Shown: piece by piece, positions 1-64,000 of the stretch
Numbering within the stretch: the first letter of the stretch is position 1
How the letters are laid out: each line of letters begins with the position of its first letter
Origin: Acidimicrobiales bacterium
GTDB taxonomy: Bacteria; Actinomycetota; Acidimicrobiia; Acidimicrobiales; Aldehydirespiratoraceae
Length of the DNA: 64,000 nucleotides
Direction of reading: 5' to 3'
Assembly: GCA_965214285.1 (NCBI GenBank)
Contig: OZ243946.1
Span: 2,017,207 to 2,081,206 of the forward strand
Made by a program: the position numbers and the translations under genes
Notes under the pieces: model-generated
The model's input: the letters and a program-made list of their open reading frames with translations, nothing else
What the model was told of the DNA's origin: nothing
Databases searched by the model: none

Positions 1-1658
1 CCCGGCGTGGGGTCGAAGACGATCCAGCCCGCCTCGGCGAAGTACAGCTCTGCCCAGGCATGAGCGTGGCGGCCCTTGACCACGTACTCGCCGCGGCCGG
101 CGTCCCAGTCGCCCCAGGTGAAGCCCACCGCGACGCGGGAGGGAATGCCCAGCGAGCGGGCCATCGCCGCGAAGGCAGTGGCGAACTGCTCGCAGTAGCC
201 GCGCCTGGTGCCGAACAGGAAGTCCGAGATCGTGGCGATGTCGTGCGAGCGGGCGACAGCGAGGTCGTATGAGAAATCCGATCCAGGCCCCGCGAAGAAG
301 GCCTGCAGCGCCAAGGCCCGCTCGTAGTCCGTCGTCGCCGACTCGGTGACCTGGCGGGCCAGCGCCGTCACCCGCTCGGGCCAGCAGGCCTCGTCGTCGG
401 CGTCGGCGCACGGCGGGGGCAGCCGGGTGTGCTCGGCGGCCAGGTCGCCGTCCGCGCCCTCAGCGGCGACCGCGGGCAGCAGCGTCGGGTCGTGGCCGGG
501 CACCGCGGACTCCACCACATAGCTGAAGCCCCGCGCCGCCGCCTCGGCCGAGTCGCGGTCTACCACCAAGGCCCCAGTGGAGGCCTCGTACTCCAGCACG
601 ATCTCGCCGCTGTCGACCACGCTGTGCAGCTCGAAGGCCGCGGGCAGATAGACGTTGCCGAGCCGGCGGGTGGTGATCTCCTGGCGGACGATGCGCCGCG
701 TCGCGTTGTCATGGTCGCCTGTGGGCACCGGGCCTCTCACGTCGCGGAAGCTGCTGTGGCGCCGCCAGACGGCGCCGTCGAACTCGGTCAGGGCCATGAG
801 CCGCCAGTAGTCGCGGTCCGCGGGATCGACGCTCACCGAGAAGAGCTCGAAGTTGGACTGGTCCACCAGCATGGTGCCGATCTCGACCAGCGGGCTGAGG
901 ACCGCCCGGGCCGCGGGGCGGTCGTCGAGATCGCTCACGTCGACGATGGGCTCGCCCGCCCCGGGCACCGACGGGCCCACCACAGCCCCCAGCGTCACGG
1001 CCGTCAGCATCGTCACAGCGCCGACCGCCGCCGCGGAGGCCACGCCCCTGGCAGCCTCGTCGGCGACCCACACCTCGTCGTCTGCGCGCCGCGAGGCCCG
1101 CGCTGCGAGGATCATGGCGGCGACGGAGGCGGCGAACATCGCCCCGTATGCCACCTGGCGGTTGTCGGTGCTCAGCAGCGAGGCGAACGCGAAGACCGCG
1201 CTGGCGGGGATCAGCGTCTCAAAGACCGAGCGCAGCCGGAAGGCCGCCCAGTCCGCAACCAATGCGCCTACCGCCAGCGTCGCTGCCGCCACCGCCACCA
1301 GCCCCCGGACCGGCTCGACCGGCGCCTTCTCGGCCTGGAACAGATCCCAGGCGAGCGCCAGGTCGTCGCCGAGCAGCGAGAACGTCTCGCGCAGCCCTTC
1401 GGGGCTGAGCCCCGTCTCGGGGTACAGCAGCAGCTTGACGGCCAGCGCCGACACCGCCAGGGTCAGCGGTGCCGCCAGCCAGGTGCGCAGCCCGGCGCGG
1501 CGCGCCACGCTCGCCTCCACGTGAGCGAGCAGTGCGACCGTCAGCAGCTCGGCGAGAAAACCGCTGTCGCTGAACAGGCGCTGCACGTTGAGCACCGCCA
1601 CCACGCTGAGCGCGGCGACCGCCAGCTCCGCGGCGACGGTGCTGACCTGGCGCGTCAT
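1..1658 (-). CDS. Transglutaminase-domain membrane protein (TgpA-like); the C-terminal end runs off the window
   Basis: The minus-strand frame is open from the ATG at 1658 to the window edge. It is missing from the ORF track because there is no stop codon in the window. My translation of nt 280-1 reads ...[29 protein letters not shown]...[25 protein letters not shown], which is the Cys/His/Asp transglutaminase core. The N-terminus [25 protein letters not shown] is hydrophobic. The gene lies downstream of MoxR and DUF58, as in the common three-gene module. Confidence 0.85.
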   Translation of the reverse strand, partial: [552 protein letters not shown]

Positions 1659-1665
1659 CGGCTGC

Positions 1666-2856
1666 TCACACGGCGCTCAGGGCGGGATCGGCCCGCCGCT
1701 GTCGGGCAGCCGCGGCCCGGCGCCGGTCCCAGCAGGCGCCGAGCTGGCCCGGCCCGGTCACGTGGATCCAGTTGCCGGAGCTGTGGGGCTCAGAGGTCGC
1801 CCTCCGCCACGCCTCGGCGTCGACGGTCACGACCACATCGGCTCGCAGGCGCAGGGCGAAACTGCGGCGAGCCGCTTCGTCGGCGGCGATCCGCGGGTCA
1901 GCCGACACCGCGATCACGGTGCCATCCGCGTCGGGCACCGACGGGTGGATCTGCTCGGCACCGCCTGCCAGCAACGCCAGGAACTCCAACGCCACGTCCA
2001 GCCGGCCGGCACCGCTGACGGCGGGCGTGCCGCGGCCGTCGCCGGCCTGCACCCGCACCGCGTGGCTCTCGGCGAGCCCCGCAGCCGCGATCGAAGCGGC
2101 CATCGAGGTCGTGATGTCGAGAACCCGGCGCTGATCGCCCGGCGGGCGGGTGTCGATGACGACCGAGAGCCGCCCGTGGTGCGGCGGGCGGAACTGGCGT
2201 ACCTGCAGGTCGTCCATGCGCGCCGAGCTGCGCCAGTGGATCTTGCGCAGGTCGTCGCCGGGCACGTACTCGCGCAGGCCGTCGAACTCCTCGTCGCTCA
2301 TGCCCAGCGACGGGCGCAGCTCGGGGCCCTGGAACGGGTCGGCTCCCGCGGGCAGCCCTCTCAGGCGCAGCGCTTCGACAGGGGGGTGCACCAGCAGGCG
2401 GGCACGGTTCTCGATGCGATGCTTGCGCCGGACCAGGCCCACGGCATCGACGTCGTCGATACGGACCGGCCCGAGCGCGATCACGCCGCGCCGGGCCGTG
2501 GGCAGGCGGTATGCGGCTCGGGCGCTTGCGCGTCCGCCGATCGGCGCCAACGACAGCGTCACGCCGCCGGACTCGCTCACTGCGTCGTGGAGGACCAGCA
2601 GCGGGCTGGCGGTCGTCGCGAGGTTGCGGACCACCAGCTCGACCGCCGCCGAGTCGCCGGCGGCAACCCTCGGCGGCGCCAGGCGACGCGAGACCGACAG
2701 CCGCGACGGCCGCAGCAGGCGCACCAGCACGGCCATCGCCATGGCGGCCAACCCGGCCACGCCGACCACGAGGAACTCGACCGTCCCGAAGATGCGCCCG
2801 GCTGCGACGAAGACCATCCCGCCGGTCAGGACACCCCAGCCGCTGAGCGTCGGCAC
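1666..2856 (-). CDS. DUF58 (vWA-like) protein, partner of the MoxR ATPase
   Basis: 396-aa ORF with an N-terminal TM segment and the DUF58 signature ...EFDGLREYVPGDDLRKIHWRSSARMDDLQVRQF... It lies directly downstream of MoxR. Confidence 0.85.
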   Translation of the reverse strand: MPTLSGWGVLTGGMVFVAAGRIFGTVEFLVVGVAGLAAMAMAVLVRLLRPSRLSVSRRLAPPRVAAGDSAAVELVVRNLATTASPLLVLHDAVSESGGVTLSLAPIGGRASARAAYRLPTARRGVIALGPVRIDDVDAVGLVRRKHRIENRARLLVHPPVEALRLRGLPAGADPFQGPELRPSLGMSDEEFDGLREYVPGDDLRKIHWRSSARMDDLQVRQFRPPHHGRLSVVIDTRPPGDQRRVLDITTSMAASIAAAGLAESHAVRVQAGDGRGTPAVSGAGRLDVALEFLALLAGGAEQIHPSVPDADGTVIAVSADPRIAADEAARRSFALRLRADVVVTVDAEAWRRATSEPHSSGNWIHVTGPGQLGACWDRRRAAAARQRRADPALSAV

Positions 2857-2860
2857 CGCC

Positions 2861-3865
2861 TCAGCGCCCGCCGGGACGGGGAACCGGGACGCCGTCGATG
2901 ATCTCGGTGACTATGTCGTGGATGCCCAGGCCCCGCATGCGGCTCTCGGCGGTGAGCAGCAGGCGATGCGGCAGCACATACGGCGCCAGCAGCTTCACGT
3001 CGTCGGGGGTCGCGAAGAGCCGCCCCTCGGCGGACGCATTGGCCCTCACCACCCGCTGCAGGGCCACCAGGCCCCGAGGCGACAGTCCCAGGGTCAGCGC
3101 GGGGTGCCTGCGGGTGGCGTCGGCAAGGTCGAGCAGGTACTCGCGCAGCGCCGGGGCCAGATAGACGTCGGCGAGCGAGTCGGCCAGCCGGCTCACCTCG
3201 GCCGCGCTGATCACCGGATGCAGGCTGTCGACCGGCTCAGCGGTGTCGCCGTGGCTCTCCAGGATCTCGATGGCCGCAGGGCGGTCCGGGTAGCCGATGG
3301 CGATGCGCATGATGAAGCGGTCGAGCTGTGCCTCCGGCAGCGGGTAGGTGCCTTCGTGCTCGATCGGATTCTGGGTGGCGATGACCATGAACGGCGGGCC
3401 CAGCGGGTGGGTCACCCCGTCGGATGTGACCTGGCGCTCGCCCATGGCCTCCAGCAAAGCCGACTGGGTCTTGGGCGAGGCGCGGTTGATCTCGTCAGCC
3501 AGCAGGATCTGCGAGAACACCGGGCCGGGCCGGAACTCGAAGCTCCCCGAGGCCCGGTTCCAGACGCTCACGCCGGTCACGTCGGTGGGCAGCAGGTCCG
3601 GCGTGAACTGGATCCGCCCGAAGCGCCCCTCGATGCTGTGCGCAAGGGCCTTGGCGAGGCTGGTCTTGCCCACCCCGGGAACGTCCTCGACCAGCACATG
3701 CCCGTCGCTGAACAGCGCAAGGCACAGCAGGCGCACGATCTCGGACTTGCCGCGGATGGCGGTGTTGATGTTGGCGGTGAGCGCCGCGAAGCGCTCGGCG
3801 AAACCGGTCTCGCTGCTGCGGCCGTCGGGGACCGCTGCGATCGTCTGGGAGCTTGGTTGCTGCAT
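2861..3865 (-). CDS. moxR: MoxR-family AAA+ ATPase
   Basis: 334-aa ORF with Walker A ([14 protein letters not shown]), Walker B ([22 protein letters not shown]) and [22 protein letters not shown], all typical of MoxR/RavA-type ATPases. Confidence 0.92.
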
Positions 3866-3985
3866 GGCGCCTTGCGTCTCACCTGCCCGCTGGGGGTCGT
3901 CTCGTTGCTGCCGGTTGGCCCGCCCGCAAGGCTAGGGCCTTGCATGAGGCTCTGTGGCCGATTGGCCCAAGCCTAGGATCGCCCC

Positions 3986-4855
3986 ATGGGTCAGGCCCTG
4001 GCGATCGACATCGGCGGCACCAAGTGCGAGGCGGCGATCGTGAACGGCGACGGGGCGATCTGCCGGCGCGAACGCGTGGACTCGACCGGGGCCCGCGACG
4101 GCGAGGAGCTCTGGCAGCGGCTGGCGACGGCCGTGGAGCGCCTGGACCGCTCCGGCGCCGTGGTCTGCGGTGCGGGTTCGGGCGGGCCGATGCGCCGCGG
4201 GGGAGAGGCGGTCTCGCCGCTCAACATCGCCGTGTGGCGCGACTTCCCGCTGCGGGCCCGCCTGGCCGAGCTCAGCGGGCTGCCGACCTTCGTCGACAAC
4301 GACGCCAAGGCGCTGGCTCTGGCCGAGGCCTGGAAGGGCGCCGCTGTGGGCGAGGCGAACTTCATCGCCATGGTGGTGTCCACCGGCGTGGGCGGCGGGA
4401 TCGTGCTCGACGGACGCCTGCTGGAGGGCGCCGAGGGCAACGCCGGCCACATCGGGCACGTGGTGGTGGCACCCGAGGGCACCTGCCTGCCCGACCACGT
4501 GCAGGGCGTGCTCGAGGCCGAGGCGTCGGGCACCGCCATCGCCTGGCGCACCGGCCGGCCCGCCGCCTCCGCCGATGCCTGCGAGATCAGCCGGGCCGGG
4601 CGCATGGTGGGGCGCGCTGTGGGCTCGGTGGCCAACCTCTTGGACCTGCCGCTGGCGGTCGTGGCCGGATCGGTCGCCATCGGCTTCGGCGAGCCGTTCT
4701 TCGCCGCCGCCCAGGCCGAGGTCGACAGGGTGGCGGCCCTGCAGCACAGCATCGGCACCCGCATCATCGCGGCAGCCCTCGGGTCCGACGGCCCGATCGT
4801 CGGCGCAGCCGCGGTCGGCTTCCGGGGCCTCGGGCGAGACGTGGGCGTGCTGTGA
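3986..4855 (+). CDS. ROK-family sugar kinase or regulator-like protein
   Basis: 289-aa ORF with an N-terminal ATP-binding motif (LAIDIGGTKCEAAIV), DNDAKALALAE and VSTGVGGGIVLDGRLLEGAEGNAGHIGH. The usual CxCGxxGC zinc motif is degenerate (see findings). Confidence 0.85.
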   Translation: MGQALAIDIGGTKCEAAIVNGDGAICRRERVDSTGARDGEELWQRLATAVERLDRSGAVVCGAGSGGPMRRGGEAVSPLNIAVWRDFPLRARLAELSGLPTFVDNDAKALALAEAWKGAAVGEANFIAMVVSTGVGGGIVLDGRLLEGAEGNAGHIGHVVVAPEGTCLPDHVQGVLEAEASGTAIAWRTGRPAASADACEISRAGRMVGRAVGSVANLLDLPLAVVAGSVAIGFGEPFFAAAQAEVDRVAALQHSIGTRIIAAALGSDGPIVGAAAVGFRGLGRDVGVL

Positions 4856-5121
4856 GGCGCCTGCGCGCCCACGGCCGCGCCGCACTGGCCGTCGCCGGGC
4901 GGCCTCGCCTGTGGCTGACCGCATTGCGGGCAGCGGGCCGTTTCGCTCCCGACGGCTGGTGGCGCCGCTTTCCCTGGCTCCCCCTGCCGACACGCGCCCT
5001 GCTGCATTGGCGGTCCGAGACCAACTACGGCGACCCGCACAGGCCCGTCGAAGCAGCAGACCTGGTTGCCTGGCTCGACTGGTGCCGCGCCGAGCAGCGC
5101 CGGCAGCGCCGGCTGCGCTGA
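4852..5121 (+). CDS. Small hypothetical protein (89 aa), translationally coupled to the ROK gene
   Basis: The GTG at 4852 overlaps the ROK stop codon (GTGA). The frame has high third-position GC and a Trp-rich sequence, ...FAPDGWWRRFPWLPLPTRALLHWRSETNYGDPHRPVEAADLVAWLDWCRAEQ. I recognise no family. Confidence 0.4.
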   Translation: MRRLRAHGRAALAVAGRPRLWLTALRAAGRFAPDGWWRRFPWLPLPTRALLHWRSETNYGDPHRPVEAADLVAWLDWCRAEQRRQRRLR

Positions 5122-5291
5122 TCCCGCTGAGCCCGGCCGCGACGGCCTCGCAGACACCGCGGAGCCGACCGCTGAGCCGACAACGACGGCAGGCGCCCAC
5201 AGCGCTGATCGGGGGTTCGAGGACGACGGATCGCGGGGCCTGATCGCGCCAAGGGGTCCGGGAACGGGGTTTTGGGCAGTACGGTCATCAG

Positions 5292-5813
5292 ATGGCCAGG
5301 GTGCTCGTACTCAACGCGACCTATGAGCCGCTGGCCGTCGTCAGCGCTCGGCGCGCCGTGTGCCTGCTGCTGGCCGACAAGGTGAAGATGGTCGCCAACA
5401 GCGGACGCCTGGTCCGCTCCGAACGCCTCTGCCTTGACGAGCCGGCGGTGGTGCGGCTCGGACGCTACGTGTCGGTGCCCTACAACCGTCATCGGACTCC
5501 GACCCGGCGCAGCGTGTTCGTGCGCGACGACTACCGCTGCCAGTACTGCAACGAGATCGCCGAGACGCTCGACCACGTGGTTCCGCGCAGCCGAGGCGGT
5601 GCGCACAGTTGGGACAACGTGGTGGCCGCCTGCCGTGGGTGCAACGCCCGCAAGCGAGACCGCCTGCTGGCGGACACGCCGCTGCGCCTGCGCAAGCTCC
5701 CCGGCCCGCCGCCGCCCTCGGCATGGATCGAGGTGGCAGCAGGCTCGATCCCCGCTGTCTGGGCGCCGTACCTGGTCGATTACCGAGAGCTGGGCCGGCG
5801 CCGCTCGGCATGA
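5292..5813 (+). CDS. HNH endonuclease-domain protein
   Basis: 173-aa ORF carrying ...[44 protein letters not shown]..., i.e. the CxxC...H...N...CxxC HNH zinc-finger nuclease motif. Confidence 0.85.
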
Positions 5814-6508
5814 CCGCGGGCTCGCCGGCGGCGCCGGAGGGCTGGCGGGTTGAAGCGCACCGCGGCTCCGCCGGCAGGCTGCATTCCCGGCCTGCGCCGA
5901 GCAGCCGCGAGCCGGCCATGTGGGTGCTCGAGGCCGAGCTGCCCGCGCTCGTGCTGGGCAGCACCAGCGACCCCAGCGCCGTCGACGCCCAGCGTGCCGC
6001 CGAGCGCGGTTTTGAGATCGTGAGGCGCCGATCGGGCGGCGGGGCCGTGCTGCTGGTCCCCGGCGAGCATCTCTGGGTCGACTTCTGGGTGCCGCGCGGC
6101 CACGTGCTCGCATCCGACGACGTGGCCCGCGGCGCATTCTGGGCAGGCGAGGCCTTTGCCGGCGCTGCTGAGACGGTCCTCGGCCGGCCGGCCACGGTGC
6201 GCCGGCAGGGGCTGGACAATGGCGACCACGGCGCCGCGGTCTGCTTCGCCGGGGCCGGGCCGGGCGAGGTGTTCGCCGGCGATCGCAAGCTGGTGGGCAT
6301 CAGCCAGCGACGCACCCGCGACTGGACCCGCATCCAGACGCTGGTGCATCAGCGCTGGCAGCCGGAGCTGCTCGTGGATCTGCTCGCCGTCGAGGGCCCC
6401 GCAGCCGAGGCGCTGAAGGCGGACCTCGCGGACACGGTCGCCACAGCCCCGCGTGAGCCGCTGCTGGCCGCGTTGGGCGAGACCCTGGCTGCCCAGGCGA
6501 TCAGCTAG
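5810..6508 (+). CDS. Lipoate/biotin protein ligase (BPL_LplA_LipB) family protein
   Basis: The ATG at 5810 overlaps the HNH stop codon (ATGA). Motifs are [25 protein letters not shown] and [15 protein letters not shown], which resemble the LplA-type RRxSGGGAV and the catalytic-Lys RKxxGxAQ motifs. Confidence 0.7.
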
Positions 6509-6566
6509 CGCCGCGGGCCGGGCTGTCCGGCCGGGCCCGGCCAACCGCCCCGGCGCAGAGATCACC

Positions 6567-6583
6567 GACGGGCGCGGCCCGTC
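6567..6583 (+). terminator. GC-rich hairpin downstream of the ligase-like gene (possible terminator without a U-tract)
   Basis: GACGGGC-GCG-GCCCGTC forms a perfect 7-bp stem with a 3-nt loop, 59 nt after the stop at 6508. There is no T-run after it. Confidence 0.3.
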
Positions 6584-6681
6584 GCTGTCGCAGAGCGAAC
6601 CCCGTTCCCGTTGCACAGCGTGAGTGATCCGCGCCCGTGACCGGCAGTTCGCGGCCCAGCGCAAACGATCCGTCGGATTAG

Positions 6682-6711
6682 TTGCATCTGTGCGGTGGGG
6701 TGGAGTACAGT
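6682..6711 (+). promoter_or_regulatory. Candidate dcw (mraZ) promoter
   Basis: TTGCAT (6682-6687), an 18-nt spacer, then TACAGT (6706-6711, fitting TANNNT). It sits in the only lower-GC stretch of the 360-nt gap upstream of mraZ. A second possible -35 element, TTGACA at 6773-6778, has no convincing -10. This is pattern-based only. Confidence 0.3.
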
Positions 6712-6746
6712 GTCATGCAGTGGAGTGAAAGGGAGTGATTCGGAGG
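6695..6746 (+). promoter_or_regulatory. 10-bp-phased direct-repeat array (putative MraZ operator)
   Basis: Boxes lie exactly 10 nt apart: GTGGGG (6695), TGGAGT (6701), degenerate TGTCAT (6711), TGGAGT (6721), GGGAGT (6731) and CGGAGG (6741). GGAGTGA is repeated at 6722 and 6732. The array sits about 125-170 nt upstream of the mraZ start. Confidence 0.5.
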
Positions 6747-6868
6747 ACCACCTAGGTCCCTCTGGGTCACCCTTGACACTCCCGGCTCGATGCATCACAT
6801 GAAGCGTCACGCCGCCACATCCGCCGGCCGGCACGGCCATTCGACGCAAGGGGACAAAGGGGGGAGAC

Positions 6869-7306
6869 ATGGCTCGGTTCCTGGGCACCTTCGAGCACAC
6901 CCTCGACCCCAAGGGCAGGCTGATCCTCCCGGCTGCGTTTCGGGCCAAGCTCGCAGACGGCGCGGTGATCACGCCTCTGGACCACTGCCTGGCGATCCTG
7001 CCCACCGACGAGTTCGATGCCATGGCCGACCGCCTCGAGCTCCAGGTGTCTGAAGGCATCGTGGATGTCAACGCCTTGCGCCACTTCGCCGGCAAGGCCG
7101 ACGAGGTGGTGCCCGACTCTCAGGGACGGGTGCGCATCCTGGCCCATCTGCGCGAGCTCGCCGGGCTGGACCGCAGCGTGATCGTCAACGGGGCGCTGCG
7201 CCGCGTCGAGGTGTGGAATCCCGAGCGCTGGAACGGCATCGCCCCGGTCGGCGCCGAGCGTCTCACTGCTGCCATCGAGAAGGGCCATGGCTTCGGTGGC
7301 CGCTGA
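6869..7306 (+). CDS. mraZ: Transcriptional regulator MraZ
   Basis: 145 aa, MARFLGTFEHTLDPKGRLILPAAFRAKL...GRVRILAHLRELAGL, which shows the duplicated SpoVT/AbrB-like MraZ repeats. The RBS GGGGGGAG precedes the ATG, and this is the first gene of the dcw cluster. Confidence 0.95.
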   Translation: MARFLGTFEHTLDPKGRLILPAAFRAKLADGAVITPLDHCLAILPTDEFDAMADRLELQVSEGIVDVNALRHFAGKADEVVPDSQGRVRILAHLRELAGLDRSVIVNGALRRVEVWNPERWNGIAPVGAERLTAAIEKGHGFGGR

Positions 7307-8240
7307 GGTCGATTTCCACGAGCCGGCGATGCTCGCCGAGGTGCTGGAGGTGTTCTCCGGCGTGCCCGACGGCTGGCTGGTCGATGCCACAGTCGGCGGC
7401 GGCGGCCACAGCGACGCCCTGCTCGACGCCCACCGAACGCTGAGCGTGCTGGGCATCGACGCCGACGACGAAGCCATAGCCGCAGCCGGCGCCCGGCTGG
7501 CCCGCCACGGCGAGCGGGTCAGGCTGTGCAGGCGCCGCTTCGACGAGATCGCCGAGGCGGTGGGGTCCTTGCCCGCCGACTCGCTGGCCGGGGCGCTGTT
7601 CGACCTCGGCGTCAGCTCGCATCAGTTAGACGCCCCGGAGCGCGGCTTCGGCTTCCGAGTCGACGGCCCCCTCGACATGCGCATGGACCGCAGCCGTGGC
7701 ACGGATGCCTCCCGGCTGGTCAACCGCGCCGAAGAGCAGTCCCTGGCCCGGATCCTGCGTGACAACGCCGACGAACAGCACGCCCGCCGCATCGCCGCGG
7801 CGATCGTGGCCGCCCGGCCCATCAACGGAACGGCCCATCTGGCCGAGGTGGTCGCCGCTGCCGTGCCCGCCAGGGCCCGCCGCCGGCGCGGCCACAGCGC
7901 CCGCAAGACCTTCCAGGCGCTGCGCATCGAGGTCAACTCCGAGCTGGCGATCCTCGGCGACGCTCTGAGCGCGGCTCTGGGGCTGCTGGCGCCGCGGGGC
8001 CGCTGCGCGGTGCTCAGCTATCACTCCGGCGAGGACCGCATCGTCAAGCGGATCTTTCGCGAGGCAGCCGGGGAGGCGCCGCGGCCCCGGCCCGACCTGC
8101 CGCCGCCGCCCGGCACGGCTGCCACGGTGCGGCTGCTCTGGCGGGGGGTGCGCACCCCGTGCCCAGCCGAGATCGCCCGCAATCCGAGGGCGTCCGCGGC
8201 GCGTCTGCGTGCCGTCGAGAAGCTCCCCGAGGATCTCTGA
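7287..8240 (+). CDS. rsmH: 16S rRNA (cytosine1402-N4)-methyltransferase RsmH
   Basis: 317 aa with FHEPAMLAEVLE, the SAM motif DATVGGGGHS, DLGVSSHQLD, LSYHSGEDRIVK and NPRASAARLRA. The first 20 nt overlap mraZ. Confidence 0.95.
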   Translation: MASVAAEVDFHEPAMLAEVLEVFSGVPDGWLVDATVGGGGHSDALLDAHRTLSVLGIDADDEAIAAAGARLARHGERVRLCRRRFDEIAEAVGSLPADSLAGALFDLGVSSHQLDAPERGFGFRVDGPLDMRMDRSRGTDASRLVNRAEEQSLARILRDNADEQHARRIAAAIVAARPINGTAHLAEVVAAAVPARARRRRGHSARKTFQALRIEVNSELAILGDALSAALGLLAPRGRCAVLSYHSGEDRIVKRIFREAAGEAPRPRPDLPPPPGTAATVRLLWRGVRTPCPAEIARNPRASAARLRAVEKLPEDL

Positions 8241-8680
8241 TGGCAGGCGCCAACCCTTCGGGTGGGGCTTCGCGGCCTTCGCTGCGTCAGGCCCCGCGCC
8301 CCGTGGCGGGCCGCTCGCATCTCCGGGTCGTCGGCGACGCCGAGCGCCTGGCCAAGCCTCGCTGGCGCAGCATCGCCACGCTGCTCGTGGTGTCCACCCT
8401 GATCGTCATGGGCACTCTGGGGATCCTGGCCGCCCTGCACGCCCTTCAGGTGGAGGTGCAGGTGCAGATCGACAGCACCCGCTCCGAGATCGTCGAGCTC
8501 GAGACCCAGCTCAACAGGAGCCTGACGTCGCTGGCCGAGATCGACTCGCCCCAGGGACTCGCGGAGGCCGCCCAGGCTCAGGGCCTGGTCGAGCCCGCAG
8601 ACCTGGTGATGCTGCCGCAGGCCCCCGAGGGCATGCTCGATCCCCCAATCGGGGCCGACCCCTTCGCCGGAGCTGGGTAG
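8240..8680 (+). CDS. ftsL: FtsL-like septation membrane protein
   Basis: The ATG at 8240 overlaps the rsmH stop codon (TGATG). The 146-aa product has a basic N-tail, one TM helix (IATLLVVSTLIVMGTLGILAAL) and a coiled-coil-like segment (QVEVQVQIDSTRSEIVELETQLNRSL). The call rests on position and architecture, not sequence identity. Confidence 0.7.
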   Translation: MAGANPSGGASRPSLRQAPRPVAGRSHLRVVGDAERLAKPRWRSIATLLVVSTLIVMGTLGILAALHALQVEVQVQIDSTRSEIVELETQLNRSLTSLAEIDSPQGLAEAAQAQGLVEPADLVMLPQAPEGMLDPPIGADPFAGAG

Positions 8681-8686
8681 GCGAGG

Positions 8687-10579
8687 GTGCGGGGCCGACA
8701 TCGCCGCCGTTCCCGCGGGCATCGCGGCATCGGGGGATCACGCCGCGGCCCAGGCCTGCGGCGTCGCGGCTGGGGTGCGTCGCGCCGAACCAAGGCGGGT
8801 CATCCCGAGCTGAGCCACTATCGCCTGCTGGCGGTCGGTTTGGCGTTCACGCTGATCATCGGGGCCTTCGGCGTCCGTCTTCTCGATCTCCAGCTCAGCC
8901 CCGACCCTGCGCTGAGCGAGGGGTTCAGCCACCGCTACCGTCAGGACGAGCTGGTGGCGCCCCGCGGCAGGATCCTCGACCGCCGGGGCCGTTCGCTGGC
9001 CGTGTCGCTGCCGTCCCCCACGATCGTGGCCGACCCCAGGCTGGTCGCCGACCACGAGGTGGAGGCAGTGGTCGCCCAGCTCGCCCCGCTGGTGAGCACC
9101 TCGCCCGAGGTGCTCAGCGAGCGCCTCGACTGGGACAAGCAGTTCGCCTACGTGGAGCGCCAGGTCGACGCCGAGGTCGGCGAGGCCGTGATGGCGCTGG
9201 GCATCCGCGGCATCCGCATCGACTCCGAGCTGCGCCGCGAGCACCCCGTGGGGGAGTGCTCAGGGCTCGGCGTGGTCGGTCGCGTCGACGTCGACCACAA
9301 GGGCATCAGCGGCCTCGAGCTGGCCTATGACGAGTCGCTCACCGGCACCAACGGGAGGATCGTGCGCGAGGCCAGCTCCAACGGGCGCATCACCATTCCC
9401 GAGGGCCACGAGATCATCCAGCCGGCCGTGCCGGGCGAGGACCTGCGCCTGACGCTGGACCGCAACGTGCAGTTCCGCGCCGAGCACATCCTCGCAGACC
9501 ACGTCGCCGCCGCCGCAGCCGACAGCGGCATGGTGGTGATCTCGATACCGGCGACCGGCGAGGTGATCGCCGCAGCCAGCGTGACGCGCGATCCCCGCAC
9601 CGGCTTCGTGACCTGCAGCACCACCAACCACGCCCTGGTCTCCAGCTACGAGCCGGGCTCGATCATGAAGCCGATCACCATGGCGGCCGTGCTCGACGCA
9701 GGCCTGGTCATGCCCCATGAGCCCGTGAATCTGCCCGAAGAGCTGATCTACGACATCGAGGACGACGAGACCAAGTCCTACGTCGACTGGTTCGATCACA
9801 CCAAGACCCACTACAGCGCCACCGAGATCATGGTGAAGTCCTCCAACATCGGCGTCATCACCCTGGCCAATCGCCTCGGCCCGCACAGTTTCGACGACGT
9901 GCTGCACGAGTTCGGCTTCGGTGCCTCCACGGCGCTCAACTTCAGAGGCGAGAGCGCCGGGATCCTGCGCGATCTCGCGAGCAACCTCCTGGAGCTGCCC
10001 GCAGTCTCCATCGGCCAGAGCATCGCCGTCACCTCGATCCAGATGCTGCAGGCCTTCAACGTCATCGCCAACGGCGGCGTGTTCGTCGACCCAGTGCTGC
10101 TCGTCGACGACATCGGCGCCGGCGAGACCCGTCGGGTGGTCAGCGAGGAGGCCGCGGCCGACGTGATGGAGATGATGCGCGCCGTGGTGAGCGAGGGCAC
10201 CGGCAAGCTCGCCGCCGTGGACGGCTACGACGTGGCCGGCAAGACAGGCACGGCCTGGCAGCCCTGCGGCGACGACGGCGGCTATGACTGCGACGGCCTG
10301 GGCTCGCGGCACTACACCCCAGGCTTCGTGGGGATCGTGTCCAACGACGACGGCCCGGCGCTGAGCATCCTCGTGGTCATCGACAATCCCCAGGGCGGCA
10401 GCTACGGCGGAGGCGCCATTGCGGCGCCTGCGTTCGCGGAGATCGCGGCCGACGTGCTGCCCCAGCTGCAGATCCCCCCGCTGGGCGCCAGCACGGTCAG
10501 CGGACGGGTCCGCGCCCAGCCGGCTGTCGGGCTGGCAGCGCCGGCCGGCGGCGCAGGCGAGCAAGTTGCACAGCAATGA
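8687..10579 (+). CDS. ftsI: Septal peptidoglycan D,D-transpeptidase FtsI (class B PBP)
   Basis: 630 aa with an N-terminal TM segment, a PBP dimerisation region, and the SxxK (GSIMK), SxN (KSSN) and KTG (AGKTGTA) motifs. The exact start is uncertain: the GTG at 8687 has no spaced RBS. Confidence 0.9.
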   Translation: MRGRHRRRSRGHRGIGGSRRGPGLRRRGWGASRRTKAGHPELSHYRLLAVGLAFTLIIGAFGVRLLDLQLSPDPALSEGFSHRYRQDELVAPRGRILDRRGRSLAVSLPSPTIVADPRLVADHEVEAVVAQLAPLVSTSPEVLSERLDWDKQFAYVERQVDAEVGEAVMALGIRGIRIDSELRREHPVGECSGLGVVGRVDVDHKGISGLELAYDESLTGTNGRIVREASSNGRITIPEGHEIIQPAVPGEDLRLTLDRNVQFRAEHILADHVAAAAADSGMVVISIPATGEVIAAASVTRDPRTGFVTCSTTNHALVSSYEPGSIMKPITMAAVLDAGLVMPHEPVNLPEELIYDIEDDETKSYVDWFDHTKTHYSATEIMVKSSNIGVITLANRLGPHSFDDVLHEFGFGASTALNFRGESAGILRDLASNLLELPAVSIGQSIAVTSIQMLQAFNVIANGGVFVDPVLLVDDIGAGETRRVVSEEAAADVMEMMRAVVSEGTGKLAAVDGYDVAGKTGTAWQPCGDDGGYDCDGLGSRHYTPGFVGIVSNDDGPALSILVVIDNPQGGSYGGGAIAAPAFAEIAADVLPQLQIPPLGASTVSGRVRAQPAVGLAAPAGGAGEQVAQQ

Positions 10580-12045
10580 GCGCCCGCCTCGCAGACGTGG
10601 TCAGCGCCGTCGGCGGGGTCATCGCCGGCACCGGGCCAGGCGTCGCCGCGACTGCGGCCGGCAGGCCCCGAGCCGACCCTGCGTCGCTCGTGGTGAGCGA
10701 CGTGATCCACGATTCGCGCACCGCCGCCGCAGCCGATCAGGCGCTGTTCGCCTGCATCACCGGAGACCGCTTCGACGGCCACGACTTCGCCGCCCCCTCC
10801 CTGCAGGGCGGCGGGGTCGTGGCCCTGCTGACGAGCCGCCGGCTGGACCTGGGCGTGCCCGAGATCACAGTGCCGGACGTGCGGGCTGTGCTCGGCGCAG
10901 CCGCGGCGGAGGTCCACGGGCATCCCAGCCGTTCGCTGCGCGTCGTCGGCGTGACCGGCACCAACGGCAAGACCACCACGGTGCGCATCGCGGCGCGCGC
11001 GGCCGCCGAGCTGGGCCTGGCCGCCGCCGAGATCGGCACGCTAACCGGGGCGCGCACCACGCCCGAGGCGCCTGAGCTTCAGCGGTCCCTGGCAGCCGCG
11101 CGCCGCAGCGGAGCGGACCTCGTGGCCATGGAGGTGAGCAGCCACGCCCTCGATCAGCGGCGCGTGGACGGCACCCGCTTCGCTGCCGTGGGCTTCACCA
11201 ACCTGGGAGTGGACCACCTCGACCACCACGGCGACGCCGAGGCCTACTACCAGGCCAAGGCGCGCCTGTTCACCAGCGACTTCGCGCAGCGCTGCGTGAT
11301 CGACACCGGATCGGCCGCAGGGCGCAGGCTGGCCGCAGAGACCACCCTGCCCACCACGCTCATCGACCGCTCCTGCATCGAGGAGCTGCGCTTCGACGCC
11401 CGCTCGGCGAGGTTTCGCTGGCGAGGCCAGCGCGCACGGCTCGGGATCGGCGGCGCTTTCAATGTCGCCAACGCAGTGCTGGCAGCGGAACTGCTGGTCT
11501 GCGCGGGTCAGGACCCCGAACAGGTCGCCGGCGCACTGGCCTCGGTCGGGCCGATACCGGGCCGCTTCGAGGTGGTCGACGCCGACGCAGCCGACAGCGA
11601 GGTCACCGTGATCGTCGACTACGCCCACACCCCCGACGGCCTGGAGTCGCTCTTGGGGGCAGCCAGGGCTATCACCGAGGGGCGCCTGACCGTGGTGTTC
11701 GGCGCAGGCGGCGACCGCGACCGCTCCAAACGGCCCCTGATGGGCGCAGTCGCCGAGCGTCTCGCCGACCGCGTGGTGCTGACCAGCGACAACCCCCGAG
11801 GCGAGCCGCCGGCGACGATAATCGAGCAGATCAGTGCCGGGATGAGCCGGCCCCCGGACTCAGCGACAGCCGACCGGCGCCTGGCCATCCGCGACGCCAT
11901 CGCATCCGCAGGCGCAGGCGATGTGGTCGTCATCGCCGGCAAGGGCCACGAGAAGACGCAGACAACGGGCGCGGATGTGGTCGAATTCGACGACCGAGCC
12001 GTGGCTCGCGAGGAACTGCAGCGCCGACTGGGAGCTGAGCAATGA
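10576..12045 (+). CDS. murE: UDP-MurNAc-L-Ala-D-Glu:meso-DAP ligase MurE
   Basis: 489 aa with GVTGTNGKTTT, MEVSSHALDQ, DYAHTPD, GAGGDRDRSKRP and the DAP-specificity motif DNPR. The ATGA overlaps the ftsI stop codon. Confidence 0.95.
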   Translation: MSARLADVVSAVGGVIAGTGPGVAATAAGRPRADPASLVVSDVIHDSRTAAAADQALFACITGDRFDGHDFAAPSLQGGGVVALLTSRRLDLGVPEITVPDVRAVLGAAAAEVHGHPSRSLRVVGVTGTNGKTTTVRIAARAAAELGLAAAEIGTLTGARTTPEAPELQRSLAAARRSGADLVAMEVSSHALDQRRVDGTRFAAVGFTNLGVDHLDHHGDAEAYYQAKARLFTSDFAQRCVIDTGSAAGRRLAAETTLPTTLIDRSCIEELRFDARSARFRWRGQRARLGIGGAFNVANAVLAAELLVCAGQDPEQVAGALASVGPIPGRFEVVDADAADSEVTVIVDYAHTPDGLESLLGAARAITEGRLTVVFGAGGDRDRSKRPLMGAVAERLADRVVLTSDNPRGEPPATIIEQISAGMSRPPDSATADRRLAIRDAIASAGAGDVVVIAGKGHEKTQTTGADVVEFDDRAVAREELQRRLGAEQ

Positions 12046-13076
12046 CACGACTGCTGATCGCAGGGGCGATCTCGATGGTGGTCTCGCTGTTCGGCACCAA
12101 GCTGCTCATGGACACGCTCACCAGGCACCGCATCGGCCAGCCGATCCGCGACGACGGCCCCGACGGCCACAAGCTGAAGGCCGGCACCCCCACCATGGGA
12201 GGCCTGGCCATCGTGGTCGGCGCAGTGGCCGGCTACGCCATCTCGCACGTCTTCGGCGGCATCTTCACCCGCACCGGCATCTTCGTGATGCTCGCCATCG
12301 TGGGCGCCGGTGCGGTGGGCCTGATGGACGATTGGATCAAGGTCGTCGCGGCGCGCAACCTGGGCCTGTCCAAGAAGGCCAAGATGCTCGGCCTGCTGGT
12401 CGTGGCCGTCGGCTTCGCCTTCTTGATGAGCGAGTTCACCCAGGTCGAGACCACGATCTCGTTCACCCGCTTCGACAGCCCCGGCTGGGAGCTCGGGCGC
12501 ATCGCCTGGATGATCTGGGTGGTGGTGCTGATCGCCGCCACCACCAACGCCGTGAACCTCACCGACGGCCTCGACGGCCTCGCCGCAGGGGCAGGCGCCT
12601 TCGCCTTCGGCGCTTTCGTGCTGATCGGCTTCTGGCAGTTCCGCAACCCCGAGGCCTACGCCAACTCCCACGCCCTGGACCAGGCAGTCGTGGCCATCGC
12701 CATGGTCGGCGCAATCATCGGCTTCCTGTGGTGGAATGCCGCGCCCGCCCAGATCTTCATGGGCGACACCGGCTCGCTGGCCATCGGCAGCGGCCTGGCC
12801 GCGCTGGCGCTGGGCACCAACACCCATCTGCTGCTCCCGGTGATCGGCGGGCTGTTCGTGGCCGAGACCGCCTCGGTGATCGTGCAGGTGGTGGTCTTTA
12901 GGCGCTTCGGCGGCCGGCGCCTGTTCCGCATGGCGCCGGTGCACCATCATTTCGAGCTGGCCGGCTGGCCCGAGACCACTGTCATCATCCGCTTCTGGAT
13001 CATGTCGGGCCTGTGCACCGCGATGGGCCTCGGCCTGTTCTACGCAGACGCCATCCGCGAAGGGATCACCCAGTGA
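12042..13076 (+). CDS. mraY: Phospho-MurNAc-pentapeptide translocase MraY
   Basis: 344-aa polytopic membrane protein with KAGTPTMGG, NAVNLTDGLDGLA, MGDTGSLAIG and APVHHHFEL. The ATGA overlaps the murE stop codon. Confidence 0.96.
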   Translation: MTRLLIAGAISMVVSLFGTKLLMDTLTRHRIGQPIRDDGPDGHKLKAGTPTMGGLAIVVGAVAGYAISHVFGGIFTRTGIFVMLAIVGAGAVGLMDDWIKVVAARNLGLSKKAKMLGLLVVAVGFAFLMSEFTQVETTISFTRFDSPGWELGRIAWMIWVVVLIAATTNAVNLTDGLDGLAAGAGAFAFGAFVLIGFWQFRNPEAYANSHALDQAVVAIAMVGAIIGFLWWNAAPAQIFMGDTGSLAIGSGLAALALGTNTHLLLPVIGGLFVAETASVIVQVVVFRRFGGRRLFRMAPVHHHFELAGWPETTVIIRFWIMSGLCTAMGLGLFYADAIREGITQ

Positions 13077-13092
13077 GGCGGCGCGCCCGGCG

Positions 13093-14529
13093 ATGAGCCT
13101 GGACGAGCTGCTTGCAGAGTCGGCGCCTGCGCTGCTGGTGGGCCTGGGCGCAGCCAACCGCGCCGTGGCCGCCGCCCTGGTCCGCCGCGGGCATGCGGTC
13201 TCGGTGATCGACGACCGCGCCGACGACACGATCCGCGAGGCTGCCGAGTCGCTGGGAGCGGTCTTCGTCTCCGGCGCAGACAGCCCCGCGGACACCGAGG
13301 CGCTGCTGGGCGGCGTCGGCTTCGTGGTGCCCACACCGGGCCTGCCCGAGACGCATCGGGCATTCGCGGCAGCGGACCGCCTGAGGGTGCCGGTCGTCTC
13401 CGAGCTGGACCTGGCGGCGCTCTGGGACCGCCGGCCGACGCTGGCAGTGACCGGCACCAACGGCAAGACCACCGTCGTGGAGCTGGCCGTGGCGGGCCTG
13501 CGCGCCGCCGGCCGGGCCACAGCCGCGGCCGGCAACACCGACACGCCGCTGGTCGCCGCCATCGACGACGTTGGCCCGGAGCTGTTCGTGGTGGAAGCGT
13601 CGTCGTTTCGCCTGGCCCGGGCTGCGCGCTTCGCGCCGCTGGTCGGCGCCTGGCTCAACTTCGCCCCCGACCATCTCGACGTGCACCGCGATCTCGCCTC
13701 CTACGAGGCCGCCAAGGCCCGGCTCTTCGAGCTCAGCCGGGTCGCCGTCGTCGCCAACGCCGCCGACCCGGTGACCATGGCCCACGCCGAGCGAGCCGCC
13801 CGCCGCGGCCTGCAGCTCGTCAGCTTCGGCAGCGGCGGCCAGTGGTTCGAGCGCGACGGCGAGCTCTGGGGACCCGACGGGCCTTTCGCGAGCACCTCCG
13901 AGCTCTGGCGCAGCCTGCCCCACGACATCTCCGACACGCTCGCCGCGGCCGCCACGCTGGCCGTGCTCGGCGTGGAGCCCGAGGCGCTGGCGGTCGCCGC
14001 GGCCACCTTCTCGGGCCTGGCGCACCGGGTCAGCGAGGCGGGCGAGATCGACGGCGTCGCCTTCTACGACGACTCCAAGGCCACCACCCCGCATGCCACC
14101 GTGGCGGCGCTGCAGGGCTTCGAGCGGGCCGTGCTCATAGCCGGGGGGCGCAACAAGGGAATCGACCTGTCGCAACTGCGCAGCGGGTCCGCACGGATCA
14201 GCGCTGTGGTCGCCATCGGCGAGGCTGCGCCTGAGATCCGTGCGCTGTTCGAGCCGACGCATGTGGTGCGCGTCGCTGCCGACATGGCCGACGCGGTGCG
14301 CCAGGCCCACGCCCTGGCCGACGCCCGCACCCCGGTCCTGCTTTCGCCTGCGTGCGCGTCCTTCGACTGGTACTGCGGCTACGGCCAGCGCGGCGACGAC
14401 TTCGTGCGCAGCGTGGCCGACCTTGCCGCCGACCTTGCCGCCGACCCTCCCGCCGATCCTGCAGCCGGGCAGTCAGCCGAAGTCGCAGCCGAGCCTGGGG
14501 CCGAGCGTGGCGCGAAAGGCGCCCGGTGA
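13093..14529 (+). CDS. murD: UDP-MurNAc-L-Ala:D-Glu ligase MurD
   Basis: 478 aa with the Mur ligase P-loop (VTGTNGKTT), NFAPDHLD, GLAHRVSEAGEIDGVAFYDDSKATTPHA and SPACASFDWY. The C-terminal 40 aa are low-complexity. Confidence 0.93.
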   Translation: MSLDELLAESAPALLVGLGAANRAVAAALVRRGHAVSVIDDRADDTIREAAESLGAVFVSGADSPADTEALLGGVGFVVPTPGLPETHRAFAAADRLRVPVVSELDLAALWDRRPTLAVTGTNGKTTVVELAVAGLRAAGRATAAAGNTDTPLVAAIDDVGPELFVVEASSFRLARAARFAPLVGAWLNFAPDHLDVHRDLASYEAAKARLFELSRVAVVANAADPVTMAHAERAARRGLQLVSFGSGGQWFERDGELWGPDGPFASTSELWRSLPHDISDTLAAAATLAVLGVEPEALAVAAATFSGLAHRVSEAGEIDGVAFYDDSKATTPHATVAALQGFERAVLIAGGRNKGIDLSQLRSGSARISAVVAIGEAAPEIRALFEPTHVVRVAADMADAVRQAHALADARTPVLLSPACASFDWYCGYGQRGDDFVRSVADLAADLAADPPADPAAGQSAEVAAEPGAERGAKGAR

Positions 14530-15743
14530 GCGCCGGCACGCGCCCCGCCACGCGGCGCCTGCAGCCCGCGGCCCGCCGCCCGCCCCCACGGCGTGCGCTG
14601 CCCGCCGCCCGCAGGCGCCCGGCCGGACACCACAGAGGGCTCCTGGCAGCACTGCTGGCGCTGGTCCTCGGCCTGCTGTCCCTCGGCGTGGTCATGGTGC
14701 TCTCGGCGTCTGCCTCGCTGAGCATCACCACCTTCGACAGCGCCTGGAGCCTGTTCCGCGGCCAGCTGATCTGGGCTGCGGTCGGCTGCCTGGCGATGCT
14801 GCTGGCCATGTTCTGCGACTACCGGCTGCTGCGCCCGCTGGCGGTGCCGCTGACAGTCCTGGCAGCGTTGTTGATGCTGGCGGTGCAGGTCACCGGCTAC
14901 GGGCTCTCCTTCAACGGAGCGACTCGCTGGCTGGCCGTCGGGCCGCTGTCGCTGCAGCCTTCCGAGCTCGCCAAAATCGCCCTGGTGCTCTTCGTCGCCG
15001 ACCTGCTGTCGCGGCCCGAGCGCAGCATCGCGGATCACCGGGCCACGATTCGCCCTGTGCTGGTGGTCAGCGCCTTCTTCCTGGGTCTGCTGATCCTGCA
15101 GCCGCACCTGGGTGCGATCCTGGTGACTGGGGCGCTGGTCACCGTGATGATGTTCATGGCGGGCGCCTCGCTCGTTCAGCTGACCCTGATCGTCTCGGGG
15201 GGCCTGATGCTGACAGGGTTCATGGTGCTCAACGCCGGCTGGCGACGGGCACGCCTGCTGGCCTTCCTCGATCCCTGGTCCGACCCGACCGCCAGCGGCT
15301 ACCAGCAGATCCAGTCGCTGCACGCCATCACCGTGGGCGGGATCGACGGCGTGGGCCTCGGCGACAGCCGGGCCAAGTGGGGATTTCTGCCCTACGCGCA
15401 CTCCGACTTCATCTTCGCCATCATCGGCGAGGAGCTCGGCTTCATCGGCTCGCTGATCGTGGTGCTCGCCTACGGGGTGATCGCGGTCCTGGGCCTGATG
15501 GCAGCGCTGCGCGCCCCGGACCGCTTCGGCATGCTGATCGCCATCGGGATCACCACCTGGATCACCGTCCAGGCCCTGATCAACCTCGGCGGCGTGCTCG
15601 CCCTGATGCCCGTGACCGGGGTGACCCTGCCGTTCCTGTCCTTCGGCGGCTCGTCGCTGGTGGTCACCCTCGCTGCCGCCGGGGTGCTGCTCAACGTCGT
15701 CAGACAGGGCGTGCCCCCGCCGAGCATCGCGCAGCGCCGATGA
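14526..15743 (+). CDS. ftsW: Peptidoglycan glycosyltransferase FtsW (SEDS family)
   Basis: The GTG at 14526 overlaps the murD stop codon (GTGA). The roughly 405-aa polytopic protein carries LQPSELAKIALVLFVA, PHLGAILV, AHSDFIFAIIGEELGF and GVTLPFLSFGGSS. Confidence 0.9.
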   Translation: MSAGTRPATRRLQPAARRPPPRRALPAARRRPAGHHRGLLAALLALVLGLLSLGVVMVLSASASLSITTFDSAWSLFRGQLIWAAVGCLAMLLAMFCDYRLLRPLAVPLTVLAALLMLAVQVTGYGLSFNGATRWLAVGPLSLQPSELAKIALVLFVADLLSRPERSIADHRATIRPVLVVSAFFLGLLILQPHLGAILVTGALVTVMMFMAGASLVQLTLIVSGGLMLTGFMVLNAGWRRARLLAFLDPWSDPTASGYQQIQSLHAITVGGIDGVGLGDSRAKWGFLPYAHSDFIFAIIGEELGFIGSLIVVLAYGVIAVLGLMAALRAPDRFGMLIAIGITTWITVQALINLGGVLALMPVTGVTLPFLSFGGSSLVVTLAAAGVLLNVVRQGVPPPSIAQRR

Positions 15744-16939
15744 AGCCGCGTCCCAGTCGCTGTTGGGTGCTGATCGCAGGCGGCGGTACCGCCGGGCACG
15801 TCAACCCCGGCCTGGCGGTCGCAGCCGAGGTCGTCTCGCGCGGCGCGGCGGCCGACCGGCTCCACTGGGCGGGCAGCCGCCGCGGCATCGAGACCCGCCT
15901 GGTGCCCGAGGCCGGCCTGGCGCTGACCGTGCTGCCGGGCAGGGGCATCCGCCGCAGTCTCACGCCCGCCAACATCGCCGCCGCCACAGGCATCGCCGCG
16001 GCCTTCGCTGTGGCCCTGAGGCTGCTGCGCCGCCTGCGGCCTGCCGTGGTGCTGGGGCTCGGCGGCTACGCATCGGTTCCCTGCGTGGCAGCCGCCCGGG
16101 TGCTGCGCATCCCGGTGGTGGTGCTCGAGGAGAACGCCGTGCCGGGCCTCGCCAATCGCCTGGCCGGGCGCTTCGCCGCCGCCTCGGCTGTGGCCTTCGC
16201 AGACACCGCGCTGCCGCGTGCTGTCTGGACCGGCAACCCGGTGCGCCCCGAGATGCTCGCAGAACGCGCCCCGGCCAAACCGGATCCCGAGCGCGCCGTG
16301 CTGGCGGTCTTCGGAGGGTCGCTGGGTGCCCGGCGCATCAACGAGGCCCTCTTCGCCGCCCTGCCCGCCTGGCGGAGTCGCCGCGACCTCGCAGTGCGAC
16401 ATGTCTGCGGCGCCCGCGACTACCCCGACCTGGCCCAGCGCGTGCCCGTCAGCGAAGACGACGAGCTGCGCTTCGAGCTCGTGGAGTACGAAGACGACAT
16501 GGCAGGCGTGTACGCAGCGGCGGACCTGGTGCTGTGCCGTGCCGGGGCGGCGTCGGTCGCCGAGCTGGCGGTCTCGGGGGTTCCCTCGGTGCTGGTGCCG
16601 CTGCCGGGATCGCCCGGCGACCACCAGGGCGCCAACGCCCGGGCCATGGCCGCAGCAGGCGCGGCGGTGATCGTCGACGACGCCGAGCTGGACCCGCAGC
16701 GCCTGATCGCCGAAGTCGACGCCCTGCTCGGCGACCCGCAGCGCCTCGCCGCCATGGGAAGCGCCGCCACGAGCCTGGCCCGTCCCGACGCCGCCGCGGT
16801 GGTGGTGGACCTCATGTGCCGACACGCCGACCGCCCGCTGCCCACCGAGCACGAGCCTGGCGAGCCTCAGGCTGCCGCCGACGCCAGCGCCGACATCAGC
16901 GCCGAGGCCAGAGCCTCAGAGCACCAGCATGGAAGCTGA
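15740..16939 (+). CDS. murG: UDP-GlcNAc:lipid I GlcNAc transferase MurG
   Basis: The ATG at 15740 overlaps the ftsW stop codon (ATGA). Motifs are IAGGGTAGHVNPGLAVA, GGYAS, FGGSLGAR and RAGAASVAELAVSGVPSVLVPLP...DHQGANA. The protein has an acidic low-complexity C-tail. Confidence 0.93.
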   Translation: MKPRPSRCWVLIAGGGTAGHVNPGLAVAAEVVSRGAAADRLHWAGSRRGIETRLVPEAGLALTVLPGRGIRRSLTPANIAAATGIAAAFAVALRLLRRLRPAVVLGLGGYASVPCVAAARVLRIPVVVLEENAVPGLANRLAGRFAAASAVAFADTALPRAVWTGNPVRPEMLAERAPAKPDPERAVLAVFGGSLGARRINEALFAALPAWRSRRDLAVRHVCGARDYPDLAQRVPVSEDDELRFELVEYEDDMAGVYAAADLVLCRAGAASVAELAVSGVPSVLVPLPGSPGDHQGANARAMAAAGAAVIVDDAELDPQRLIAEVDALLGDPQRLAAMGSAATSLARPDAAAVVVDLMCRHADRPLPTEHEPGEPQAAADASADISAEARASEHQHGS

Positions 16940-18320
16940 CACCGTCGACCTGAGCAAGCCCCGCCGGATCCACCTGGTGGGCGCAGGCGGCGCAGGCATG
17001 GGCGCCATCGCCGCGGTGCTGCACGCCATGGGCCACACCGTGACCGGCAGCGACCTCAAGGACGGTGCCGTCGCCCAGCGGCTGCGGGTGACGGGAGTTC
17101 CCGTGGAGATCGGCCACGACCCGGCGCACGGCGCGGACGCTGATCTGGTTGCCATCAGCAGCGCCGTGCCCGAGCGCAATCCCGAGGTGGTCGCCGCCCG
17201 CGAGCGGGGCATACCCGTCCTCTGGCGCCGCGACCTGCTGCCCGCCATCGCCGCGCAGCGCCGCACGATCGTGGTGGCCGGCACCCACGGCAAGACCACC
17301 ACCGCCTCGATGCTGGCCCTGGTGCTGGTAGAGGCAGAGCTGCGCCCGTCGTTCATCATCGGCGGCGACGTCAACGAGATCGGCTCCGGCGCGGTCTGGG
17401 ACGACGGCGAGTGGTTCGTGATCGAAGGCGACGAGTCCGACCGCACCTTCCTGTCGCTCGCCGGCGAGATAGCGGTCATCACCAACGTCGAGCCCGACCA
17501 CCTCGAGACCTACGGCAACGACCCCGCCGCGCTGCACGCGGCCTTCGCCGAGTTCGCAGCCACAGCCCCGCACTGCGTGTGCTGCGCCGACGACGCCGGC
17601 GCGGCCCGCATCGCCGAGCAGGTCGGCGCCGTCACCTACGGCACCTCGCCGGGCGCCGAGTACCGCATGGTCGACGTCGACCGCGGGCAGGCCGGCATCG
17701 CATTCACGCTGCGCCGCGACGGCGACGACCTGACCCGCCTGGCGCTGCCCACCCCGGGGCTGCACAACGCCCGCAACGCCGCGGCGGCGATAGTCGCCGG
17801 GCTCGTGGCCGGCTCTCCCGCGGACGCCGCCCAGCGGGCGCTCGAGCGCTTCGGCGGGGTGGCCCGGCGCTTCGAGTTCCGCGGCGAGGTCGACGGCGTC
17901 ACCTTCGTCGACGACTACGCGCATCTGCCCAGCGAGGTCGAAGCCGCCCTCGGGGCTGCCCGCGACGGCGCCTGGGAGCGGGTCGTCTGCGTCTTCCAGC
18001 CGCACCGCTATTCGCGCACAGCCGCTTTGTGGCGCGACTTTGACCACTGCTTTGCCGCTGCCGACGAGCTGGTCGTGTCCGAGATCTACCCCGCGGGCGA
18101 GACCCCGCGGCCGGGAGTGTCGGGCAAGCTGATCGCCGACGCGGCAGCCGACGCCGATCCCTCGATGACAGTGACCTGGCTGCCTCGCCTGGAGCAGGTC
18201 GCAGACTGGCTCAGCGAAGAGCTGCGGCCCGGCGACCTCTGTCTCACCCTCGGCCCCGGCGACCTCACCGGGATAGTTGACCAGGTCATCGCCCGGCTCG
18301 CCGAGCGCAGCGGGCGATGA
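16929..18320 (+). CDS. murC: UDP-MurNAc:L-Ala ligase MurC
   Basis: 463 aa with HLVGAGGAGMGAIA, VAGTHGKTTTASM, EGDESDRTF, NVEPDHLE, DDYAHLPSE and FQPHRYSRT. Confidence 0.95.
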   Translation: MEADTVDLSKPRRIHLVGAGGAGMGAIAAVLHAMGHTVTGSDLKDGAVAQRLRVTGVPVEIGHDPAHGADADLVAISSAVPERNPEVVAARERGIPVLWRRDLLPAIAAQRRTIVVAGTHGKTTTASMLALVLVEAELRPSFIIGGDVNEIGSGAVWDDGEWFVIEGDESDRTFLSLAGEIAVITNVEPDHLETYGNDPAALHAAFAEFAATAPHCVCCADDAGAARIAEQVGAVTYGTSPGAEYRMVDVDRGQAGIAFTLRRDGDDLTRLALPTPGLHNARNAAAAIVAGLVAGSPADAAQRALERFGGVARRFEFRGEVDGVTFVDDYAHLPSEVEAALGAARDGAWERVVCVFQPHRYSRTAALWRDFDHCFAAADELVVSEIYPAGETPRPGVSGKLIADAAADADPSMTVTWLPRLEQVADWLSEELRPGDLCLTLGPGDLTGIVDQVIARLAERSGR

Positions 18321-19333
18321 CCGCCCGCGCCGCTGCCGTCGACCGGGTCGCCGACGAGCTGGCCGCCCGCCTGCCCGCAGGCCGAGTGCAGCGCGACGCG
18401 CCGCTCGGCGCCCTCACCACCTACCGGGTCGGCGGCACGGCCCGCGCCCTGGCGACCCCGCAGACACCGCAGGAGCTCGACGTCGTGGCCTCTGCTGCCG
18501 CGGGCAGCGGCATTGCCGTGCTGGTTGTCGGGCTGGGCAGCAACCTGCTGGTCGCCGACGAAGGCTTCGACGGGCTGGCCGTGATGCTGGGACGGGGATT
18601 TTGCGACATCGCCGTCGAGGGCGCCGAGGTACGCGCCGGCGGCGCCGCCAAGCTGCCCGTCGTGGCCCGCGCCAGCGTGCGTAACGGGCTGACCGGCTTC
18701 GAGTGGGCAGTCGGCGTGCCCGGCTCGGTCGGCGGTGCGGTGCGCATGAACGCAGGAGGCCATGGCGCCGAGATGGTCGACGTGCTGAGCAGCGCCGAGG
18801 TTCTGGACCTGGCCTCAGCCCGGCGCAGCCGCCGCCCGGTCGCAGAGCTCGGTCTCGGCTACCGGCGCTCGGCCCTGGGTCCTGCGGAGCTGGTGGTGTC
18901 CGCGGAGCTGACCTTGCGTCCCGGCGATGCCGAGGCCTCCGAGGCGCTGCTGGCGGAGATCGTGCAGTGGCGCCGCGACAACCAGCCCGGAGGCCAGAAC
19001 GCGGGCTCGGTGTTCGCCAATCCCGACGGCGACAGCGCCGGGCGGCTCATCGAGTCGGCCGGGCTCAAGGGCCTGCGCGTCGGCACTGCGGAGATATCGC
19101 CCAAGCACGCCAACTTCATCCAGGCCGACCCCGGCGGGCGGGCCGCGGACGTGGCCGCGCTGATGGCCGAGGTCAGACGCCGGGTCAGCGATGCCCACGG
19201 CGTGGAGCTGACCGCTGAGACGCACCTAGTCGGCTTCGGGCACGGCGTCAGCAGCCACCTCGGCGTCGGCAGCGACCTCGGCGGGGGCCTCGGCACGCAG
19301 GGACGGCCTCCGAGCGAGGGAGCGCCGTCGTGA
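18317..19333 (+). CDS. murB: UDP-N-acetylenolpyruvoylglucosamine reductase MurB
   Basis: 338 aa with LTTYRVGGTA, the FAD-binding motif VVGLGSNLLV, PGSVGGAVRMNAGGHG, GSVFANP and ISPKHANFI. The ATGA overlaps the murC stop codon. Confidence 0.93.
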   Translation: MTARAAAVDRVADELAARLPAGRVQRDAPLGALTTYRVGGTARALATPQTPQELDVVASAAAGSGIAVLVVGLGSNLLVADEGFDGLAVMLGRGFCDIAVEGAEVRAGGAAKLPVVARASVRNGLTGFEWAVGVPGSVGGAVRMNAGGHGAEMVDVLSSAEVLDLASARRSRRPVAELGLGYRRSALGPAELVVSAELTLRPGDAEASEALLAEIVQWRRDNQPGGQNAGSVFANPDGDSAGRLIESAGLKGLRVGTAEISPKHANFIQADPGGRAADVAALMAEVRRRVSDAHGVELTAETHLVGFGHGVSSHLGVGSDLGGGLGTQGRPPSEGAPS

Positions 19334-20130
19334 CCACCACCATGAGCCGCTCCGCTGTGGACCCCCGCCTGCGCCGGCGCAGGATCGAGGTGCAGCGCGC
19401 CCAGGGCCGCAGGAGGCTCAAATGGGCAGCCGCAGTCCTGGCCGTGGTGCTGGCAGGCGTCGGCGTCTACTCCCTCACCAAGTCCCGATTCCTGGATCTG
19501 GACGCGGTCGAGATCGGCGGCGTGTCGGTACAGCGCCAGGCCATGGTCGAAGGCGCCGTGACCGTCGAGCTGGGAACGCCGCTGGTCGACCTGGACACCG
19601 CTCAGATCGCGGCCTCGGTGAGCGCCCTGCCCTGGGTTCACAGCGTCGAGGTCCGCCGCCGCTGGCCGTCGTCGCTGCACATCGATGTCACCGAGCGCAC
19701 ACCTGTGGCCGTGCTGCCCGACGGCAGGGGCGGGCTCGTGCTGGTCGACAGCGAGGGCATCGCCATGGCCACGGCGAGGTTCCAGACCGGCACCAGGCTG
19801 CCGTTGATCGATGTCGTCGCCACGGGCGTCCTCGGCGACGAGCAGACAGCGGTGCTGGGTGCCCTGGCCGTGGTGGACGCCATGCCGGCCGACCTCGCCC
19901 CGTGGGTCGATGCCGTCACCCTCTCAGCGGACCAGCGGCTCGGCATCGACCTCACGGGCTCGGCCCGCGCCGAGCTCGGCGACGCCTCCCACGCCGCCGA
20001 CAAACTGGCCGCGCTTCGCTCCGTGCTCGCCTCGGTGGAGCTGCGCTGCATCGACGTGATCGACGTGCGGGTGGCCGACCTGGCGACTGTGAGACGCGAC
20101 CCGGTGTGCGTGCTGGACACGCTGCAGTGA
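19330..20130 (+). CDS. ftsQ: Cell division protein FtsQ (POTRA domain)
   Basis: 266 aa. The GTGA overlaps the murB stop codon. It has a basic N-tail, one TM helix (AAAVLAVVLAGVGVYSL), a POTRA-like segment (VEIGGVSVQ...VSALPWVHSVEVRRRWPSSLHIDVTERTPVAV), and sits immediately before ftsZ. Confidence 0.85.
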   Translation: MTTTMSRSAVDPRLRRRRIEVQRAQGRRRLKWAAAVLAVVLAGVGVYSLTKSRFLDLDAVEIGGVSVQRQAMVEGAVTVELGTPLVDLDTAQIAASVSALPWVHSVEVRRRWPSSLHIDVTERTPVAVLPDGRGGLVLVDSEGIAMATARFQTGTRLPLIDVVATGVLGDEQTAVLGALAVVDAMPADLAPWVDAVTLSADQRLGIDLTGSARAELGDASHAADKLAALRSVLASVELRCIDVIDVRVADLATVRRDPVCVLDTLQ

Positions 20131-20312
20131 GCCGCGCAGCCTTGCCGTCGTCTGTGCCGCTGTCCGGGTGCCTGCGCGGCGCTGCTCACATGTCGCCTGC
20201 AATACCGACCTCAGGCGCGGCCAAAGGGTACGGTTGTCGTCGTCGTGCTGTGGCGCACGCTGCCAGGACATCACACGATGCCTGTTGACCTTCCCAACGA
20301 GGATGCTCACCC

Positions 20313-21413
20313 ATGACTGAACCACAGAACTATCTCGCCATGATCAAGATCGTCGGCGTCGGCGGCGGCGGCGTCAACGCCGTCAACCGCATGATCGACG
20401 CGGGCCTCAAGGGCGTCGAGTTCATCGCCGTCAACACCGACGCCCAGGCGCTGGTGCTGAGCGACGCCCACGAGAAGCTCGACATCGGCCAGGATCTCAC
20501 GAGGGGGCTGGGCGCAGGCTCGGACCCCGAGATCGGCCGCGAAGCAGCCGAGGCCCATGTCGACGAGATCCGCGAGATGCTCGCCAGCGCCGACATGGTG
20601 TTCATCGCCGCGGGCGAGGGCGGCGGCACCGGCACCGGGGCCGCGCCGGTGATCGCCGAGATCGCCAAGAGCCAGGGGGCGCTGACCATCGGCGTCGTCA
20701 CCAGGCCTTTCGCCTTCGAGGGGCGGCGCCGGTCGGTGCAGGCCGAACAGGGCATCCACAAGCTCAAGGAGAAGGTCGACACCACGATCGTCATCCCCAA
20801 CGAGCGCCTGCTGGGGGTGGCCAACAGCGAGACATCGGTGATCAGCGCCTTCAAGATGGCCGACGAGATCCTCCTGCAGGGCGTGCAGGGCATAACCGAT
20901 CTGGTCACCACGCCGGGCCTGATCAACACCGACTTCGCCGATGTGCGCACCGTGATGTCCGACGCCGGCTCGGCCCTGATGGGCATCGGCACCGGACGCG
21001 GCGAGGGCCGGGCCCTGACCGCGGCTCGTGCCGCCATCTCCAGCCCGCTTCTGGAGGCCTCCATCGAGAACGCCCGCGGCGTGCTGCTCAACATCTCCGG
21101 CGGTCCCGACCTGGGGCTGCTGGAGGTCAACGAAGCCGCCGAGATCATCCACGGGGTGGCTCACCAGGACGCCAACATCATCTTCGGCGCGGTGATCGAC
21201 AACAACATGGAGGACGACGTGCGGGTCACGGTCATCGCAGCGGGCTTCGACCGCTGGGACGACTCCGACGCAGCGCCCTCGGTCGGCTCGGTCCTGCAGT
21301 CCGAGTCCCAGGGCGCCGGGCTGACCGGCGAGGTGCCCATCGCCGACGTCTTCGCCACCGACGACGACCTGGATCTCGACGACGACTTCGACGTGCCGTC
21401 GTTCCTGAAATAG
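20313..21413 (+). CDS. ftsZ: Cell division GTPase FtsZ
   Basis: 366 aa with [17 protein letters not shown], the tubulin signature [20 protein letters not shown] and the C-terminal peptide [11 protein letters not shown]. The RBS GAGGA lies upstream. Confidence 0.98.
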
Positions 21414-21417
21414 CGAA

Positions 21418-22092
21418 GTGCTCGTTCGGCGTGTCCCCGCCGGACGGGACATGCTCGCCGAGATCTGCTTCACCGAGCGCTCCGACGGCGACTTCCGCAT
21501 CGACGCTCCGGCCGGCGCTCTCGCGGCGCGGCGCCAGGCGGTGATGCCCGGCGGCTGGACCTGGCTGCGACAGGTCCACGGCAGCGCCGTGCAGATCGTG
21601 GCCGCGCCCGGCGACCGCGCCGGCTCACAGGCCGACGTGGCGCTCACCCGCTGTGCCGAGGCGGTGCTGGCTGTGCAGACCGCCGACTGTGCCCCTGTGT
21701 GCCTGGTCGGCGACGCCGAGATAGCGGTCGCCCACGCGGGCTGGCGCGGCCTGGTGGCGGGCGTGCTCGGTGCTGCGGTCGACGCCATGGCGACCCCGGC
21801 TCACGAGCTGCGCGTGCTGATCGGCCCCTGCATCCGCCCCGCCCGCTACGAGTTCGGCCTCGCAGAGCTGGCCGAGGTGGCCGCCGTCGCCGGGGAGGCT
21901 GCCCGCTCGCTCACCTCGCAGGGTGCGCCGGCGCTCGATGTGGCCGCCGCGGCGGTCTCGATCCTGAAACGAGCCGGAGTGTCCGACATCGAGGATCTGG
22001 GACACGACACGGCCGACGAGCGCTGGTTCTCGCATCGCGTACGCGGCGACAGCGCCCGCCAGGCAACGGCGCTGCGCCTGATCGCCCCATGA
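21418..22092 (+). CDS. pgeF: Purine-nucleoside phosphorylase/laccase-domain protein PgeF (YfiH/YlmD)
   Basis: The sequence contains LRQVHGSAV, QTADCAPV, AHAGWRG, IGPCI and WFSHR, the conserved YfiH motifs. The track start is a GTG at 21418; the ATG at 21451 (MLAEICFTERSDGDF) is an equally plausible start. Confidence 0.88.
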   Translation: MLVRRVPAGRDMLAEICFTERSDGDFRIDAPAGALAARRQAVMPGGWTWLRQVHGSAVQIVAAPGDRAGSQADVALTRCAEAVLAVQTADCAPVCLVGDAEIAVAHAGWRGLVAGVLGAAVDAMATPAHELRVLIGPCIRPARYEFGLAELAEVAAVAGEAARSLTSQGAPALDVAAAAVSILKRAGVSDIEDLGHDTADERWFSHRVRGDSARQATALRLIAP

Positions 22093-22796
22093 CTGCCGAC
22101 GCCGCCCTCAGCACCGAGATAGCCGAGCGCCTGGCCAAGGTGCGTACGCGCATCGAGTCCGCAGGCGGCAGCGACGTCACGCTGGTCGGCGTCACCAAGG
22201 CCTTCGGCATCGAGGCGATCGAGGCCGCGATGCACGCGGGCCTCAGCGACATCGGCGAGAGCTACGCCCAGGAAGCCCTGGCCAAACTGTCCGAATTGGC
22301 CGAACTGGTCGAGCCGGCTCGTCTCGAGGCGCTGCCTCGGGTGCATTTCGTGGGCCGCCTGCAGCGCAACAAGGTGCGCCGCCTGGCCGGTCTCGTCGAC
22401 GTCTGGCAGTCCGTGGACCGCGCCGAGCTGGGCGCCGAGATCGCCAAGCGGGCGCCGGGGGCGACGGTGCTCATTCAGGTCGACATCAGCGGAGAGCCCG
22501 CCAAGGGGGGAGTGGCGCCCGACGAGGCGCCGCGGCTGCTGCACACGCTGCGCACTCAGGGCCTCGACGTCGCGGGCGTGATGGGCATCGCAGCGCTGGG
22601 GCCCCCCGGCGAAGCGCGTCGGGGATTCCGGATGCTGCGGCGCCTGCGCGACCAGCTCGGCCTGGCGGAGTGCTCGATGGGCATGAGCGCCGATCTGGAG
22701 ATCGCCGTCGACGAGGGCGCCACGATGGTGCGCGTCGGAACCGACGTTTTCGGGCCGCGGCCCGCAATCCGCCCGCCGCGCAGCGCCAGGCATTAG
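22089..22796 (+). CDS. yggS: PLP-binding homeostasis protein YggS (YlmE)
   Basis: The ATG at 22089 overlaps the pgeF stop codon (ATGA). Motifs are LVGVTKAF (PLP Lys), HFVGRLQRNKV, LSMGMSADLEIAV and VRVGTDVFG. Confidence 0.92.
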   Translation: MTADAALSTEIAERLAKVRTRIESAGGSDVTLVGVTKAFGIEAIEAAMHAGLSDIGESYAQEALAKLSELAELVEPARLEALPRVHFVGRLQRNKVRRLAGLVDVWQSVDRAELGAEIAKRAPGATVLIQVDISGEPAKGGVAPDEAPRLLHTLRTQGLDVAGVMGIAALGPPGEARRGFRMLRRLRDQLGLAECSMGMSADLEIAVDEGATMVRVGTDVFGPRPAIRPPRSARH

Positions 22797-22823
22797 CCTC
22801 GCTGCCAGCGAAGGGAGGCAATC

Positions 22824-23402
22824 GTGTCCATGTTCAAGAAGACGATGATCTATCTGGGTCTGGGCCCCGACTCCGAGTACGAGCAGCACGACGACTTCAT
22901 GCACGCCCATGCCGCTGAGCCTGCTGACCCCGGCGACTACCGGGGCGTCGACAGCCCGGCCGTCGCGGCCCCTCCGCCGGGAACGGCGACCGTGCGCCCG
23001 CTGCAGCGCGCCGAGGATCCTGTGAAGGCAGGGCCTGTCGGCTTCGGCAGCGAGCAAGCTCCCGGTGGCCGCGCCGGCGCGCCGCGCTCCGAGACTCATC
23101 CCTCCACCTTCTCGGGCCAGGCGGTGCGCATTGTGGAGACCCCGACCGTGAAGCCCCACGCGGTGAGCCCGACCTCCTTCAATGACGCCCAGTCCATCGG
23201 CGACCGCTTCAAGTCGGGCCAGCCGGTGATCATCAACCTGCAGGGCGTGAACCGCGATGTCCGCCGGCGCATCGTCGACTTCGCCAGCGGTCTCTGTTAC
23301 GCGCTCGCAGGCAAGATGGACCGGGTCGCTGATCAGGTGTACCTGCTCACGCCCAGCGACGTGGTGGTCAGCCGGGCCGACGCCCGTGACGCCCTGCACT
23401 GA
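22824..23402 (+). CDS. sepF: Cell division protein SepF
   Basis: 192 aa with an N-terminal amphipathic MSMFKKTMIYLGLG and a C-terminal SepF domain (SFNDAQSIGDRFKSGQPVIINLQGV...RRIVDFASGLCYALAGKMDRVADQVYLLTP). The RBS GGGAGG lies upstream. Confidence 0.95.
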   Translation: MSMFKKTMIYLGLGPDSEYEQHDDFMHAHAAEPADPGDYRGVDSPAVAAPPPGTATVRPLQRAEDPVKAGPVGFGSEQAPGGRAGAPRSETHPSTFSGQAVRIVETPTVKPHAVSPTSFNDAQSIGDRFKSGQPVIINLQGVNRDVRRRIVDFASGLCYALAGKMDRVADQVYLLTPSDVVVSRADARDALH

Positions 23403-23453
23403 CCCGGTGCCCGCGCCCGCTGATCCCGCGCACGTCGAGTCAACGGACGCCTG

Positions 23454-23711
23454 ATGCTGGAGATCATCTGCACGCTGCTGCGGCTGTACCTGATCGCCAT
23501 CTTCGTCAGGGTCGTCCTCAGCTGGTTCCCGATCAACCCCCACGGGGGCTTCGCGGCGATCGCCGGCTTCTTCTACACGATCACCGACGTGGTACTCGGG
23601 CCGCTGCGGCGCGCCGTTCCGGTGCTGCGCCTCGGCGGCATGGGGCTCGACCTCTCGCCGATCATCGTGATCTTCGGGATCATCATCCTCCAGGACATCA
23701 TCGGCTGCTGA
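23454..23711 (+). CDS. yggT: YggT-family membrane protein (YlmG)
   Basis: 85 aa with two TM helices and LLRLYLIAIFVRVVLSWFP...ITDVVLGPLRR, the typical YggT signature. Confidence 0.9.
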   Translation: MLEIICTLLRLYLIAIFVRVVLSWFPINPHGGFAAIAGFFYTITDVVLGPLRRAVPVLRLGGMGLDLSPIIVIFGIIILQDIIGC

Positions 23712-23822
23712 TCCTGCAGGGCGTCATCTGCCGCTGATCCTGCAGGCCCGGCGCTGGCGATCCCGGCAGGGCCGCTTCTGAATCAGACGGCGAAGGTCCG
23801 CCAATCGCAGGTCGGCGCGTCC

Positions 23823-23838
23823 TACTATCCCGCGCATG
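23823..23838 (+). promoter_or_regulatory. Candidate -10 element placing the divIVA ATG at the transcript 5' end (possibly leaderless)
   Basis: TACTAT (23823-23828) is followed by 7 nt and then the ATG at 23836. There is no Shine-Dalgarno sequence upstream. This is pattern-based only. Confidence 0.25.
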
Positions 23839-25431
23839 GATGGCATGCCAGATACATCAGATCCCTTAGCAGAGCCCGCGGCGGACCCCGTCGAGTTCAG
23901 CGTCGTGCGCAAGGGATACGACCGCAGCGAGGTCGATTCCTACATGTGGAGCGTCTCTCGCAAGCAGATGGTTTTCGAGACCCAGCTGGCCGCCTACCGG
24001 GACCGGGCCCGCGCGGCGGAGGAACAGCTCAGCAAGGCCGCAGACGCCGAGCCCCAGGTGTCCGAGGAGACCATCGCCCGCGCCCTGGTGCTCGCCCAGC
24101 ACACTGCGGACACGCTCATCGCCGAGGCCAAGCTGAAGGCCAAGAAGATGTTCGCGGAAGCTCGCAGCAGGGCCGGCGACGCTGCCGCCAAGGGCGACAA
24201 CCACGCCGCTCGCGTGGTGGCGGAGGCCGAGTTCGACAGCAAGCGCATCCTCGATGAGGCAGCAGAGGCCGCCAAGGCCGCCGCCATCGAGGAGCGGGAG
24301 CAGATGGCAGCCGCTATCGACGAGCTCGCCGGGAAGCGCGACATACTCCTGGAAGACGTGAGGCTTCTGGAGGAGCACCTCAGCAAACAGCGGTCGGCAC
24401 TGCTGGAGTCGCTGCGCGAACTGCAAGACCTGGCCGAGCACCCGGAAGCCCTGCGGTTGGCTGCACCGCCGGAGACGTCGAACCTGCAGGCGCCCTCCGT
24501 TCCCCTCACTGCCGAGGCGCCCGACCCTGTTGCCGCGCCCGCCCCTGTTGCTGCGCCCGCTGTGCCTGTCGACGCCGAAGCAGTCGACACCCCCGATCTT
24601 GCCATCGTGTCCGACGCATCCGAGACAGCCGAGGCCCCTGACCCTGGTGCGCCGGCCGACGCGCCCGACGCCTCAGAGGTGCTCGAGACTCCTGGCGCTG
24701 CTGCGCATGCAGAGTCCGCCGGGCCGGTCGACAATGTCGTGCCCGAGGACATCGGCGCGTCTGGCGAGCCTGCTGCGCCTGCTCCGCGGGCCGGGCCTGT
24801 CGACCCCGTTGAGCCGGCCGGCCCGTTCGCGGCTCTCAGCCGTCTGCACAACGCCGAGACTGCGGAGCCTGCCGGCGCCGTCGACACTGCCGGCTCGCCT
24901 GGCGCCGAGACGGAGACCAGGGGCGACGATCTCTTCTCCGCCTATGCGCTCCGCACCGAAGAGGTGCCGACGGCGGATCCGGCTGTCCGGCCGGTGGCAG
25001 CGCCGCAGCCTCTGGCCCCGCCTGGGCCTGCGCCTTCCGCCGAGCAGCAGTCGCTTCCGCCGGTGATGCTCACCATGCCAGAGGTCGAGGGAGGCGTGAC
25101 CGCAGGCGCCGAGTTCGACCTGGGGGCCACAGCCCCCTTCCCGGTGATCGAAGTACCCGACGACGGCCCTGCCGCCGATGCTCAGCGCCCAGCTCCGCCC
25201 GCCAGATCAGGGCAGTCTGCCAGATCAGGGCAGTCTGCCGGTTCAGCGCCGCCCGCCGGCTCAGCGCAGTCTGATGAGCAGGATCCGCCATATGCGGCCG
25301 ACAGCTTTCTCGAGCAGCTCCGTGAGGCCGTGTCCTCCCCGGGTGCTCAGCCGGTCGAGGACCCATTCACGGCATTCTTCGAGCAGGACGACGACCACAA
25401 GGAGCGCTCCTGGTTCGGTCGACGGCGCTGA
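23836..25431 (+). CDS. divIVA: DivIVA/Wag31-family polar scaffold protein with a long Pro/Ala-rich tail
   Basis: 531 aa. The N-terminal DivIVA motif is FSVVRKGYDRSEVDSYM. A long coiled-coil region covers about aa 45-210. The C-terminal 320 aa or so are P/A/E-rich and low-complexity. Confidence 0.88.
   Translation: MDGMPDTSDPLAEPAADPVEFSVVRKGYDRSEVDSYMWSVSRKQMVFETQLAAYRDRARAAEEQLSKAADAEPQVSEETIARALVLAQHTADTLIAEAKLKAKKMFAEARSRAGDAAAKGDNHAARVVAEAEFDSKRILDEAAEAAKAAAIEEREQMAAAIDELAGKRDILLEDVRLLEEHLSKQRSALLESLRELQDLAEHPEALRLAAPPETSNLQAPSVPLTAEAPDPVAAPAPVAAPAVPVDAEAVDTPDLAIVSDASETAEAPDPGAPADAPDASEVLETPGAAAHAESAGPVDNVVPEDIGASGEPAAPAPRAGPVDPVEPAGPFAALSRLHNAETAEPAGAVDTAGSPGAETETRGDDLFSAYALRTEEVPTADPAVRPVAAPQPLAPPGPAPSAEQQSLPPVMLTMPEVEGGVTAGAEFDLGATAPFPVIEVPDDGPAADAQRPAPPARSGQSARSGQSAGSAPPAGSAQSDEQDPPYAADSFLEQLREAVSSPGAQPVEDPFTAFFEQDDDHKERSWFGRRR
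25201..25272 (+). repeat. Four 18-nt tandem units inside the divIVA tail
   Basis: GCCAGATCAGGGCAGTCT occurs twice perfectly (25201-25236), followed by two diverged units. Together they encode ARSGQS-ARSGQS-AGSAPP-AGSAQS. Confidence 0.8.
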
Positions 25432-25537
25432 CCGGCTGAGCTTGGGGTTCAGCAGCGCAGAAGTCCGCGCTGACGCTTAGACTCCCGGCACGCGATCCCC
25501 GGCATGGCGGATCGCGCAAGGGGAGAGGACCACCTCG

Positions 25538-27064
25538 ATGGCCACAAGCAAGAAGTCGGCAGCCCCCGCCGATAACGCACCCGCCAAGCGACCAGCCAAG
25601 AAAGCCCCGGCGAAGAAGGCCCCAGCCAAGAGAGCCGCCCCGGCGAAGAAGGCTGCCCCTGCAAAGAAGGCTGCGCCAGCCAAGAAGGCCCCGGCGAAGA
25701 GGGCTGCGCCGGTCAAGAAGGCCCCGGCCAAGAAGGCTCCGGCGAAGAAGGCACCCGCCAAGCGTGCTGCGCCGAAGAAGGCTGCGCCCGCCAAGAAGGC
25801 CCCGGCCAAGAAGGCGCCCGCCAAGCGGCCCACCCGAGCCAAGAAGGCTGCGCCGGTCAAGAAGGCGCCCGCCAAGCGGCCCACCCGAGCCAAGAAGGCT
25901 GCGCCCGCCAAGAAGGCCGCCCCGGCCAAGAAGGCTCCGGCGAAGAAGGCAGCAGCTAAGCGCCCTGCACCGAAGAAGGCTGCCCCCGCCAAGAAGGCGG
26001 TGAAGAAGGCGCCCGCCAAGCGGCCCACCCGAGCCAAGAAGGCTGCGCCGGTCAAGAAGGCACCGGCCAAGCGCCCTGCGCCGAAGAAGGCCCCGGTCAA
26101 GAAGGCGGCCCCGGCCAAGAAGAAGGCGCCCGTCAAGCGTGCTGCGCCGAAGAAGGCTGCCCCCGCCAAGAAGGCTCCGGCGAAGAAGGCTGCCCCCGCA
26201 AAGAAGGCGGTGAAGAAGGCGCCCGCCAAGCGGCCAGCGCCGAAGAAGGCGGCTGCGGCCAAGAAGGCCCCGGCCAAGAAGGTCCCGGCGAAGAGGGCGG
26301 CCCCGGCGAAGAAGGCGGTGAAGAAGGCGCCCGCCAAGCGGCCAGCGCCGAAGAAGGCGGCTGCGGCCAAGAAGGCCCCGGCGAAGAAGGTCCCGGCGAA
26401 GAGGGCGGCCCCGGCGAAGAAGGCCCCTGCAAAGCGTGCTGCGCCGAAGAAGGCTGCCCCCGCAAAGAAGGCGGTGAAGAAGGCGCCAGCCAAGCGCTCT
26501 GCGCCGAAGAAGGCTGCCCCCGCAAAGAAGGCGGTGAAGAAGGCGCCCGCCAAGCGCCCTGCGCCCAAGAAGGCGGTCAAGAAGGCGCCCGCCAAGCGCC
26601 CAGCGCCGAAGAAGGCGGTCAAGAAAGCCCCTGCCAAGAAGAAGGCCCCCAAGAAGAAGAAGGCCGCCAAGAAGAAGCCCGCCAAGCCGAAGTTCTCGGC
26701 GAAGTTCATCGCCTCGATGAAGGAGAAGCTGCTGATCGAGCGCGGCAAGTACCAGCACTCCGAGGAGAGCTACCGCGCCGAGGCCGAGTCGCTTCTCGAG
26801 GCCCGAGAGCCCGGCGACACCGTGTTCGACGAGGAGTCAGGCGAGGGCGACAGCCTGGCAGTGGAGCGCGAGCGCGACCTCGCCCTCTCCGCCCAGGCCC
26901 ACAACACCGTCGACCAGATCGACGCAGCCCTGGCGCGAATCGAGTCCGGCAGCTACGGGATCTGCGTCGTCTCCGGCCTCCCCATCCCCAAGGAACGCCT
27001 CGAGGCGATCCCCTGGGCGGCCGAGCGGGTGGAATACAAGGTGGGCCGTCTGGGCGGGTTCTGA
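25538..27064 (+). CDS. Fusion protein: N-terminal lysine/alanine/proline-rich histone H1-like repeat region plus a C-terminal DksA/TraR-like domain with a degenerate zinc finger
   Basis: 508 aa. Residues 5-388 or so are almost entirely A, K, P, R and V (PAKKA, AKRPA and KKAV repeats). Residues 389-508 read KFIASMKEKLLIERGKY...DEESGEGDSLAVERERDLALSAQAHNTVDQIDAALARIESGSYGICVVSGLPIPKERLEAIPWAAERVEYK, matching the actinobacterial TraR/DksA family except at the cysteines. The RBS GGGGAGAGG lies upstream. Confidence 0.85.
   Translation: MATSKKSAAPADNAPAKRPAKKAPAKKAPAKRAAPAKKAAPAKKAAPAKKAPAKRAAPVKKAPAKKAPAKKAPAKRAAPKKAAPAKKAPAKKAPAKRPTRAKKAAPVKKAPAKRPTRAKKAAPAKKAAPAKKAPAKKAAAKRPAPKKAAPAKKAVKKAPAKRPTRAKKAAPVKKAPAKRPAPKKAPVKKAAPAKKKAPVKRAAPKKAAPAKKAPAKKAAPAKKAVKKAPAKRPAPKKAAAAKKAPAKKVPAKRAAPAKKAVKKAPAKRPAPKKAAAAKKAPAKKVPAKRAAPAKKAPAKRAAPKKAAPAKKAVKKAPAKRSAPKKAAPAKKAVKKAPAKRPAPKKAVKKAPAKRPAPKKAVKKAPAKKKAPKKKKAAKKKPAKPKFSAKFIASMKEKLLIERGKYQHSEESYRAEAESLLEAREPGDTVFDEESGEGDSLAVERERDLALSAQAHNTVDQIDAALARIESGSYGICVVSGLPIPKERLEAIPWAAERVEYKVGRLGGF
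26198..26413 (+). repeat. Near-identical 108-nt tandem duplication inside the lysine-rich gene
   Basis: Unit 1 (26198-26305) and unit 2 (26306-26413) differ at 2 of 108 nt. Both encode AKKAVKKAPAKRPAPKKAAAAKKAPAKKVPAKRAAP. The whole 25550-26700 region is a lower-order AAGAAGGC(N) repeat landscape. Confidence 0.9.
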
Positions 27065-27082
27065 GCGCCCGGCAAGTTCTGG

Positions 27083-28033
27083 GTGCCCGGCAAGACAGTG
27101 ACCGCTGTCAGCGAGACAGTCCCGTCCGGCTTCGACGGCGAGCGGGTCGACCGTTTCGTGGCGGCTCTGACCGGTCGTAGCCGCTCGGCAGTCGCCGCGC
27201 TGCTCGACGGCGGCGCCATCAGCGTCGACGGCCGGGCCGTCAGCACCGCCTCGCTGCGCCTGCACAGCGGCCAGCAGGTGAGCGTGGAGGTTCCCCCAGA
27301 GCTGCGAGCCGTCCCCGAGCCCGATCCGGCTGTCGACTTCACGGTCGTGTACAGCGACGAGCACATCGTGGTGGTCGACAAGCCCCCGGGCCTGGTGGTT
27401 CACCCGGGCCCGGGCCATCCTCACGGCACCCTGGTCAACGGCCTGCTGGCCCGCTTCGCAGAGATCGCGTCGGTCGGCGACCCGCAGCGTCCCGGCATCG
27501 TTCACCGGCTCGACAAGGACACCTCGGGGCTGCTGGTCGTGGCCCGCACCAGCGCGGCCCATTCCGCTCTGGTGAAAGCCCTGGCGGCGCACCTGCCGGA
27601 GCGGGTCTACACAACCCTTGTCTGGGGGCGCCTCTACGCCGACGAAGGCACGATCGACGCCCCGATCGGGCGCTCGGTGCGCAACCGGGTCCGCATGACC
27701 GTCAGCGACAGCGGGCGGGCGGCGATCACCCGCTACCGGGTGCTGCGGCGCTTCGAGCGGCCCTGCGAGCTGACGCTGCTGGAGTGCCGCCTGGAGACCG
27801 GCAGGACGCATCAGATCCGTGTGCATCTGCGTGCCATCGGGCATCCGGTGGCGGGCGATCGCAGCTACGACGGCGCACGGCCCGGCATCGAGGTGCCACG
27901 GCCCTTCCTGCATGCCTGCAGGCTGGGCTTCGCCCACCCGATCAGCGGCGGGGCCGTCGCCTTCAGCTCGGCTCTGCCCGATGACCTGGCCGCAGTCCTC
28001 GCGCAGTGCAGCGACGCCGGATCAGGGGCCTGA
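27083..28033 (+). CDS. rluD: RluA/RluD-family 23S rRNA pseudouridine synthase
   Basis: 316 aa with an N-terminal S4 domain (RVDRFVAALTGRSRSAVAALLDGGAISVDGR), VVVDKPPGLVVHPG, the catalytic motif GIVHRLDKDTSGLLVVA, and TGRTHQIRVH. Confidence 0.92.
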   Translation: MPGKTVTAVSETVPSGFDGERVDRFVAALTGRSRSAVAALLDGGAISVDGRAVSTASLRLHSGQQVSVEVPPELRAVPEPDPAVDFTVVYSDEHIVVVDKPPGLVVHPGPGHPHGTLVNGLLARFAEIASVGDPQRPGIVHRLDKDTSGLLVVARTSAAHSALVKALAAHLPERVYTTLVWGRLYADEGTIDAPIGRSVRNRVRMTVSDSGRAAITRYRVLRRFERPCELTLLECRLETGRTHQIRVHLRAIGHPVAGDRSYDGARPGIEVPRPFLHACRLGFAHPISGGAVAFSSALPDDLAAVLAQCSDAGSGA

Positions 28034-28507
28034 GGCGACCGCCGGCGCGTCCGACTGGTCTTGCGCCTGGGCATCGGCGGGCCAGGGCGCCTCGCCGCGG
28101 GCCATGCAGGCGATGTCGGCGAGGCTGAAGGACTCCAGGAAGCTCTGCATGTGACACCCGGCAGCGCCCCAGATGGCCAGCAGCACGCATTGCCCCTCGT
28201 GGTCGCAGGCCCCGTCGGTGTGAGGATCGCCGAAGTCGCCGGCGGTGATCGGCCCGTCGACCGCACGCACGATCTCGCTCAGCCTGATCGCCTCAGGGGG
28301 ACGGGCCAGCACGTAGCCGCCGCCCACGCCGCGCTTTGAGCGCACGATGCCGGCGCCCTTCAGTGCCAGCAGGATCTGCTCCAGATACGGCTGGGGCAGG
28401 GCGGTGCGCTCGGCTATCTCACGCACCGAGGTGGGGGTCTGCGCAGTGTGCAGCGCCAGCGAGAGCAGCGCTCTGGCCGCATAGTCCCCCCGAGTCGAGA
28501 CGCGCAT
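28022..28507 (-). CDS. Rrf2-family transcriptional regulator (probable Fe-S cluster-binding type)
   Basis: 161 aa, MRVSTRGDYAARALLSLA...SVREIAERTALPQPYLEQILLALKGAGIVRSKRGVGGGYVLARP, which is a winged HTH. A Cys triad follows: GACDHEGQCVLLAIWGAAGCH. The 3' end overlaps the rluD 3' end by 12 nt (convergent). Confidence 0.9.
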   Translation of the reverse strand: MRVSTRGDYAARALLSLALHTAQTPTSVREIAERTALPQPYLEQILLALKGAGIVRSKRGVGGGYVLARPPEAIRLSEIVRAVDGPITAGDFGDPHTDGACDHEGQCVLLAIWGAAGCHMQSFLESFSLADIACMARGEAPWPADAQAQDQSDAPAVASGP

Positions 28508-28642
28508 GACAGGACTCTAGGCCGTCAGGCCGGCCGTGATCCCGCCCGGGTCTGCCACGACCGGCGCCGCGATCCCGGCGGGTGGCGCGGCTGGTCCGCG
28601 CGATCCGATGAGAGTGTCGCCGGCCGTCGCTAGGGTGAAGCG

Positions 28643-29752
28643 ATGGCGTCGCCCGAACCGATCCTCCCCGCATGGGACCGGGGCTGCATCACCGATGTGG
28701 TGCCTGCCCTGCTCGGCGACGGCCCGCGCCCCGAGGCGCTGCCCGAAGCGGCCCAGCAGGCAGGCGCAGTGGTGCTGCTGCTGCTCGACGGTCTCGGCTG
28801 GGAACAGCTCAAGGCGCGTCCCAAGGTGGCGCCCACCCTCAACGAGCTGCACGGGTCTGTGATCACCACCGTCGTGCCGTCCACTACCGCAGTGGCGCTC
28901 ACCTCGCTGGTCACGGGCGCCGCGCCGGGCCGCCACGGCATGGTCGGCTACCGCATGGCCGTGGGCGACGAGGTTCTCAACGCGCTCTCCTGGCGCACTT
29001 CGCGCGGCGACGCCCGCAACGAGATCGTCCCCGAGGACTTCACCGAAGTCGTGCCCTTCGCCGACACCTGTCCGGTGGTGGTGCAAAACGCCCCGTTCCT
29101 GGGCAGCGGGTTCAGCCGTGCCTATCTGCGCAACACCCGCGCTGCGCCCTGGCCGACCCCGGCCTGCCTGGTGGTGGAGGTGCGCGCCGCACTGAGCGCG
29201 GCCGAGCCGTTCGTCTACGCCTACTACGACGGGCTCGACAAGGTCGCCCACGTGCACGGGTTCGATGCCCGCTACGACGCCGAGCTGGCGGCCTGCGACC
29301 GGCTGGTGGCCGAGCTGATGAGCGACCTGCCGCGGGGCGCGGTGCTGGTGGTCACCGGCGATCACGGCCTCGTCGACTGCAGCGAAGGGCGCTGCGAGAT
29401 CGACAAGGCGCTCAAGCCGCTGGTCGCCGGCGAGTCCGGCGAGGCCAGGTTCCGCTGGCTGCACGCCCGCCCCGGGCGGGCCAGAGAGCTCGGCGAGGCG
29501 GCAGCCGAGGCCCACGGCGAGCAGGCCTGGGTGGCGACGATCGAGCAAATCCTCGACGAGGGCTGGTTCGGGCACAGCGTCAGCTACAAGGCCAGGCAGC
29601 GGCTCGGCGACGTGGCCCTGGCCGCCAAGGCCGACTGGTGGTTCGACGAGCGCTCCGAGGAGGACCGCAAGAAGCGCAAGCAGCTCGTCGGCCGGCACGG
29701 CTCGCTGACCTCGGCGGAGATGCTCGTGCCATTGCTCACATTCGCCGCCTGA
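28643..29752 (+). CDS. Alkaline-phosphatase-superfamily protein (type I phosphodiesterase/nucleotide pyrophosphatase-like)
   Basis: 369 aa with LLLLDGLGWEQL, VPSTTAVALTSLVTG (metal-site Thr), YYDGLDKVAHVHG, VTGDHG and GRHGSLTSAEMLVPLL, the typical AP-superfamily metal-ligand pattern. Confidence 0.75.
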   Translation: MASPEPILPAWDRGCITDVVPALLGDGPRPEALPEAAQQAGAVVLLLLDGLGWEQLKARPKVAPTLNELHGSVITTVVPSTTAVALTSLVTGAAPGRHGMVGYRMAVGDEVLNALSWRTSRGDARNEIVPEDFTEVVPFADTCPVVVQNAPFLGSGFSRAYLRNTRAAPWPTPACLVVEVRAALSAAEPFVYAYYDGLDKVAHVHGFDARYDAELAACDRLVAELMSDLPRGAVLVVTGDHGLVDCSEGRCEIDKALKPLVAGESGEARFRWLHARPGRARELGEAAAEAHGEQAWVATIEQILDEGWFGHSVSYKARQRLGDVALAAKADWWFDERSEEDRKKRKQLVGRHGSLTSAEMLVPLLTFAA

Positions 29753-29759
29753 ATCGGGC

Positions 29760-30320
29760 ATGATCTCCACACAGCACGCGCCAGATCAGGAGATCGCCTT
29801 GACAGACCCGCATGCCCAGAGGGCCGAGGCGATCCCCGGCGAGGACGTGGAGATCGTCGGCGCAGCCGGCGCCGCCGAGGACGACGCCGACCAAGAGCGC
29901 AACGAGTCGATCGACCACCCCGCCAAGGTGATGCGCATCGGCACCATGATGAGACAGCTCCTCGAGGAGCTGCGCTCGTCCGAGCTCGACGAGCCCAGCC
30001 GCGACCGCCTGCGCGACATCTACGACACCTCCGTCAGCGAGCTGGGCTCGGCGCTGTCGCCGGACCTGAAGGACGAGCTCGGGCGCCTGGCTCTGCCGTT
30101 CAGCGACGACCCGCCCTCAGCCGCCGAGCTGCAGATCGCCAAGGCCCAGCTCGTCGGCTGGCTCGAGGGCCTCGTCCAGGGCATCCAGGCCATGCTGTTC
30201 GCCCAGCAGATGGCCGCCCAGGAGCAGCTGCGCTCGATGCGGGGCCAGATCGGGCCGGGCAGGCCTCCCGACGGCGAGCCGGCGCACGACGGCAGAGACC
30301 GACCGGGCACCTACCTGTGA
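29760..30320 (+). CDS. bpa: Bacterial proteasome activator Bpa/PafE family (DUF2587)
   Basis: 186 aa with HPAKVMRIGTMMRQLLEELRS..LDEPSRDRLRDIYDTSVSEL...LPFSDDPPSAAELQIAKAQLVGWLEGLVQGIQAMLFAQQM. The C-terminus is GTYL, which corresponds to the GQYL proteasome-docking motif I recall for the mycobacterial protein. Confidence 0.85.
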   Translation: MISTQHAPDQEIALTDPHAQRAEAIPGEDVEIVGAAGAAEDDADQERNESIDHPAKVMRIGTMMRQLLEELRSSELDEPSRDRLRDIYDTSVSELGSALSPDLKDELGRLALPFSDDPPSAAELQIAKAQLVGWLEGLVQGIQAMLFAQQMAAQEQLRSMRGQIGPGRPPDGEPAHDGRDRPGTYL

Positions 30321-33300
30321 GCGACCCCTTCGTCCACCTCCACGTCCACACCGAGTACTCGATGCTCGACGGCGCGTCGCGGGTGCCCGAGGCCGTCGCC
30401 TCCGCGGTCGCCGACCGCCAGCCCGCCATGGCGATCACCGACCACGGCAACATGTACGGCGTACTCGACTTCTACCGGAGCTGCCGCGACTCCGGCGTCA
30501 AGCCGATAATCGGCACCGAGATCTACCTGGCCCACGAGTCACGCCACGAGCGCCCCAACCGTCGGGGCCGCATCGACGACTCCGGCGGCGACACCGGCGG
30601 CGGCCAGAAGCTCTACTACCACGCCATCCTGCTGGCCGAGAACCAGGTCGGCTACCGCAACCTGATCCAGCTCTCCAGCCAGGCGTTCCTCAGCGGCTAC
30701 CACTACAAGCCCCGTGCGGACTTCGAGCTGCTCGAGCGCTACTCCGAGGGCATCATCGCCACCACGGGCTGCCTCGGCGGCCATGTGACCCAGGCGCTCA
30801 TGCAAGGCGACGACGCCGCCGCGCTCGAGCACGCGGCCCGCTTCCAGGACATCTTCGGGCGCGACAACTTCTTCATCGAGCTGCAGGACCACGGCATCGA
30901 CGAGCAGCGCATGACCAACCCGAAGCTGCTGGAGATCGCGGCGGCGATCAAGGCGCCGCTGCTGGCCACCAACGACTCGCACTACACCCACCGCGGCGAC
31001 CAGGAGGCCCACGACGCCCTGCTGTGCGTGCAGACCGGCGCCCTGCTCGACGACGAGAACCGCTTCCGCTTCCACGGCAAGGAGCACTACATCAAGTCCG
31101 CGGCCGAGATGCGCCAGCTCTTCGCCGAGCTCCCCGAGGCCTGCGACAACACCCTGTGGGTCGCCGAGCGCTGCGACGTGGAGATCGAGTTCGGCAAGCC
31201 ACGGCTGCCGGCGTTCCCGCTGCCCGAGGGCTTCGCCTCCGACATCGACTACCTGCGCCATCTCGCCATGGAGGGGGCACGGCAGAGATGGGGGGCGGAG
31301 CTGTCCGCCGAGGTGGTCCAGCGCATCGAGTTCGAGCTCGACGTGATCGAGAGCATGGGCTTCTCGGCCTACTTCCTGATCACCTGGGACCTGGTGCGCT
31401 ACGCCCGCGAGAACGGCGTGCGGGTCGGCCCCGGCCGGGGCTCCGCGGCGGGCTGCGCCGTGGCCTACTCGCTGCGCATAACCGACCTGGACCCGATCCG
31501 CTACGACCTGTTGTTCGAGCGCTTCCTGAACCCGTCGAGGATCTCGATGCCAGACATCGACATCGACTTCGACACCCGCCACCGCGACGACCTGATCCGC
31601 TACCTGGCCGAGTGCTACGGGCGCGACAACGTGGCCCAGATCGTCACCTTCTCGCAGATCAAGGCCCGTGCCGCGGTGCGCGACGCAGCCCGCGTGCTGG
31701 GCTGCGCCTACTCGGTCGGCGACAGGCTCGCCAAGGCGATGCCGCCGCTGGTGATGGGCCGCGACACCCCCCTCAAGTACTGCCTGGAGAAGCACCCCAA
31801 GCACGAGGACGGCTACCGGGCGGCTTCCCAGCTGCGCGAGATGGCCGCAGCCGACGACGAGGTCGCCAAGGTCCTGGACGTGGCTCTGGGACTGGAGGGC
31901 CTGCGCCGCCAGGACGGGATCCACGCCGCGGCGGTGGTGATCACCGACGAGCCGCTCACCGAGTACCTGCCGATCCAGCGCAAGCCCGAGTCCGGCAAGC
32001 CCCTGGAGGAAGCGCCGATCGTCACCCAGTACGAGATGCACGGGGTGGAGGATCTCGGGCTGCTGAAGATGGACCTGTTGGGGCTGCGCAACCTCGACGT
32101 GATCTCGAACTGCCTGGAGCTGATCGCCGAGACCCGGGGCGAGACGGTCGACATCGACGACGTGCCTCTCGACGACGAGACCACCTTCGAGCTGCTCAGG
32201 CGCGGCGACACCATCGGGGTGTTCCAGCTCGAGTCGCCGCCGATGCGCGCCCTGATCCGCTCGCTGGCGCCCAGCTCCTTCGACGACGTGGCAGCGCTGG
32301 TCGCCCTCTACCGGCCGGGGCCGATGGGCGCCAACATGCACCACGACTACGCCGACCGCAAGAACGGCCGGGCGCCGGTGAAGTACTTCCACGACGATGC
32401 CGAGGATCTGCTCGGCGACACCTACGGCCTGATGATCTATCAGGAGTCGGTGATGCGGGTGGCCCAGCGCTTCGCCGGCTACTCGCTCGCCCAGGCCGAC
32501 AACCTCCGCAAGGCCTGCGGCAAGAAGGACCGCGAGATCATGGCGGCCGAGCGCGAGGGCTTCGTGGCCGGCTGCAAGGCCACCGGCTACGGAGAGAAAC
32601 TCGGCACAGACCTGTTCAACGTGATCGAGCAGTTCGCCGACTACGCGTTCAACAAGTCCCACTCCTACGGCTACGGCCTGATCGCCTACCAGATCGCCTA
32701 CCTCAAGGCGCACTATCCCGTCGAGTACCTCTCGGCGCTGCTCACCAGCGTCAAGGCCAAGCTCGACTCCGCCGCGGTCTACCTCAACGAGTGCCGCGCA
32801 ATGGGGATCGAGGTGACGGTGCCTGACGTCAACCGCTCGACCTCGGACTTCACCCCGCTGCCCGATCTTTCCGCGAACCCGGAAGGGCCGGGGCGGATCG
32901 TCTTCGGGCTGTCCGCGGTGCGCCACGTGGGCGAGGGCGTCGTCGCCAAGATCATCGAGGCCCGCACCGCAGACGGCCCCTTCGTGTCGTTCGCGGACTT
33001 CGCCGAGCGGGTCGACGCCGAGGTGCTCAACAAGCGGGTCGTCGAGTCGCTCATCAAGGCGGGCGCCTTCGATTCGCTGGGCCATCCCCGCCGGGGCCTG
33101 ATGGAGGTGAGCGAGGCGATCACCTCGGTGACCCTGAGCCGGCGCCGCGAGCACGACTTGGGGGTGATGTCGCTGTTCGGCGAGGTCGGCGAGGCCCCCG
33201 CCTTCGACGAGCGGCCCGAGGTCCCCGGCATCGAGTACGACAAGGCGGAGATGCTGGCCCACGAGCGGGAGATGCTGGGCCTCTACATCTCCGATCACCC

Positions 33301-33853
33301 GCTGCGCGGCTTCGAGACCCGCCTGGAGCGCAACGTCGACTCGACCATCGCCGAGCTGGCCGACCTAGCCGATCGCAGCCCCGCGAAGGTGGGCGGGGTG
33401 ATCACCTCGGTGACCCGCAAGTTCACCCGCAGGGGCGACCTGATGGCGGTGCTCGAGCTGGAGGACTTCAGCGGGACCGTCGAGGTGATGGTCTTCCCGC
33501 GCACCATGGCCGTCGAGGGCCACAAGCTCGCCGACGACGCCGTGGCGGTGATCACCGGGCGCGTCGATCTCGGCGACGACCTCCCCAAGCTGTTCGCCGA
33601 GGAGATCGAGATCCTCACCGAGGTCAACCCCGACAGGCCGATCCGGGTGCGGCTGCCCGCGCGCGGCCGGCCCGAGAGCTGGCTGGGCGAGCTGAGCGAC
33701 ACCCTGGCCGAGCACCCCGGCGACACGCCGGTGGTGCTGCTGCTCGGCGACGGCAGCTCCGTGTCGCTGCCCGCCGACTGCGCCGTGGACACCGGCAACG
33801 GCCTGATCAGCGAGCTCCGGGTGATGTTCGGGCCTGAGGCTGTGCTCGTCTGA
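30317..33853 (+). CDS. dnaE: DNA polymerase III alpha subunit DnaE
   Basis: 1178 aa with the N-terminal PHP domain (FVHLHVHTEYSMLDGA), GPGRGSAAGCAVAYSLRITDLDP, the catalytic motif MPDIDIDF, FNKSHSYGY, and a C-terminal OB fold. The GTGA overlaps the bpa stop codon. Confidence 0.98.
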   Translation: MSDPFVHLHVHTEYSMLDGASRVPEAVASAVADRQPAMAITDHGNMYGVLDFYRSCRDSGVKPIIGTEIYLAHESRHERPNRRGRIDDSGGDTGGGQKLYYHAILLAENQVGYRNLIQLSSQAFLSGYHYKPRADFELLERYSEGIIATTGCLGGHVTQALMQGDDAAALEHAARFQDIFGRDNFFIELQDHGIDEQRMTNPKLLEIAAAIKAPLLATNDSHYTHRGDQEAHDALLCVQTGALLDDENRFRFHGKEHYIKSAAEMRQLFAELPEACDNTLWVAERCDVEIEFGKPRLPAFPLPEGFASDIDYLRHLAMEGARQRWGAELSAEVVQRIEFELDVIESMGFSAYFLITWDLVRYARENGVRVGPGRGSAAGCAVAYSLRITDLDPIRYDLLFERFLNPSRISMPDIDIDFDTRHRDDLIRYLAECYGRDNVAQIVTFSQIKARAAVRDAARVLGCAYSVGDRLAKAMPPLVMGRDTPLKYCLEKHPKHEDGYRAASQLREMAAADDEVAKVLDVALGLEGLRRQDGIHAAAVVITDEPLTEYLPIQRKPESGKPLEEAPIVTQYEMHGVEDLGLLKMDLLGLRNLDVISNCLELIAETRGETVDIDDVPLDDETTFELLRRGDTIGVFQLESPPMRALIRSLAPSSFDDVAALVALYRPGPMGANMHHDYADRKNGRAPVKYFHDDAEDLLGDTYGLMIYQESVMRVAQRFAGYSLAQADNLRKACGKKDREIMAAEREGFVAGCKATGYGEKLGTDLFNVIEQFADYAFNKSHSYGYGLIAYQIAYLKAHYPVEYLSALLTSVKAKLDSAAVYLNECRAMGIEVTVPDVNRSTSDFTPLPDLSANPEGPGRIVFGLSAVRHVGEGVVAKIIEARTADGPFVSFADFAERVDAEVLNKRVVESLIKAGAFDSLGHPRRGLMEVSEAITSVTLSRRREHDLGVMSLFGEVGEAPAFDERPEVPGIEYDKAEMLAHEREMLGLYISDHPLRGFETRLERNVDSTIAELADLADRSPAKVGGVITSVTRKFTRRGDLMAVLELEDFSGTVEVMVFPRTMAVEGHKLADDAVAVITGRVDLGDDLPKLFAEEIEILTEVNPDRPIRVRLPARGRPESWLGELSDTLAEHPGDTPVVLLLGDGSSVSLPADCAVDTGNGLISELRVMFGPEAVLV

Positions 33854-34063
33854 GCCCGACTGACCTCGCCTCACCGGCGAACGCCTGCAGCTGACCCGTT
33901 CGGTGCGCTGTCTGCCGCCTGTCGCCGCTCGCCGGGCCGCTCAGAGCCGGGCTCGGGAGCCGCAGCCGGTGCCTGGAGGCCCGCGGAGTTGCGAAAACCG
34001 CTCGCATCGCTGAGACTAGTAGGGCTGCGAAACGACAGAGGCGCCCGGAGGTGAAGCACAGGC

Positions 34064-34732
34064 ATGGCTATCGAAGTGGAGACCAAGGACTGCACGGCGC
34101 TGAGCGATGCAGAGCTGGCCGACATGGCCGACTTGTGCGCCGGGTCACCCAATGCCTTCGAGGTGGGGATGCTCTCCAAGCAGGCAGAGGCCTGGGTGCT
34201 GTGCAGCGTCGCCTCCGAGAAAGGGCGCATACGCGGCTTTTCGTTCTGCACCCTGGAGCGCATCGGCGGCACGCCCAGCGTGATCATCGGCGCAGGCCAC
34301 GTGTGTCGCACCACCCGCCGCTCCACGGTGCTGCGGGCCATCGTCAAGGACCAGATGCGCCGCTCGGTGCTCGCCTTCCCCGACGAGGACGTGCTGATCG
34401 GCGCCCAGATGAACGACCCGGCTGCCTTCGAGGCCTTCGAGCCGCTTCACGACGTGGTGCCCCGGCCCGATCACAAGGCCAGCGGCGAGGAGCGGGCCTG
34501 GGGGCGCCGCCTCGCCAAGCGCTACGGCATCGGCGCCTCGCGCTACAAGGACCGCGACTTCGTGATCCGAGGCGACGGCAGCCGCCCGCCGGTGCTCGAC
34601 CACCAGGCGCTCAAGCCCGACAAGGTGCCTGCCGGCGTCGCCGAGCAGTTCAGCGCAGTCGACCTCGACAACGGCGACGCCCTGATCGGCTTCGGCTGGG
34701 CGATGTCCGAGGATCTCGAGAAGCTCCTCTAG
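34064..34732 (+). CDS. Hypothetical protein
   Basis: 222-aa ORF with the RBS GGAGGTG 12 nt upstream and good GC3 bias. I recognise no motif and will not assign a function. Confidence 0.55.
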   Translation: MAIEVETKDCTALSDAELADMADLCAGSPNAFEVGMLSKQAEAWVLCSVASEKGRIRGFSFCTLERIGGTPSVIIGAGHVCRTTRRSTVLRAIVKDQMRRSVLAFPDEDVLIGAQMNDPAAFEAFEPLHDVVPRPDHKASGEERAWGRRLAKRYGIGASRYKDRDFVIRGDGSRPPVLDHQALKPDKVPAGVAEQFSAVDLDNGDALIGFGWAMSEDLEKLL

Positions 34733-34790
34733 GGCGCATCCGGCACTCGTCGTCTGCCGGCCAGGTCTGCATGTCTGCTGAGGCGCGGGC

Positions 34791-35393
34791 GTGAGCCCCG
34801 AGGACTTCGACCGGCTGGTGCGGCGGCGCGCCATGACCAGGGCCTTCAGCGCCGAGCCGCTGGCCCCAGAGACCCTGGATCGCATCCTGGACCTGGCCCG
34901 CCGCGGCCCCTCCGCCGGCAACACCATGGCCCTGGAGTTCCTGGTGCTCAGCGGCGCAGAGCAGACGCAGCGCTACTGGGCCACGACCCTGAGCGACCCC
35001 GACGAGCTGCCGTGGCCGGAGCTGCCCGCGGCGCCGGTGCTGGTGACGCTCTGGGTGCGCCCGCAGGCTTACCCGGAGCGCTACGCCGAGCCCGACAAGG
35101 CCCGCACCGGCCTGGGGGAGGGCCTCGGCGCCTGGCCAGTGCCGTACTGGTGGGTGGACGGCGGGGCCGCGGTGATGACCATGCTGCTCGCTGCCGAGTC
35201 CGAGGGCCTCGGCGCCCTGTTCTTCTCCATGTTCGACCACGAGCCGGCGGTCAGGGAGGCCTTCGGGGTGCCCGACGACCGCCGCTGCGTCGGCGTGGTG
35301 GCGCTCGGCCGGCGGGTCCCGCACCGGCGGTCGCGCAGCGCCGGGCGCCCCAGGCCCGACCTAGCGGAGATCGTGCACTACGGCGCCTGGTGA
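34791..35393 (+). CDS. Nitroreductase-family protein
   Basis: 200 aa with RRAMTRAFSAEPL...LDLARRGPSAGNTMALEFLVL...GGAAVMTMLLAAESEGLGALF, the pattern of the FMN-dependent nitroreductase fold. The start is a GTG. Confidence 0.8.
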   Translation: MSPEDFDRLVRRRAMTRAFSAEPLAPETLDRILDLARRGPSAGNTMALEFLVLSGAEQTQRYWATTLSDPDELPWPELPAAPVLVTLWVRPQAYPERYAEPDKARTGLGEGLGAWPVPYWWVDGGAAVMTMLLAAESEGLGALFFSMFDHEPAVREAFGVPDDRRCVGVVALGRRVPHRRSRSAGRPRPDLAEIVHYGAW

Positions 35394-38300
35394 GCCGGTG
35401 CCGGGCGACTGCGCAGCCAGGCTGATCCGCTGCAGGTCCGCCCTTATCCGCTTGGCGCTAACAGGCCCGGACGCGCCCACCGACTGGGCGAACAGGCTCA
35501 CCCGCAGCTCCTGGATCTGCCAGGCGAGATCCTCGAGCTCAGGCGTCAGCCCCAGCGCCTCGGCCAGCGACTCGTGCTCGGCCTCGATGGCGCGGATCAC
35601 CACGCTGCGGTCGCGGTCCCGTGCGCCCTTGTCGGCCAGGCTCTCGGCGCGCACGCAAGCCGCCCGCAGATAGCGGCACACGTCGGCGAGCCGCTCGGTG
35701 CCCACGGCGCTCACGAAGCCGTCGTACACCAGGCGCTGGAGCTGCTCGCCGAGGTCGGCCACCGAGAACGCCAGAGCCGCGGCGCCGGTGTCGTCGAGGC
35801 GCCTGCGCAGCCGTCTGGCGTGTACCAGCGCCTCGACGCTGAGGCCGGCCAGCCGGTGCAGCGTCTCGGGGAGCTCGGCACGAAAGCTCTCCAGCAGCTC
35901 CAGGTGCGACTCGCGGCTTGACAGCGGGCCGTCGTGGCCTGCGATCGCAGCATCGGCGGCCGCGGCCAGGCAGTCGTCGAGCCAGGCTGCGGGGTCCGCA
36001 TAGGGGCTGGTGACGATGGCGGCCTTCACCCGGTCGCTGAGCAGCTCGCGCAGCACGCCCCCCAGGGCGGGCCGCCCCAACAGCAGCAGCCGCCGGGTGC
36101 CCAGCCACATCGCCTCGGCCTGCTCGGCCTCGCCGGCGAGGAGGCGCAGCGCCACCGAGTCGCCCTCGTCGACCAGCGCCGGGTAGAAGCGCACCGTCTG
36201 GCCGAGCCCGCGGCGGACGACCACCTGCGGGATGTCGTCGTCGGGAAAGGCCCGCAGCCCGCTCCGTTCCAGCTCGCCCGCCGCGCTCGAGAGCAGCTCG
36301 CGGGCTTGCTGGGCGAACCAGCCCTGCAGCACCACGAGGTCGTCGTCCTCGGCGAGCGGGTTGTTGTGATCCATCACCCGGTAGTGGGGCCGCAGCCAGG
36401 GCGGCAGAGTCGACCGGTCGAACATGGCAGGCGACACCTCGGTGCCGGCGATCCGCGCCACCGCCTCGGCGAGCTTGACCTCCAGCGGCTCGCCGTCGGC
36501 CGGATCCAGCGCCGCGAGCACCGTGCCGGCCGTGTCGGCGACCGGCACCACCCTGCGGCGCACCGTCTTCGGCAGGCTGCGCAGCAGCGCCTCCACCAGC
36601 GCCCGCCGATAGCCCGGGACCAGCCACTCGAAGCGGCTCGCATCGAGCTGGCCGACAAGGCTCAGCGGGATCTCGATCGTGATGCCGTCGTCGACCGCCC
36701 CAGGCTCGAAGCGATAGGAGATGGCAAGCCGGCGGTCACCGAGGGGCCAGAGCACCGGATGGGTGACGCCATGGTCGTCGGGAACCTCGCCCGCTGTCAG
36801 CTCGGCGGGCCCGAAGCACAGCAGGCTCGGGTCGTCGCCGTCTCGCAGCCAGCGCTCGAGATGTCTCTCGCTGACCACGCTGTCGGCGATCACGGCCTCG
36901 TAGCGGGCGATCAGCTCTTCCTCGCCGATCAGCAGGTCGTCGCGGCGCAGGCGGGTCTGCAGCGCGGCGACCTCGGCCAGCGAGGCGCGGTTGTGCTGTG
37001 CGAAGGCGAAGCCCCGGTCGCTGTCGCCCTCGACGATCCCGTGGCGGATCAGCAGATGACGGGCCAGGCCGGGATCGATGCGCTGCAGCTGGATCGTGCG
37101 CTCGTCGATCACGCCCAGGCCGTACAGCGACGCCCGCTCCGAGCACAGCGCCGCGCCCTGTCTGCGGTCCCACCACGGCGCCGAGTACTCCCAGCGCAGC
37201 AGATGCGACGCAGCCGCCTCCAGCCACCCCGGGTCGATCGGCGCGCAGACCCGAGCCAGCACCCGCTCGGTCTCGACCATCTCCGCCGCCATCAGCCAGC
37301 GCGGCCGCCGCTCGGCCAGGGCGCTGCCGGAGGCAACCGTGAAGCGCCCGCTGCGGGTGCCCCGGTAGTCGCCCCGGCGCGCATCGAAGACCCCGACATG
37401 TGTCAGCAGGCCCGCCAGCACCGCCTGATGGACGGCCTCGGGCGGGGCCTGGTTGTCGTTGACGCTCAGCCCCATGCGCCTGGCCTCGCGGCTGAGCTGG
37501 GCGTGCAGATCCTGCCACTCGCGGATCCGCAGCCAGTGCAGCAGCTCGTCGCGGCACATGCGGCGAAAGCCGTTGCCCGACAGCTCGGCGCGCCGTCGGG
37601 CTACGTAGTCCCAGAGCCCCAGATACGACATGAAATCCGAGTCCTCGGCAGCGAAGCGCCCATGCAGGGCCTCCGCTGTCTGGCGGGCGTCGCTCCCCTC
37701 GGCGGCGCTGGGCCTGATCCGAGGGTCCTGGATCGCCAGGCCCGAGGCGATCACCAGCAGCTCGCGCACGCAGCCGTGGTCCTCGGCGGCCAGCAGCATC
37801 CTCGCCAGGCGCAGGTCGATCCCCAGCTCGGCGAGCTGGGCGCCCAGCGGCGTCAGCCAGAGGCGGGTCCCCTCGTGACGGGGATTCACGGCGTCGAGCT
37901 CCTCCAGCAGGCGGATCCCGTCACGCACCGCAGAGGGCTGGGGCGCATCGATGAACGGGAACTGCAGCGGATCGCCGAGCCCCAGCGCCGCCATCGCCAG
38001 GATCACCGACGCCAGGCTGGTGCGGCGGATCTCGGGGTCGGTGAACTCGGGGCGGCTCAGGTAGTCGTCCTCGGAGTACAGACGGATGCAGACCCCGGGG
38101 CCGAGCCTTCCGCAGCGGCCCGCCCGCTGGTCCGCCGAGGCCCGCGAGATCGCCTCGATCGGCAGGCGCTGCACCTTGGTGCGCCGGTTGAAACGCGAGA
38201 TGCGAGCGGTTCCGGCGTCCACCACCGAAGCGATGCCCGGCACGGTCAGCGAGGTCTCGGCCACGTTGGTGGCCACCACCACCCGTCTGCGGTCGTGCGC

Positions 38301-39188
38301 GGCGAACACCCGCTGCTGCTCGGCAGGGGAGAGGCGGGCGAACAGCGGCAGCACCTCGGTGTCGCGCAGCGCTGCTTGGAGCTGCTCCACGGTGTCTCGG
38401 ATCTCGCGCTCCCCGCTGCAGAACACCAGCACATCGCCGGGCTGGTCGGTCAGCAGCTCGCGCACCGCGGCCTCGATGCCGGCTGTCTGGTCGGCCTGGT
38501 CGCCGCCGGGCCGGCCTGCGGTCGTGTCGCCTGTGTCGCCTGTGTCGGCGGGGTCGCCGCCGAGCGGTCGCCAGCGGATCTCCACGGGATGGCCGCGCCC
38601 GCTCACCTCGATCACCGGGGCGTCGTCGAAGTAGGCGGCGAAGCGGGCGGTGTCGATGGTGGCCGAGGTGACGATCAGCTTCAGGTCGCTGCGCTCGCCG
38701 GAGATGAGCCGCCGCAGGATGCCCAGCAGGAAGTCGATGTTGAGGGTCCGCTCGTGGGCCTCGTCGACGATGATCGCCTCGTAGCGGCTCAGCTCGGCAT
38801 CGCGGGCGACCTCGGCGAGCAGGATCCCGTCGGTCATCGTCTTGATGATCGTGTCGGGGCCGGTCTGGTCGTCGAAGCGCACCGCGTAGCCCACGAGACC
38901 GCCCAGCGGCGTGCCCAGCTCGTGGGCGACCCGCTCGGCGATGGTGCGCGCCGCCAGGCGGCGGGGCTGGGTGTGACCGATCCAGCCCGTCGCCCCGAGG
39001 CCGGCCTCCAGGCACAGCTTGGGGAGCTGGGTGCTCTTGCCAGAGCCGGTCTCGCCGGAGACGATCACCACCGGATGGGCTGCGATGGCAGCCACGAGAT
39101 CGCTGCGGCGCTCGCTGATCGGCAGCTCGGCCGGACAGCTGATCTCTGGGATCGAGGCTCGCCGCCGTTCGGTCTCGGGGGCAGACAT
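35361..39188 (-). CDS. hrpA: ATP-dependent RNA helicase HrpA (DEAH box)
   Basis: 1275 aa with VSGETGSGKSTQLPK, IVDEAHERTLNIDFLLG, TSATID, ATNVAETSLTVPGI and QRAGRCGR, followed by the long HrpA C-terminal region. The 3' end overlaps the nitroreductase 3' end by 33 nt (convergent). Confidence 0.96.
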   Translation of the reverse strand: MSAPETERRRASIPEISCPAELPISERRSDLVAAIAAHPVVIVSGETGSGKSTQLPKLCLEAGLGATGWIGHTQPRRLAARTIAERVAHELGTPLGGLVGYAVRFDDQTGPDTIIKTMTDGILLAEVARDAELSRYEAIIVDEAHERTLNIDFLLGILRRLISGERSDLKLIVTSATIDTARFAAYFDDAPVIEVSGRGHPVEIRWRPLGGDPADTGDTGDTTAGRPGGDQADQTAGIEAAVRELLTDQPGDVLVFCSGEREIRDTVEQLQAALRDTEVLPLFARLSPAEQQRVFAAHDRRRVVVATNVAETSLTVPGIASVVDAGTARISRFNRRTKVQRLPIEAISRASADQRAGRCGRLGPGVCIRLYSEDDYLSRPEFTDPEIRRTSLASVILAMAALGLGDPLQFPFIDAPQPSAVRDGIRLLEELDAVNPRHEGTRLWLTPLGAQLAELGIDLRLARMLLAAEDHGCVRELLVIASGLAIQDPRIRPSAAEGSDARQTAEALHGRFAAEDSDFMSYLGLWDYVARRRAELSGNGFRRMCRDELLHWLRIREWQDLHAQLSREARRMGLSVNDNQAPPEAVHQAVLAGLLTHVGVFDARRGDYRGTRSGRFTVASGSALAERRPRWLMAAEMVETERVLARVCAPIDPGWLEAAASHLLRWEYSAPWWDRRQGAALCSERASLYGLGVIDERTIQLQRIDPGLARHLLIRHGIVEGDSDRGFAFAQHNRASLAEVAALQTRLRRDDLLIGEEELIARYEAVIADSVVSERHLERWLRDGDDPSLLCFGPAELTAGEVPDDHGVTHPVLWPLGDRRLAISYRFEPGAVDDGITIEIPLSLVGQLDASRFEWLVPGYRRALVEALLRSLPKTVRRRVVPVADTAGTVLAALDPADGEPLEVKLAEAVARIAGTEVSPAMFDRSTLPPWLRPHYRVMDHNNPLAEDDDLVVLQGWFAQQARELLSSAAGELERSGLRAFPDDDIPQVVVRRGLGQTVRFYPALVDEGDSVALRLLAGEAEQAEAMWLGTRRLLLLGRPALGGVLRELLSDRVKAAIVTSPYADPAAWLDDCLAAAADAAIAGHDGPLSSRESHLELLESFRAELPETLHRLAGLSVEALVHARRLRRRLDDTGAAALAFSVADLGEQLQRLVYDGFVSAVGTERLADVCRYLRAACVRAESLADKGARDRDRSVVIRAIEAEHESLAEALGLTPELEDLAWQIQELRVSLFAQSVGASGPVSAKRIRADLQRISLAAQSPGTGSPGAVVHDLR

Positions 39189-39200
39189 GGCGTCGATCCT

Positions 39201-42137
39201 ATGGCGCGGAGTCGGCTAGGATTCCGGCACGTGATCCAGCGCATCGACGTGACGGCGGAAGGCGACCCGGAGGCTCGCCGGGTGACCGCCGACGCCTCGC
39301 TGATCGGCGTCGAGGGCCTCACGGGTTGCAGCTTCACGCGGGTGTACCACCTGCGAGGCGAGCTGAGCCGTGCCGACGTGGGGCGGCTCTGCGCGGAGCT
39401 GCTGGTCGACCCGGTGGTCGACCGTTTCACGCTGTCGCAGATCGCCGACTCCGCCGATGCCGACTCCTATGCCGACTCCGACACCGCCGCGGCTTTCGAC
39501 GACTCAGGCGACCACGACGGCGCGGTGGTGGAGGTGGCCGCGCTGCCCGGCGTGACCGACACCGCCGCACGCGAGCTCCAGCGAGCCGCCGAGCTGCTCG
39601 GCCTGCCCGCCGTGGAGGTCACCACCGCCAGGCGCTATGTGCTGCACGGCGCCCTGAGCGCCGACGACACAGCCGTCGTCGCCCGCCGGCTGCTTGCCAA
39701 CGCCACCATCGAGCGCTTCGCGCTGGGTCGCCTGGCGCCGGTGTTCGCGGCGTCCGCAGCAGCCCGCAGCGATGTCGAGAGCGTCGGGATCCGCGACCTC
39801 GACGACGACGAGCTGCTGGCCCTGAGCCGCCGCCGGATCCTCTCGCTCGACCTCGCCGAGCTGCACGCCATCAGGGACCACTTCGCCGCCGAGGGCCGCG
39901 AGCCCAGCGACGCCGAGCTGGAGACGCTCGCTCAGACCTGGTCCGAGCACTGCGTGCACAAGACCTTCCGGGCCGACATCACGCTCACCCGCACCCATGC
40001 CGACGGCACCGTCACGCGCAGCCGCCACGACGGCCTGCTGGCGTCGCTGCGCCAGGCCACCGAAGAGCTTGCCCCGGCATGGCTGCGCTCGGCCTTCGTC
40101 GACGACGCAGGCATCGTGGCCTTCGACGAGCGCTTCGACTTGGCATTCAAGGTCGAGACCCACAACCACCCCAGCGCCCTGGAGCCATTCGGCGGCGCCA
40201 ACACCGGCGTCGGCGGCGTGGTGCGCGACGTGCTGGGCGTGTCGGCGAGGCCCATTGCCTGCACAGACGTGCTGTGCTTCGGCCCGCCCGAGACCGGCTT
40301 CGACGAGCTGCCCGCAGGCGTGCTGCACCCGCGGCGCATCCGCGAGGGCGTGGTGGCGGGCATCGCCGACTACGGCAACAAGCTCGGCCTGCCCACCGTC
40401 AACGGCGCGGTGCTCTACGACCGCGGCTACACCGCCAACCCGCTGGTCTTCTGCGGCGCCCTGGGCCTGCTGCCGCACGGCTCGCACCCCACACAGGCCG
40501 AAGAAGGGGACCTGGTCGTGTGCATCGGCGGGCGGGTCGGCCGCGACGGCATCCACGGGGCGACCTTCTCGTCTGCGGCCATGGACGCAGGCACCGTCAC
40601 CACCGTCGGCGCGGCCGTGCAGATCGGCGACCCGATCACCGAGAAAGGCCTGATCGAGGTGGTCGAGGCAGCCCGCGACGCGGGCCTCTACAACGCCATA
40701 ACCGACTGCGGCGCAGGCGGGCTCAGCTCGGCGGTGGGGGAGATGGGCGAGCGCCTGGGTGTCGACGTCGACCTCGCCGGCGTGCCGCTGAAGTACCCCG
40801 GCCTGGCGCCCTGGGAGATCTGGGTGTCGGAGGCCCAGGAGCGCATGGTGCTTGCCGTGCCGCCCGAGCGTCTCGACGCCCTGGCGCAGCTCTGCGCCGC
40901 CTGGGACGTGGAGCTGACTTGCCTCGGGCGCTTCACCGGCGATCGCCGCCTTCGGGTGCGCCACGGCGAGGTGCCTGTCGTGGACCTGCCCATGGGCTTG
41001 CTGCACGACGGCCTGCCCCGCAAGACGATGAGCGCCGTCTGGCACGACCCGGCGCCGGTGGCGGTGGAGCCGCCCGCCGCGGACGGCGACGCCCTGCTGG
41101 CGCTGCTGGCGGATCCCGACGTGGCCTCCAAGGAAGACATCGTGCGGCGCTACGACCACGAGGTCCGCGGCGGCACCGTGGTGCGCCCCTGCGTCGGGGT
41201 CCGCGCAGACGGGCCCGGCGACGCGGCGGTGCTCAAGCCGCTGGGCACCGACGGCATGCGCGCCGTGGTGCTTGCCAACGGCATCTGCGGGCGGGTCGGC
41301 AAGGTCGCGCCATACGAGATGGCCCTGTTCGCCATCGACGAGGCGGTGCGCAACCTGGTGGCCGTCGGCGGCGACCCCGACCAGGTGGCGCTGCTCGACA
41401 ACTTCTGCTGGGGCGACCCGACCAAGCCCGACCGGCTCGGCTCGCTGGTGCTGGCCGCCCAAGGCTGCGCCGACGGCTCGCGCCTGTACCGGATGCCTTT
41501 CGTGTCCGGCAAGGACAGCCTGCACAACGAGTTCGACGGCACGCCGATACCCGGCACGCTGCTGATCTCGGCGCTGGGCATCGTGACGGACCTGCGCCGG
41601 GCGGTCCACTCGGCCGGCATGCGAGCGGGCGACGACCTATGGCTCGTCGGCAGCGGCTCCGGCGCTCTGGGGGGATCGCTGGCCGACGAGGTGTTCTCGC
41701 TGGGCGCAACCGCCGTGCCCGAGCCGCTCAACGATCCGCTGCCGCGCTACCGGGCGGTTCACGCCGCCATCTCGGCCGGCCTGGTCAGCGCCGCGCACGA
41801 CTGCAGCGACGGCGGCGTCGCCGTTGCGCTGGCGGAGATGGCCATCGGGGCGCGCATCGGGATGGACGTGGCCGTGCCGGCCGACGGCGCCGGCGGCTTC
41901 GAGGCGCTCTTCAACGAGGCCCCCGGCCGGCTGGTGCTGGCCGCCGCACCCGAGGACCGCGACGAGCTGGCGAGCCTGCTGGGCGCCTGGGGACGGCTCG
42001 TCGGCACCGTGACCGACGACGACCGCCTGACCCTGACGGTCGCCGACGACGGCGGCGAACGCGCCCGGATCGAGATCGTCGTTGCCGACGCCGTGGACGC
42101 ATTCGTTCACGGCTCGCCCGGAGGCGCTCGGCGATGA
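39201..42137 (+). CDS. purL: Phosphoribosylformylglycinamidine synthase subunit PurL with two N-terminal PurS-like modules (PurS-PurS-PurL fusion)
   Basis: This is the last 979 codons of track ORF 35934-42137; the upstream part of that ORF is antisense to hrpA. The PurL core starts at about aa 195: TWSEHCVHKTF, FKVETHNHPSALEPFGGANTGVGGVVRDV, FVSGKDSLHNEF. Residues 11-78 and 107-177 each resemble PurS (…LCAELLVDPVVDRFTL and …ARRLLANATIERFALG). The start is either the ATG at 39201 or the GTG at 39231, which is preceded by AGGA. Confidence 0.88.
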   Translation: MARSRLGFRHVIQRIDVTAEGDPEARRVTADASLIGVEGLTGCSFTRVYHLRGELSRADVGRLCAELLVDPVVDRFTLSQIADSADADSYADSDTAAAFDDSGDHDGAVVEVAALPGVTDTAARELQRAAELLGLPAVEVTTARRYVLHGALSADDTAVVARRLLANATIERFALGRLAPVFAASAAARSDVESVGIRDLDDDELLALSRRRILSLDLAELHAIRDHFAAEGREPSDAELETLAQTWSEHCVHKTFRADITLTRTHADGTVTRSRHDGLLASLRQATEELAPAWLRSAFVDDAGIVAFDERFDLAFKVETHNHPSALEPFGGANTGVGGVVRDVLGVSARPIACTDVLCFGPPETGFDELPAGVLHPRRIREGVVAGIADYGNKLGLPTVNGAVLYDRGYTANPLVFCGALGLLPHGSHPTQAEEGDLVVCIGGRVGRDGIHGATFSSAAMDAGTVTTVGAAVQIGDPITEKGLIEVVEAARDAGLYNAITDCGAGGLSSAVGEMGERLGVDVDLAGVPLKYPGLAPWEIWVSEAQERMVLAVPPERLDALAQLCAAWDVELTCLGRFTGDRRLRVRHGEVPVVDLPMGLLHDGLPRKTMSAVWHDPAPVAVEPPAADGDALLALLADPDVASKEDIVRRYDHEVRGGTVVRPCVGVRADGPGDAAVLKPLGTDGMRAVVLANGICGRVGKVAPYEMALFAIDEAVRNLVAVGGDPDQVALLDNFCWGDPTKPDRLGSLVLAAQGCADGSRLYRMPFVSGKDSLHNEFDGTPIPGTLLISALGIVTDLRRAVHSAGMRAGDDLWLVGSGSGALGGSLADEVFSLGATAVPEPLNDPLPRYRAVHAAISAGLVSAAHDCSDGGVAVALAEMAIGARIGMDVAVPADGAGGFEALFNEAPGRLVLAAAPEDRDELASLLGAWGRLVGTVTDDDRLTLTVADDGGERARIEIVVADAVDAFVHGSPGGARR

Positions 42138-42967
42138 GGCCGCCGGTGCTGATCCTGCATGCCTCGGGCGCCAACCGCGACGCCGAGGCGGCCGCGGCGG
42201 TCGAGCTGGCCGGCGGCGACCCGCGCATCGTTCACGTGAACCGCTTGCGCTCAGGCGAGGCGCGCATCGCGGATCATGCTGCGCTGTTGCTGCCGGGCGG
42301 GTTCAGCTACGGCGACGCCTTGGGCGCGGGCGGGCGCCTGGGCCTGGAGCTGCGCACCTGGTTCGCCGACGAGCTGGCCGCCGCCGTCACGGCGGGGCGA
42401 CCTCTGCTGGGCATCTGCAACGGCTTCCAGGCGCTGGTCAAGGCGGGACTGCTGCCCGGCCGCGAGCCGCGCCGGGTGACGCTCACCGTCAACGCCAACG
42501 GCCGCTTCGAGTGCCGCTGGGTGACCCTGCGCGTGGAGCCCGGCGTCCGGCCGGGCTGGCTGGACGGCCTGCGAGGCTCGCTGATCCGCTGCCCGGTCGC
42601 CCATGGCGAGGGCCGCCTGGCCGTCAGCGGGGACCCCGGCGAGCTGGACGCGGCCGGCCTGGTTGCCTTCCGCTACCTGGCCGCAGGCGCAGCCGGTCCT
42701 GGCGCAGCCGGCAATGGCACATCCGATCATGGCGTAGCCAGCGACGAGCCTGGCGGCGACGATCCCGAGGCGGCCGCCGGCGGCGCCTATCCCGCCAACC
42801 CCAACGGATCCGCGGCCGACATCGCAGGCCTGACCGACCACAGCGGCACAGTCGTGGGCCTGATGCCCCACCCCGAGGACCACGTGTTCGACTGGCAGCG
42901 CCCCTCAGGCACGCCGGGAGGTCTGGGTCTCGTCCTGTTCGAGGCGTTCGTGGGCGCAGCGCGATGA
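42134..42967 (+). CDS. purQ: Phosphoribosylformylglycinamidine synthase glutaminase subunit PurQ
   Basis: The ATG at 42134 overlaps the purL stop codon (ATGA). The catalytic Cys lies in LLGICNGFQALVKAGLLPG; other motifs are PVAHGEGR, NPNGS...IAGL and MPHPE. A Gly/Ala/Asp-rich insertion precedes NPNGS. Confidence 0.93.
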   Translation: MRPPVLILHASGANRDAEAAAAVELAGGDPRIVHVNRLRSGEARIADHAALLLPGGFSYGDALGAGGRLGLELRTWFADELAAAVTAGRPLLGICNGFQALVKAGLLPGREPRRVTLTVNANGRFECRWVTLRVEPGVRPGWLDGLRGSLIRCPVAHGEGRLAVSGDPGELDAAGLVAFRYLAAGAAGPGAAGNGTSDHGVASDEPGGDDPEAAAGGAYPANPNGSAADIAGLTDHSGTVVGLMPHPEDHVFDWQRPSGTPGGLGLVLFEAFVGAAR

Positions 42968-44022
42968 GCGTCGACCTCGGCCCGGCGACGGCCGCGCCGT
43001 TCGAGGGACTCGACGAGGCCTCCTTGGCCGGCCTCGGCCCCCTGCGGCGCGGCAAGGTACGTGACATCGTCGACCTGGGCGATGCCCTGGCGCTGATCGC
43101 CACGGACCGGGTGTCGGCGTTCGATCACGTGCTGGGCACCGTGCCCTGCCGGGGCCAGATCCTCAACCAGCTTTCCGCCTGGTGGTTCGAGCAGCTCGCC
43201 GACGTGGCTGCAGGCCATGTGCTGGCCGTGCCCGACGCCAACCTCACGATCGCCGTGCGCTGCCGTCCGCTGCCGGTGGAGGTGGTGGTGCGCGGCAGGC
43301 TGTCGGGCTCCACGTCCACCTCGCTGTGGACCGCCTACGCCGCAGGCGAGCGCCGGATCTACGGCCTGCGCTTCGCGGACGGCATGGCCAAGAACGACCC
43401 GCTGCCGCAGCCCGTCATCACGCCCACCACCAAGGCAGCCCAGGGCTTTCACGACGAGCCGATCTCCGAGCGCGAGATCGTGGCCTCGGGCCTGGTCGAG
43501 GCGGGCCTCTGGGATCAGGTGCGCAGCACTGCCCTGGCGGTCTTCGCCAAGGGCGCCGAGTTCGCCGAGCGGGCGGGCCTGGTGCTGGTCGACACCAAGT
43601 ACGAGTTCGGCATCGACGACTCCGGCACGCTGCGCCTCATCGACGAGCTGCACACCCCCGACAGCTCCCGCTTCTGGCGACAGTCCTCAGTCGCCGAGCG
43701 CCGCCGAGCGGGCCTCGAGCCCGAGAACCTCGACAAGGAGCACATCCGCCTCGCCTATGCGCGGGCCGGCTACCGCGGCGACGGCCCGCCGCCCCCGCTG
43801 AGCCCCGAGCTGGCAGCCGAAGCGGCCGCTATCTACATCGAGGCCTTTGAGGCGCTGACCCGAAGCACCTTCGAGCCGGCCGCCTATCCCGCAGCGCCCC
43901 GGGTCTTCGCCGCCCTGGCGGCTCATGTCGGTCATGTCGGCTCAGGTGGCCAAGGCAGCCGTGTCGGCCCAAGCAGCAATGTCGGCCAGGGTGGCGATGT
44001 CGTCCAAGGCGGCGCAGGATGA
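42964..44022 (+). CDS. purC: SAICAR synthetase PurC (long form) with a repetitive C-terminal tail
   Basis: The ATG at 42964 overlaps the purQ stop codon (ATGA). Motifs are RGKVRDIVDLGD..LALIATDRVSAFD, VRGRLSGS, LVDTKYEFG and IDELHTPDSSRFW. The last 33 aa or so are HVGHVGSGGQGSRVGPSSNVGQGGDVVQGGAG. Confidence 0.9.
   Translation: MSVDLGPATAAPFEGLDEASLAGLGPLRRGKVRDIVDLGDALALIATDRVSAFDHVLGTVPCRGQILNQLSAWWFEQLADVAAGHVLAVPDANLTIAVRCRPLPVEVVVRGRLSGSTSTSLWTAYAAGERRIYGLRFADGMAKNDPLPQPVITPTTKAAQGFHDEPISEREIVASGLVEAGLWDQVRSTALAVFAKGAEFAERAGLVLVDTKYEFGIDDSGTLRLIDELHTPDSSRFWRQSSVAERRRAGLEPENLDKEHIRLAYARAGYRGDGPPPPLSPELAAEAAAIYIEAFEALTRSTFEPAAYPAAPRVFAALAAHVGHVGSGGQGSRVGPSSNVGQGGDVVQGGAG
43925..44019 (+). 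repeat. Degenerate 9/18-nt periodic repeat at the purC 3' end
   Basis: (A/G)TGTCG(G/T) recurs at 43925, 43934, 43961, 43979 and 43997. The spacings are 9, 27, 18 and 18 nt, and the repeats encode VGxGGx-type hexapeptides. Confidence 0.7.
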
Positions 44023-44152
44023 ACAGGACGGCCGAGGGTCGGTCCCACACACGCGTGGTTCGGCGCGCCATGATGCAAACTGAGAGGGCCATGAGGTCGA
44101 TTCGGCAGCCGAGCGCCGGCTCAGCAGCCGGGCCGAAGGGGGAGGCAATCAG

Positions 44153-44662
44153 GTGAGCAAGGCTCCGCTGGTCGGCGTGATCATGGGCAGCGACTCCGAC
44201 TGGGAGACGATGCGCCACGCAGCCGCCGTGCTCGACGACTTCGGCGTCGGCCACGAGTGCCGGGTGGTCTCGGCGCACCGCACGCCCGCCCTGATGGCCA
44301 CCTACGCAGCCGAAGCCGAGCAGCGCGGCCTGCAGGCCGTGATCGCAGGCGCAGGCGGCGCGGCCCATCTGCCCGGCATGGTGGCCGCCCAGACGATCGT
44401 GCCGGTGATCGGGGTGCCGGTGCAGAGCCCGGCGCTCGACGGCATGGACTCGCTGCTGTCGATAGTGCAGATGCCCGGCGGGGTGCCGGTTGCGACCATG
44501 GCCATAGGCAAGGCCGGCGCGGTCAATGCCGGGCTGCTGGCCGTGGCCATGCTGGCCCGCCACGACCCCGAGCTGGCCGCTGCGCTGCAGCGTTTCCGAA
44601 GCGAACGCGAAGCGCAGGTCCGAGCCGCCGAGCTGGACTTCCGAGCCGTCGAGCATGGCTGA
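44153..44662 (+). CDS. purE: N5-carboxyaminoimidazole ribonucleotide mutase PurE (class I)
   Basis: 169 aa with [32 protein letters not shown] and VIGVPV. The start is a GTG preceded by the RBS GGGGGAGG. Confidence 0.96.
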
Positions 44663-45932
44663 TTCTCCCGACGGCAAGCCCATGCAGGTGCCCGCGCATC
44701 CCCTGGTGCCCACAGCCCCCGCTGCCCCCAAAGCCCCCGCCCGGCGCCCGATCCCGCCGGGTGCGACCGTGGGCATCGTCGGCGGCGGCCAACTCGGCCG
44801 CATGCTGGCCATGTGCGCCCGGCGTTTCGGCTACAAAGTAGCGGTGCTCACCGGCGGCCCCGAGAACACGCCCGCGGGGGTGCTGGCCGATGTCGAGATC
44901 GCCGCGCCGTTCAGCGACGCCGAGGCCATCGGGCGCTTCGTGGCCGCGGCCGACGTGATCACCTGGGAGTTCGAGAACGTCGACGTGTCGCTGGCCGAGG
45001 TTGCCGCTGCGGCTCAGGTGCCGGTGCGCCCGGCTGGTGCTCTCATCGCCATTGCCCAGGACCGCCAGAACGAGAAGCTCGCCCTAGAGAACGCAGGGCT
45101 GACCGTTGCGCCGTGGCGTGTGGCGGAGTCGTTCTTCGAGCTGCGCACCGCAGTCGAGGAGCTGGGCGTGCCCGTGATCGCCAAGGCCGCCCGCTTCGGC
45201 TACGACGGCAAGGCCCAGGCGCGCATCGACCACCCCAACCAGGCCGCCGGGGCCTGGAGCCGCCTCGGCGGGCAGCGCATGGTCGTGGAGTCCGTTGTCG
45301 GCTTCACAGCCGAGCTGTCGGTGGTGGTTGCCCGTGGGCTGGACGGCTCGATGGCCGACCACGGCGTCATGCAAAACGATCACGTGAACCACATCCTGGA
45401 TCTCACCACCGTGCCCGCGGACATCAGCGAGGCCACCGCCGCCGAGGCGACGGCGATCGCCCGCAGCGTCGCCGAGGCTCTCGACCTCGTAGGGGTGCTC
45501 TGCGTGGAGCTCTTCGCCACGCCCGACGGCCTGGTCGTCAACGAGATCGCGCCGCGGCCTCACAACAGCGGCCACTGCACCATCGAAGCCGCGCCCGCCA
45601 GTCAGTTCGAGCAGCAGCTCAGAGCCGTCTGCGGGCTGCCCCTGGGCGACGGGCGGTGCCGCCCGGCCGCCATGGCGCAACTACTCGGCGACCTCTGGGA
45701 CCGCGGCGAGCCGCCGTTCGCCGAGATACTCGACGAGAGTGTGAGCCTGCACCTCTACGGCAAGGCCGAGGCCCGGCCCGGTCGCAAGATGGGCCACATC
45801 ACAGCGCTGGGCGACTCGCCCGAGCAGGCACGCCGGCGTGTGCTGGATGCCCGCGCCAGGATCAGCCCGCCCGCTCAGCGGCAGTCGTCGCTGCCTGCTC
45901 CGCCGCCGGTGCCCGCGGAGGCCGCGCTGTGA
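44655..45932 (+). CDS. purK: N5-carboxyaminoimidazole ribonucleotide synthase PurK
   Basis: The ATG at 44655 lies 8 nt inside the purE 3' end. ATP-grasp motifs are [32 protein letters not shown] and [14 protein letters not shown]. Confidence 0.93.
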
Positions 45933-47394
45933 GCGCCTCGCCCTTCGAGGCCGCCGGCGCCCTGTCCTTCGAGGCCCCAGGCGCCGATCGGCCACGCGAA
46001 GAGTGCGGCGTCGTCGGCATCCACGCCGCCGGCGGCGAGGCGGCCCGGCTGTCGTTCTTCGCCCTGCACACCCTGCAGCACCGCGGCCAGGAGTCCGCCG
46101 GCATCGCCACCAGCGACCAGGGCAGCGTTCACGTCCACAAGGGCCAGGGCCTGGTGGCGGCCGTCTTCAACGAGGACAACGTGTCCACCCTCAAAGGCGA
46201 GTTCGCGGTCGGCCACACCCGCTACAGCACCACAGGCGGCACAGGTCTGCGCAACGCCCAGCCGGTGGTGATCGAGACCCTCGACGGCCCGCTCGGCCTG
46301 GCCCACAACGGCAACCTCATCAACGCCAACGTGCTGCGCCTCAGGCTGCTGGAGCGCGGCGTGGGCCTGCAGACATCCTCGGACACCGAGGTGATGCTGC
46401 ACATGCTGGCCGGGGCACGCGGCGACTGGCTGAGCCGGCTGAGCTGGCTGATGGGCGAGGCCGAGGGCGCTTTCGCCCTGACCGTGCTCACCAAGGACGC
46501 CGTCTACGGGGTGCGCGACCCGTGGGGGTTCCGCCCGCTGGTCGTCGGCGAGTTCGACGGCGGCCACATCCTGGCCTCGGAGACCTGCGCCTTCTCGGCC
46601 ATCGGCGCCGAGTTCGTCCGCGAGCTCGAGCCCGGCGAGATCGTGCGCATCGACGCCGACGGCCTGCACGTGCAGTCCGGCCCGGTCAGCCGCCAGCACG
46701 CCTTCTGCACCTTCGAGGAGATCTACTTCAGCCGGCCCGACAGCGTGCACCGCGGCCGCCTGGTCCACTCCACCCGCCAGCGCCTGGGCCGAGAGCTGGC
46801 CCGCGAGGCGCCCGTGGATGCCGACCTGGTGGTGCCCGTGCCCGACTCGGGCACCCCCCACGCCGTCGGCTTCGCCCAGGAGTCCGGCATTCCATACACC
46901 GACGGCCTGATCAAGAACCGCTACGTGGGGCGCACCTTCATCGAGCCCACCCAGCGCGGGCGCGAAGCCGCCGTGCGCATGAAGTTCAACCCGCTCGGCG
47001 ACAACCTCATCGGCAAGCGCCTGGTGATGGTCGACGACTCGATCGTGCGCGGCACCACCTCGGGGCCGCTGGTGCAGATGATGCGAGACGCCGGGGCCAG
47101 CGAGGTTCACGTGCGGGTGGCCTGCCCGACCATCGTCAGCGGCTGTTACATGGGCGTCGACATGGCGTCTCAGGACGAGCTGATCGCCGGCCACAAGTCC
47201 GTGGAGGAGATCCGCCAGTACATCGGCGCCGACTCGCTGGCGTTCCTTTCGATCGAGGCGATGATGAGCGCTCTGGAGTCCGGCGACGGCTACTGCAACG
47301 CCTGCTTCACCGGCGACTACCCGTTCGAGTCCGAGCGCTTCGTGCAGCTCGAGCTGCGCCCCAAGGCCAAGTTCGCCGACGTCTGGGGGGACTG

Positions 47395-47395
<1 letters not shown>
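45929..47395 (+). CDS. purF: Amidophosphoribosyltransferase PurF
   Basis: The GTG at 45929 overlaps the purK stop codon (GTGA). A propeptide of about 25 aa precedes the catalytic CGVVGI. Other motifs are LQHRGQESAGIA, HTRYSTTG, the PRPP motif VMVDDSIVRGTT, and the Fe-S Cys pair in GYCNACFTG. Confidence 0.95.
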
Positions 47396-48672
<1,277 letters not shown>

Positions 48673-48705
48673 TCGTGAGGCCCGAGCCGTGAGGACGAGC
48701 TGCCG

Positions 48706-49728
48706 ATGACCCGCTACGCAGACGCCGGGGTCGACATCGACGCCGCAAACGAGGCGGTGCGCATGATGGCCGACGCGGTCGCCTCCACCACGACCCCGTC
48801 GGTGCGCTCCGAGCTGGGGTCCTTCGGCGGGCTCTACTCGGTGGAGAATCTCGGTCTGCACGCCGTGCTGGCGGCATCCATCGACGGCGTCGGCACCAAG
48901 ACCGAGCTGGCCGCCCGCTACGGGCGCTGGCGCGGCCTCGGCATCGACGTGGTCAACCACTGCGTCGGCGACATCCTGGTGCAGGGTGCCCGCCCGCTGT
49001 TCGTGCTGGACTACATCGCCTGCGACCGCCTCGTGCCCGAGACCGTTGCCGAGATCGTGGGGGGCATGGCCTCGGCCTGCCGTGCCGCCGGCGCGGCCCT
49101 GCTGGGCGGCGAGACCGCCGAGATGCCCGGCGTCTACACCCAGGGCTCGGTCGACGTGGCAGCCGCCATCGTGGGCGCAGTGGAGCCGGCAGACCTGCTG
49201 CCGCGCAGCGAGGCGATGCGCCCCGGCGACGCCGTGATCGGCCTGGCCAGCGACAGCCCCCACACCAACGGCTACTCGCTGATCCGCCTGATCCTCGACC
49301 GCCTCGAAGACGGCGGGCAGCCCGTCGACGAGGCGATGATCGACTGGCTGCTGACCCCGCACCGCAGCTACCTGGCCGACGTGGCAGGCCTGCAGAACGC
49401 AGGCGTCGTGCTCAAGGGCCTGGCCCACATCACCGGCGGCGGCCTCTTCGAGAACCTGCCCCGCGTGCTGCCCGAGGGCCTGGGCGCCGAGATCGAGCTG
49501 GGTTCCTGGGATGTGCCCGAGGGCTTCCGGCGGCTGGTGGACTGGGGCAGCGTGGCCGACGACGAGGCCTTCCGAGCCTGGAACATGGGCATCGGCATGA
49601 CCGCTGTCGTCGACGAGGCCCAGGCGGCCGCTGCCGAAAGGCCGGGGCACCGCAGGATCGGCGTCCTGACCCCCCACGACGAGGCCGCCGGCGAGTCCCG
49701 GGTGAAGCTGGCGGGGGAGTGGCGGTGA
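48706..49728 (+). CDS. purM: Phosphoribosylformylglycinamidine cyclo-ligase PurM
   Basis: 340 aa with YADAGVDIDA, DGVGTK, LDYIA, GGETAEMPG and AHITGGG. Confidence 0.95.
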   Translation: MTRYADAGVDIDAANEAVRMMADAVASTTTPSVRSELGSFGGLYSVENLGLHAVLAASIDGVGTKTELAARYGRWRGLGIDVVNHCVGDILVQGARPLFVLDYIACDRLVPETVAEIVGGMASACRAAGAALLGGETAEMPGVYTQGSVDVAAAIVGAVEPADLLPRSEAMRPGDAVIGLASDSPHTNGYSLIRLILDRLEDGGQPVDEAMIDWLLTPHRSYLADVAGLQNAGVVLKGLAHITGGGLFENLPRVLPEGLGAEIELGSWDVPEGFRRLVDWGSVADDEAFRAWNMGIGMTAVVDEAQAAAAERPGHRRIGVLTPHDEAAGESRVKLAGEWR

Positions 49729-49813
49729 CTGCCCGGCGTGCGGTGAGCGCTGCCTGCCAACTGAAGCTCGCCAGGGGATCGCCGGTGACCGCCGCCCCGA
49801 CCAGGGACCGCCG

Positions 49814-50464
49814 GTGACAGCCCGGCTCGTGGTGCTGGCCTCCGGCAGCGGCAGCAACCTCGGCACAATCCTCGACGCCTGCGCTGCGGGCCGCATGGAC
49901 GCTCAGGTGGTGCTGGTCGCCTACAACCGTGCCGGCGCCTATGCCGCGGAGCGGGCAGAACAGCACGGCGTGCCTGCTCACTACGCACCCCTCGGCCCCT
50001 ACCGCAGAGGACCCGGCAGCGCCGCCGAGCAGCGCCGCGCCTACGACGCCGACCTGGCCGCAGCCGTCGCCGCAGCCGAGCCCGACCTGGTGATCCTCGC
50101 CGGCTGGATGCACCTGCTCAGCGACGCTTTCCTGGGTCGCTTCGCGGGCCGCGTCGTCAACCTGCATCCGGCCCTGCCCGGCTGCTTCCCAGGCGCCAAC
50201 GCCATCGACGACGCCTGGGCGGCGCACCTGCGCGACGGCCTCGACCACACCGGCGTGATGATCCACCTGGTGCCAGACGAGGGCATCGACGACGGCCCGG
50301 TGCTCGCCACGGAGCGAGTCGACATCCGCTCCGACGACACCCGCGAGTCGCTGGAGGAGCGCATCCACTCCGTGGAGCACCGGCTGCTGGTCAACACCCT
50401 CACGGCGCTCATCGCCGACCTGGGCCTCACCGCGCCGGGCTGGCGAGACCCCGCCCCCCGATGA
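49814..50464 (+). CDS. purN: Phosphoribosylglycinamide formyltransferase PurN
   Basis: 216 aa with VVLASGSGSNL, LAGWMHLLS, NLHPALPG, GVMIHLV.DEGIDDGPVL and HRLL. The start is a GTG. Confidence 0.93.
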   Translation: MTARLVVLASGSGSNLGTILDACAAGRMDAQVVLVAYNRAGAYAAERAEQHGVPAHYAPLGPYRRGPGSAAEQRRAYDADLAAAVAAAEPDLVILAGWMHLLSDAFLGRFAGRVVNLHPALPGCFPGANAIDDAWAAHLRDGLDHTGVMIHLVPDEGIDDGPVLATERVDIRSDDTRESLEERIHSVEHRLLVNTLTALIADLGLTAPGWRDPAPR

Positions 50465-51360
50465 GCGACCGACCTGCCGGCTGGCGGCTCTGGGTCGCCG
50501 GGGCCAGGCCGCGCACCCTGTCCGCGGCGCTAGTGCCGGTCGCGGTCGGCACCGCCGCAGCGGTCGGCCAGACCCCCGACTCCGGCGATCCCGTCGCCTG
50601 GTGGCGCGCCGGTGCGGCGCTGATCGTGGCCGTCGCCTTGCAGGTCGGGGTCAACTACGCCAACGACTACAGCGACGGCGTGCGCGGCACCGACGGCGCT
50701 GCCCGCGTCGGCCCGCTCCGCCTGGTCGGCTCGGGCCTGGCGTCGCCGCAGGCCGTACGCCGTGCCGCGGCGTTCTCGTTCGCAGTTGCCGCAGCAGCAG
50801 GTGCCGTGCTGGCATTCGTTGTCGGCCCGGAGCTGTGGGCGGTAGGCGCGGCCTCGCTGGCGGCGGGCTGGGCCTACACCGGCGGCCCCCGCCCCTATGC
50901 GCACCGGGGGCTCGGTGAGCTGTTCGTTTTCGTGTTCTTCGGGCTGGTCGCCACCGCCGGCACCTCCTACGTGCTGCTGGAGCGCCTCGACGGCCTCGCC
51001 GTTGCTTGCGGCGCAGTGGTCGGGCTCTGGGCGGTGGCCCTGCTGGTTGTCAACAACTTGCGCGACATCCCAGGCGACACCCAGGCCGCCAAGATCACCC
51101 TGGCGGTGCGCCTCGGCGACGCCCGCACCCGCAGCCTCTATGCGCTGGTCCAGATCCTGGCCGGGTTGGGCGCAGTCGCCATAACGGTCGCATGGCAGCG
51201 GCCTGCTGCGTTGGCACTGCTGGGTGCGCCGTTGGCTGTGAAGGCCGTCAGCTCGCTGCGCTGCGGGGCGACGGGGGAGGCACTGATCGGCGTGCTCGGC
51301 CTGACCGCGGGCGTCCAACTCGTCAGCGGCCTGGCGATGGCCGTCGGCCTGGCCCTCTGA
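50461..51360 (+). CDS. menA: 1,4-dihydroxy-2-naphthoate polyprenyltransferase MenA
   Basis: 299-aa polytopic UbiA-family protein with WVAGARPRTLSAALVPV, NYANDYSDGVRGTD and NNLRDIPGD. The ATGA overlaps the purN stop codon. Confidence 0.88.
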   Translation: MSDRPAGWRLWVAGARPRTLSAALVPVAVGTAAAVGQTPDSGDPVAWWRAGAALIVAVALQVGVNYANDYSDGVRGTDGAARVGPLRLVGSGLASPQAVRRAAAFSFAVAAAAGAVLAFVVGPELWAVGAASLAAGWAYTGGPRPYAHRGLGELFVFVFFGLVATAGTSYVLLERLDGLAVACGAVVGLWAVALLVVNNLRDIPGDTQAAKITLAVRLGDARTRSLYALVQILAGLGAVAITVAWQRPAALALLGAPLAVKAVSSLRCGATGEALIGVLGLTAGVQLVSGLAMAVGLAL

Positions 51361-51440
51361 TCCCCCGGGCGCAGCCGGGCGGCCGCTGACGGCCACGGCG
51401 AGCCGCTCGCTGACCCGCTGACGCCAGCCGCAGGCGTCGT

Positions 51441-52214
51441 CTATCGGTGGGTGGCGGTGATGAGTTGAGCGCCGCTGAACACCTCTCGCTCCACATCGCG
51501 GAAGCCCGCTGTCTCGAGCTCGGCACGAAGCTGCTTGGGCGGCGGCAGATACGCCATCGACTTCGGCAGGTAGGCATACGCCCGCCGATCCGACAACACC
51601 CCGCCGATTAGCGGCACGACCCGGTTGAAGTAGACACGGTGCGCCACACCCAGCACCCGGCCCTCGGGCGGCGAGGCATCCAGCAGGGCGATCCGCCCGC
51701 CGGGCCGCAGCACCCGTGCGGTCTCGGCGAAGAACGCAGGCAGGTCCACCAGGTTGCGCAACGCGAAGCCGCAGACGGCGCCGTCGAGACGGCCCGCGGG
51801 CAGCGGCAGCGCCGCGATGTCGGCGTGGACCAGCGGCGCACTGCAGCGCGCAGCCTGCAGCATCCCCATCGACAGGTCGAAGCCGATCGGGCGCATGCCG
51901 GCCTTCGCCAGCTCCCGGCAGAGGTCGCCGGTCCCGCATGCCAGGTCCGCGACCACGCTGCCCGGAGCCAGCCCGAGGCGTTTGACGGCGTTGCGGCGCC
52001 AGCGCACGTCGAGCCCGAAGGTCATCACCCGGTTCACCAGGTCATAGCGCCCGGCGATGGAGTCGAACATGGCGCGCACAACCCTGCGCTTCTCGTCGCC
52101 GCTGGGCAGCCGCGCAGGGTCGATCGCCTCGCCCGCCTCGCCGGCCTCGGCGCCTCGGCGCAGCGGCGAGCCCGAGCCCGCAGCCGATGCCCGCCGGCGC
52201 GCCCGGCGCTTCAC
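51441..52214 (-). CDS. menG: Demethylmenaquinone/ubiquinone methyltransferase (MenG/UbiE family)
   Basis: 257 aa with MFDSIAGRYDLVNRVMTFG.D..WR, the SAM motif VADLACGTGDL, and FALRNLVD. The basic, Gly-rich 45-aa N-extension makes the start uncertain. Confidence 0.88.
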   Translation of the reverse strand: MKRRARRRASAAGSGSPLRRGAEAGEAGEAIDPARLPSGDEKRRVVRAMFDSIAGRYDLVNRVMTFGLDVRWRRNAVKRLGLAPGSVVADLACGTGDLCRELAKAGMRPIGFDLSMGMLQAARCSAPLVHADIAALPLPAGRLDGAVCGFALRNLVDLPAFFAETARVLRPGGRIALLDASPPEGRVLGVAHRVYFNRVVPLIGGVLSDRRAYAYLPKSMAYLPPPKQLRAELETAGFRDVEREVFSGAQLITATHR

Positions 52215-52612
52215 CTGAAGAAGTAGCGCTGGTGCTGGCGGCTCATCGGGTGCAACAGCAGCGCCAGCAGGGCGACGTCGAACAGCAGCGATATCGGGTC
52301 ATACAGCAGCGACCTGGTCGAGCCGAAGGCGACCAGCAGGCCGCGCAGCACGAACGGCGCCGACGCCGCGGCGATGGCCAGCCGGTAGCCCCAGCGGCGC
52401 TCGTTGGCGATCCCGAACGCCCCGGCGAGCATGCCGATCGTGTCGAGCAGCACGAAGATTGCCCCGAGCTGTGCGCTGCCGAAGATCGAGATGCGCACCG
52501 AGCCGAAGATCAGCGTGAACAGCACCGCGAAGCCGCCGCGCCAATACAGCAGGAGCTGGGCGATGTAGAGGGTCTGCGGCTGACGGGGGTTGACCCACAC
52601 CTGGCCTGTCAT
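52211..52612 (-). CDS. Small integral membrane protein (133 aa), hypothetical
   Basis: The internal ATG at 52612 of track ORF 52211-52951 gives MTGQVWVNPRQPQTLYIAQLLLYW... with four predicted TM helices. Its stop codon overlaps the menG start (GTGA). The part of the track ORF upstream of this ATG is Arg-rich and looks non-coding. Confidence 0.6.
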   Translation of the reverse strand: MTGQVWVNPRQPQTLYIAQLLLYWRGGFAVLFTLIFGSVRISIFGSAQLGAIFVLLDTIGMLAGAFGIANERRWGYRLAIAAASAPFVLRGLLVAFGSTRSLLYDPISLLFDVALLALLLHPMSRQHQRYFFR

Positions 52613-52617
52613 GGCCC

Positions 52618-53325
52618 TCAGTATGGTGCTGCGCCGTCGCTGCGCGGCATCAGGCGGTAGGCGCGGTCCACGTGGTGACGCACGAAGCCGATGGCCGCGT
52701 ACACGGCGTTGGCGGGGTCGTTGTCGGACTCCACATACAGCATCCCGTCGGCCAGGCCCGCGTCCGCGAGCCAGGCGAGCCCGGCCAGCGTCATCGGCCG
52801 GCCCAGCCCCTTTCCGTGGTGGTCGGGGTCCACCGCGATCACGTAGATCTCGCCCAGCGGCGGATCCTGGTCGGCATGGATCTTCGTCCAGCAGAAGCCG
52901 ACCAGCTCGTCGCCCTCGTGGTGCAGCCGCAGCCCGTCGGGATCGAACCACGGCTCGCTCATGGATGCGCGCATCGCCTCGGGCGTCAGCGAGCCCTGCT
53001 CTGGGTGCCAGTGAAAGGCACGGTTGTTGAGCCTGATCACGTCGTCGATGTCGGCGTCGTCAAAACCGCGGGTCGCAAGCGGCGCCCCGGCGGCGGGCAG
53101 GCCGCAGCGGAGCTGCCAGAGGTCGCGGTAGGCGTCGAAGCCGAGCCCGCGGGCCGCGGCGTCCGCGTCGTCGTCAACCTGGCGGATCCAGAGCTGCACG
53201 GCACCCGCATGAGCCTGCAGCGCCGCGGCGAGATCGCCGGCGAGCGTGGCGTTGTCGCGCTCCTCGGCCACGATCACGCGCCAGGCGAACTCGCCGCCGA
53301 GCGGCCCCTCGACGCTGACCGTCAT
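52618..53325 (-). CDS. mshD: GNAT acetyltransferase, mycothiol synthase (MshD)-like short form
   Basis: 235 aa with NNRAFHWHPEQGSLT, GFCWTK, GEIYVIAVDPDHHGKGLGRPM and YVESDNDPANAVYAAIGF, which match the C-terminal catalytic GNAT domain of MshD. The N-terminal domain is much shorter than usual. Confidence 0.7.
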   Translation of the reverse strand: MTVSVEGPLGGEFAWRVIVAEERDNATLAGDLAAALQAHAGAVQLWIRQVDDDADAAARGLGFDAYRDLWQLRCGLPAAGAPLATRGFDDADIDDVIRLNNRAFHWHPEQGSLTPEAMRASMSEPWFDPDGLRLHHEGDELVGFCWTKIHADQDPPLGEIYVIAVDPDHHGKGLGRPMTLAGLAWLADAGLADGMLYVESDNDPANAVYAAIGFVRHHVDRAYRLMPRSDGAAPY

Positions 53326-53398
53326 GCCCGCAGGCTATGGCCGGCCCGGCCGAGCCGGCGGCCTGGCCCGGTACGTCGCCTGCAGGGCCGAGAGCCGC

Positions 53399-54745
53399 TC
53401 AGTCCCAGGCGACATGCAGTTCCGTCGGGCCTCGGAAGGTGATGTTGGGGAAGTAGCCGAAGCGCTGCCCCTCGACCAGCCGCAGGCTCGGGACCCGCTC
53501 GGCGAGGGCCTCGATCACGAGCTGCGTCTCCACCTTGGCGAAGCGCGCTCCCAGGCAGTAGTGAACGCCCTTGCCGAAGGAGATGTGGCGGTTGGCGTTG
53601 GGCCGGCGGATGTCGAAGCTGTCGGGCTGCTCCCAGATGTCGCCCTGGCGGTTGGCCGAGGCGAAGTTCAAGAACACCGCCGTGCCCGCCGGCACCTCCC
53701 AGCCGCCGACCACCGTGTCGCAGGTGGTGATGCGCCGCCACGACACCTGGCTGGAGTTGAAGCGCAGCACCTCCTCGATGGCGTTGGGGATCAGCGACGG
53801 GTCGGCGCACACCTCGTCCCACAGCGAGCGCCGCGGCAGCAGGCATTGCAGGGTGTTGCAGATCAGCGCCGTCACCGCCTCGTGGCCCGCGAACGAAAGG
53901 CCGTACACCACCGACTCAACCTCGCGGTAGCTGAGGTCGTCGGGGTTGGCCTCGTGGGCGTCGATCAGCTCCGAGGCGAAGTCGTCGCCTCGCCGGTCGC
54001 GCTTGGAGGCGACGAAGTCCCGGCAGTAGCGCCAGTAGGCGAGCATGTGCTCGGCGATCTCGGCCTGCTCGGCGGGCGTCGGCTTGCCCCACGAGAACGC
54101 CTTGCGGTCGCCGCACCAGCCCTTGAGCATCTCGTCGTCGCCCTCGGGGAAGCCGATGAATCGGAACACCGTCTCGCCCGGCAGCGGGAAGGCGAACGCC
54201 TCGATGAACTCCGCCGGCGACCCTGCGGCCAGCATGGCGTCGATCAGCTCGCGCGAGCGGCGCTCGATGTAGGGCATCAAGGTCTTGATTCGGCGGTTGG
54301 AGAAGCCGGCCCGGGTGTAGACCCGGATGCGCCCGTGGTCGGGCTCGGGACGGTTCGACATCACCGCCACCGGGTCGAAGTCCTCGGCGGCGAGCACGGC
54401 ATGAGCCTCAGGCGCCAGCGGGAACACCGGGTCCTGCACGTTGACCGAGGCGAAGGTCTCGTGGTCGGTGAAGATGCGCTCGATCTCGTCCATCTCGGTG
54501 ACGACCAGATATCCCAGCGACTCCGCGTAGAACACGCCGTGGCGCTCCCGCAGATCCGCGGCGATCGGGTAGGGATCGGCGAGGTAGTCGCTGTCGAGCG
54601 GGCTCCAGGATGCATGCACCGGGCAGCCCGCGGGCGGCGCCGGGGGAGCGTCGCGCTCCGTGTGATAGCTGCGCTGAGCGGGCGCAGCGCCCTCCGGTGC
54701 AGGCGCGTCTGCCTGCGCCGGGGCCGGGCTCTTCAGATCGGTCAT
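53399..54745 (-). CDS. Cytochrome P450
   Basis: Heme-ligand motif FGKGVHYCLGARFA, EXXR motif (EEVLRF) and I-helix (GHEAVTA). I chose the ATG at 54745 (MTDLKSP...); the track's upstream start at 54814 is the alternative. Confidence 0.92.
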   Translation of the reverse strand: MTDLKSPAPAQADAPAPEGAAPAQRSYHTERDAPPAPPAGCPVHASWSPLDSDYLADPYPIAADLRERHGVFYAESLGYLVVTEMDEIERIFTDHETFASVNVQDPVFPLAPEAHAVLAAEDFDPVAVMSNRPEPDHGRIRVYTRAGFSNRRIKTLMPYIERRSRELIDAMLAAGSPAEFIEAFAFPLPGETVFRFIGFPEGDDEMLKGWCGDRKAFSWGKPTPAEQAEIAEHMLAYWRYCRDFVASKRDRRGDDFASELIDAHEANPDDLSYREVESVVYGLSFAGHEAVTALICNTLQCLLPRRSLWDEVCADPSLIPNAIEEVLRFNSSQVSWRRITTCDTVVGGWEVPAGTAVFLNFASANRQGDIWEQPDSFDIRRPNANRHISFGKGVHYCLGARFAKVETQLVIEALAERVPSLRLVEGQRFGYFPNITFRGPTELHVAWD

Positions 54746-54862
54746 CGTGCAGACCCTAGTTGCGCCGCGGCGCTCGTGTCGGGCCATGCCGACAGGCCTC
54801 GGCGTCCAGCGCACGCCCGGCAGCGCAGGACTCGCGCCTGCGACCGATCCGCCCGACGCGCC

Positions 54863-55789
54863 TCAGCGGCGCAGCGGGCGGGGCCGATTGCCGATTCCAG
54901 ACTGGTTGGCGACGACTCCCGCCAGGGCGGCGACCACCACGGCCATTGCCGCCATCTGCACCACCGTCACCGCCTCGCCGAGGAACACCCAGGCCGCTGC
55001 CGCCGACACCACAGGGATGAACAGCGTGAACGTCGATCCCAGCCACAGCGGGATCCGCTGCAGCGACCAGTTCATCGCCGAGTGGCCGAAGAACCCTGCC
55101 ACGCCGACCAGCACCGCCAGCCACAGCCAGCTCTCGGCGCTCGGCGATGTCACGTCCTGGCCGAAGGCGAGCGCCAGCGGCAGGTTCACCAGCGCCGTCC
55201 ACAAGGCGGTGCCTGCGGTGTACTCGCTGGGGGAGATCACGCCCTTGGCCTGGCGCGAGAAGATGAAGTAGCTCGACCAAGCGAACAGGGCGCCGACCGC
55301 GAACAGGTTGCCGGCCAGCGAGGCGTCGGCCGACGGCGCCGAGTTGGTGATGACCACGATCACCCCCGCCAACGAGATCGCCCCCAGCAGCAGGTCACGC
55401 CGGCGGATCGACTCGCCGAAGAAGCGGTGAGCGACGATCGCCACCACCACCGGCTGCAGCGCCCCGATCACGGTGGCGTTGGCGATGCTGGTGAGCTTCA
55501 GCGCCGAGAAGAACATGGCCGCGTCCGCGGCCAGCGACAGCCCGCCCCACATCGAGCTGCGCATCGTGGCCCAGGTGACCCTGGTGCCTCGCAGCCACAG
55601 GAACCCGCTGAGCAGGATCCCGTAGAGCCCGAAGCGGTAGGCACCGAGCGCCATGGCGCCCATGTCGATGTGCTTGTTGACGACGGTGCCCAGGCCCCAC
55701 GCCGACACGGCCACCAGGGCACCTGCGATCCTAGCGCTTTGCTGCGAAGCCTCGGCTGCTGGTGCGGCCGGCTCGGCGGCATCGGGCAT
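54863..55789 (-). CDS. EamA/DMT-superfamily transporter
   Basis: 308 aa with 10 predicted TM helices in two EamA-like halves (…WGLGTVVNK… and …WSSYFIFSRQ…). Confidence 0.85.
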   Translation of the reverse strand: MPDAAEPAAPAAEASQQSARIAGALVAVSAWGLGTVVNKHIDMGAMALGAYRFGLYGILLSGFLWLRGTRVTWATMRSSMWGGLSLAADAAMFFSALKLTSIANATVIGALQPVVVAIVAHRFFGESIRRRDLLLGAISLAGVIVVITNSAPSADASLAGNLFAVGALFAWSSYFIFSRQAKGVISPSEYTAGTALWTALVNLPLALAFGQDVTSPSAESWLWLAVLVGVAGFFGHSAMNWSLQRIPLWLGSTFTLFIPVVSAAAAWVFLGEAVTVVQMAAMAVVVAALAGVVANQSGIGNRPRPLRR

Positions 55790-55836
55790 CGGCGGACCCT
55801 AGCGCCGCCGCTGTCTGCCCAAGCCGGCCCGGCCGG

Positions 55837-56229
55837 TCAGGCCTGCGCTGCGGCTATGTCGGCTGTGTCGTCGTCGGCCTTGGCGCTGTTCTCGGCCACG
55901 AACGACTCGTACACCCGGATCAGCACCCGCCGCTGGTCCGCGCTGAGGCCGCTTTGGGCACGGATCGCCGACACCAGGTCCGACTCTCGTTCCTCGTCGA
56001 GGATCCCGGCCTGCACGTACAGCGACTCCGCGGACACCTCCAGGGTGCGGGCCAGCTTCTGCAGGATGCCCGCGCTCGGGCGCTTCAGGCCGCGCTCGAT
56101 CTGGCTCATGTAGGTGTTGGAGACGCCGGCGAGGTCGGCGAGCTTGCGGACCGACAGCTTGGCCTGCCGTCGCTGGGCCCTTATGTGCTCGCCGAGCTCG
56201 TGCCAGGCCTCCCGAGGATCAGACGGCAT
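55837..56229 (-). CDS. XRE-family helix-turn-helix transcriptional regulator
   Basis: The internal ATG at 56229 gives 130 aa: MPSDPREAWHELGEHIRAQRRQAKLSVRKLADLAGVSNTYMSQIERGLKRPSAGILQKLARTLEVSAESLYVQAGIL..., a canonical Cro/C1 HTH. It overlaps the upstream gene by 11 nt. Confidence 0.9.
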   Translation of the reverse strand: MPSDPREAWHELGEHIRAQRRQAKLSVRKLADLAGVSNTYMSQIERGLKRPSAGILQKLARTLEVSAESLYVQAGILDEERESDLVSAIRAQSGLSADQRRVLIRVYESFVAENSAKADDDTADIAAAQA

Positions 56230-56701
56230 CTCCCGCGGACGCCTTGGCGGCGTCGTCGTCGGATGCGTCGTCAGCGTCGGCGCCGTCGGCAGCGTCGTCG
56301 GATGTGTCATCGCCCGCGTCGGCGTCGCCGGAAGCATTGCCGTCGGCGTCGGCCTCGGCAGACGCAGCCTCGGCATCGCCGTCGGCTTCAGCAGACGCGG
56401 CCTCGCCGGGCGGCTCGATGCCGAGCCGGTCCCACACGGCGATCCGGCCTTTGGTGATGGCCTCGGCCGCACGGTCCGGCAGCTTGGCCACCAGGTCGTC
56501 GGTTCGCGGCTCGGTGTGGTGCCGCAGGCTCGTGAGGGCCGTGCCTGCCTGCTTGCGTGCGGACTGCACGTGCTCGGCCGCGAAGTCCGGCGTGGGCACC
56601 TCGCGGCCAGCGATGGCATCGCCGACGAGCAGCGGGATGCCTGCGGTGGCATACGCTGCCGTGCGCAGCGACGACTTCACCTTGTCGAGTGTTTCGGTCA
56701 T
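56219..56701 (-). CDS. Hypothetical protein with an Asp/Ala-rich acidic tail, co-transcribed with the XRE regulator
   Basis: The ATG at 56701 is preceded by the RBS GGGAG. The 160-aa product has a helical N-terminal 100 aa (MTETLDKVKSSLRTAAYATAGIPLLVGDAIAG...) followed by about 60 aa of D/A/E/G/S (…EADGDAEAASAEADADGNASGDADAGDDTSDDAADGADADDASDDDA…). Confidence 0.6.
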   Translation of the reverse strand: MTETLDKVKSSLRTAAYATAGIPLLVGDAIAGREVPTPDFAAEHVQSARKQAGTALTSLRHHTEPRTDDLVAKLPDRAAEAITKGRIAVWDRLGIEPPGEAASAEADGDAEAASAEADADGNASGDADAGDDTSDDAADGADADDASDDDAAKASAGDAV

Positions 56702-56738
56702 TTCGGGGGACTCCCTTTCTGTGGAGACGCTTGGCTTG

Positions 56739-56782
56739 GCGCACACAATTGTATGCGCTGGCTGTAAACAATAGTGCGCACT
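56739..56782 (-). promoter_or_regulatory. Two palindromic operator-like sites plus a -10-like hexamer upstream of the acidic-protein/XRE operon
   Basis: GCGCACACAATTGTATGCGC (56739-56758) pairs at 9 of 10 positions as an inverted repeat. AGTGCGCACT (56773-56782) is a perfect palindrome. Both share the half-site GTGCGC near ACAAT. On the minus strand, TACAAT lies inside the first palindrome, about 48 nt before the ATG. Confidence 0.5.
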
Positions 56783-56955
56783 CTCGGAGAACGCAACGCT
56801 TTCGCGACACGAATTTTCGGCCACCCGGCCGCGTGGCAGGCATCCGCGCGGCGTCCGCGCTCGAAGCGGCGCGGCAGCGCAACCGCAGCCGAGAATCGCA
56901 GGCCGGCGCCGTTGAGGCCGTAGGCTCAACGGCAGCTCCCGACCCCGCAAGCCCC

Positions 56956-57480
56956 ATGCCCCAGCCGATCACAACCCACGTCTACGGCGAGTACTGGAGC
57001 AACGACGGCCGGCGCAGCGAGCTGGGGCTGTTGATCCACGGTCTGTTCGAGCAGCCCGATGCCGACGCTCTGGACACCCTGGTCGGCCTGCTCGCCCGCT
57101 GGATCGAGACGCTCGACCTGCCCGACGACGCCGTGATGGTGGCCGTTCCTGCCGCCGAGCCGCGCAACGCCGCCGGCGAGAATCTGCCCACGCGTCTCGC
57201 CGAGGAGCTGGCCGTCGCCACCGGCCGGCCCTTCGAGGCGACCTGGCTCAGCAGGGCCAGGACCGGCCCGCGCCTGCGTGATCTGCCCGCCGACGGGCGA
57301 GCCGAGGTGGTCCAGGAGGCCGGCTATCGGGCCGATCCGGCAGTGGCGGGCCGCGACCTGGTGCTGGTCGACGACGTGCTGCTCACCGGCACGACCATCT
57401 CGCATCTCGCGGACCTGGCGCTGCAGGCAGGCGCCGCCTCGGTCACCGCGGTGGTGGCGGCCCGCACCCGCCGAGTCTGA
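56956..57480 (+). CDS. Phosphoribosyltransferase-domain protein (ComF-like, without the N-terminal zinc finger)
   Basis: The ATG at 56956 gives 174 aa ending in the PRPP-binding motif DLVLVDDVLLTGTT. The part of the track ORF upstream of this ATG is non-coding-like. Confidence 0.7.
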   Translation: MPQPITTHVYGEYWSNDGRRSELGLLIHGLFEQPDADALDTLVGLLARWIETLDLPDDAVMVAVPAAEPRNAAGENLPTRLAEELAVATGRPFEATWLSRARTGPRLRDLPADGRAEVVQEAGYRADPAVAGRDLVLVDDVLLTGTTISHLADLALQAGAASVTAVVAARTRRV

Positions 57481-57580
57481 GGGCCACAGAGAGCCAAGGC
57501 TCCGCCCTAGTACAAGCGAACCCGTGTCGAGCCGCTTCGGGCAGAGCAGTTGGACGTAGTCAGGCCACGAGCCCTACGGC

Positions 57581-58222
57581 TCAGGCGGAGCGTTTGGCGA
57601 GCAGGCGGTCGATCCAGGTCACGTAGCTGTCGACCTCCTGGGCGCCTGCGATCGGCAGCACCCCGTCGATCAGCACCGTGGGCACCGCGGTGATGCCTGC
57701 CTCCCAGGCCTCGTTGTGCTCGTCGATCACCTGGCCGGCCGCGGCGGGCCGGCCCTGCCGCAGCGCCTCGGCGAAGCCGTCGCGGTCCTCGCCCACCTCG
57801 GCGGCGAGGTCGGCCAGCACCTCGGGGTCCGAGATCGTGCGGTTCTCCGAGAAGTAGGCCTCCAGCAGCCGCCAGTGGAAGGCGTCGGCAGACCCAGGCG
57901 CGAAGTCGTCCATCACCTTCGCCGCCACCTGGGCGCCCATGCTGCCCGACGGCCCCAGGTCGTCGCTCGCCCAGACCCGGAACACGGCCTCGGGCTCCAG
58001 CGCCGCGGGCCGCTGCCACGACTTGGTGTACTCCACGAAGCGGGCCTGGTCGGCGCGTTGCTCGTCGGGGGTCTTCTCCTGCGGGCGCAACAGGAACGCC
58101 TTCCAGCCGATCTGGATCCGGTCCCCGAAGTGCGCTGCCAGCTTCTCGACACGGACCGTGCCGACGTAGCACCACGGTCAGAGGAAGTCCGACCAGACCG
58201 TGAGGCGCAGCGGGCGAGCCAT
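57581..58222 (-). CDS. DsbA/FrnE-family thiol:disulfide oxidoreductase with an in-frame TGA at the first Cys of the CxxC motif (candidate selenoprotein U-P-W-C; alternatively a pseudogene)
   Basis: My translation from the ATG at 58222 reads MARPLRLTVWSDFL-TGA(58180-58178)-PWCYVGTVRVEKLAAHFGDRIQIGWKAFLLRPQEK..., continuous and in frame with track ORF 57581-58090. The N-terminal strand and CPWCY motif are the DsbA/FrnE hallmark, and the C-terminal ...ITAVPTVLIDG... contains the cis-Pro loop. Confidence 0.7.
58146..58164 (-). promoter_or_regulatory. SECIS-like stem-loop 13 nt downstream of the in-frame UGA
   Basis: The mRNA sequence is 5'-UCGGCACG-GUC-CGUGUCGA-3': an 8-bp stem with one G-U pair and apical loop GUC (or GGUCC if the closing pair opens). 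The loop begins 21 nt after the UGA. A mutually exclusive alternative pairs GACCGUG with CACGGUC (58179-58154). Confidence 0.45.
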
Positions 58223-58398
58223 CAGGCGACCCTAGCGCCGCCATGGGCAGCCAACGCCTGCGCTGGGCAGCCCAAGCCGGCGTGGACAACCAAACCGGCG
58301 CTGGACAGCTATTGCCAGGCATGGCGACGGCACGCAGCCAGTGTCGGAGATGGCTGGAGATGGGCGCGCAGCAGGCCGCTTGTGACAAGGTGAGCACC

Positions 58399-59277
58399 GT
58401 GGCCAAGTGCGCTTTCATAGGGCTGGGGGCGATGGGCTACCCGATGGCCGGTCACCTGGCGGCCGCCGGGCACGAGGTCTGCGTTCACAACCGCACCCCG
58501 GCCCGTGCCGAGCAGTGGCTCAGCGAGCACCGCGGCGAGTCTGCGCCCACGCCGGCCGAGGCCGCAGCCGGCGCCGAGATCGCCTTCGTCTGCGTGGGCG
58601 ACGATCCCGACGTGCGGGCCGTGGTGGCCAGCGACGACGGGGCGCTGCGCGCTATGGCGCCCGGGTCGCTGCTCGTCGACCACACCACCACCTCGGCGGG
58701 CCTGGCCCGCGAGCTGCACGCCGCAGCCGCCGCAGCCGGGGTCGGCTTCGTGGACGCCCCGATATCGGGCGGCGAGGCCGGCGCCGTCAACGGCGTCCTC
58801 ACCGTGATGTGCGGCGGCACGCAAGCCGACTTCGACAGAGCCGCTCCGGTGATCGCCTGCTACGCCCGCGCCTGCAACCTGCTCGGCGGGCCGGGCTCGG
58901 GCCAGCTCACCAAGATGGTCAACCAGATCTGCATCGCCGGGCTGCTCCAGGGACTCAGCGAGGGCGTCGACTTCGCGTTGCGGGCAGGCCTCGACATCAG
59001 CGACGTGATCGACACCATCTCGCTGGGCGCAGCGGGCTCCTGGCAGATGCAGAACCGGGCGCTGACCATGGCCGAGGACCGCTTCGACTTCGGTTTCGCC
59101 GTGGACTGGATGCTCAAGGATCTGCGCATCTGCTCTGCCGAGGCGGCACGGGTCGGCGCGGCCCTGCCGGTGACCAGGCTCGTCGAGGGCTTCTACGAGC
59201 GCCTCCAGCAGCAGGGCCACGGCCGTCTCGACTCCAGTTCGCTGATCAAGCTGCTCGCCGACGATGCGCGAGCATGA
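58399..59277 (+). CDS. NAD(P)-dependent 3-hydroxyisobutyrate/6-phosphogluconate dehydrogenase-like oxidoreductase
   Basis: Rossmann motif (KCAFIGLGAMGYPMAGHL), followed by VDAPISGG and QLTKMVNQI (catalytic Lys region). I chose the GTG at 58399, with AAGGTG 6 nt upstream. The GTG at 58390 or the ATG at 58360 are alternatives. Confidence 0.82.
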   Translation: MAKCAFIGLGAMGYPMAGHLAAAGHEVCVHNRTPARAEQWLSEHRGESAPTPAEAAAGAEIAFVCVGDDPDVRAVVASDDGALRAMAPGSLLVDHTTTSAGLARELHAAAAAAGVGFVDAPISGGEAGAVNGVLTVMCGGTQADFDRAAPVIACYARACNLLGGPGSGQLTKMVNQICIAGLLQGLSEGVDFALRAGLDISDVIDTISLGAAGSWQMQNRALTMAEDRFDFGFAVDWMLKDLRICSAEAARVGAALPVTRLVEGFYERLQQQGHGRLDSSSLIKLLADDARA

Positions 59278-59305
59278 GACGCCGCAGAGAACCGAGGAGA
59301 GCGCC

Positions 59306-60364
59306 ATGAGCCTGCCCATACCCGCCACAGCAGCCGAGATCACCCCGAGCTGGCTGTCGGCCGCCCTGGGCACGACCGTCGACGATGTCGCCCTGACCCA
59401 TATAGGCGAGGGCATCGGCGTGTCGAGCGCCGTCTACCGGGCAAGCCTCGCCGGCCACGACCCGGCCGTGCTGCCCGACACGCTGGTGGTCAAGCTCCCC
59501 GCCCTGGCCGAAGAGGCGGTGTTCACCTCGACCGTGCTGTCGATGTACCGCCGAGAGGTGGCCTTTTTCGCCGAGCTGGCCGACGAGTCGCCGATCCGCG
59601 TGCCGAAGGGCTACTACGGAGCGGTAGCAGACGAGGGCAGCCCGTTCGTGCAGGTGATGGCCGACATGAGCGGCCTGCGCGTCGTCGACCAGCTGGAGCC
59701 GATGGAGACCGCCGACGTGGAGACCGCCGTCGACGAGCTGGCCGGCTGGCACGCCCACTGGTGGAACGCCGCCGACCACCTGGTGGAGCGGGGCACCGCC
59801 ATGGCGCTCACCGACCCGATCTACCCGGCGGTGCTGCCCATGGTGTTCGCCGAGGGCTGGGACAAGATCAACGGCGTCATGGACATCGCCGAGCCGATCG
59901 CCGCGGTCGGCCCGTCGTGGGCCGAGCGGATGCCTGAGCTGATCGCCGGCCTCTGCAGCGGTGCCCGCACCCTGCTGCACGGCGACTACCGGGCCGACAA
60001 CATGCTCTTCGGCCACGACGGCAGCATCGTGCTGCTGGACTTCCAGCTCACCGGCGTCGGCAGTGCCGCGTATGACCTCGCCTACTTCGTCACCCAGAGC
60101 CTCGATGCCGAGACCGCGTCGGCCCACGAGGCTGCGCTGTTCGAGCGCTGGCTGGGCGGGCTCGCAGCCGGCGGCGTGGCCGAGGCCGACACAGCGGACC
60201 TGTGGCAGCGCTACCGCGAGGCCGCCTACTTCTGTCTGGTGTACCCGGTGGTGGCATCGCGAGGCGTCGACTTCGACGACCCCCGCCAGTACCAGCTCAT
60301 CGACAACATGAACACCCGCATCGCCCGCGCCATCGACGAGCTCGGCCTGGCCGACCTCGCCTGA
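59306..60364 (+). CDS. Phosphotransferase-family kinase (APH/choline-kinase/EcKL-like)
   Basis: The ATG at 59306 is preceded by the RBS GAGGAG. The catalytic loop is LLHGDYRADNMLF and the metal-binding motif is VLLDFQL. The N-lobe resembles DUF1679/CHK kinases. Confidence 0.8.
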   Translation: MSLPIPATAAEITPSWLSAALGTTVDDVALTHIGEGIGVSSAVYRASLAGHDPAVLPDTLVVKLPALAEEAVFTSTVLSMYRREVAFFAELADESPIRVPKGYYGAVADEGSPFVQVMADMSGLRVVDQLEPMETADVETAVDELAGWHAHWWNAADHLVERGTAMALTDPIYPAVLPMVFAEGWDKINGVMDIAEPIAAVGPSWAERMPELIAGLCSGARTLLHGDYRADNMLFGHDGSIVLLDFQLTGVGSAAYDLAYFVTQSLDAETASAHEAALFERWLGGLAAGGVAEADTADLWQRYREAAYFCLVYPVVASRGVDFDDPRQYQLIDNMNTRIARAIDELGLADLA

Positions 60365-60483
60365 GCCCTCGCGGCGGTCGCCCAGCCGCGTCAGCGCTGA
60401 TGACAGAGCCGGCGCGGCACCTAAGCTGCGCTCTCTGAGTCGTGTACCGGCCCAGGTACCGGTCGAAACCTGAGGTGGACCTC

Positions 60484-61377
60484 ATGCCCAGCGTCTTCAT
60501 CACCTGCGCCGTCACCGGCGGCGGCGACACCGTCGGCAAGTCGGTCCACGTGCCGGTCACGCCCCAGCAGATCGCGGACGCCGCCATCGACTCTGCCAAG
60601 GCCGGCGCGGCGGTCGTGCACTGCCACGTGCGCGATCTCGACACCGGCCGCCAGAGCCGCGACCTCGACCTCTACAAGGAGCTCACCGACCGCATCCGCT
60701 CCGCGGGCACCGACGTGGTGCTCAACCTCACCGGCGGCACCGGCGCCGACCTGACCCTCGGCCCGCCGGACCGGCCGCTGCCCTTCGACCCCGCCGGCAC
60801 CGACCTGGCGCCCGTGGAGGAGCGCATGGCCCACATCCGCGAGTGCAGGCCCGAGATCGCCACCATCGACATGGGCACCATGAACTTCGGCGAGAGCGAC
60901 TACATCATGACCAACTCGACCAGCCAGCTCGACGAGATCGCCCGCGCCTTTGGGGGCCTCGACACACAGCCCGAACTGGAGTGCTTCGACACCGGCCATC
61001 TCTGGTACGCCAAGAGCCAGGAGGAACGCGGCCTCTATGAGGGCAAGACCATGCTGGCCCAGCTCTGCATGGGCGTCCCCTGGGGCGCGCCCGACGACAT
61101 GAACACGCTGATGGCGATGGTCAACAACGTGCCCGACCACTGGCACTGCTCGGCGTTCTCGATCGGCCGCCGCCAGTTCGCCTACGTGGCCGCCGCGGCG
61201 CTGGTGGGTGCCAACGTCCGGGTCGGCCTCGAGGACAACCTGTACCTGTCCAAGGGCGTCAAGGCCACCAACGTCGACCTCGTGGAGCGGGCCGTGCAGA
61301 TCCTCGCGGCGCTCAACGTCGACATCATGGGCCCCGCCGAGGTGCGCGACATGCTGAGCCTCACCAAGCACGGCTGA
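60484..61377 (+). CDS. 3-keto-5-aminohexanoate cleavage enzyme family (BKACE/DUF849)
   Basis: The ATG at 60484 is preceded by the RBS GAGGTGG. The sequence SVFITCAVTGGGD...VPVTPQQIADAAIDSAKAGAAVVHCHVRD... and GANVRVGLEDNLY are typical BKACE TIM-barrel zinc-site motifs. Confidence 0.85.
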   Translation: MPSVFITCAVTGGGDTVGKSVHVPVTPQQIADAAIDSAKAGAAVVHCHVRDLDTGRQSRDLDLYKELTDRIRSAGTDVVLNLTGGTGADLTLGPPDRPLPFDPAGTDLAPVEERMAHIRECRPEIATIDMGTMNFGESDYIMTNSTSQLDEIARAFGGLDTQPELECFDTGHLWYAKSQEERGLYEGKTMLAQLCMGVPWGAPDDMNTLMAMVNNVPDHWHCSAFSIGRRQFAYVAAAALVGANVRVGLEDNLYLSKGVKATNVDLVERAVQILAALNVDIMGPAEVRDMLSLTKHG

Positions 61378-61422
61378 GCCCGGCCCCGCCAGCCCCGCAG
61401 CCTCGCCCGGCCCCAAGCCCCC

Positions 61423-61448
61423 GCCAAGCCTGCCGAAGCCGGCTTGGC
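61423..61448 (+). terminator. Hairpin downstream of the BKACE gene (possible terminator without a U-tract)
   Basis: GCCAAGCC-TGCCGAAGCC-GGCTTGGC forms an 8-bp perfect stem, 46 nt after the stop at 61377. Confidence 0.3.
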
Positions 61449-61483
61449 CCCGGCGGCCTGTGCCCATATAGGCTGGCCGGCAG

Positions 61484-62674
61484 ATGAGCGAGCGCTACAC
61501 CGTCATCACCGCCGACGCCCACGCGGGCGGCAACATGGCCATGTACGAGCAGTACCTGCCCGCCGAGTGGCAAGACGAGTACCAGCGCTGGCGCGGCGCC
61601 TACCGCAACCCCTACCGAGACCTCCAAGACGACGGCCGCAGCCGCAATTGGGACGACGAGCGGCGCACCAGCGAGCAGTACGCCGACGGGATCGTCGCCG
61701 AGATCACCTTCCCCAACACCGTGCCGCCGTTCTACCCGACCGGCGCCCTGCTGGCCCGCTCGCCCCGCAACGCCGAGGAGTACCGCCGCCGCAAAGCCGG
61801 CCTCGACTGCCACAACCTCTGGCTCAAGGACTTCTGCGACCGCCTGCCCGGCCAGCGCTGCGGCCTGCCCCAGATCTTCCTGGAGGACATCGACGACGCC
61901 ATCGCCACCCTGCAATGGGCCGCGGCGGAGGGCTTCAAGAGCTTCCTGCTGCCCCACGTGGCGCCCGACATCGACCTGCCCGGCTTCTGGTCGCCGCACT
62001 GGGAGCGCCTCTGGGCGGCCATAGCGGACCTCGATCTGGTCGTCACCCACCACGGCGGCAACGGCGCGCCCGACTACGGCAAGGATCCCGCATCGGGGAT
62101 CATCTTCTTGATGGAGGTGCCGTTCTTCGCCCACCGCAACCTGGCGCATCTGGTGATGAGCGGCGTGTTCGAGCGCCACCCCACGCTGCGCTACGTGATG
62201 ACCGAGCAGGGCGTCGCCTGGGCCGTGGAGGAGCTGCGCCGCATGGACGGCTACCACGCCCAGATGCGCCACGGCCGGGTCGGCGAGCTCGGCTTCTCCG
62301 CCGACATCGTGCTGCCGCTGCGGCCCAGCGAGTACTTCGAGCGCAACGTGTGGATCGGCGCCAGCTTCCCGTCGCCCGGCGAGGCCGCCGCGATCCGCGC
62401 CCTCGGCGTGCACAAGGTGATGTGGGGCTCGGACTACCCGCACCACGAGGGCACCTACCCGTTCAGCACCGAGGCGCTGCGCCGCTCGTTCAGCGACTGG
62501 CCCGAGGCCGACATGCGCAGCCTGCTCGCCGGCAACGCGGCGGCCGTCTACGGCTTCGACCTTCAGCACCTCGCCCCGCTGGGAGACGCCCACGGCCCGC
62601 TCGTCGCCGAGGTCGCAACCCCCCTGGATGCCACCCCCAAGGGGGCCACCAGCCCGGCCTTCTTCAAGGCCTGA
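61484..62674 (+). CDS. Amidohydrolase-2 (ACMSD-like) family metal-dependent hydrolase/decarboxylase
   Basis: 396 aa with VITADAHAG near the N-terminus, HHGGNG, and MWGSDYPHHEGTYP, the metal-ligand pattern of PF04909-type amidohydrolases. Confidence 0.8.
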   Translation: MSERYTVITADAHAGGNMAMYEQYLPAEWQDEYQRWRGAYRNPYRDLQDDGRSRNWDDERRTSEQYADGIVAEITFPNTVPPFYPTGALLARSPRNAEEYRRRKAGLDCHNLWLKDFCDRLPGQRCGLPQIFLEDIDDAIATLQWAAAEGFKSFLLPHVAPDIDLPGFWSPHWERLWAAIADLDLVVTHHGGNGAPDYGKDPASGIIFLMEVPFFAHRNLAHLVMSGVFERHPTLRYVMTEQGVAWAVEELRRMDGYHAQMRHGRVGELGFSADIVLPLRPSEYFERNVWIGASFPSPGEAAAIRALGVHKVMWGSDYPHHEGTYPFSTEALRRSFSDWPEADMRSLLAGNAAAVYGFDLQHLAPLGDAHGPLVAEVATPLDATPKGATSPAFFKA

Positions 62675-62684
62675 GATCCGGGTG

Positions 62685-62726
62685 TTGCAATTGCCGCGCA
62701 GTCGTGTATAGTTCTGCGTCAGAACT
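62685..62726 (+). promoter_or_regulatory. Near-consensus promoter with an overlapping palindromic operator upstream of the sulfatase gene
   Basis: TTGCAA (62685-62690), a 16-nt spacer, then TATAGT (62707-62712). The palindrome AGTTCTG-CGT-CAGAACT (62710-62726) has 7-bp perfect arms and overlaps the -10/+1 region. This is the lowest-GC stretch of this part of the window. Confidence 0.5.
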
Positions 62727-62753
62727 CAAGGTCTCCGAATTGGGGGATTCGGA

Positions 62754-62789
62754 CGAGGATGGTGCCGTCTACGGATGGCACCATCCTCG
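62754..62789 (+). promoter_or_regulatory. Strong 13-bp stem-loop in the sulfatase leader/start region
   Basis: CGAGGATGGTGCC (62754-62766) pairs perfectly with GGCACCATCCTCG (62777-62789) across a 10-nt loop. The first in-frame ATG of the sulfatase ORF (62775) lies at the loop/stem junction. Confidence 0.5.
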
Positions 62790-64000
62790 CGTTCTCCCCA
62801 GGCATCGGTGAGCGCTGAGGGCGGCTCTGAGGGCGGCGACGAGAGCGGCGGCGCCTACGAGGGCTTCGAGGGCCGCGTGGGGCGGGTCTTCTCCACCTCC
62901 GAGCCGGCCTGGCCGACCCCGCCCACGGCGCCGCCGGGCGCGCCCAACGTGGTCGTCATGCTCGCGGACGACCTGGGCTTCGCCGATCTCGGCTGCTACG
63001 GGTCCGAGATCGACACCCCCAGCCTCGACCGGCTCGCCGCCGAGGGCCTGCGCTTCACGAACTTCCACGTCAACCCGATGTGCTCGCCCACGAGGGCGTC
63101 GCTGCTGACCGGGCTCAACCACCACCTCGCCGGCATGGGCCACGTGGCCCACAGCGACCCGGGCTTCCCCGGCTACGCGCACGAGCTGCGCGACAACGCC
63201 GTCACCATGGCCGAGCTGTTCCGAGACGCCGGCTGGGCGTCGCTGATGGTCGGCAAGTGGCATCTCTGCAAGGACTCGGACCTGCACGAGGCCGCCTCGC
63301 GCCGGAGCTGGCCGCTGCAGAGCGGCTTCGACCGCTACTACGGGATCCTCGACGGCTTCACCAACTTCCACCAGCCGCACCGGCTCTATGAGGACAACCA
63401 CCACGTGGCCGTCGACCGCTACCCCGACGGCTACTACTTCACCGACGACCTCACCGACCGGGCCATCGCCATGATCGACGACCTGCGCTCCTCGCACCCG
63501 CGCAAGCCGTTCTTCTTGTACTTCGCCCACGGCGCGGTCCACGCCCCGCTGCAGGCCAAGGCAGCCGACATCGCCAAGTACGCGGGCGCCTATGCCGCCG
63601 GCTGGGACGCAGTGCGCGCCCGCCGCTACCAGCGCCAGCTCGATCTCGGCGTGATCGCGCCGCACACCGTGCTGCCGCCGCGCAACAGCGAGGAGCTCCA
63701 CGAGGTGCGGCCCTGGGACGACCTCAGCGGCATCGAACGCGAGACCTTCGCCCGCTACATGGAGATCTTCGCCGGCATGGTCGACAACGTCGACCAGAAC
63801 TTCGCCCGCCTGCGCGCCCATCTGGAGGCCCTCGGCGAGTGGGACAACACCATCGTGGTGTTCACCTCCGACAACGGCGGCTCCCGCGAGGGCCTGCACA
63901 ACGGCACCTCCGCCTACTTCCGCACGCTGCTCTCGCAGGTCCGCGCCACCGAGCTGGAGGACATCGCCGTCGACCACTCGCGCCTGGACCTGCTGGGCGG
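62775..64000 (+). CDS. Arylsulfatase (formylglycine-dependent, Cys type); the 3' end runs off the window
   Basis: The frame is open from the TAG at 62709 to the window end, which is why it is absent from the track. My translation reads ...PNVVVMLADDLGFADLGCYGSEIDTPSLDRLAAEGLRFTNFHVNPMCSPTRASLLTG..., which carries the CxPxR FGly motif, then GKWHL and VVFTSDNGG. The start is uncertain: ATG 62775 or GTG 62808. Confidence 0.9.
   Translation, partial: MAPSSRSPQASVSAEGGSEGGDESGGAYEGFEGRVGRVFSTSEPAWPTPPTAPPGAPNVVVMLADDLGFADLGCYGSEIDTPSLDRLAAEGLRFTNFHVNPMCSPTRASLLTGLNHHLAGMGHVAHSDPGFPGYAHELRDNAVTMAELFRDAGWASLMVGKWHLCKDSDLHEAASRRSWPLQSGFDRYYGILDGFTNFHQPHRLYEDNHHVAVDRYPDGYYFTDDLTDRAIAMIDDLRSSHPRKPFFLYFAHGAVHAPLQAKAADIAKYAGAYAAGWDAVRARRYQRQLDLGVIAPHTVLPPRNSEELHEVRPWDDLSGIERETFARYMEIFAGMVDNVDQNFARLRAHLEALGEWDNTIVVFTSDNGGSREGLHNGTSAYFRTLLSQVRATELEDIAVDHSRLDLLG

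What the first reader, a model, noticed from the sequence alone, without database searches (positions are those of the whole stretch)
25538..27064. Histone H1-like AKKAP-repeat region fused to a cysteine-depleted DksA/TraR domain
One 508-aa ORF joins about 385 residues composed almost entirely of A, K, P, R and V (PAKKA/AKRPA repeats, the composition of eukaryotic H1 tails and actinobacterial HU/Hlp tails) to a C-terminal 120-aa domain. That domain matches the actinobacterial TraR/DksA family, with DEESGEGD...VERERDLALSA...ALARIESGSYG.

At the canonical C4 zinc-finger positions (CxxC...CxxC), this protein reads C-VV-S ... R-VE-Y. Only one of the four cysteines remains, so zinc binding is probably lost.

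I recall a Streptomyces bifunctional protein (DdbA) that combines a DksA-like domain with an H1-like domain, but there the basic tail is C-terminal. That recollection needs checking. Here the basic region is N-terminal and much longer.

The gene occupies the position just after divIVA, where actinobacteria often carry a plain TraR/DksA gene. The combination suggests a nucleoid-associated, RNAP secondary-channel-type factor.
Basis: partly seen in the sequence, partly recalled or inferred. Interest (0 to 1): 0.6.

Follow-up and report, generated by a model that had tools for sequence, protein, structure and literature searches.

The report
Giant-tailed zinc-free DdbA-like DksA protein
This gene encodes a zinc-free DksA-type RNA-polymerase-binding module joined to an unusually long (385-residue, +151 charge) histone-H1-like tail, an extreme new relative of the Streptomyces nucleoid protein DdbA and not a new kind of protein.

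Summary
ORF 25538-27064 (+) encodes 508 aa. Residues 1-385 are 97% A/K/P/R/V (net charge +151). Residues 386-508 are a DksA/TraR-family domain: Pfam PF01258 scores above threshold, and the AlphaFold model best matches DksA2, Chlamydia DksA and E. coli DksA. The zinc-site positions read C-S-R-Y.

[quoted passage not shown] It has been tested experimentally. One-cysteine, zinc-free "C1" DksA proteins are also known (Chlamydia 6PTG, Rhodobacter).

The gene is the dcw-cluster-linked DksA-like gene of Actinomycetota (ftsZ-sepF-divIVA-X-rluD). Thousands of Acidimicrobiia homologues carry basic tails, so the fusion is not an assembly chimera.

New points:
- The combination of a tail with a C1 site, using R/Y replacements the literature does not describe.
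- A graded C4→C3→C1→C0 series inside one family.
- An acidic tip FDEESGEGD in place of DxxDxA, and no C-terminal helix.
- The longest and most highly charged tail among the 510 relatives retrieved (next longest 263 aa, next highest charge +62).

The likely function is a nucleoid-bound, zinc- and probably ppGpp-independent factor of the RNA polymerase secondary channel. Interest is modest.

The parts
25538..27064 (+). Complete gene for the 508-aa H1-like-tail / DksA-like fusion protein (stop codon included)
   Evidence: ORF list. GC3 is 0.86. The N-terminus is conserved with homologues.
25517..25530 (+). Shine-Dalgarno-like sequence (GGGGAGAGGA) about 8 nt upstream of the ATG
   Evidence: Read directly from the sequence. 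No sigma-70 consensus promoter was found in 25300-28200.
25538..26692 (+). Polycationic low-complexity N-terminal region (aa 1-385). It has 76 degenerate 4-6-residue [A/P]xxKK/KR units and a net charge of +151. It is the presumed DNA/polyanion-binding tail.
   Evidence: Composition. Tandem Repeats Finder reports periods of 15/33/108/195 nt at 63-91% matches. The longest exact repeat is 74 nt. Pfam HC2 scores 32 bits and NCBIfam hist_H1_lk_Burk 75 bits, both just below their cut-offs.
26693..27061 (+). DksA/TraR-family domain (aa 386-508): a coiled-coil hairpin plus a small globular domain
   Evidence: PF01258 scores 27.1 bits against a cut-off of 24.9. PDB sequence hits are 6PTG, 2KQ9, 4IJJ and 1TJL. 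The AF2 model has pLDDT 76.8 with helices at 388-421 and 437-470. The top 8 Foldseek hits are all DksA family, with TM up to 0.75.
26801..26851 (+). Coiled-coil tip loop (aa 422-438) carrying the family-invariant acidic motif GDxxFDEESGEGD. This is the presumed active-site-proximal tip.
   Evidence: The loop lies between the two long helices in the model and has low pLDDT. The motif F-D-[E/D]-E-[S/G]-G-E-G-[D/G] occurs in 494 of 510 relatives. Column conservation is given.
26963..27040 (+). Former zinc-finger segment (aa 476-501): C476-VV-S479-x17-R497-VE-Y500, followed by K501 (equivalent to E. coli K139)
   Evidence: Gapless alignment to E. coli DksA C114/C117/C135/C138/K139. C476, S479, R497 and K501 are invariant in 121 of 121 closest relatives, and position 500 is Y in 117 of 121. 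The model has pLDDT around 90 here.
23836..25431 (+). Upstream neighbour divIVA, the last gene of the dcw/division cluster (synteny anchor)
   Evidence: Pfam DivIVA, E = 3.8e-10. The cluster ftsW-murC-murB-ftsQ-ftsZ-pgeF-sepF lies upstream.
27083..28033 (+). Downstream neighbour, an rluD-type pseudouridine synthase. It starts 18 nt after the stop codon and is probably co-transcribed.
   Evidence: Pfam S4 plus PseudoU_synth_2. No terminator-like site was found on the + strand between the genes. The same gene order occurs in L006, L030, L040 and L049.

Best explanation
This is the Acidimicrobiia counterpart of Streptomyces DdbA: a two-part nucleoid-associated transcription factor encoded at the distal end of the cell-division (dcw) cluster.

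**Part 1 (aa 1-385).** An intrinsically disordered polycation (+151) made of degenerate AKKAP-type units. It binds DNA non-specifically, and possibly other polyanions, as the 93-aa H1-like domain of DdbA does in gel-shift assays. This keeps the protein on the nucleoid and contributes to compaction. DNA binding is inferred from composition and from DdbA.

**Part 2 (aa 386-508).** A DksA-fold module. Two helices of about 34 residues each form a hairpin of the same length as that of E. coli DksA. This hairpin would insert into the RNA polymerase secondary channel and place an invariant acidic tip (FDEESGEGD) near the active site. The small globular domain would sit on the channel rim. The fold is shown by prediction. 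RNAP binding is inferred.

**Zinc and ppGpp.** The globular domain is a zinc-independent C1 type. Arg497 and Tyr500 replace two ligands and presumably fill the former metal site (inferred). K139 is kept as K501. The E. coli ppGpp site-2 residues R91 and K98 are Gln here, and the C-terminal helix is missing. The factor therefore probably acts without ppGpp, more like TraR or YlyA than like E. coli DksA (inferred).

**The tail.** It grew by tandem duplication of 15-195-nt blocks and is hypervariable between lineages. This genome carries the largest version seen.
For: - **Same architecture and neighbourhood as DdbA.** DdbA has been characterised experimentally: EMSA binding through its N-terminal domain, nucleoid and supercoiling phenotypes, and relA suppression that requires the full-length protein (PMC3643593).
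- **Domain identity.**
- **Fold.** The model has helices 4-37 and 53-86 of the domain plus a confident globular part. The top eight Foldseek PDB hits are all DksA family. They include zinc-free DksA2 4IJJ (TMq 0.74), C1 Chlamydia DksA 6PTG, and RNAP-bound E. coli DksA 7KHI/5VSW.
- **Zinc-free precedent.** The C1 DksA structure has no zinc, and C1/C2 proteins can be functional (PMC9126822; PMC4010833).
- **Purifying selection on the module.** The C-domain is 70-77% identical across 120 relatives, while the tails vary freely in length and motif. CS-R-Y and the tip motif are fixed.
- **Synteny.** ftsZ-sepF-divIVA-X-rluD-(Rrf2-PDE-Bpa)-dnaE is seen in the window and in other Acidimicrobiia. Plain C4 versions sit at the same position in L040 and in Propionicimonas L049.
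- **Tail present across zinc-site states.** 127 of 141 representatives have tails of at least 40 aa.
- **Tail growth by duplication.** Higher-order repeats show 80-91% matches.
Against: - There is no direct evidence for DNA or RNAP binding by this protein or by any Acidimicrobiia homologue.
- The canonical DxxDxA tip motif, regarded as the best indicator of DksA-like function (PMC4010833), is absent. The tip reads ExxExD, and D74E inactivates E. coli DksA, although D80E is tolerated in the Rhodobacter protein.
- The nearest solved relative, Chlamydia C1-DksA, did not complement E. coli dksA (PMC9126822).
- The tip loop is modelled with low confidence (pLDDT 52-61).
- I could not retrieve the SCO2075 sequence. 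Orthology with DdbA therefore rests on architecture, family and synteny, not on a direct alignment or tree.
- The exact tail length cannot be verified without reads.
Confidence: 0.7

Rival explanations
1. The fusion is real, but its extreme 385-aa tail length is an assembly or sequencing artefact caused by mis-expansion of a repetitive region. On this view the true protein has a tail of about 60-260 aa, like its relatives.
For: - Seven of 30 Acidimicrobiia loci in public genomes end inside this repeat, so assemblers struggle here.
- The tail is 1.5 times longer than the next longest among 510 relatives, and its charge is 2.4 times the next highest.
- The exact protein and its two neighbours are not on record elsewhere, so there is no independent assembly to compare. 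The look-up used wrong coordinates.
Against: - The repeats are degenerate (63-91% matches). The longest exact direct repeat is 74 nt, which ordinary reads span.
- The reading frame is intact over 1.15 kb, with host-like codon usage and GC3 of 0.86.
- Tail lengths in relatives form a continuum from 6 to 263 aa, so large tails do occur.
- Assembly errors in such repeats usually collapse them, not expand them (general knowledge).
Confidence: 0.1
2. The DksA-like module no longer acts on RNA polymerase. The protein would simply be a histone-H1-like nucleoid or polyphosphate-granule protein (like AlgP or Hc2), and its folded C-domain would serve only as a dimerisation or anchoring knob.
For: - The tip lacks DxxDxA, the C-terminal helix is missing, and three zinc ligands are lost.
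- Chlamydia C1-DksA does not complement E. coli dksA (PMC9126822).
- K/P/A-repeat H1-like proteins can work on polyphosphate granules instead of on DNA (title and abstract of PMC9239181).
Against: - The coiled-coil tip is the most conserved part of the whole family: F430, D431, E433, G435, E436 and G437 are each kept in at least 93% of 150 divergent representatives. That pattern is expected for an active-site-proximal element, not for a passive knob.
- The helix lengths match the secondary-channel ruler of E. coli DksA (PMC4010833).
- Zinc and the C4 motif are dispensable in proven DksA proteins (PMC4010833).
- In DdbA the relA-suppression phenotype needed the DksA-like half (PMC3643593).
Confidence: 0.15
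3. It is a classical stringent-response DksA. It would work synergistically with ppGpp at an RNAP site 2, as in E. coli, and the tail would be an accessory.
For: - The family assignment and fold fit.
- K501 aligns with E. coli K139 and is conserved: K in 120 and R in 12 of 150 representatives.
- DdbA overexpression suppresses relA phenotypes (PMC3643593).
Against: - The residues aligned with E. coli R91 and K98 are Q453 and Q460. The family consensus at these positions is Q and E. That R91, K98 and K139 form ppGpp site 2 is my own knowledge (Ross et al. 2016), not checked here.
- There is no C-terminal helix and no DxxDxA.
- The dksA equivalog models score far below their cut-offs: 32-36 bits against 105-115.
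Confidence: 0.05

Closest known systems
DdbA (SCO2075) of Streptomyces coelicolor (Aldridge et al. 2013, PMC3643593)
   Same: [quoted passage not shown]
- Encoded close to ftsZ in the conserved division region.
- The length of the basic domain varies between orthologues.
- Proposed to couple nucleoid structure with RNAP modulation.
   Different: - DdbA keeps the four-cysteine zinc finger and, according to the authors, both tip aspartates. This protein has one Cys (C-S-R-Y) and the tip FDEESGEGD.
- The tail is 385 aa here versus 93 aa in DdbA, and the repeat units are AKKAP/AKRPA instead of S/T-A/T-A-K-K.
- The taxonomic class differs (Acidimicrobiia). The paper stated that orthologues occur only in streptomycetes.
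- I could not make a direct sequence comparison.
C1-type (one-cysteine, zinc-free) DksA: Chlamydia trachomatis DksA (PDB 6PTG) and Rhodobacter sphaeroides RSP2654
   Same: - It is the best PDB sequence match (E = 5.5e-14 with the family profile) and shares SYGIC-VSG--IP.
- Only the first Cys is retained, with the same x17 spacing.
- 6PTG contains no metal.
- Like the modelled tip here, the 6PTG tip region is disordered.
- The Chlamydia gene is linked to lspA, as are the ancestral actinobacterial versions (L040, L049).
   Different: - Described C1 proteins follow CxxS/T-x17-C/S/TxxA. Here positions 3 and 4 are Arg and Tyr.
- They have no polycationic tail.
- RSP2654 has DxxDxA and a C-terminal helix and works with ppGpp. 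This protein lacks both features.
YteA/YlyA subfamily of DksA/TraR proteins in Bacillus (TIGR02890)
   Same: - It is the best-scoring NCBIfam model over nearly the whole domain (73 bits, model positions 3-114).
- B. subtilis ylyA lies at divIVA-ileS-ylyA (PMC5282499), the same chromosomal neighbourhood.
- YlyA is cited as a transcription factor for sigma-G-dependent germination genes (PMC6568419). That it binds RNAP is my own knowledge of Traag et al. 2013, not checked here.
   Different: - The score is far below the family cut-off of 134.4.
- There is no basic tail in Bacillus.
- I did not check the Bacillus zinc site.
Bacterial histone-H1-like polycations: Chlamydia Hc2 (PF07382), Burkholderia-type H1-like protein (NF038053), Pseudomonas AlgP, and the tails of HupS/Hlp
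   Same: - K/A/P-rich short tandem repeats with extreme pI.
- The models hit the tail at 32 bits (Pfam HC2) and 75 bits (NF038053).
   Different: - Both scores fall just below the curated cut-offs. The resemblance is compositional and not demonstrable homology.
- Those proteins are stand-alone or are fused to HU, not to a DksA module.
Myxococcus xanthus CarD (RNAP-interacting CarD_TRCF domain plus HMGA-like basic DNA-binding tail; PMC2919716)
   Same: It follows the same design logic: an RNAP-contacting module fused to a eukaryote-like basic chromatin-binding tail.
   Different: - The folds are unrelated.
- The RNAP contact site differs (beta-subunit lobe versus secondary channel).
- The tail is C-terminal.

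Membership tests
DksA/TraR family (Pfam PF01258 and DksA fold) | Significant match to the zf-dskA_traR model | tested here: met
   The domain alone scores 27.1 bits against a gathering cut-off of 24.9. In the full-length context it scores 24.3 bits, marginally below. The match covers only model positions 1-24 of 36, because the second half of the finger has lost its Cys.
DksA/TraR family (Pfam PF01258 and DksA fold) | Coiled-coil hairpin plus small globular domain | tested here: met
   The AF2 model has helices 4-37 and 53-86 plus a globular part at pLDDT around 90. The top 8 Foldseek PDB hits are all DksA proteins, with TMq 0.57-0.75 for the best five.
DksA/TraR family (Pfam PF01258 and DksA fold) | CxxC-x17-CxxC zinc finger | tested here: not met
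   The positions read C476-xx-S479-x17-R497-xx-Y500. The literature accepts C2 and C1 zinc-free members (PMC9126822, PMC4010833), so this does not exclude family membership.
Functional DksA sensu stricto (E. coli-like, ppGpp-synergistic) | DxxDxA motif at the coiled-coil tip | tested here: not met
   No DxxDxA occurs at the tip. The only match (D459-QI-D-A-A) lies in helix 2. The tip reads E433-S-G-E436-G-D438 within FDEESGEGD. Only 5 of 510 relatives have DxxDxA in the coiled-coil part.
Functional DksA sensu stricto (E. coli-like, ppGpp-synergistic) | C-terminal alpha-helix (E. coli residues 135-151) | tested here: not met
   The protein ends 8 residues (KVGRLGGF) after the position equivalent to C138.
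Functional DksA sensu stricto (E. coli-like, ppGpp-synergistic) | Basic residues that form ppGpp site 2 (E. coli R91, K98, K139; from my own knowledge) | tested here: not met
   The aligned residues are Q453, Q460 and K501, so only K139 is retained.
Functional DksA sensu stricto (E. coli-like, ppGpp-synergistic) | Match to the dksA equivalog models (TIGR02420, NF033459) | tested here: not met
   Scores are 32-36 bits against cut-offs of 115.5 and 105.
DdbA-type bifunctional nucleoid protein (Streptomyces SCO2075) | [quoted passage not shown] | tested here: met
   with the domain order as described in PMC3643593.
DdbA-type bifunctional nucleoid protein (Streptomyces SCO2075) | Location in the conserved division-gene region near ftsZ | tested here: met
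   ftsZ is at 20313 and divIVA lies immediately upstream. The synteny is conserved in L006, L030, L040 and L049.
DdbA-type bifunctional nucleoid protein (Streptomyces SCO2075) | Four-cysteine zinc finger, reported as conserved in DdbA | tested here: not met
   The pattern is CSRY. Tailed relatives with CCCC do exist in Acidimicrobiales.
DdbA-type bifunctional nucleoid protein (Streptomyces SCO2075) | Sequence orthology to SCO2075 (alignment or tree) | not tested
   The SCO2075 sequence was not obtainable. The paper's supplement is not held. The three homologue searches returned only Acidimicrobiia-type sequences.
DdbA-type bifunctional nucleoid protein (Streptomyces SCO2075) | DNA binding and condensation by the N-terminal domain; effects on transcription and stress response | not testable with these tools
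   This requires EMSA, AFM and genetics.
C1-DksA (zinc-independent, one cysteine) | [quoted passage not shown] | tested here: inconclusive
   The first half (C-VV-S) and the x17 spacing are met. The second half reads R-VE-Y, not C/S/T-xx-A (motif as quoted in PMC9126822).
YteA/YlyA subfamily (TIGR02890) | Score above the subfamily cut-off | tested here: not met
   73.1 bits against a cut-off of 134.4. It is nevertheless the best NCBIfam model for the DksA-like domain, covering positions 3-114 of 159.
Histone H1-like nucleoproteins (Pfam HC2 PF07382; NCBIfam NF038053) | Score above the curated cut-off | tested here: not met
   HC2 scores 32.2 bits against 40, and hist_H1_lk_Burk scores 75.2 against 80. 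The similarity is compositional only.

The most novel reading that the evidence does not exclude
The dcw-linked DksA-like gene of Acidimicrobiia may be a natural evolutionary series. On this reading, a secondary-channel factor first acquired a chromatin-type polycationic tail and then discarded its zinc site step by step (C4 to C3 to C1 to C0).

The tail would act as a rapidly evolving, length-tunable element: repeat expansion and contraction would set how much RNA polymerase regulator is held on the nucleoid, or how strongly the nucleoid is compacted or phase-separated. The 385-aa, +151 version here would then be the extreme of an adaptive dosage dial and not neutral repeat drift. The R497/Y500 pair would be a previously undescribed way of replacing a zinc ion structurally.
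Probability: 0.2. Interest if true: 0.6.

Novelty: new variant of a known kind. Interest (0 to 1): 0.33.

Why it matters
DdbA is so far the only described bacterial protein that physically joins a histone-like DNA binder to an RNA-polymerase secondary-channel factor. It was reported as restricted to Streptomyces.

This locus, together with the thousands of relatives found here, shows three things:
- The same design is the norm in a second actinobacterial class, Acidimicrobiia.
- The design tolerates complete loss of the zinc finger.
- The tail can grow to four times the DdbA size.

That broadens the known range of the design. It also offers a natural series (C4, C3, C1, C0; tails from 6 to 385 aa) for testing what zinc and tail length contribute. 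Finally, it warns that short-read assemblies systematically break or truncate these genes.

It does not reveal a new mechanism.

Tried and rejected
- **Independent assemblies.** Exact-sequence look-ups of the 508-aa protein and of the RluD neighbour found nothing. The Rrf2 look-up used wrong minus-strand coordinates and is uninformative. The tail length therefore could not be cross-checked.
- **SCO2075 sequence.** I tried to obtain it for a direct alignment. The paper's supplement is not held. A third homologue search seeded with a C4 'GEGGT'-type domain returned only Acidimicrobiales proteins. Cluster look-ups gave no organism names.
- **Regulatory RNA or terminator.** I looked between divIVA and the gene and around it. 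There were no Rfam hits. The intergenic fold is not significant (z = -1.55). There was no consensus promoter, and the terminator-like sites lie only on the antisense strand at the background rate.
- **Antisense ORFs.** I considered that the long ORFs of 463 and 423 aa on the - strand might be genes. I rejected this because they are low-complexity mirror translations with no homologues. One has a GC3 of only 0.61 and the other 0.85, against 0.86 for the + frame.
- **Other polycationic ORFs and lspA.** I searched the window for both and found none.
- **Source organism.** There are no rRNA or tRNA genes in the window. The best genome matches are 71% identical in the C-domain and all come from Acidimicrobiales/Acidimicrobiia MAGs.
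- **Chimeric fusion.** I rejected the idea that the fusion is a chimera of two genes, because tail-plus-domain proteins are found in thousands of independent contigs.
Full report
**1. The observation**

The ORF 25538..27064 (+) exists exactly as described and encodes 508 aa.
- Residues 1-385 contain 141 Ala, 131 Lys, 68 Pro, 21 Arg and 14 Val. That is 97.4% of the segment. There is a single acidic residue, the net charge is +151 and the pI is about 12.
- The segment consists of 76 short units ending in KK or KR. The commonest are APAKR x13, AAPAKK x13, APAKK x8, AVKK x7 and PAPKK x6.
- At the DNA level it is a degenerate array. The basic period is 15 nt, with higher-order periods of 108 and 195 nt at about 80% matches and short stretches at 91%. 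The longest exact direct repeat is 74 nt.
- GC3 in the + frame is 0.86 and codon use matches neighbouring genes.
- The two long antisense ORFs are mirror products of the repeat.
- A GGAGAGGA Shine-Dalgarno-like sequence precedes the ATG. The N-terminus MATSKK resembles the homologues' MATAKK/MATKKK.

**2. The C-terminal domain**

Residues 386-508 are acidic (pI 4.7).
- Scanned alone, they match Pfam zf-dskA_traR above the gathering score (27.1 versus 24.9 bits). They also match the yteA and dksA NCBIfam models, below those models' cut-offs.
- Against PDB sequences the best hits are Chlamydia trachomatis DksA 6PTG, Agrobacterium 2KQ9, P. aeruginosa DksA2 4IJJ and E. coli DksA 1TJL. A family profile improves 6PTG to E = 5.5e-14.
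- The profile alignment to E. coli DksA is gapless from residue 90 to 140. It puts C476, S479, R497 and Y500 on C114, C117, C135 and C138, and K501 on K139.
- An AlphaFold2 model built on 66 sequences (mean pLDDT 76.8) shows two 34-residue helices, a 15-residue acidic tip loop of low confidence, and a confident globular domain.
- The top eight Foldseek PDB hits are all DksA proteins. They include zinc-free DksA2 (TMq 0.74) and RNAP-bound E. coli DksA.

**3. The DdbA recollection was wrong**

Aldridge et al. 2013 (PMC3643593) describe DdbA (SCO2075) as follows:
[quoted passage not shown] - It has a conserved four-cysteine finger.
- Its gene lies near ftsZ in all 19 streptomycete genomes examined.
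- The N-terminal domain varies in length between orthologues.

They showed DNA binding by the N-terminal half, effects on nucleoid condensation and supercoiling, and relA suppression that needs the full-length protein. A characterised protein with identical architecture therefore exists. The authors stated that orthologues occur only in streptomycetes.

**4. Cys depletion is a known class and is fixed in this clade**

The literature recognises C2 and C1 zinc-independent DksA proteins, with the motif CxxS/T-x17-C/S/TxxA. 6PTG contains no metal. Rhodobacter RSP2654 (C1) is a functional DksA (PMC9126822; PMC4010833).

In the 120 closest homologues, all Acidimicrobiales-type at 70-77% identity, C476, S479 and R497 are invariant and position 500 is Y in 117 of 121 sequences. 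The Arg and Tyr at positions 3 and 4 differ from the described motif.

**5. Family survey**

- *Numbers.* The domain has more than 4,000 relatives in the 5.8-billion-protein set. The full-length protein has 4,288 hits at E <= 0.001 among 1.84 billion representatives.
- *Tails.* Nearly all close relatives carry K/A/P/T/V-rich N-terminal tails. Among 124 representatives with a complete domain, tail length ranges from 6 to 261 aa (263 by a second method).
- *This protein.* The maximum tail net charge among the first 390 relatives is +62. The window protein, at 385 aa and +151, is therefore the extreme of a continuum.
- *Database bias.* Seven of 30 Acidimicrobiia genome loci end inside the repeat, so database tail lengths are biased low.
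- *Zinc-site states.* Among 150 representatives there are 62 CCCC, 8 CACC, 3 CSCC, 17 CSRY, 5 CSRV, 3 CSRF and 21 SSLE, among others.
- *Tree.* A neighbour-joining tree without support values orders the states as CCCC, then CACC/CSCC, then the CS-x-x C1 forms (including the window), then CSRE/SSRE, then SSLE. Tails of at least 40 aa occur in 127 of 141 members across all states.
- *C4 forms.* C4 tailed forms also come from Acidimicrobiales.
- *Tip.* The tip motif F-D-[E/D]-E-[S/G]-G-E-G-[D/G] is present in 494 of 510 relatives. It is the most conserved part of the family.

**6. Genomic context**

The gene follows ftsW, murC, murB, ftsQ, ftsZ, pgeF, sepF and divIVA. It is followed after 18 nt by rluD, then Rrf2 (on the - strand), a phosphodiesterase, Bpa and dnaE.
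- The same order occurs in other Acidimicrobiia (L006, L030).
- A divergent Acidimicrobiia lineage (L040) and Propionicimonas (L049) have divIVA, then a plain untailed C4 DksA-like gene, then lspA, then rluD.
- B. subtilis has divIVA-ileS-ylyA (PMC5282499), and Chlamydia dksA is linked to lspA (PMC9126822).
- This is therefore an ancient positional gene that gained a tail and lost its cysteines in this lineage. lspA is absent from the whole window.

**7. Mechanism**

- *Shown:* the family, the predicted fold, the Cys pattern, the synteny, and strong conservation of the tip and globular domain alongside free evolution of the tail.
- *Inferred from DdbA and composition:* the tail binds DNA non-specifically and places the protein on the nucleoid.
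- *Inferred from the fold and from coiled-coil helices (about 34 residues each) similar in length to the E. coli coiled-coil domain, residues 35-109:* the hairpin enters the RNAP secondary channel with the acidic tip near the active site.
- *Inferred from R91/K98 being Gln and from the absence of the C-terminal helix and of DxxDxA:* the factor does not act through the E. coli-type ppGpp site 2. It is closer in logic to TraR or YlyA.

Failing the criteria for DksA sensu stricto lowers the claim "it is a DksA". It does not lower the claim that it works as a secondary-channel factor.

**8. Rivals**

- *Artefactual tail length.* This cannot be excluded without reads. It is disfavoured by the degeneracy of the repeats and the intact frame.
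- *Inert DksA domain, or a polyphosphate or other polyanion target for the tail (AlgP precedent, PMC9239181).* This is disfavoured by the strong conservation of the tip.
- *Classical ppGpp-dependent DksA.* This is disfavoured by the residue tests.

**9. Verdict**

This is a new variant of a known kind.
- It is a DdbA-like fusion in Acidimicrobiia with a C1 (CSRY) zinc-free site, a non-canonical acidic tip and no C-terminal helix.
- It has the longest and most highly charged tail seen.
- Interest is modest (0.33).
- The family-level series of zinc-site loss and the hypervariable tail length are the parts most worth following up.

Noticed in passing
Relatives P0121-P0390 (e.g. P0142, P0205, P0226); not in the window: Completely cysteine-free (C0) DksA-like domains are abundant among tailed relatives. 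The patterns are SSLE, SSRE and SSSE at the four zinc positions. They account for 87 of 120 hits in one search and 25 of 141 representatives. This contradicts the statement quoted in PMC9126822 that the first cysteine is always conserved. An unsupported NJ tree suggests stepwise loss from C4 to C3 to C1 to C0.
   Followed up: partly
Loci L002, L003, L017, L022, L023, L024, L028 (starts of contigs): Seven of 30 Acidimicrobiia genome loci end inside the basic repeat just upstream of the DksA domain. Short-read MAG assemblies evidently break in this gene, so public protein sets under-represent long tails.
   Followed up: partly
window 23836-25431 (+): The upstream DivIVA is unusually long at 531 aa. 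It has an acidic low-complexity region of about 300 aa rich in A, P, E and D, and an overall net charge of -54. It is encoded directly beside the +151 polycation. Whether the two interact electrostatically is unknown.
   Followed up: no
window 27065-27082, and L040 6363-6824 / L049 6273-6878: lspA sits between the DksA-like gene and rluD in L040 and L049, and is linked to dksA in Chlamydia. It is missing here. The gap to rluD is only 18 nt, and tblastn finds no lspA anywhere in the 64-kb window.
   Followed up: yes
Alignment A1, tail columns versus PDB (8K60_F, 7VPZ_F, 5TW1_F): The tail profile also matches the lysine/alanine-rich N-terminal regions of actinobacterial principal sigma factors (HrdB, SigA) and a mycobacterial uL22 extension. 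Similar polycationic tracts therefore recur on the transcription and translation machinery of the phylum. The matches are probably driven by composition.
   Followed up: no
L030 5761-6960: In this nanopore-derived MAG the DksA-like ORF runs 399 aa, up to the start of rluD, and the match E-value is weaker. This is probably a frameshift or read-through error near the 3' end.
   Followed up: no
P0389 (NCBI MEM6749052.1): A tailed relative of 316 aa with a CSCV zinc-site pattern is labelled Planctomycetota by its source. This is either a mis-binned contig or an occurrence of the fusion outside Actinomycetota.
   Followed up: no
window 1-64000: There are no tRNA genes and no Rfam family hits at gathering threshold in the entire window, so the window gives no RNA marker for identifying the organism. 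The best genome matches point to an Acidimicrobiales lineage without a close sequenced representative (at most 71% identity in the C-domain among genome loci, 77% among metagenomic proteins).
   Followed up: yes

Follow-up and report, generated by a model that had tools for sequence, protein, structure and literature searches.

The 'DsbA-like protein form 1' (PF01323 / COG2761), characterized by a UxxC motif, has been known as a selenoprotein family since 2005 (Zhang, Fomenko & Gladyshev, PMC1088965) and is also treated in PMC5029168 and in a 2026 review (PMC13188914). According to the sections of these papers that deal with it, first members came from marine (Sargasso Sea) metagenomes and Cys homologues are widespread. 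D. radiodurans FrnE (DR_0659; PDB 5cnw, 5cp1, 5co3, 5coh, 5xwh) belongs to the FrnE subfamily of DsbA (cd03024) and acts in the cytoplasm as a disulfide oxidoreductase. It carries a C-terminal CxxxxC tail (residues 239-244) which has been proposed to regenerate the active site and which the FrnE proteins of S. roseofulvus and D. maricopensis do not possess (PMC8945050). Another branch is represented by periplasmic DsbA of the E. coli type, with its CPHC motif reoxidised by DsbB. For the RNA signal, the bSECIS model as given in a figure legend of the review (PMC13188914, Fig. 2) specifies an apical loop of 3-9 nt, an upper stem of 4-16 bp, a G at one of the two leading positions of the loop (N1-G-[G|U]-N-N2), a UGA-to-loop distance of 16-37 nt and a minimum free energy (MFE) of -7.5 kcal/mol or below.

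The locus considered here lies on the minus strand of a window of 64 kb, which is the whole stretch of DNA analysed. The evidence supports the view that it is a real and intact gene in which the attacking Cys is replaced by Sec and which has been mis-annotated; as the DsbA-like UxxC family was published in 2005, it would be a further member of a known family and not a surprise. The frame reads ATG, MARPLRLTVWSDFL, in-frame TGA, PWCYVGTVRVEKLAAHFGDRIQIGWKAFLLRPQEK... up to its TGA stop (Table 1). It comprises 213 codons plus stop, with the putative active site U15-P-W-C18, in which Cys18 is the sole Cys of the product. The protein ends at residue 213 with the sequence ...WIDRLLAKRSA, and translation of the frame revealed no further disabling mutation. 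A promoter/terminator scan of positions 57300-58500 found neither. An earlier note on this DNA had read the same frame from the same ATG through the same TGA, and had remarked that the ORF track shows only its distal 169 codons; translation and the ORF list bear out both statements.

Table 1. Positions of the features of the locus within the window
Feature	Position	Strand	Basis or remark
Complete FrnE/DsbA-like selenoprotein gene (predicted)	57581..58222	-	Translation; Pfam; PDB; tblastn
ATG start codon	58220..58222	-	14 codons 5' of the Sec codon
In-frame TGA, putative Sec codon (residue 15)	58178..58180	-	Nucleophilic-Cys column of CPWC
TGC codon, Cys18, resolving Cys of UxxC (predicted)	58169..58171	-	Translation
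Bacterial SECIS hairpin (candidate)	58146..58164	-	MFE fold; covariation; recoding test
Pro181 codon, motif GITAVPT	57680..57682	-	Invariant in alignment A1
TGA stop codon of the selenoprotein gene	57581..57583	-	Translation
Shortened 169-codon ORF, TTG start	57581..58090	-	Mechanical ORF list; public gene calls

With the internal stop replaced by Cys, the product contains a Pfam DSBA domain (PF01323) in full length, matched over residues 7-200 with 84.2 bits (1.3e-23), the bit-score cut-off being 25.6. Its best sequence match among solved structures is FrnE (5cnw/5cp1, 3.9e-20, residues 4-206). As fold model we used the AlphaFold prediction of a Cys orthologue (P0006; pLDDT 95), which is 50% identical to the window protein and whose best PDB matches are again FrnE structures (5cp1, 5co3 and 5cnw; TM 0.78-0.80, E = 4e-13). 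In this model, the Cys that corresponds to U15 immediately precedes helix alpha-1. The FrnE motif WSDxxCPWCYxG reappears in the window protein as WSDFLUPWCYVG, C22-P-W-C25 of FrnE being aligned with U-P-W-C, so that FrnE has a Cys where the window protein would have Sec; identity between the two is only ~25-30%. The window protein differs from D. radiodurans FrnE by the lack of the C-terminal CxxxxC tail. This absence does not exclude it from the FrnE group, since the S. roseofulvus and D. maricopensis proteins lack the tail as well. Thus, the assignment to a DsbA/FrnE-type domain and the placement of the TGA at the position of the attacking Cys, both proposed in the earlier note, agree with the Pfam and fold matches and with the alignments.

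Translation and the P0006 model place only ~5 residues before strand beta-1, and a hydrophobic leader is absent. A proline (P180 of the model, P181 of the window protein) is invariant in alignment A3 and directly precedes the strand 181-184; by analogy with the thioredoxin fold, it would form the cis-proline loop facing the active site. Periplasmic DsbA resembles the window protein in having a thioredoxin fold into which a helical domain is inserted, a CxxC-type motif where helix alpha-1 begins, and the cis-Pro loop, but it gives much weaker fold matches (TM 0.54-0.66), and strand beta-1 of the window protein begins from about residue 5. No dsbB was noticed among the neighbouring ORFs examined, which encode an HIBADH-like dehydrogenase, a kinase-like protein, a BKACE protein, an HTH regulator and an EamA transporter. 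As neither a leader nor a CxxxxC tail is seen, the protein is probably a cytoplasmic reductase or isomerase recycled by an external reductant, and its function is probably reductive or isomerising, not oxidative as that of periplasmic DsbA.

The window clade can be likened to form 1 members (AACY01178397, NIP15863.1) by domain and motif, with the FrnE match serving as a proxy for COG2761. They have in common the PF01323 domain, a UxxC in which Sec is the N-terminal residue and, as far as the published descriptions of form 1 cited above go, a SECIS-type stem-loop that directly follows the UGA and has a G in its apical loop. The difference lies in the hosts: those named in these descriptions are Deltaproteobacteria and Clostridia, and an order-wide syntenic clade of Acidimicrobiales does not figure in them.

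Orthologues were collected by tblastn, with matches spanning the full length in 80 species-representative genomes (almost exclusively MAGs of Acidimicrobiales); 78 of these carry TGA at the same column. Together with the window they make up the set of 79 Sec forms used below. At the amino-acid level, the orthologues are 43-70% identical to the window protein, and their genes range from 39 to 72% in GC and from 27 to 97% in GC3. Conservation extends over both sides of the TGA, with the 14 upstream codons (xxLxVWSDFL) on one side and PWCYVG(T/A)VR on the other, whereas the Leu codon preceding the TGA varies synonymously. A start exactly 14 codons before the TGA is found in 54 of the 79 genes (ATG in 38, GTG in 16). 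Codon 18 is TGC or TGT in all 79, so that UxxC is invariant. The TGA column corresponds to the first Cys of CPWC in nine Cys-form homologues (among them P0005, P0006, P0053, P0060, P0064, P0109, P0110, P0118) and to Cys22 of D. radiodurans FrnE; in four Cys forms among the loci (L080, L083, L084, L085) it is occupied by TGT or TGC. Switches between Sec and Cys forms do happen, as in L083. In the flanks of the related loci, an HIBADH-like gene is present in 32 cases (divergently adjacent in ~20), an HTH regulator lies downstream in 34 and a BKACE gene occurs in 24. This common gene neighbourhood indicates that the loci are orthologous. TGA is moreover the terminal stop of 44 of the 79 Sec-form genes; as the window gene itself ends on TGA, this codon is an ordinary stop in the source organism and is not reassigned.

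Downstream of the in-frame TGA, the mRNA can fold into the hairpin UCGGCACG-GUC-CGUGUCGA, present in the minimum-free-energy fold. The hairpin starts 13 nt and its loop 21 nt after the UGA. Counted from the U of UGA, the 5' arm (58164-58157) covers nt 17-24 and the 3' arm (58153-58146) nt 28-35, giving an 8-bp stem in the window with a GUC loop (58156-58154) that can alternatively be read as GGUCC. The core conserved among orthologues consists of a 7-bp stem (nt 17-23 with 29-35) and a 5-nt apex N-G-U-N-C. This apex is found in 79/79 Sec forms, GU at nt 25-26 being invariant. Like the fdhF-type SECIS of E. coli, the hairpin is a coding-region stem-loop that lies shortly after the UGA and whose small apical loop begins with G followed by U. 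The fdhF element has a bulged U in its upper stem and its loop GU at nt 23-24. The window stem differs by the absence of a bulge and the position of GU, and the sequences are unrelated.

Taken alone, the window sequence is not informative on this point. In fold energy, the 76-nt stretch does not stand out from its dinucleotide shuffles (z = -0.06) and the genome is 72% GC, so that a hairpin seen in a single sequence proves nothing by itself. Covariation and synonymous-recoding tests were used instead. Over 75 distinct sequences, 90% of the stem cells are paired, compared with 32-54% when the pairing register is slid, and none of 500 shuffles attains the pairing or the covariation score of the real alignment. 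Two stem pairs show compensatory changes, GC48/CG20/UA2 and AU54/GC14/GU4. The former links the silent wobble position of a Gly codon to whether Val, Leu or Ile is encoded four codons on, as seen in the combinations met in helix alpha-1 (GGG with Leu, GGC with Val, GGU with Ile), while the latter links the choice between Thr and Ala to the silent wobble position of an Arg codon. In the synonymous-recoding test, the window hairpin reaches -10.4 vs -5.5 kcal/mol for its recodings (z = -2.3), only 1.7% of which are as stable. The Sec forms as a whole behave in the same way (mean -10.2 vs -5.5 kcal/mol, mean z = -2.3, p <= 0.05 in 55/79), and their MFE is -7.5 kcal/mol or lower in 67/79; the four Cys forms, which are the only Cys controls, give z = -0.8 to +0.45. 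Part of the hairpin conservation reflects protein constraint, because the hairpin sits in a conserved coding segment. Covariation and the bias at synonymous sites nevertheless argue that the RNA structure is under selection beyond this coding constraint. Unlike the single-sequence fold, this comparative evidence on the hairpin and the TGA is decisive.

The earlier note had placed the hairpin at these positions and distances and considered its geometry compatible with bacterial SECIS elements. The hairpin is indeed part of the MFE fold, and it agrees with all four published bSECIS criteria of the legend cited above, having a loop of 3-5 nt, a stem of 7-8 bp, G-U at the start of the loop (N1-G-U-N-N2), a spacing of 21 nt and an MFE of -10.4 kcal/mol. 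In a check of the kind that the same note had proposed, with a SECIS predictor or covariance model, the bSECIS constraints hold, and Rfam yields no significant match at the locus. At gathering thresholds, Rfam finds nothing in the whole window; at E <= 10, the locus gives only SECIS_3 (13.9 bits, E = 2, not significant), and most of this match lies 5' of the hairpin. A working model for SECIS of this type is missing from Rfam. The alignment of orthologues that the note had also advised shows Cys/Sec pairs, a covarying hairpin and a bias at synonymous sites in favour of pairing (recoding z = -2.3).

Sec machinery and further selenoprotein genes were searched for in the 64 kb window and in ~1.3 Mb of sequence flanking the 80 related loci. 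ARAGORN detected no tRNA-Sec in the window or in any of these loci; a 97-nt 'tRNA-Val' called in L007 is a false positive located within a GC-rich coding region. Likewise, E. coli SelA, SelB and SelD (NC_000913) have no tblastn match in the window and loci. A GC3 frame scan of the window brought up no further selenoprotein gene, nor did any emerge in the flanks of the related loci. Two candidates from the scan of the window were rejected: in one, an ordinary stop precedes a gene in the same frame, and the second is an antisense frame. In an all-against-all search of all flanks for conserved in-frame TGA, the DsbA site forms the top cluster; the remaining clusters are off-frame Arg/Ser/Pro-rich translation or true stops. 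Among cultured Acidimicrobiales, the supplementary tables of Peng et al. 2016 (PMC5029168, Tables S1, S2) give Ilumatobacter coccineus (15 selenoproteins), I. nonamiensis (10) and Ca. Microthrix parvicella (7) as SelD+/SelA+/SelB+. The remark in the earlier note that selenoproteins are uncommon in Actinobacteria thus overstates the surprise, judging from these tables. In addition, selA, selB, selC and selD have been reported in 84/84 Actinomarina genomes (preprint 10.64898/2026.04.03.716425).

How else could an in-frame TGA at this place be explained? The earlier note had set against its selenoprotein proposal a recent pseudogene, in which one TGC-to-TGA nonsense change would have struck a Cys-type FrnE/DsbA gene and the hairpin would be coincidental. 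A single base change would do, the single-sequence fold energy is ordinary and the 64 kb window contains no Sec machinery. Such a history is nevertheless contradicted by the presence of TGA at the same column in 78/80 representatives that are 43-70% identical and have GC contents spread over more than 30 points, and one shared assembly error is implausible since 78 independent MAGs carry it. The frame is otherwise intact with its 14 N-terminal codons conserved, the stem covaries and synonymous sites are biased towards pairing. We consider this explanation refuted, its chance being practically negligible, and the candidate selenoprotein of the note is supported by the same conservation of TGA and covarying hairpin. 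Scarcely more credible is a scheme with two products, in which the UGA terminates translation and the C-terminal ORF of 169 residues starting at TTG 58090, devoid of redox motif, gives the functional protein. Gene callers do predict this form here and in most homologues. The short form, however, would lack strand beta-1, UxxC and helix alpha-1, that is, the core of the thioredoxin fold, and conservation at the protein level runs in frame through the TGA, upstream of the called starts. These starts vary between orthologues (GTG at VRV, ATG further downstream), as expected of arbitrary choices by the callers.

A recoding of UGA to something other than Sec has to be taken somewhat more seriously, while being very unlikely. 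A tRNA(Sec)-like tRNA(Cys) might insert Cys with the help of a SelB-like factor, or the codon might be read through, depending on its context, as Trp or another residue. The evidence fixes the recoding signal and not the chemistry of the inserted residue, and a SelB-dependent delivery of another aminoacyl-tRNA would use the same hairpin. On the other hand, the residue at this position is the catalytic nucleophile, and a functional redox motif requires either Cys or Sec there; UxxC in DsbA-like proteins is an established selenoprotein pattern in the sections of PMC1088965 and PMC13188914 on this family. Cultured Acidimicrobiales have SelA, SelB and SelD and many selenoproteins (PMC5029168, in the tables mentioned). 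Switches such as that of L083 are known among the loci between Sec and Cys forms. It is also difficult to see an advantage in a costly UGA/SECIS arrangement just for Cys, when TGC or TGT is one mutation away. The narrower version, in which the UGA and hairpin would constitute a SelB-type site delivering another residue, e.g. Cys on a tRNA(Sec)-like tRNA, is slightly less likely still. If it were true, an order-wide 'selenoprotein' clade of 79 species would represent SECIS-dependent non-Sec recoding.

The preferred reading is a gene for a cytoplasmic thiol-disulfide oxidoreductase of 213 residues, from the FrnE branch of the DsbA family, with U15-P-W-C18 as active site; we give it a probability of about 0.92. 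During translation, the hairpin, lying within the coding sequence of helix alpha-1 (YVGTVRV), would bind the SelB-GTP-Sec-tRNA(Sec) complex through its apical G-U, and this complex would deliver Sec to the UGA in the A-site in place of release factor 2. In the enzyme, the selenolate at the N-terminus of helix alpha-1 would attack disulfides of substrates or other oxidised thiols. The resulting selenenylsulfide would then be resolved by Cys18 and the oxidoreductase recycled by an external reductant. At the scale of the lineage, an essentially fixed and syntenic Sec-FrnE throughout marine and aquatic Acidimicrobiales is far more likely than non-Sec recoding. The same holds, as part of this lineage-wide Sec-FrnE reading, for the notion that the SECIS stem dictates the choice of amino acids in helix alpha-1.

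The main value of the finding concerns annotation and ecology, knowledge of Sec decoding being unchanged by this locus. The gene is systematically mis-called. The mechanical ORF list retains only its distal part (Table 1), and the same holds for P0001 (98% identical, 169 aa) and 17 other homologues, which all start downstream of the CxxC (18/18 inspected). About 100 of the best 120 database homologues cover <= 91% of the query. Gene callers thus routinely shorten this gene, and as the called starts lie past the active site, a catalytically complete redox enzyme comes to be recorded as a fragment without motif.

Beyond annotation, the 79 aligned SECIS elements, spread over a GC3 of 27-97%, offer a clean natural experiment on how one set of nucleotides can serve both an RNA signal and a protein helix. 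This set would also be a good seed for a covariance model, which Rfam does not have. The Sec reading would mark the source organism as a selenium user and add an order-wide syntenic clade, with 78 species representatives, to the known DsbA-like selenoprotein family. This clade would be relevant to the selenium demand in abundant marine Acidimicrobiia.

The feature at 57581-58222 is confirmed as real, and we consider, at a probability of about 0.92, that the locus is a selenoprotein gene with a bacterial SECIS. The earlier note had read a minus-strand frame from an ATG through a TGA standing at the attacking Cys of a DsbA/FrnE-like protein, and had remarked that the ORF track retains just its distal part from a TTG; this description holds on every point. 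With Cys substituted for the stop, the window protein matches full-length the PF01323 DSBA-like thioredoxin domain (residues 7-200, 84 bits for a cut-off of 25.6), and its top solved-structure match is Deinococcus radiodurans FrnE (5cnw/5cp1, E = 3.9e-20, residues 4-206), whose WSDIACPWCYIG is aligned with WSDFL-TGA-PWCYVG. An AlphaFold model (pLDDT 95) made from P0006, a Cys orthologue 50% identical to the window protein, presents in order beta-1, CxxC, the long helix alpha-1, an inserted helical domain and the strand after the invariant GITAVPT proline. Its best PDB fold matches are five FrnE structures (TM 0.78-0.80), followed by cytoplasmic DsbA-like SCO1869, DsbM, YjbH, HCCA isomerase and kappa-class GST; the match to periplasmic DsbAs is poorer (TM 0.54-0.66). 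No leader peptide is apparent in the window protein, and Cys18 is its sole Cys besides the predicted Sec. D. radiodurans FrnE carries a C-terminal CxxxxC tail with a proposed regenerating role; the window protein lacks it, as do some other FrnE proteins (PMC8945050).

Features of the window, with coordinates and strand
Feature	Coordinates	Strand	Remarks
Full reading frame	57581-58222	minus	213 codons, TGA as sole interruption; ATG 58222-58220, stop TGA 57583-57581
In-frame TGA	58180-58178	minus	frame reads MARPLRLTVWSDFL, TGA, PWCYVGTVRVEKLAAHFGDRIQIGWKAFLLRPQEK...
ORF from mechanical finding (ORF list)	start TTG 58090	minus	last 169 codons only
Hairpin	58164-58146	minus	UCGGCACG-GUC-CGUGUCGA; within the minimum-free-energy fold
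Weak Rfam match, SECIS_3 (RF01989)	58163-58206	minus	13.9 bits, E = 2, gathering score 63
HIBADH-like NAD-binding dehydrogenase	58243-59277	plus	divergent from the selenoprotein gene
508-aa ORF	25538-27064	plus	~400 residues of Lys/Ala/Pro-rich AKKA/PAKK repeats (histone-like); C-terminal tail putatively DksA/TraR-like
Apparent RluD-type pseudouridine synthase gene	27083-28033	plus	same frame as the 508-aa ORF, past TGA 27062

The gene is systematically mis-annotated in public gene calls. Among the best 120 matches (P0001-P0120) from a search of 5.8 billion proteins, about 100 cover only 66-91% of the query, and the short homologues retrieved all begin just past CxxC (18/18, e.g. "MRVDEL..." or "VRVDEL..."), as expected of a gene caller when an in-frame stop occupies the first Cys. 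The full-length homologues (n=9) read SD(F/Y)LCPWCYV. No NCBIfam model covers the selenoprotein, the best match being NF041057 with 33 bits for a cut-off of 190.

A DNA scan using one genome per species (GTDB representatives) yielded 80 related loci, nearly all from MAGs labelled Acidimicrobiales, Acidimicrobiaceae or Acidimicrobiia and 43-70% identical in amino acids to the window protein. Of these, 78 have TGA at the Cys column; L080 is a Cys form and L077 has no N-terminal part. Together with the window gene, these 79 Sec forms span a gene GC of 39-72% and a GC3 of 27-97%, and in 44 the gene also terminates with TGA. The 14 codons upstream of the TGA are conserved at the protein level (xxLxVWSDFL), with ATG or GTG exactly 14 codons ahead of it in 54/79, and the adjoining Leu codon varies synonymously (CTC/CTT/TTA/CTG). 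These loci are true orthologues, since they share a common neighbourhood. A HIBADH-like dehydrogenase is found in 32 of them (within L001-L076, 67-75% identity); in about 20 it is the divergent neighbour, ~40-130 nt away from the start of the selenoprotein gene. Of 34 loci with an HTH regulator, 33 have it 1.1-2.3 kb downstream, and 24 loci carry a BKACE gene. In L077 (1286-1789), from a low-GC marine MAG, the orthologue is devoid of its first ~40 codons including UxxC, and none of the three frames upstream shows any relation to the family; either the copy has been truncated or the contig is a chimera. L008, L063 and L080 also carry the DsbA-like gene in MAGs labelled Gammaproteobacteria, Verrucomicrobiales and delta proteobacterium. 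L008 has Acidimicrobiales-type neighbours as well, and these three are probably mis-binned contigs or mislabelled bins.

The proposed hairpin was recovered and is conserved. The 79 sequences around the UGA align without gaps (A2; numbering from the U), with nt 17-23 pairing with nt 29-35; 90% of stem cells are paired, and none of 500 column shuffles matches the pairing or covariation score. Shifting the 3' arm by 1-3 nt lowers pairing to 32-54%, and RNAalifold independently predicts the same helix. Compensatory changes occur at pairs 21-31 (G-C 48, C-G 20, U-A 2) and 22-30 (A-U 54, G-C 14, G-U 4). Covariation couples silent to non-silent codon positions: the third base of a Gly codon (GGG/GGC/GGU) covaries with the first base of the Leu/Val/Ile codon four codons on, and the first base of Thr/Ala with the third base of an Arg codon. 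Silent positions of the stem show a narrow codon choice: the Val codon at nt 16-18 is GTC in 72/79, Arg at nt 28-30 uses CGT or CGC in 76/79, and for Leu at nt 31-33 CTC and CTT are the sole codons, while all four third bases occur in the loop Val codon. The apex is N-G-U-N-C throughout, in five variants, with GU at nt 25-26 invariant; pairing between its outer N and C is possible in just 32 of the 75 distinct sequences. A mid-stem G-U wobble (nt 20 + 32; A2 columns 23 and 35) is present in 72/75 distinct sequences and replaced by G-C in none; each of the two bases is the second of its codon (Gly GGN; Leu/Val/Ile NUN) and is thus fixed by protein coding.

Stability was also compared with that of recoded sequences, in which the protein is held and synonymous codons are redrawn from each gene's own usage. 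Over the 79 Sec forms the mean MFE is -10.2 kcal/mol versus -5.5 after recoding (z -2.3; 55/79 at p <= 0.05), and for the window -10.4 versus -5.5 (z -2.3; 1.7% of recodings equally stable). The four Cys forms (L080, L083, L084, L085) give -3.6 to -8.1 versus -3.6 to -8.9 kcal/mol (z -0.8 to +0.45) and retain just 3-6 of the 7 stem pairs. The sequence of one of them, L083 (10001-10642; ENA ERZ841394 NODE_278; the gene of P0006), with TGT, is placed among Sec forms, nearest by eye to L027, L029, L034 and L036. Its hairpin keeps 6/7 stem pairs yet is weak (MFE -3.6 kcal/mol, recoding z ~0), which has the look of a SECIS decaying after a recent change from Sec to Cys. The presence of a seryl-tRNA synthetase gene 1.6 kb downstream is probably a coincidence.

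The competing explanation of the earlier note, a recent TGC-to-TGA nonsense mutation leaving a pseudogene, could draw on the single-sequence fold, the 76-nt stretch being no more stable than its dinucleotide shuffles (z = -0.06); such a value is expected at 72% GC. A nonsense mutation cannot remain fixed across 43-70% identity with flanks under purifying selection, and we regard this explanation as refuted and its probability as negligible. Recoding of the UGA to a residue other than Sec is slightly less remote but still very improbable. The selenoprotein reading, right in substance in the earlier note, accounts for a TGA kept in 78/80 loci together with a covarying hairpin.

The bacterial SECIS model given in a 2026 review allows loops of 3-9 nt and stems of 4-16 bp, at an MFE <= -7.5 kcal/mol and with 16-37 nt from UGA to loop, and wants a G among the first two loop nucleotides (usually N1-G-[G|U]-N-N2) (PMC13188914). 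The window element agrees with all four SECIS criteria (loop 3-5 nt, stem 7-8 bp, G-U opening the loop), its UGA-loop spacing being 21 nt and its MFE -10.4 kcal/mol. Rfam gave no significant match in the window or at the locus. The weak SECIS_3 match is noise: it spans the UGA and upstream sequence, not the hairpin. A preprint on Actinomarina met the same failure and ascribed it to poor coverage of bacterial SECIS in Rfam (10.64898/2026.04.03.716425); we consider the Rfam result uninformative.

Within the 64 kb window there are no tRNA genes whatsoever, and E. coli SelA, SelB and SelD find no match there; likewise, neither tRNA-Sec nor matches to these queries were found in the ~1.3 Mb of flanks of the 80 related loci. 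Neither the window nor these flanks yielded a second selenoprotein gene; a candidate in-frame TGA from a GC3 scan, at 27062, is an ordinary stop. Support for the Sec trait is indirect, and the earlier note's view of selenoproteins as uncommon in Actinobacteria does not hold: Tables S1 and S2 of Peng et al. 2016 (PMC5029168) list the Acidimicrobiales Ilumatobacter coccineus, I. nonamiensis and Ca. Microthrix parvicella as SelD+/SelA+/SelB+, with 15, 10 and 7 selenoproteins, respectively. In the same class, Acidimicrobiia, selA, selB, selC and selD are reported in 84/84 complete Actinomarina genomes (10.64898/2026.04.03.716425).

We propose that SelB-GTP-Sec-tRNA(Sec) would bind the apical G-U of the hairpin with the UGA in the A site, leading to insertion of Sec15. 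Placed where helix alpha-1 begins, at its N-terminus, the selenolate would attack a substrate disulfide, the selenenylsulfide product would be resolved by Cys18, and the oxidised enzyme would be recycled via an external reductant. The data establish the UGA and its conservation, the SECIS and the fold; SelB dependence, the residue inserted, the redox direction and the partner are inferred. The HIBADH-like dehydrogenase is possibly tied functionally to the gene via a common promoter region, or a candidate redox partner.

The novelty implied by the earlier note does not survive the literature. A "DsbA-like protein" (COG2761, UxxC) was introduced as a new selenoprotein family in the 2005 Sargasso Sea metagenome study, whose account of it gives nine sequences, each with a SECIS-like stem-loop (PMC1088965). 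The family was later counted in 41 organisms (PMC5029168), and figures as "DsbA-like protein form 1, PF01323, UxxC" in the 2026 review (PMC13188914). The window gene shares two defining features of this family, the domain and the motif, and is a new, mis-annotated example of a selenoprotein of known kind. A detail that may be novel is that the Sec form is fixed, in syntenic position, throughout the order Acidimicrobiales. No surprise for the specialist, the gene has its value for annotation, for selenium ecology and for a SECIS seed alignment.
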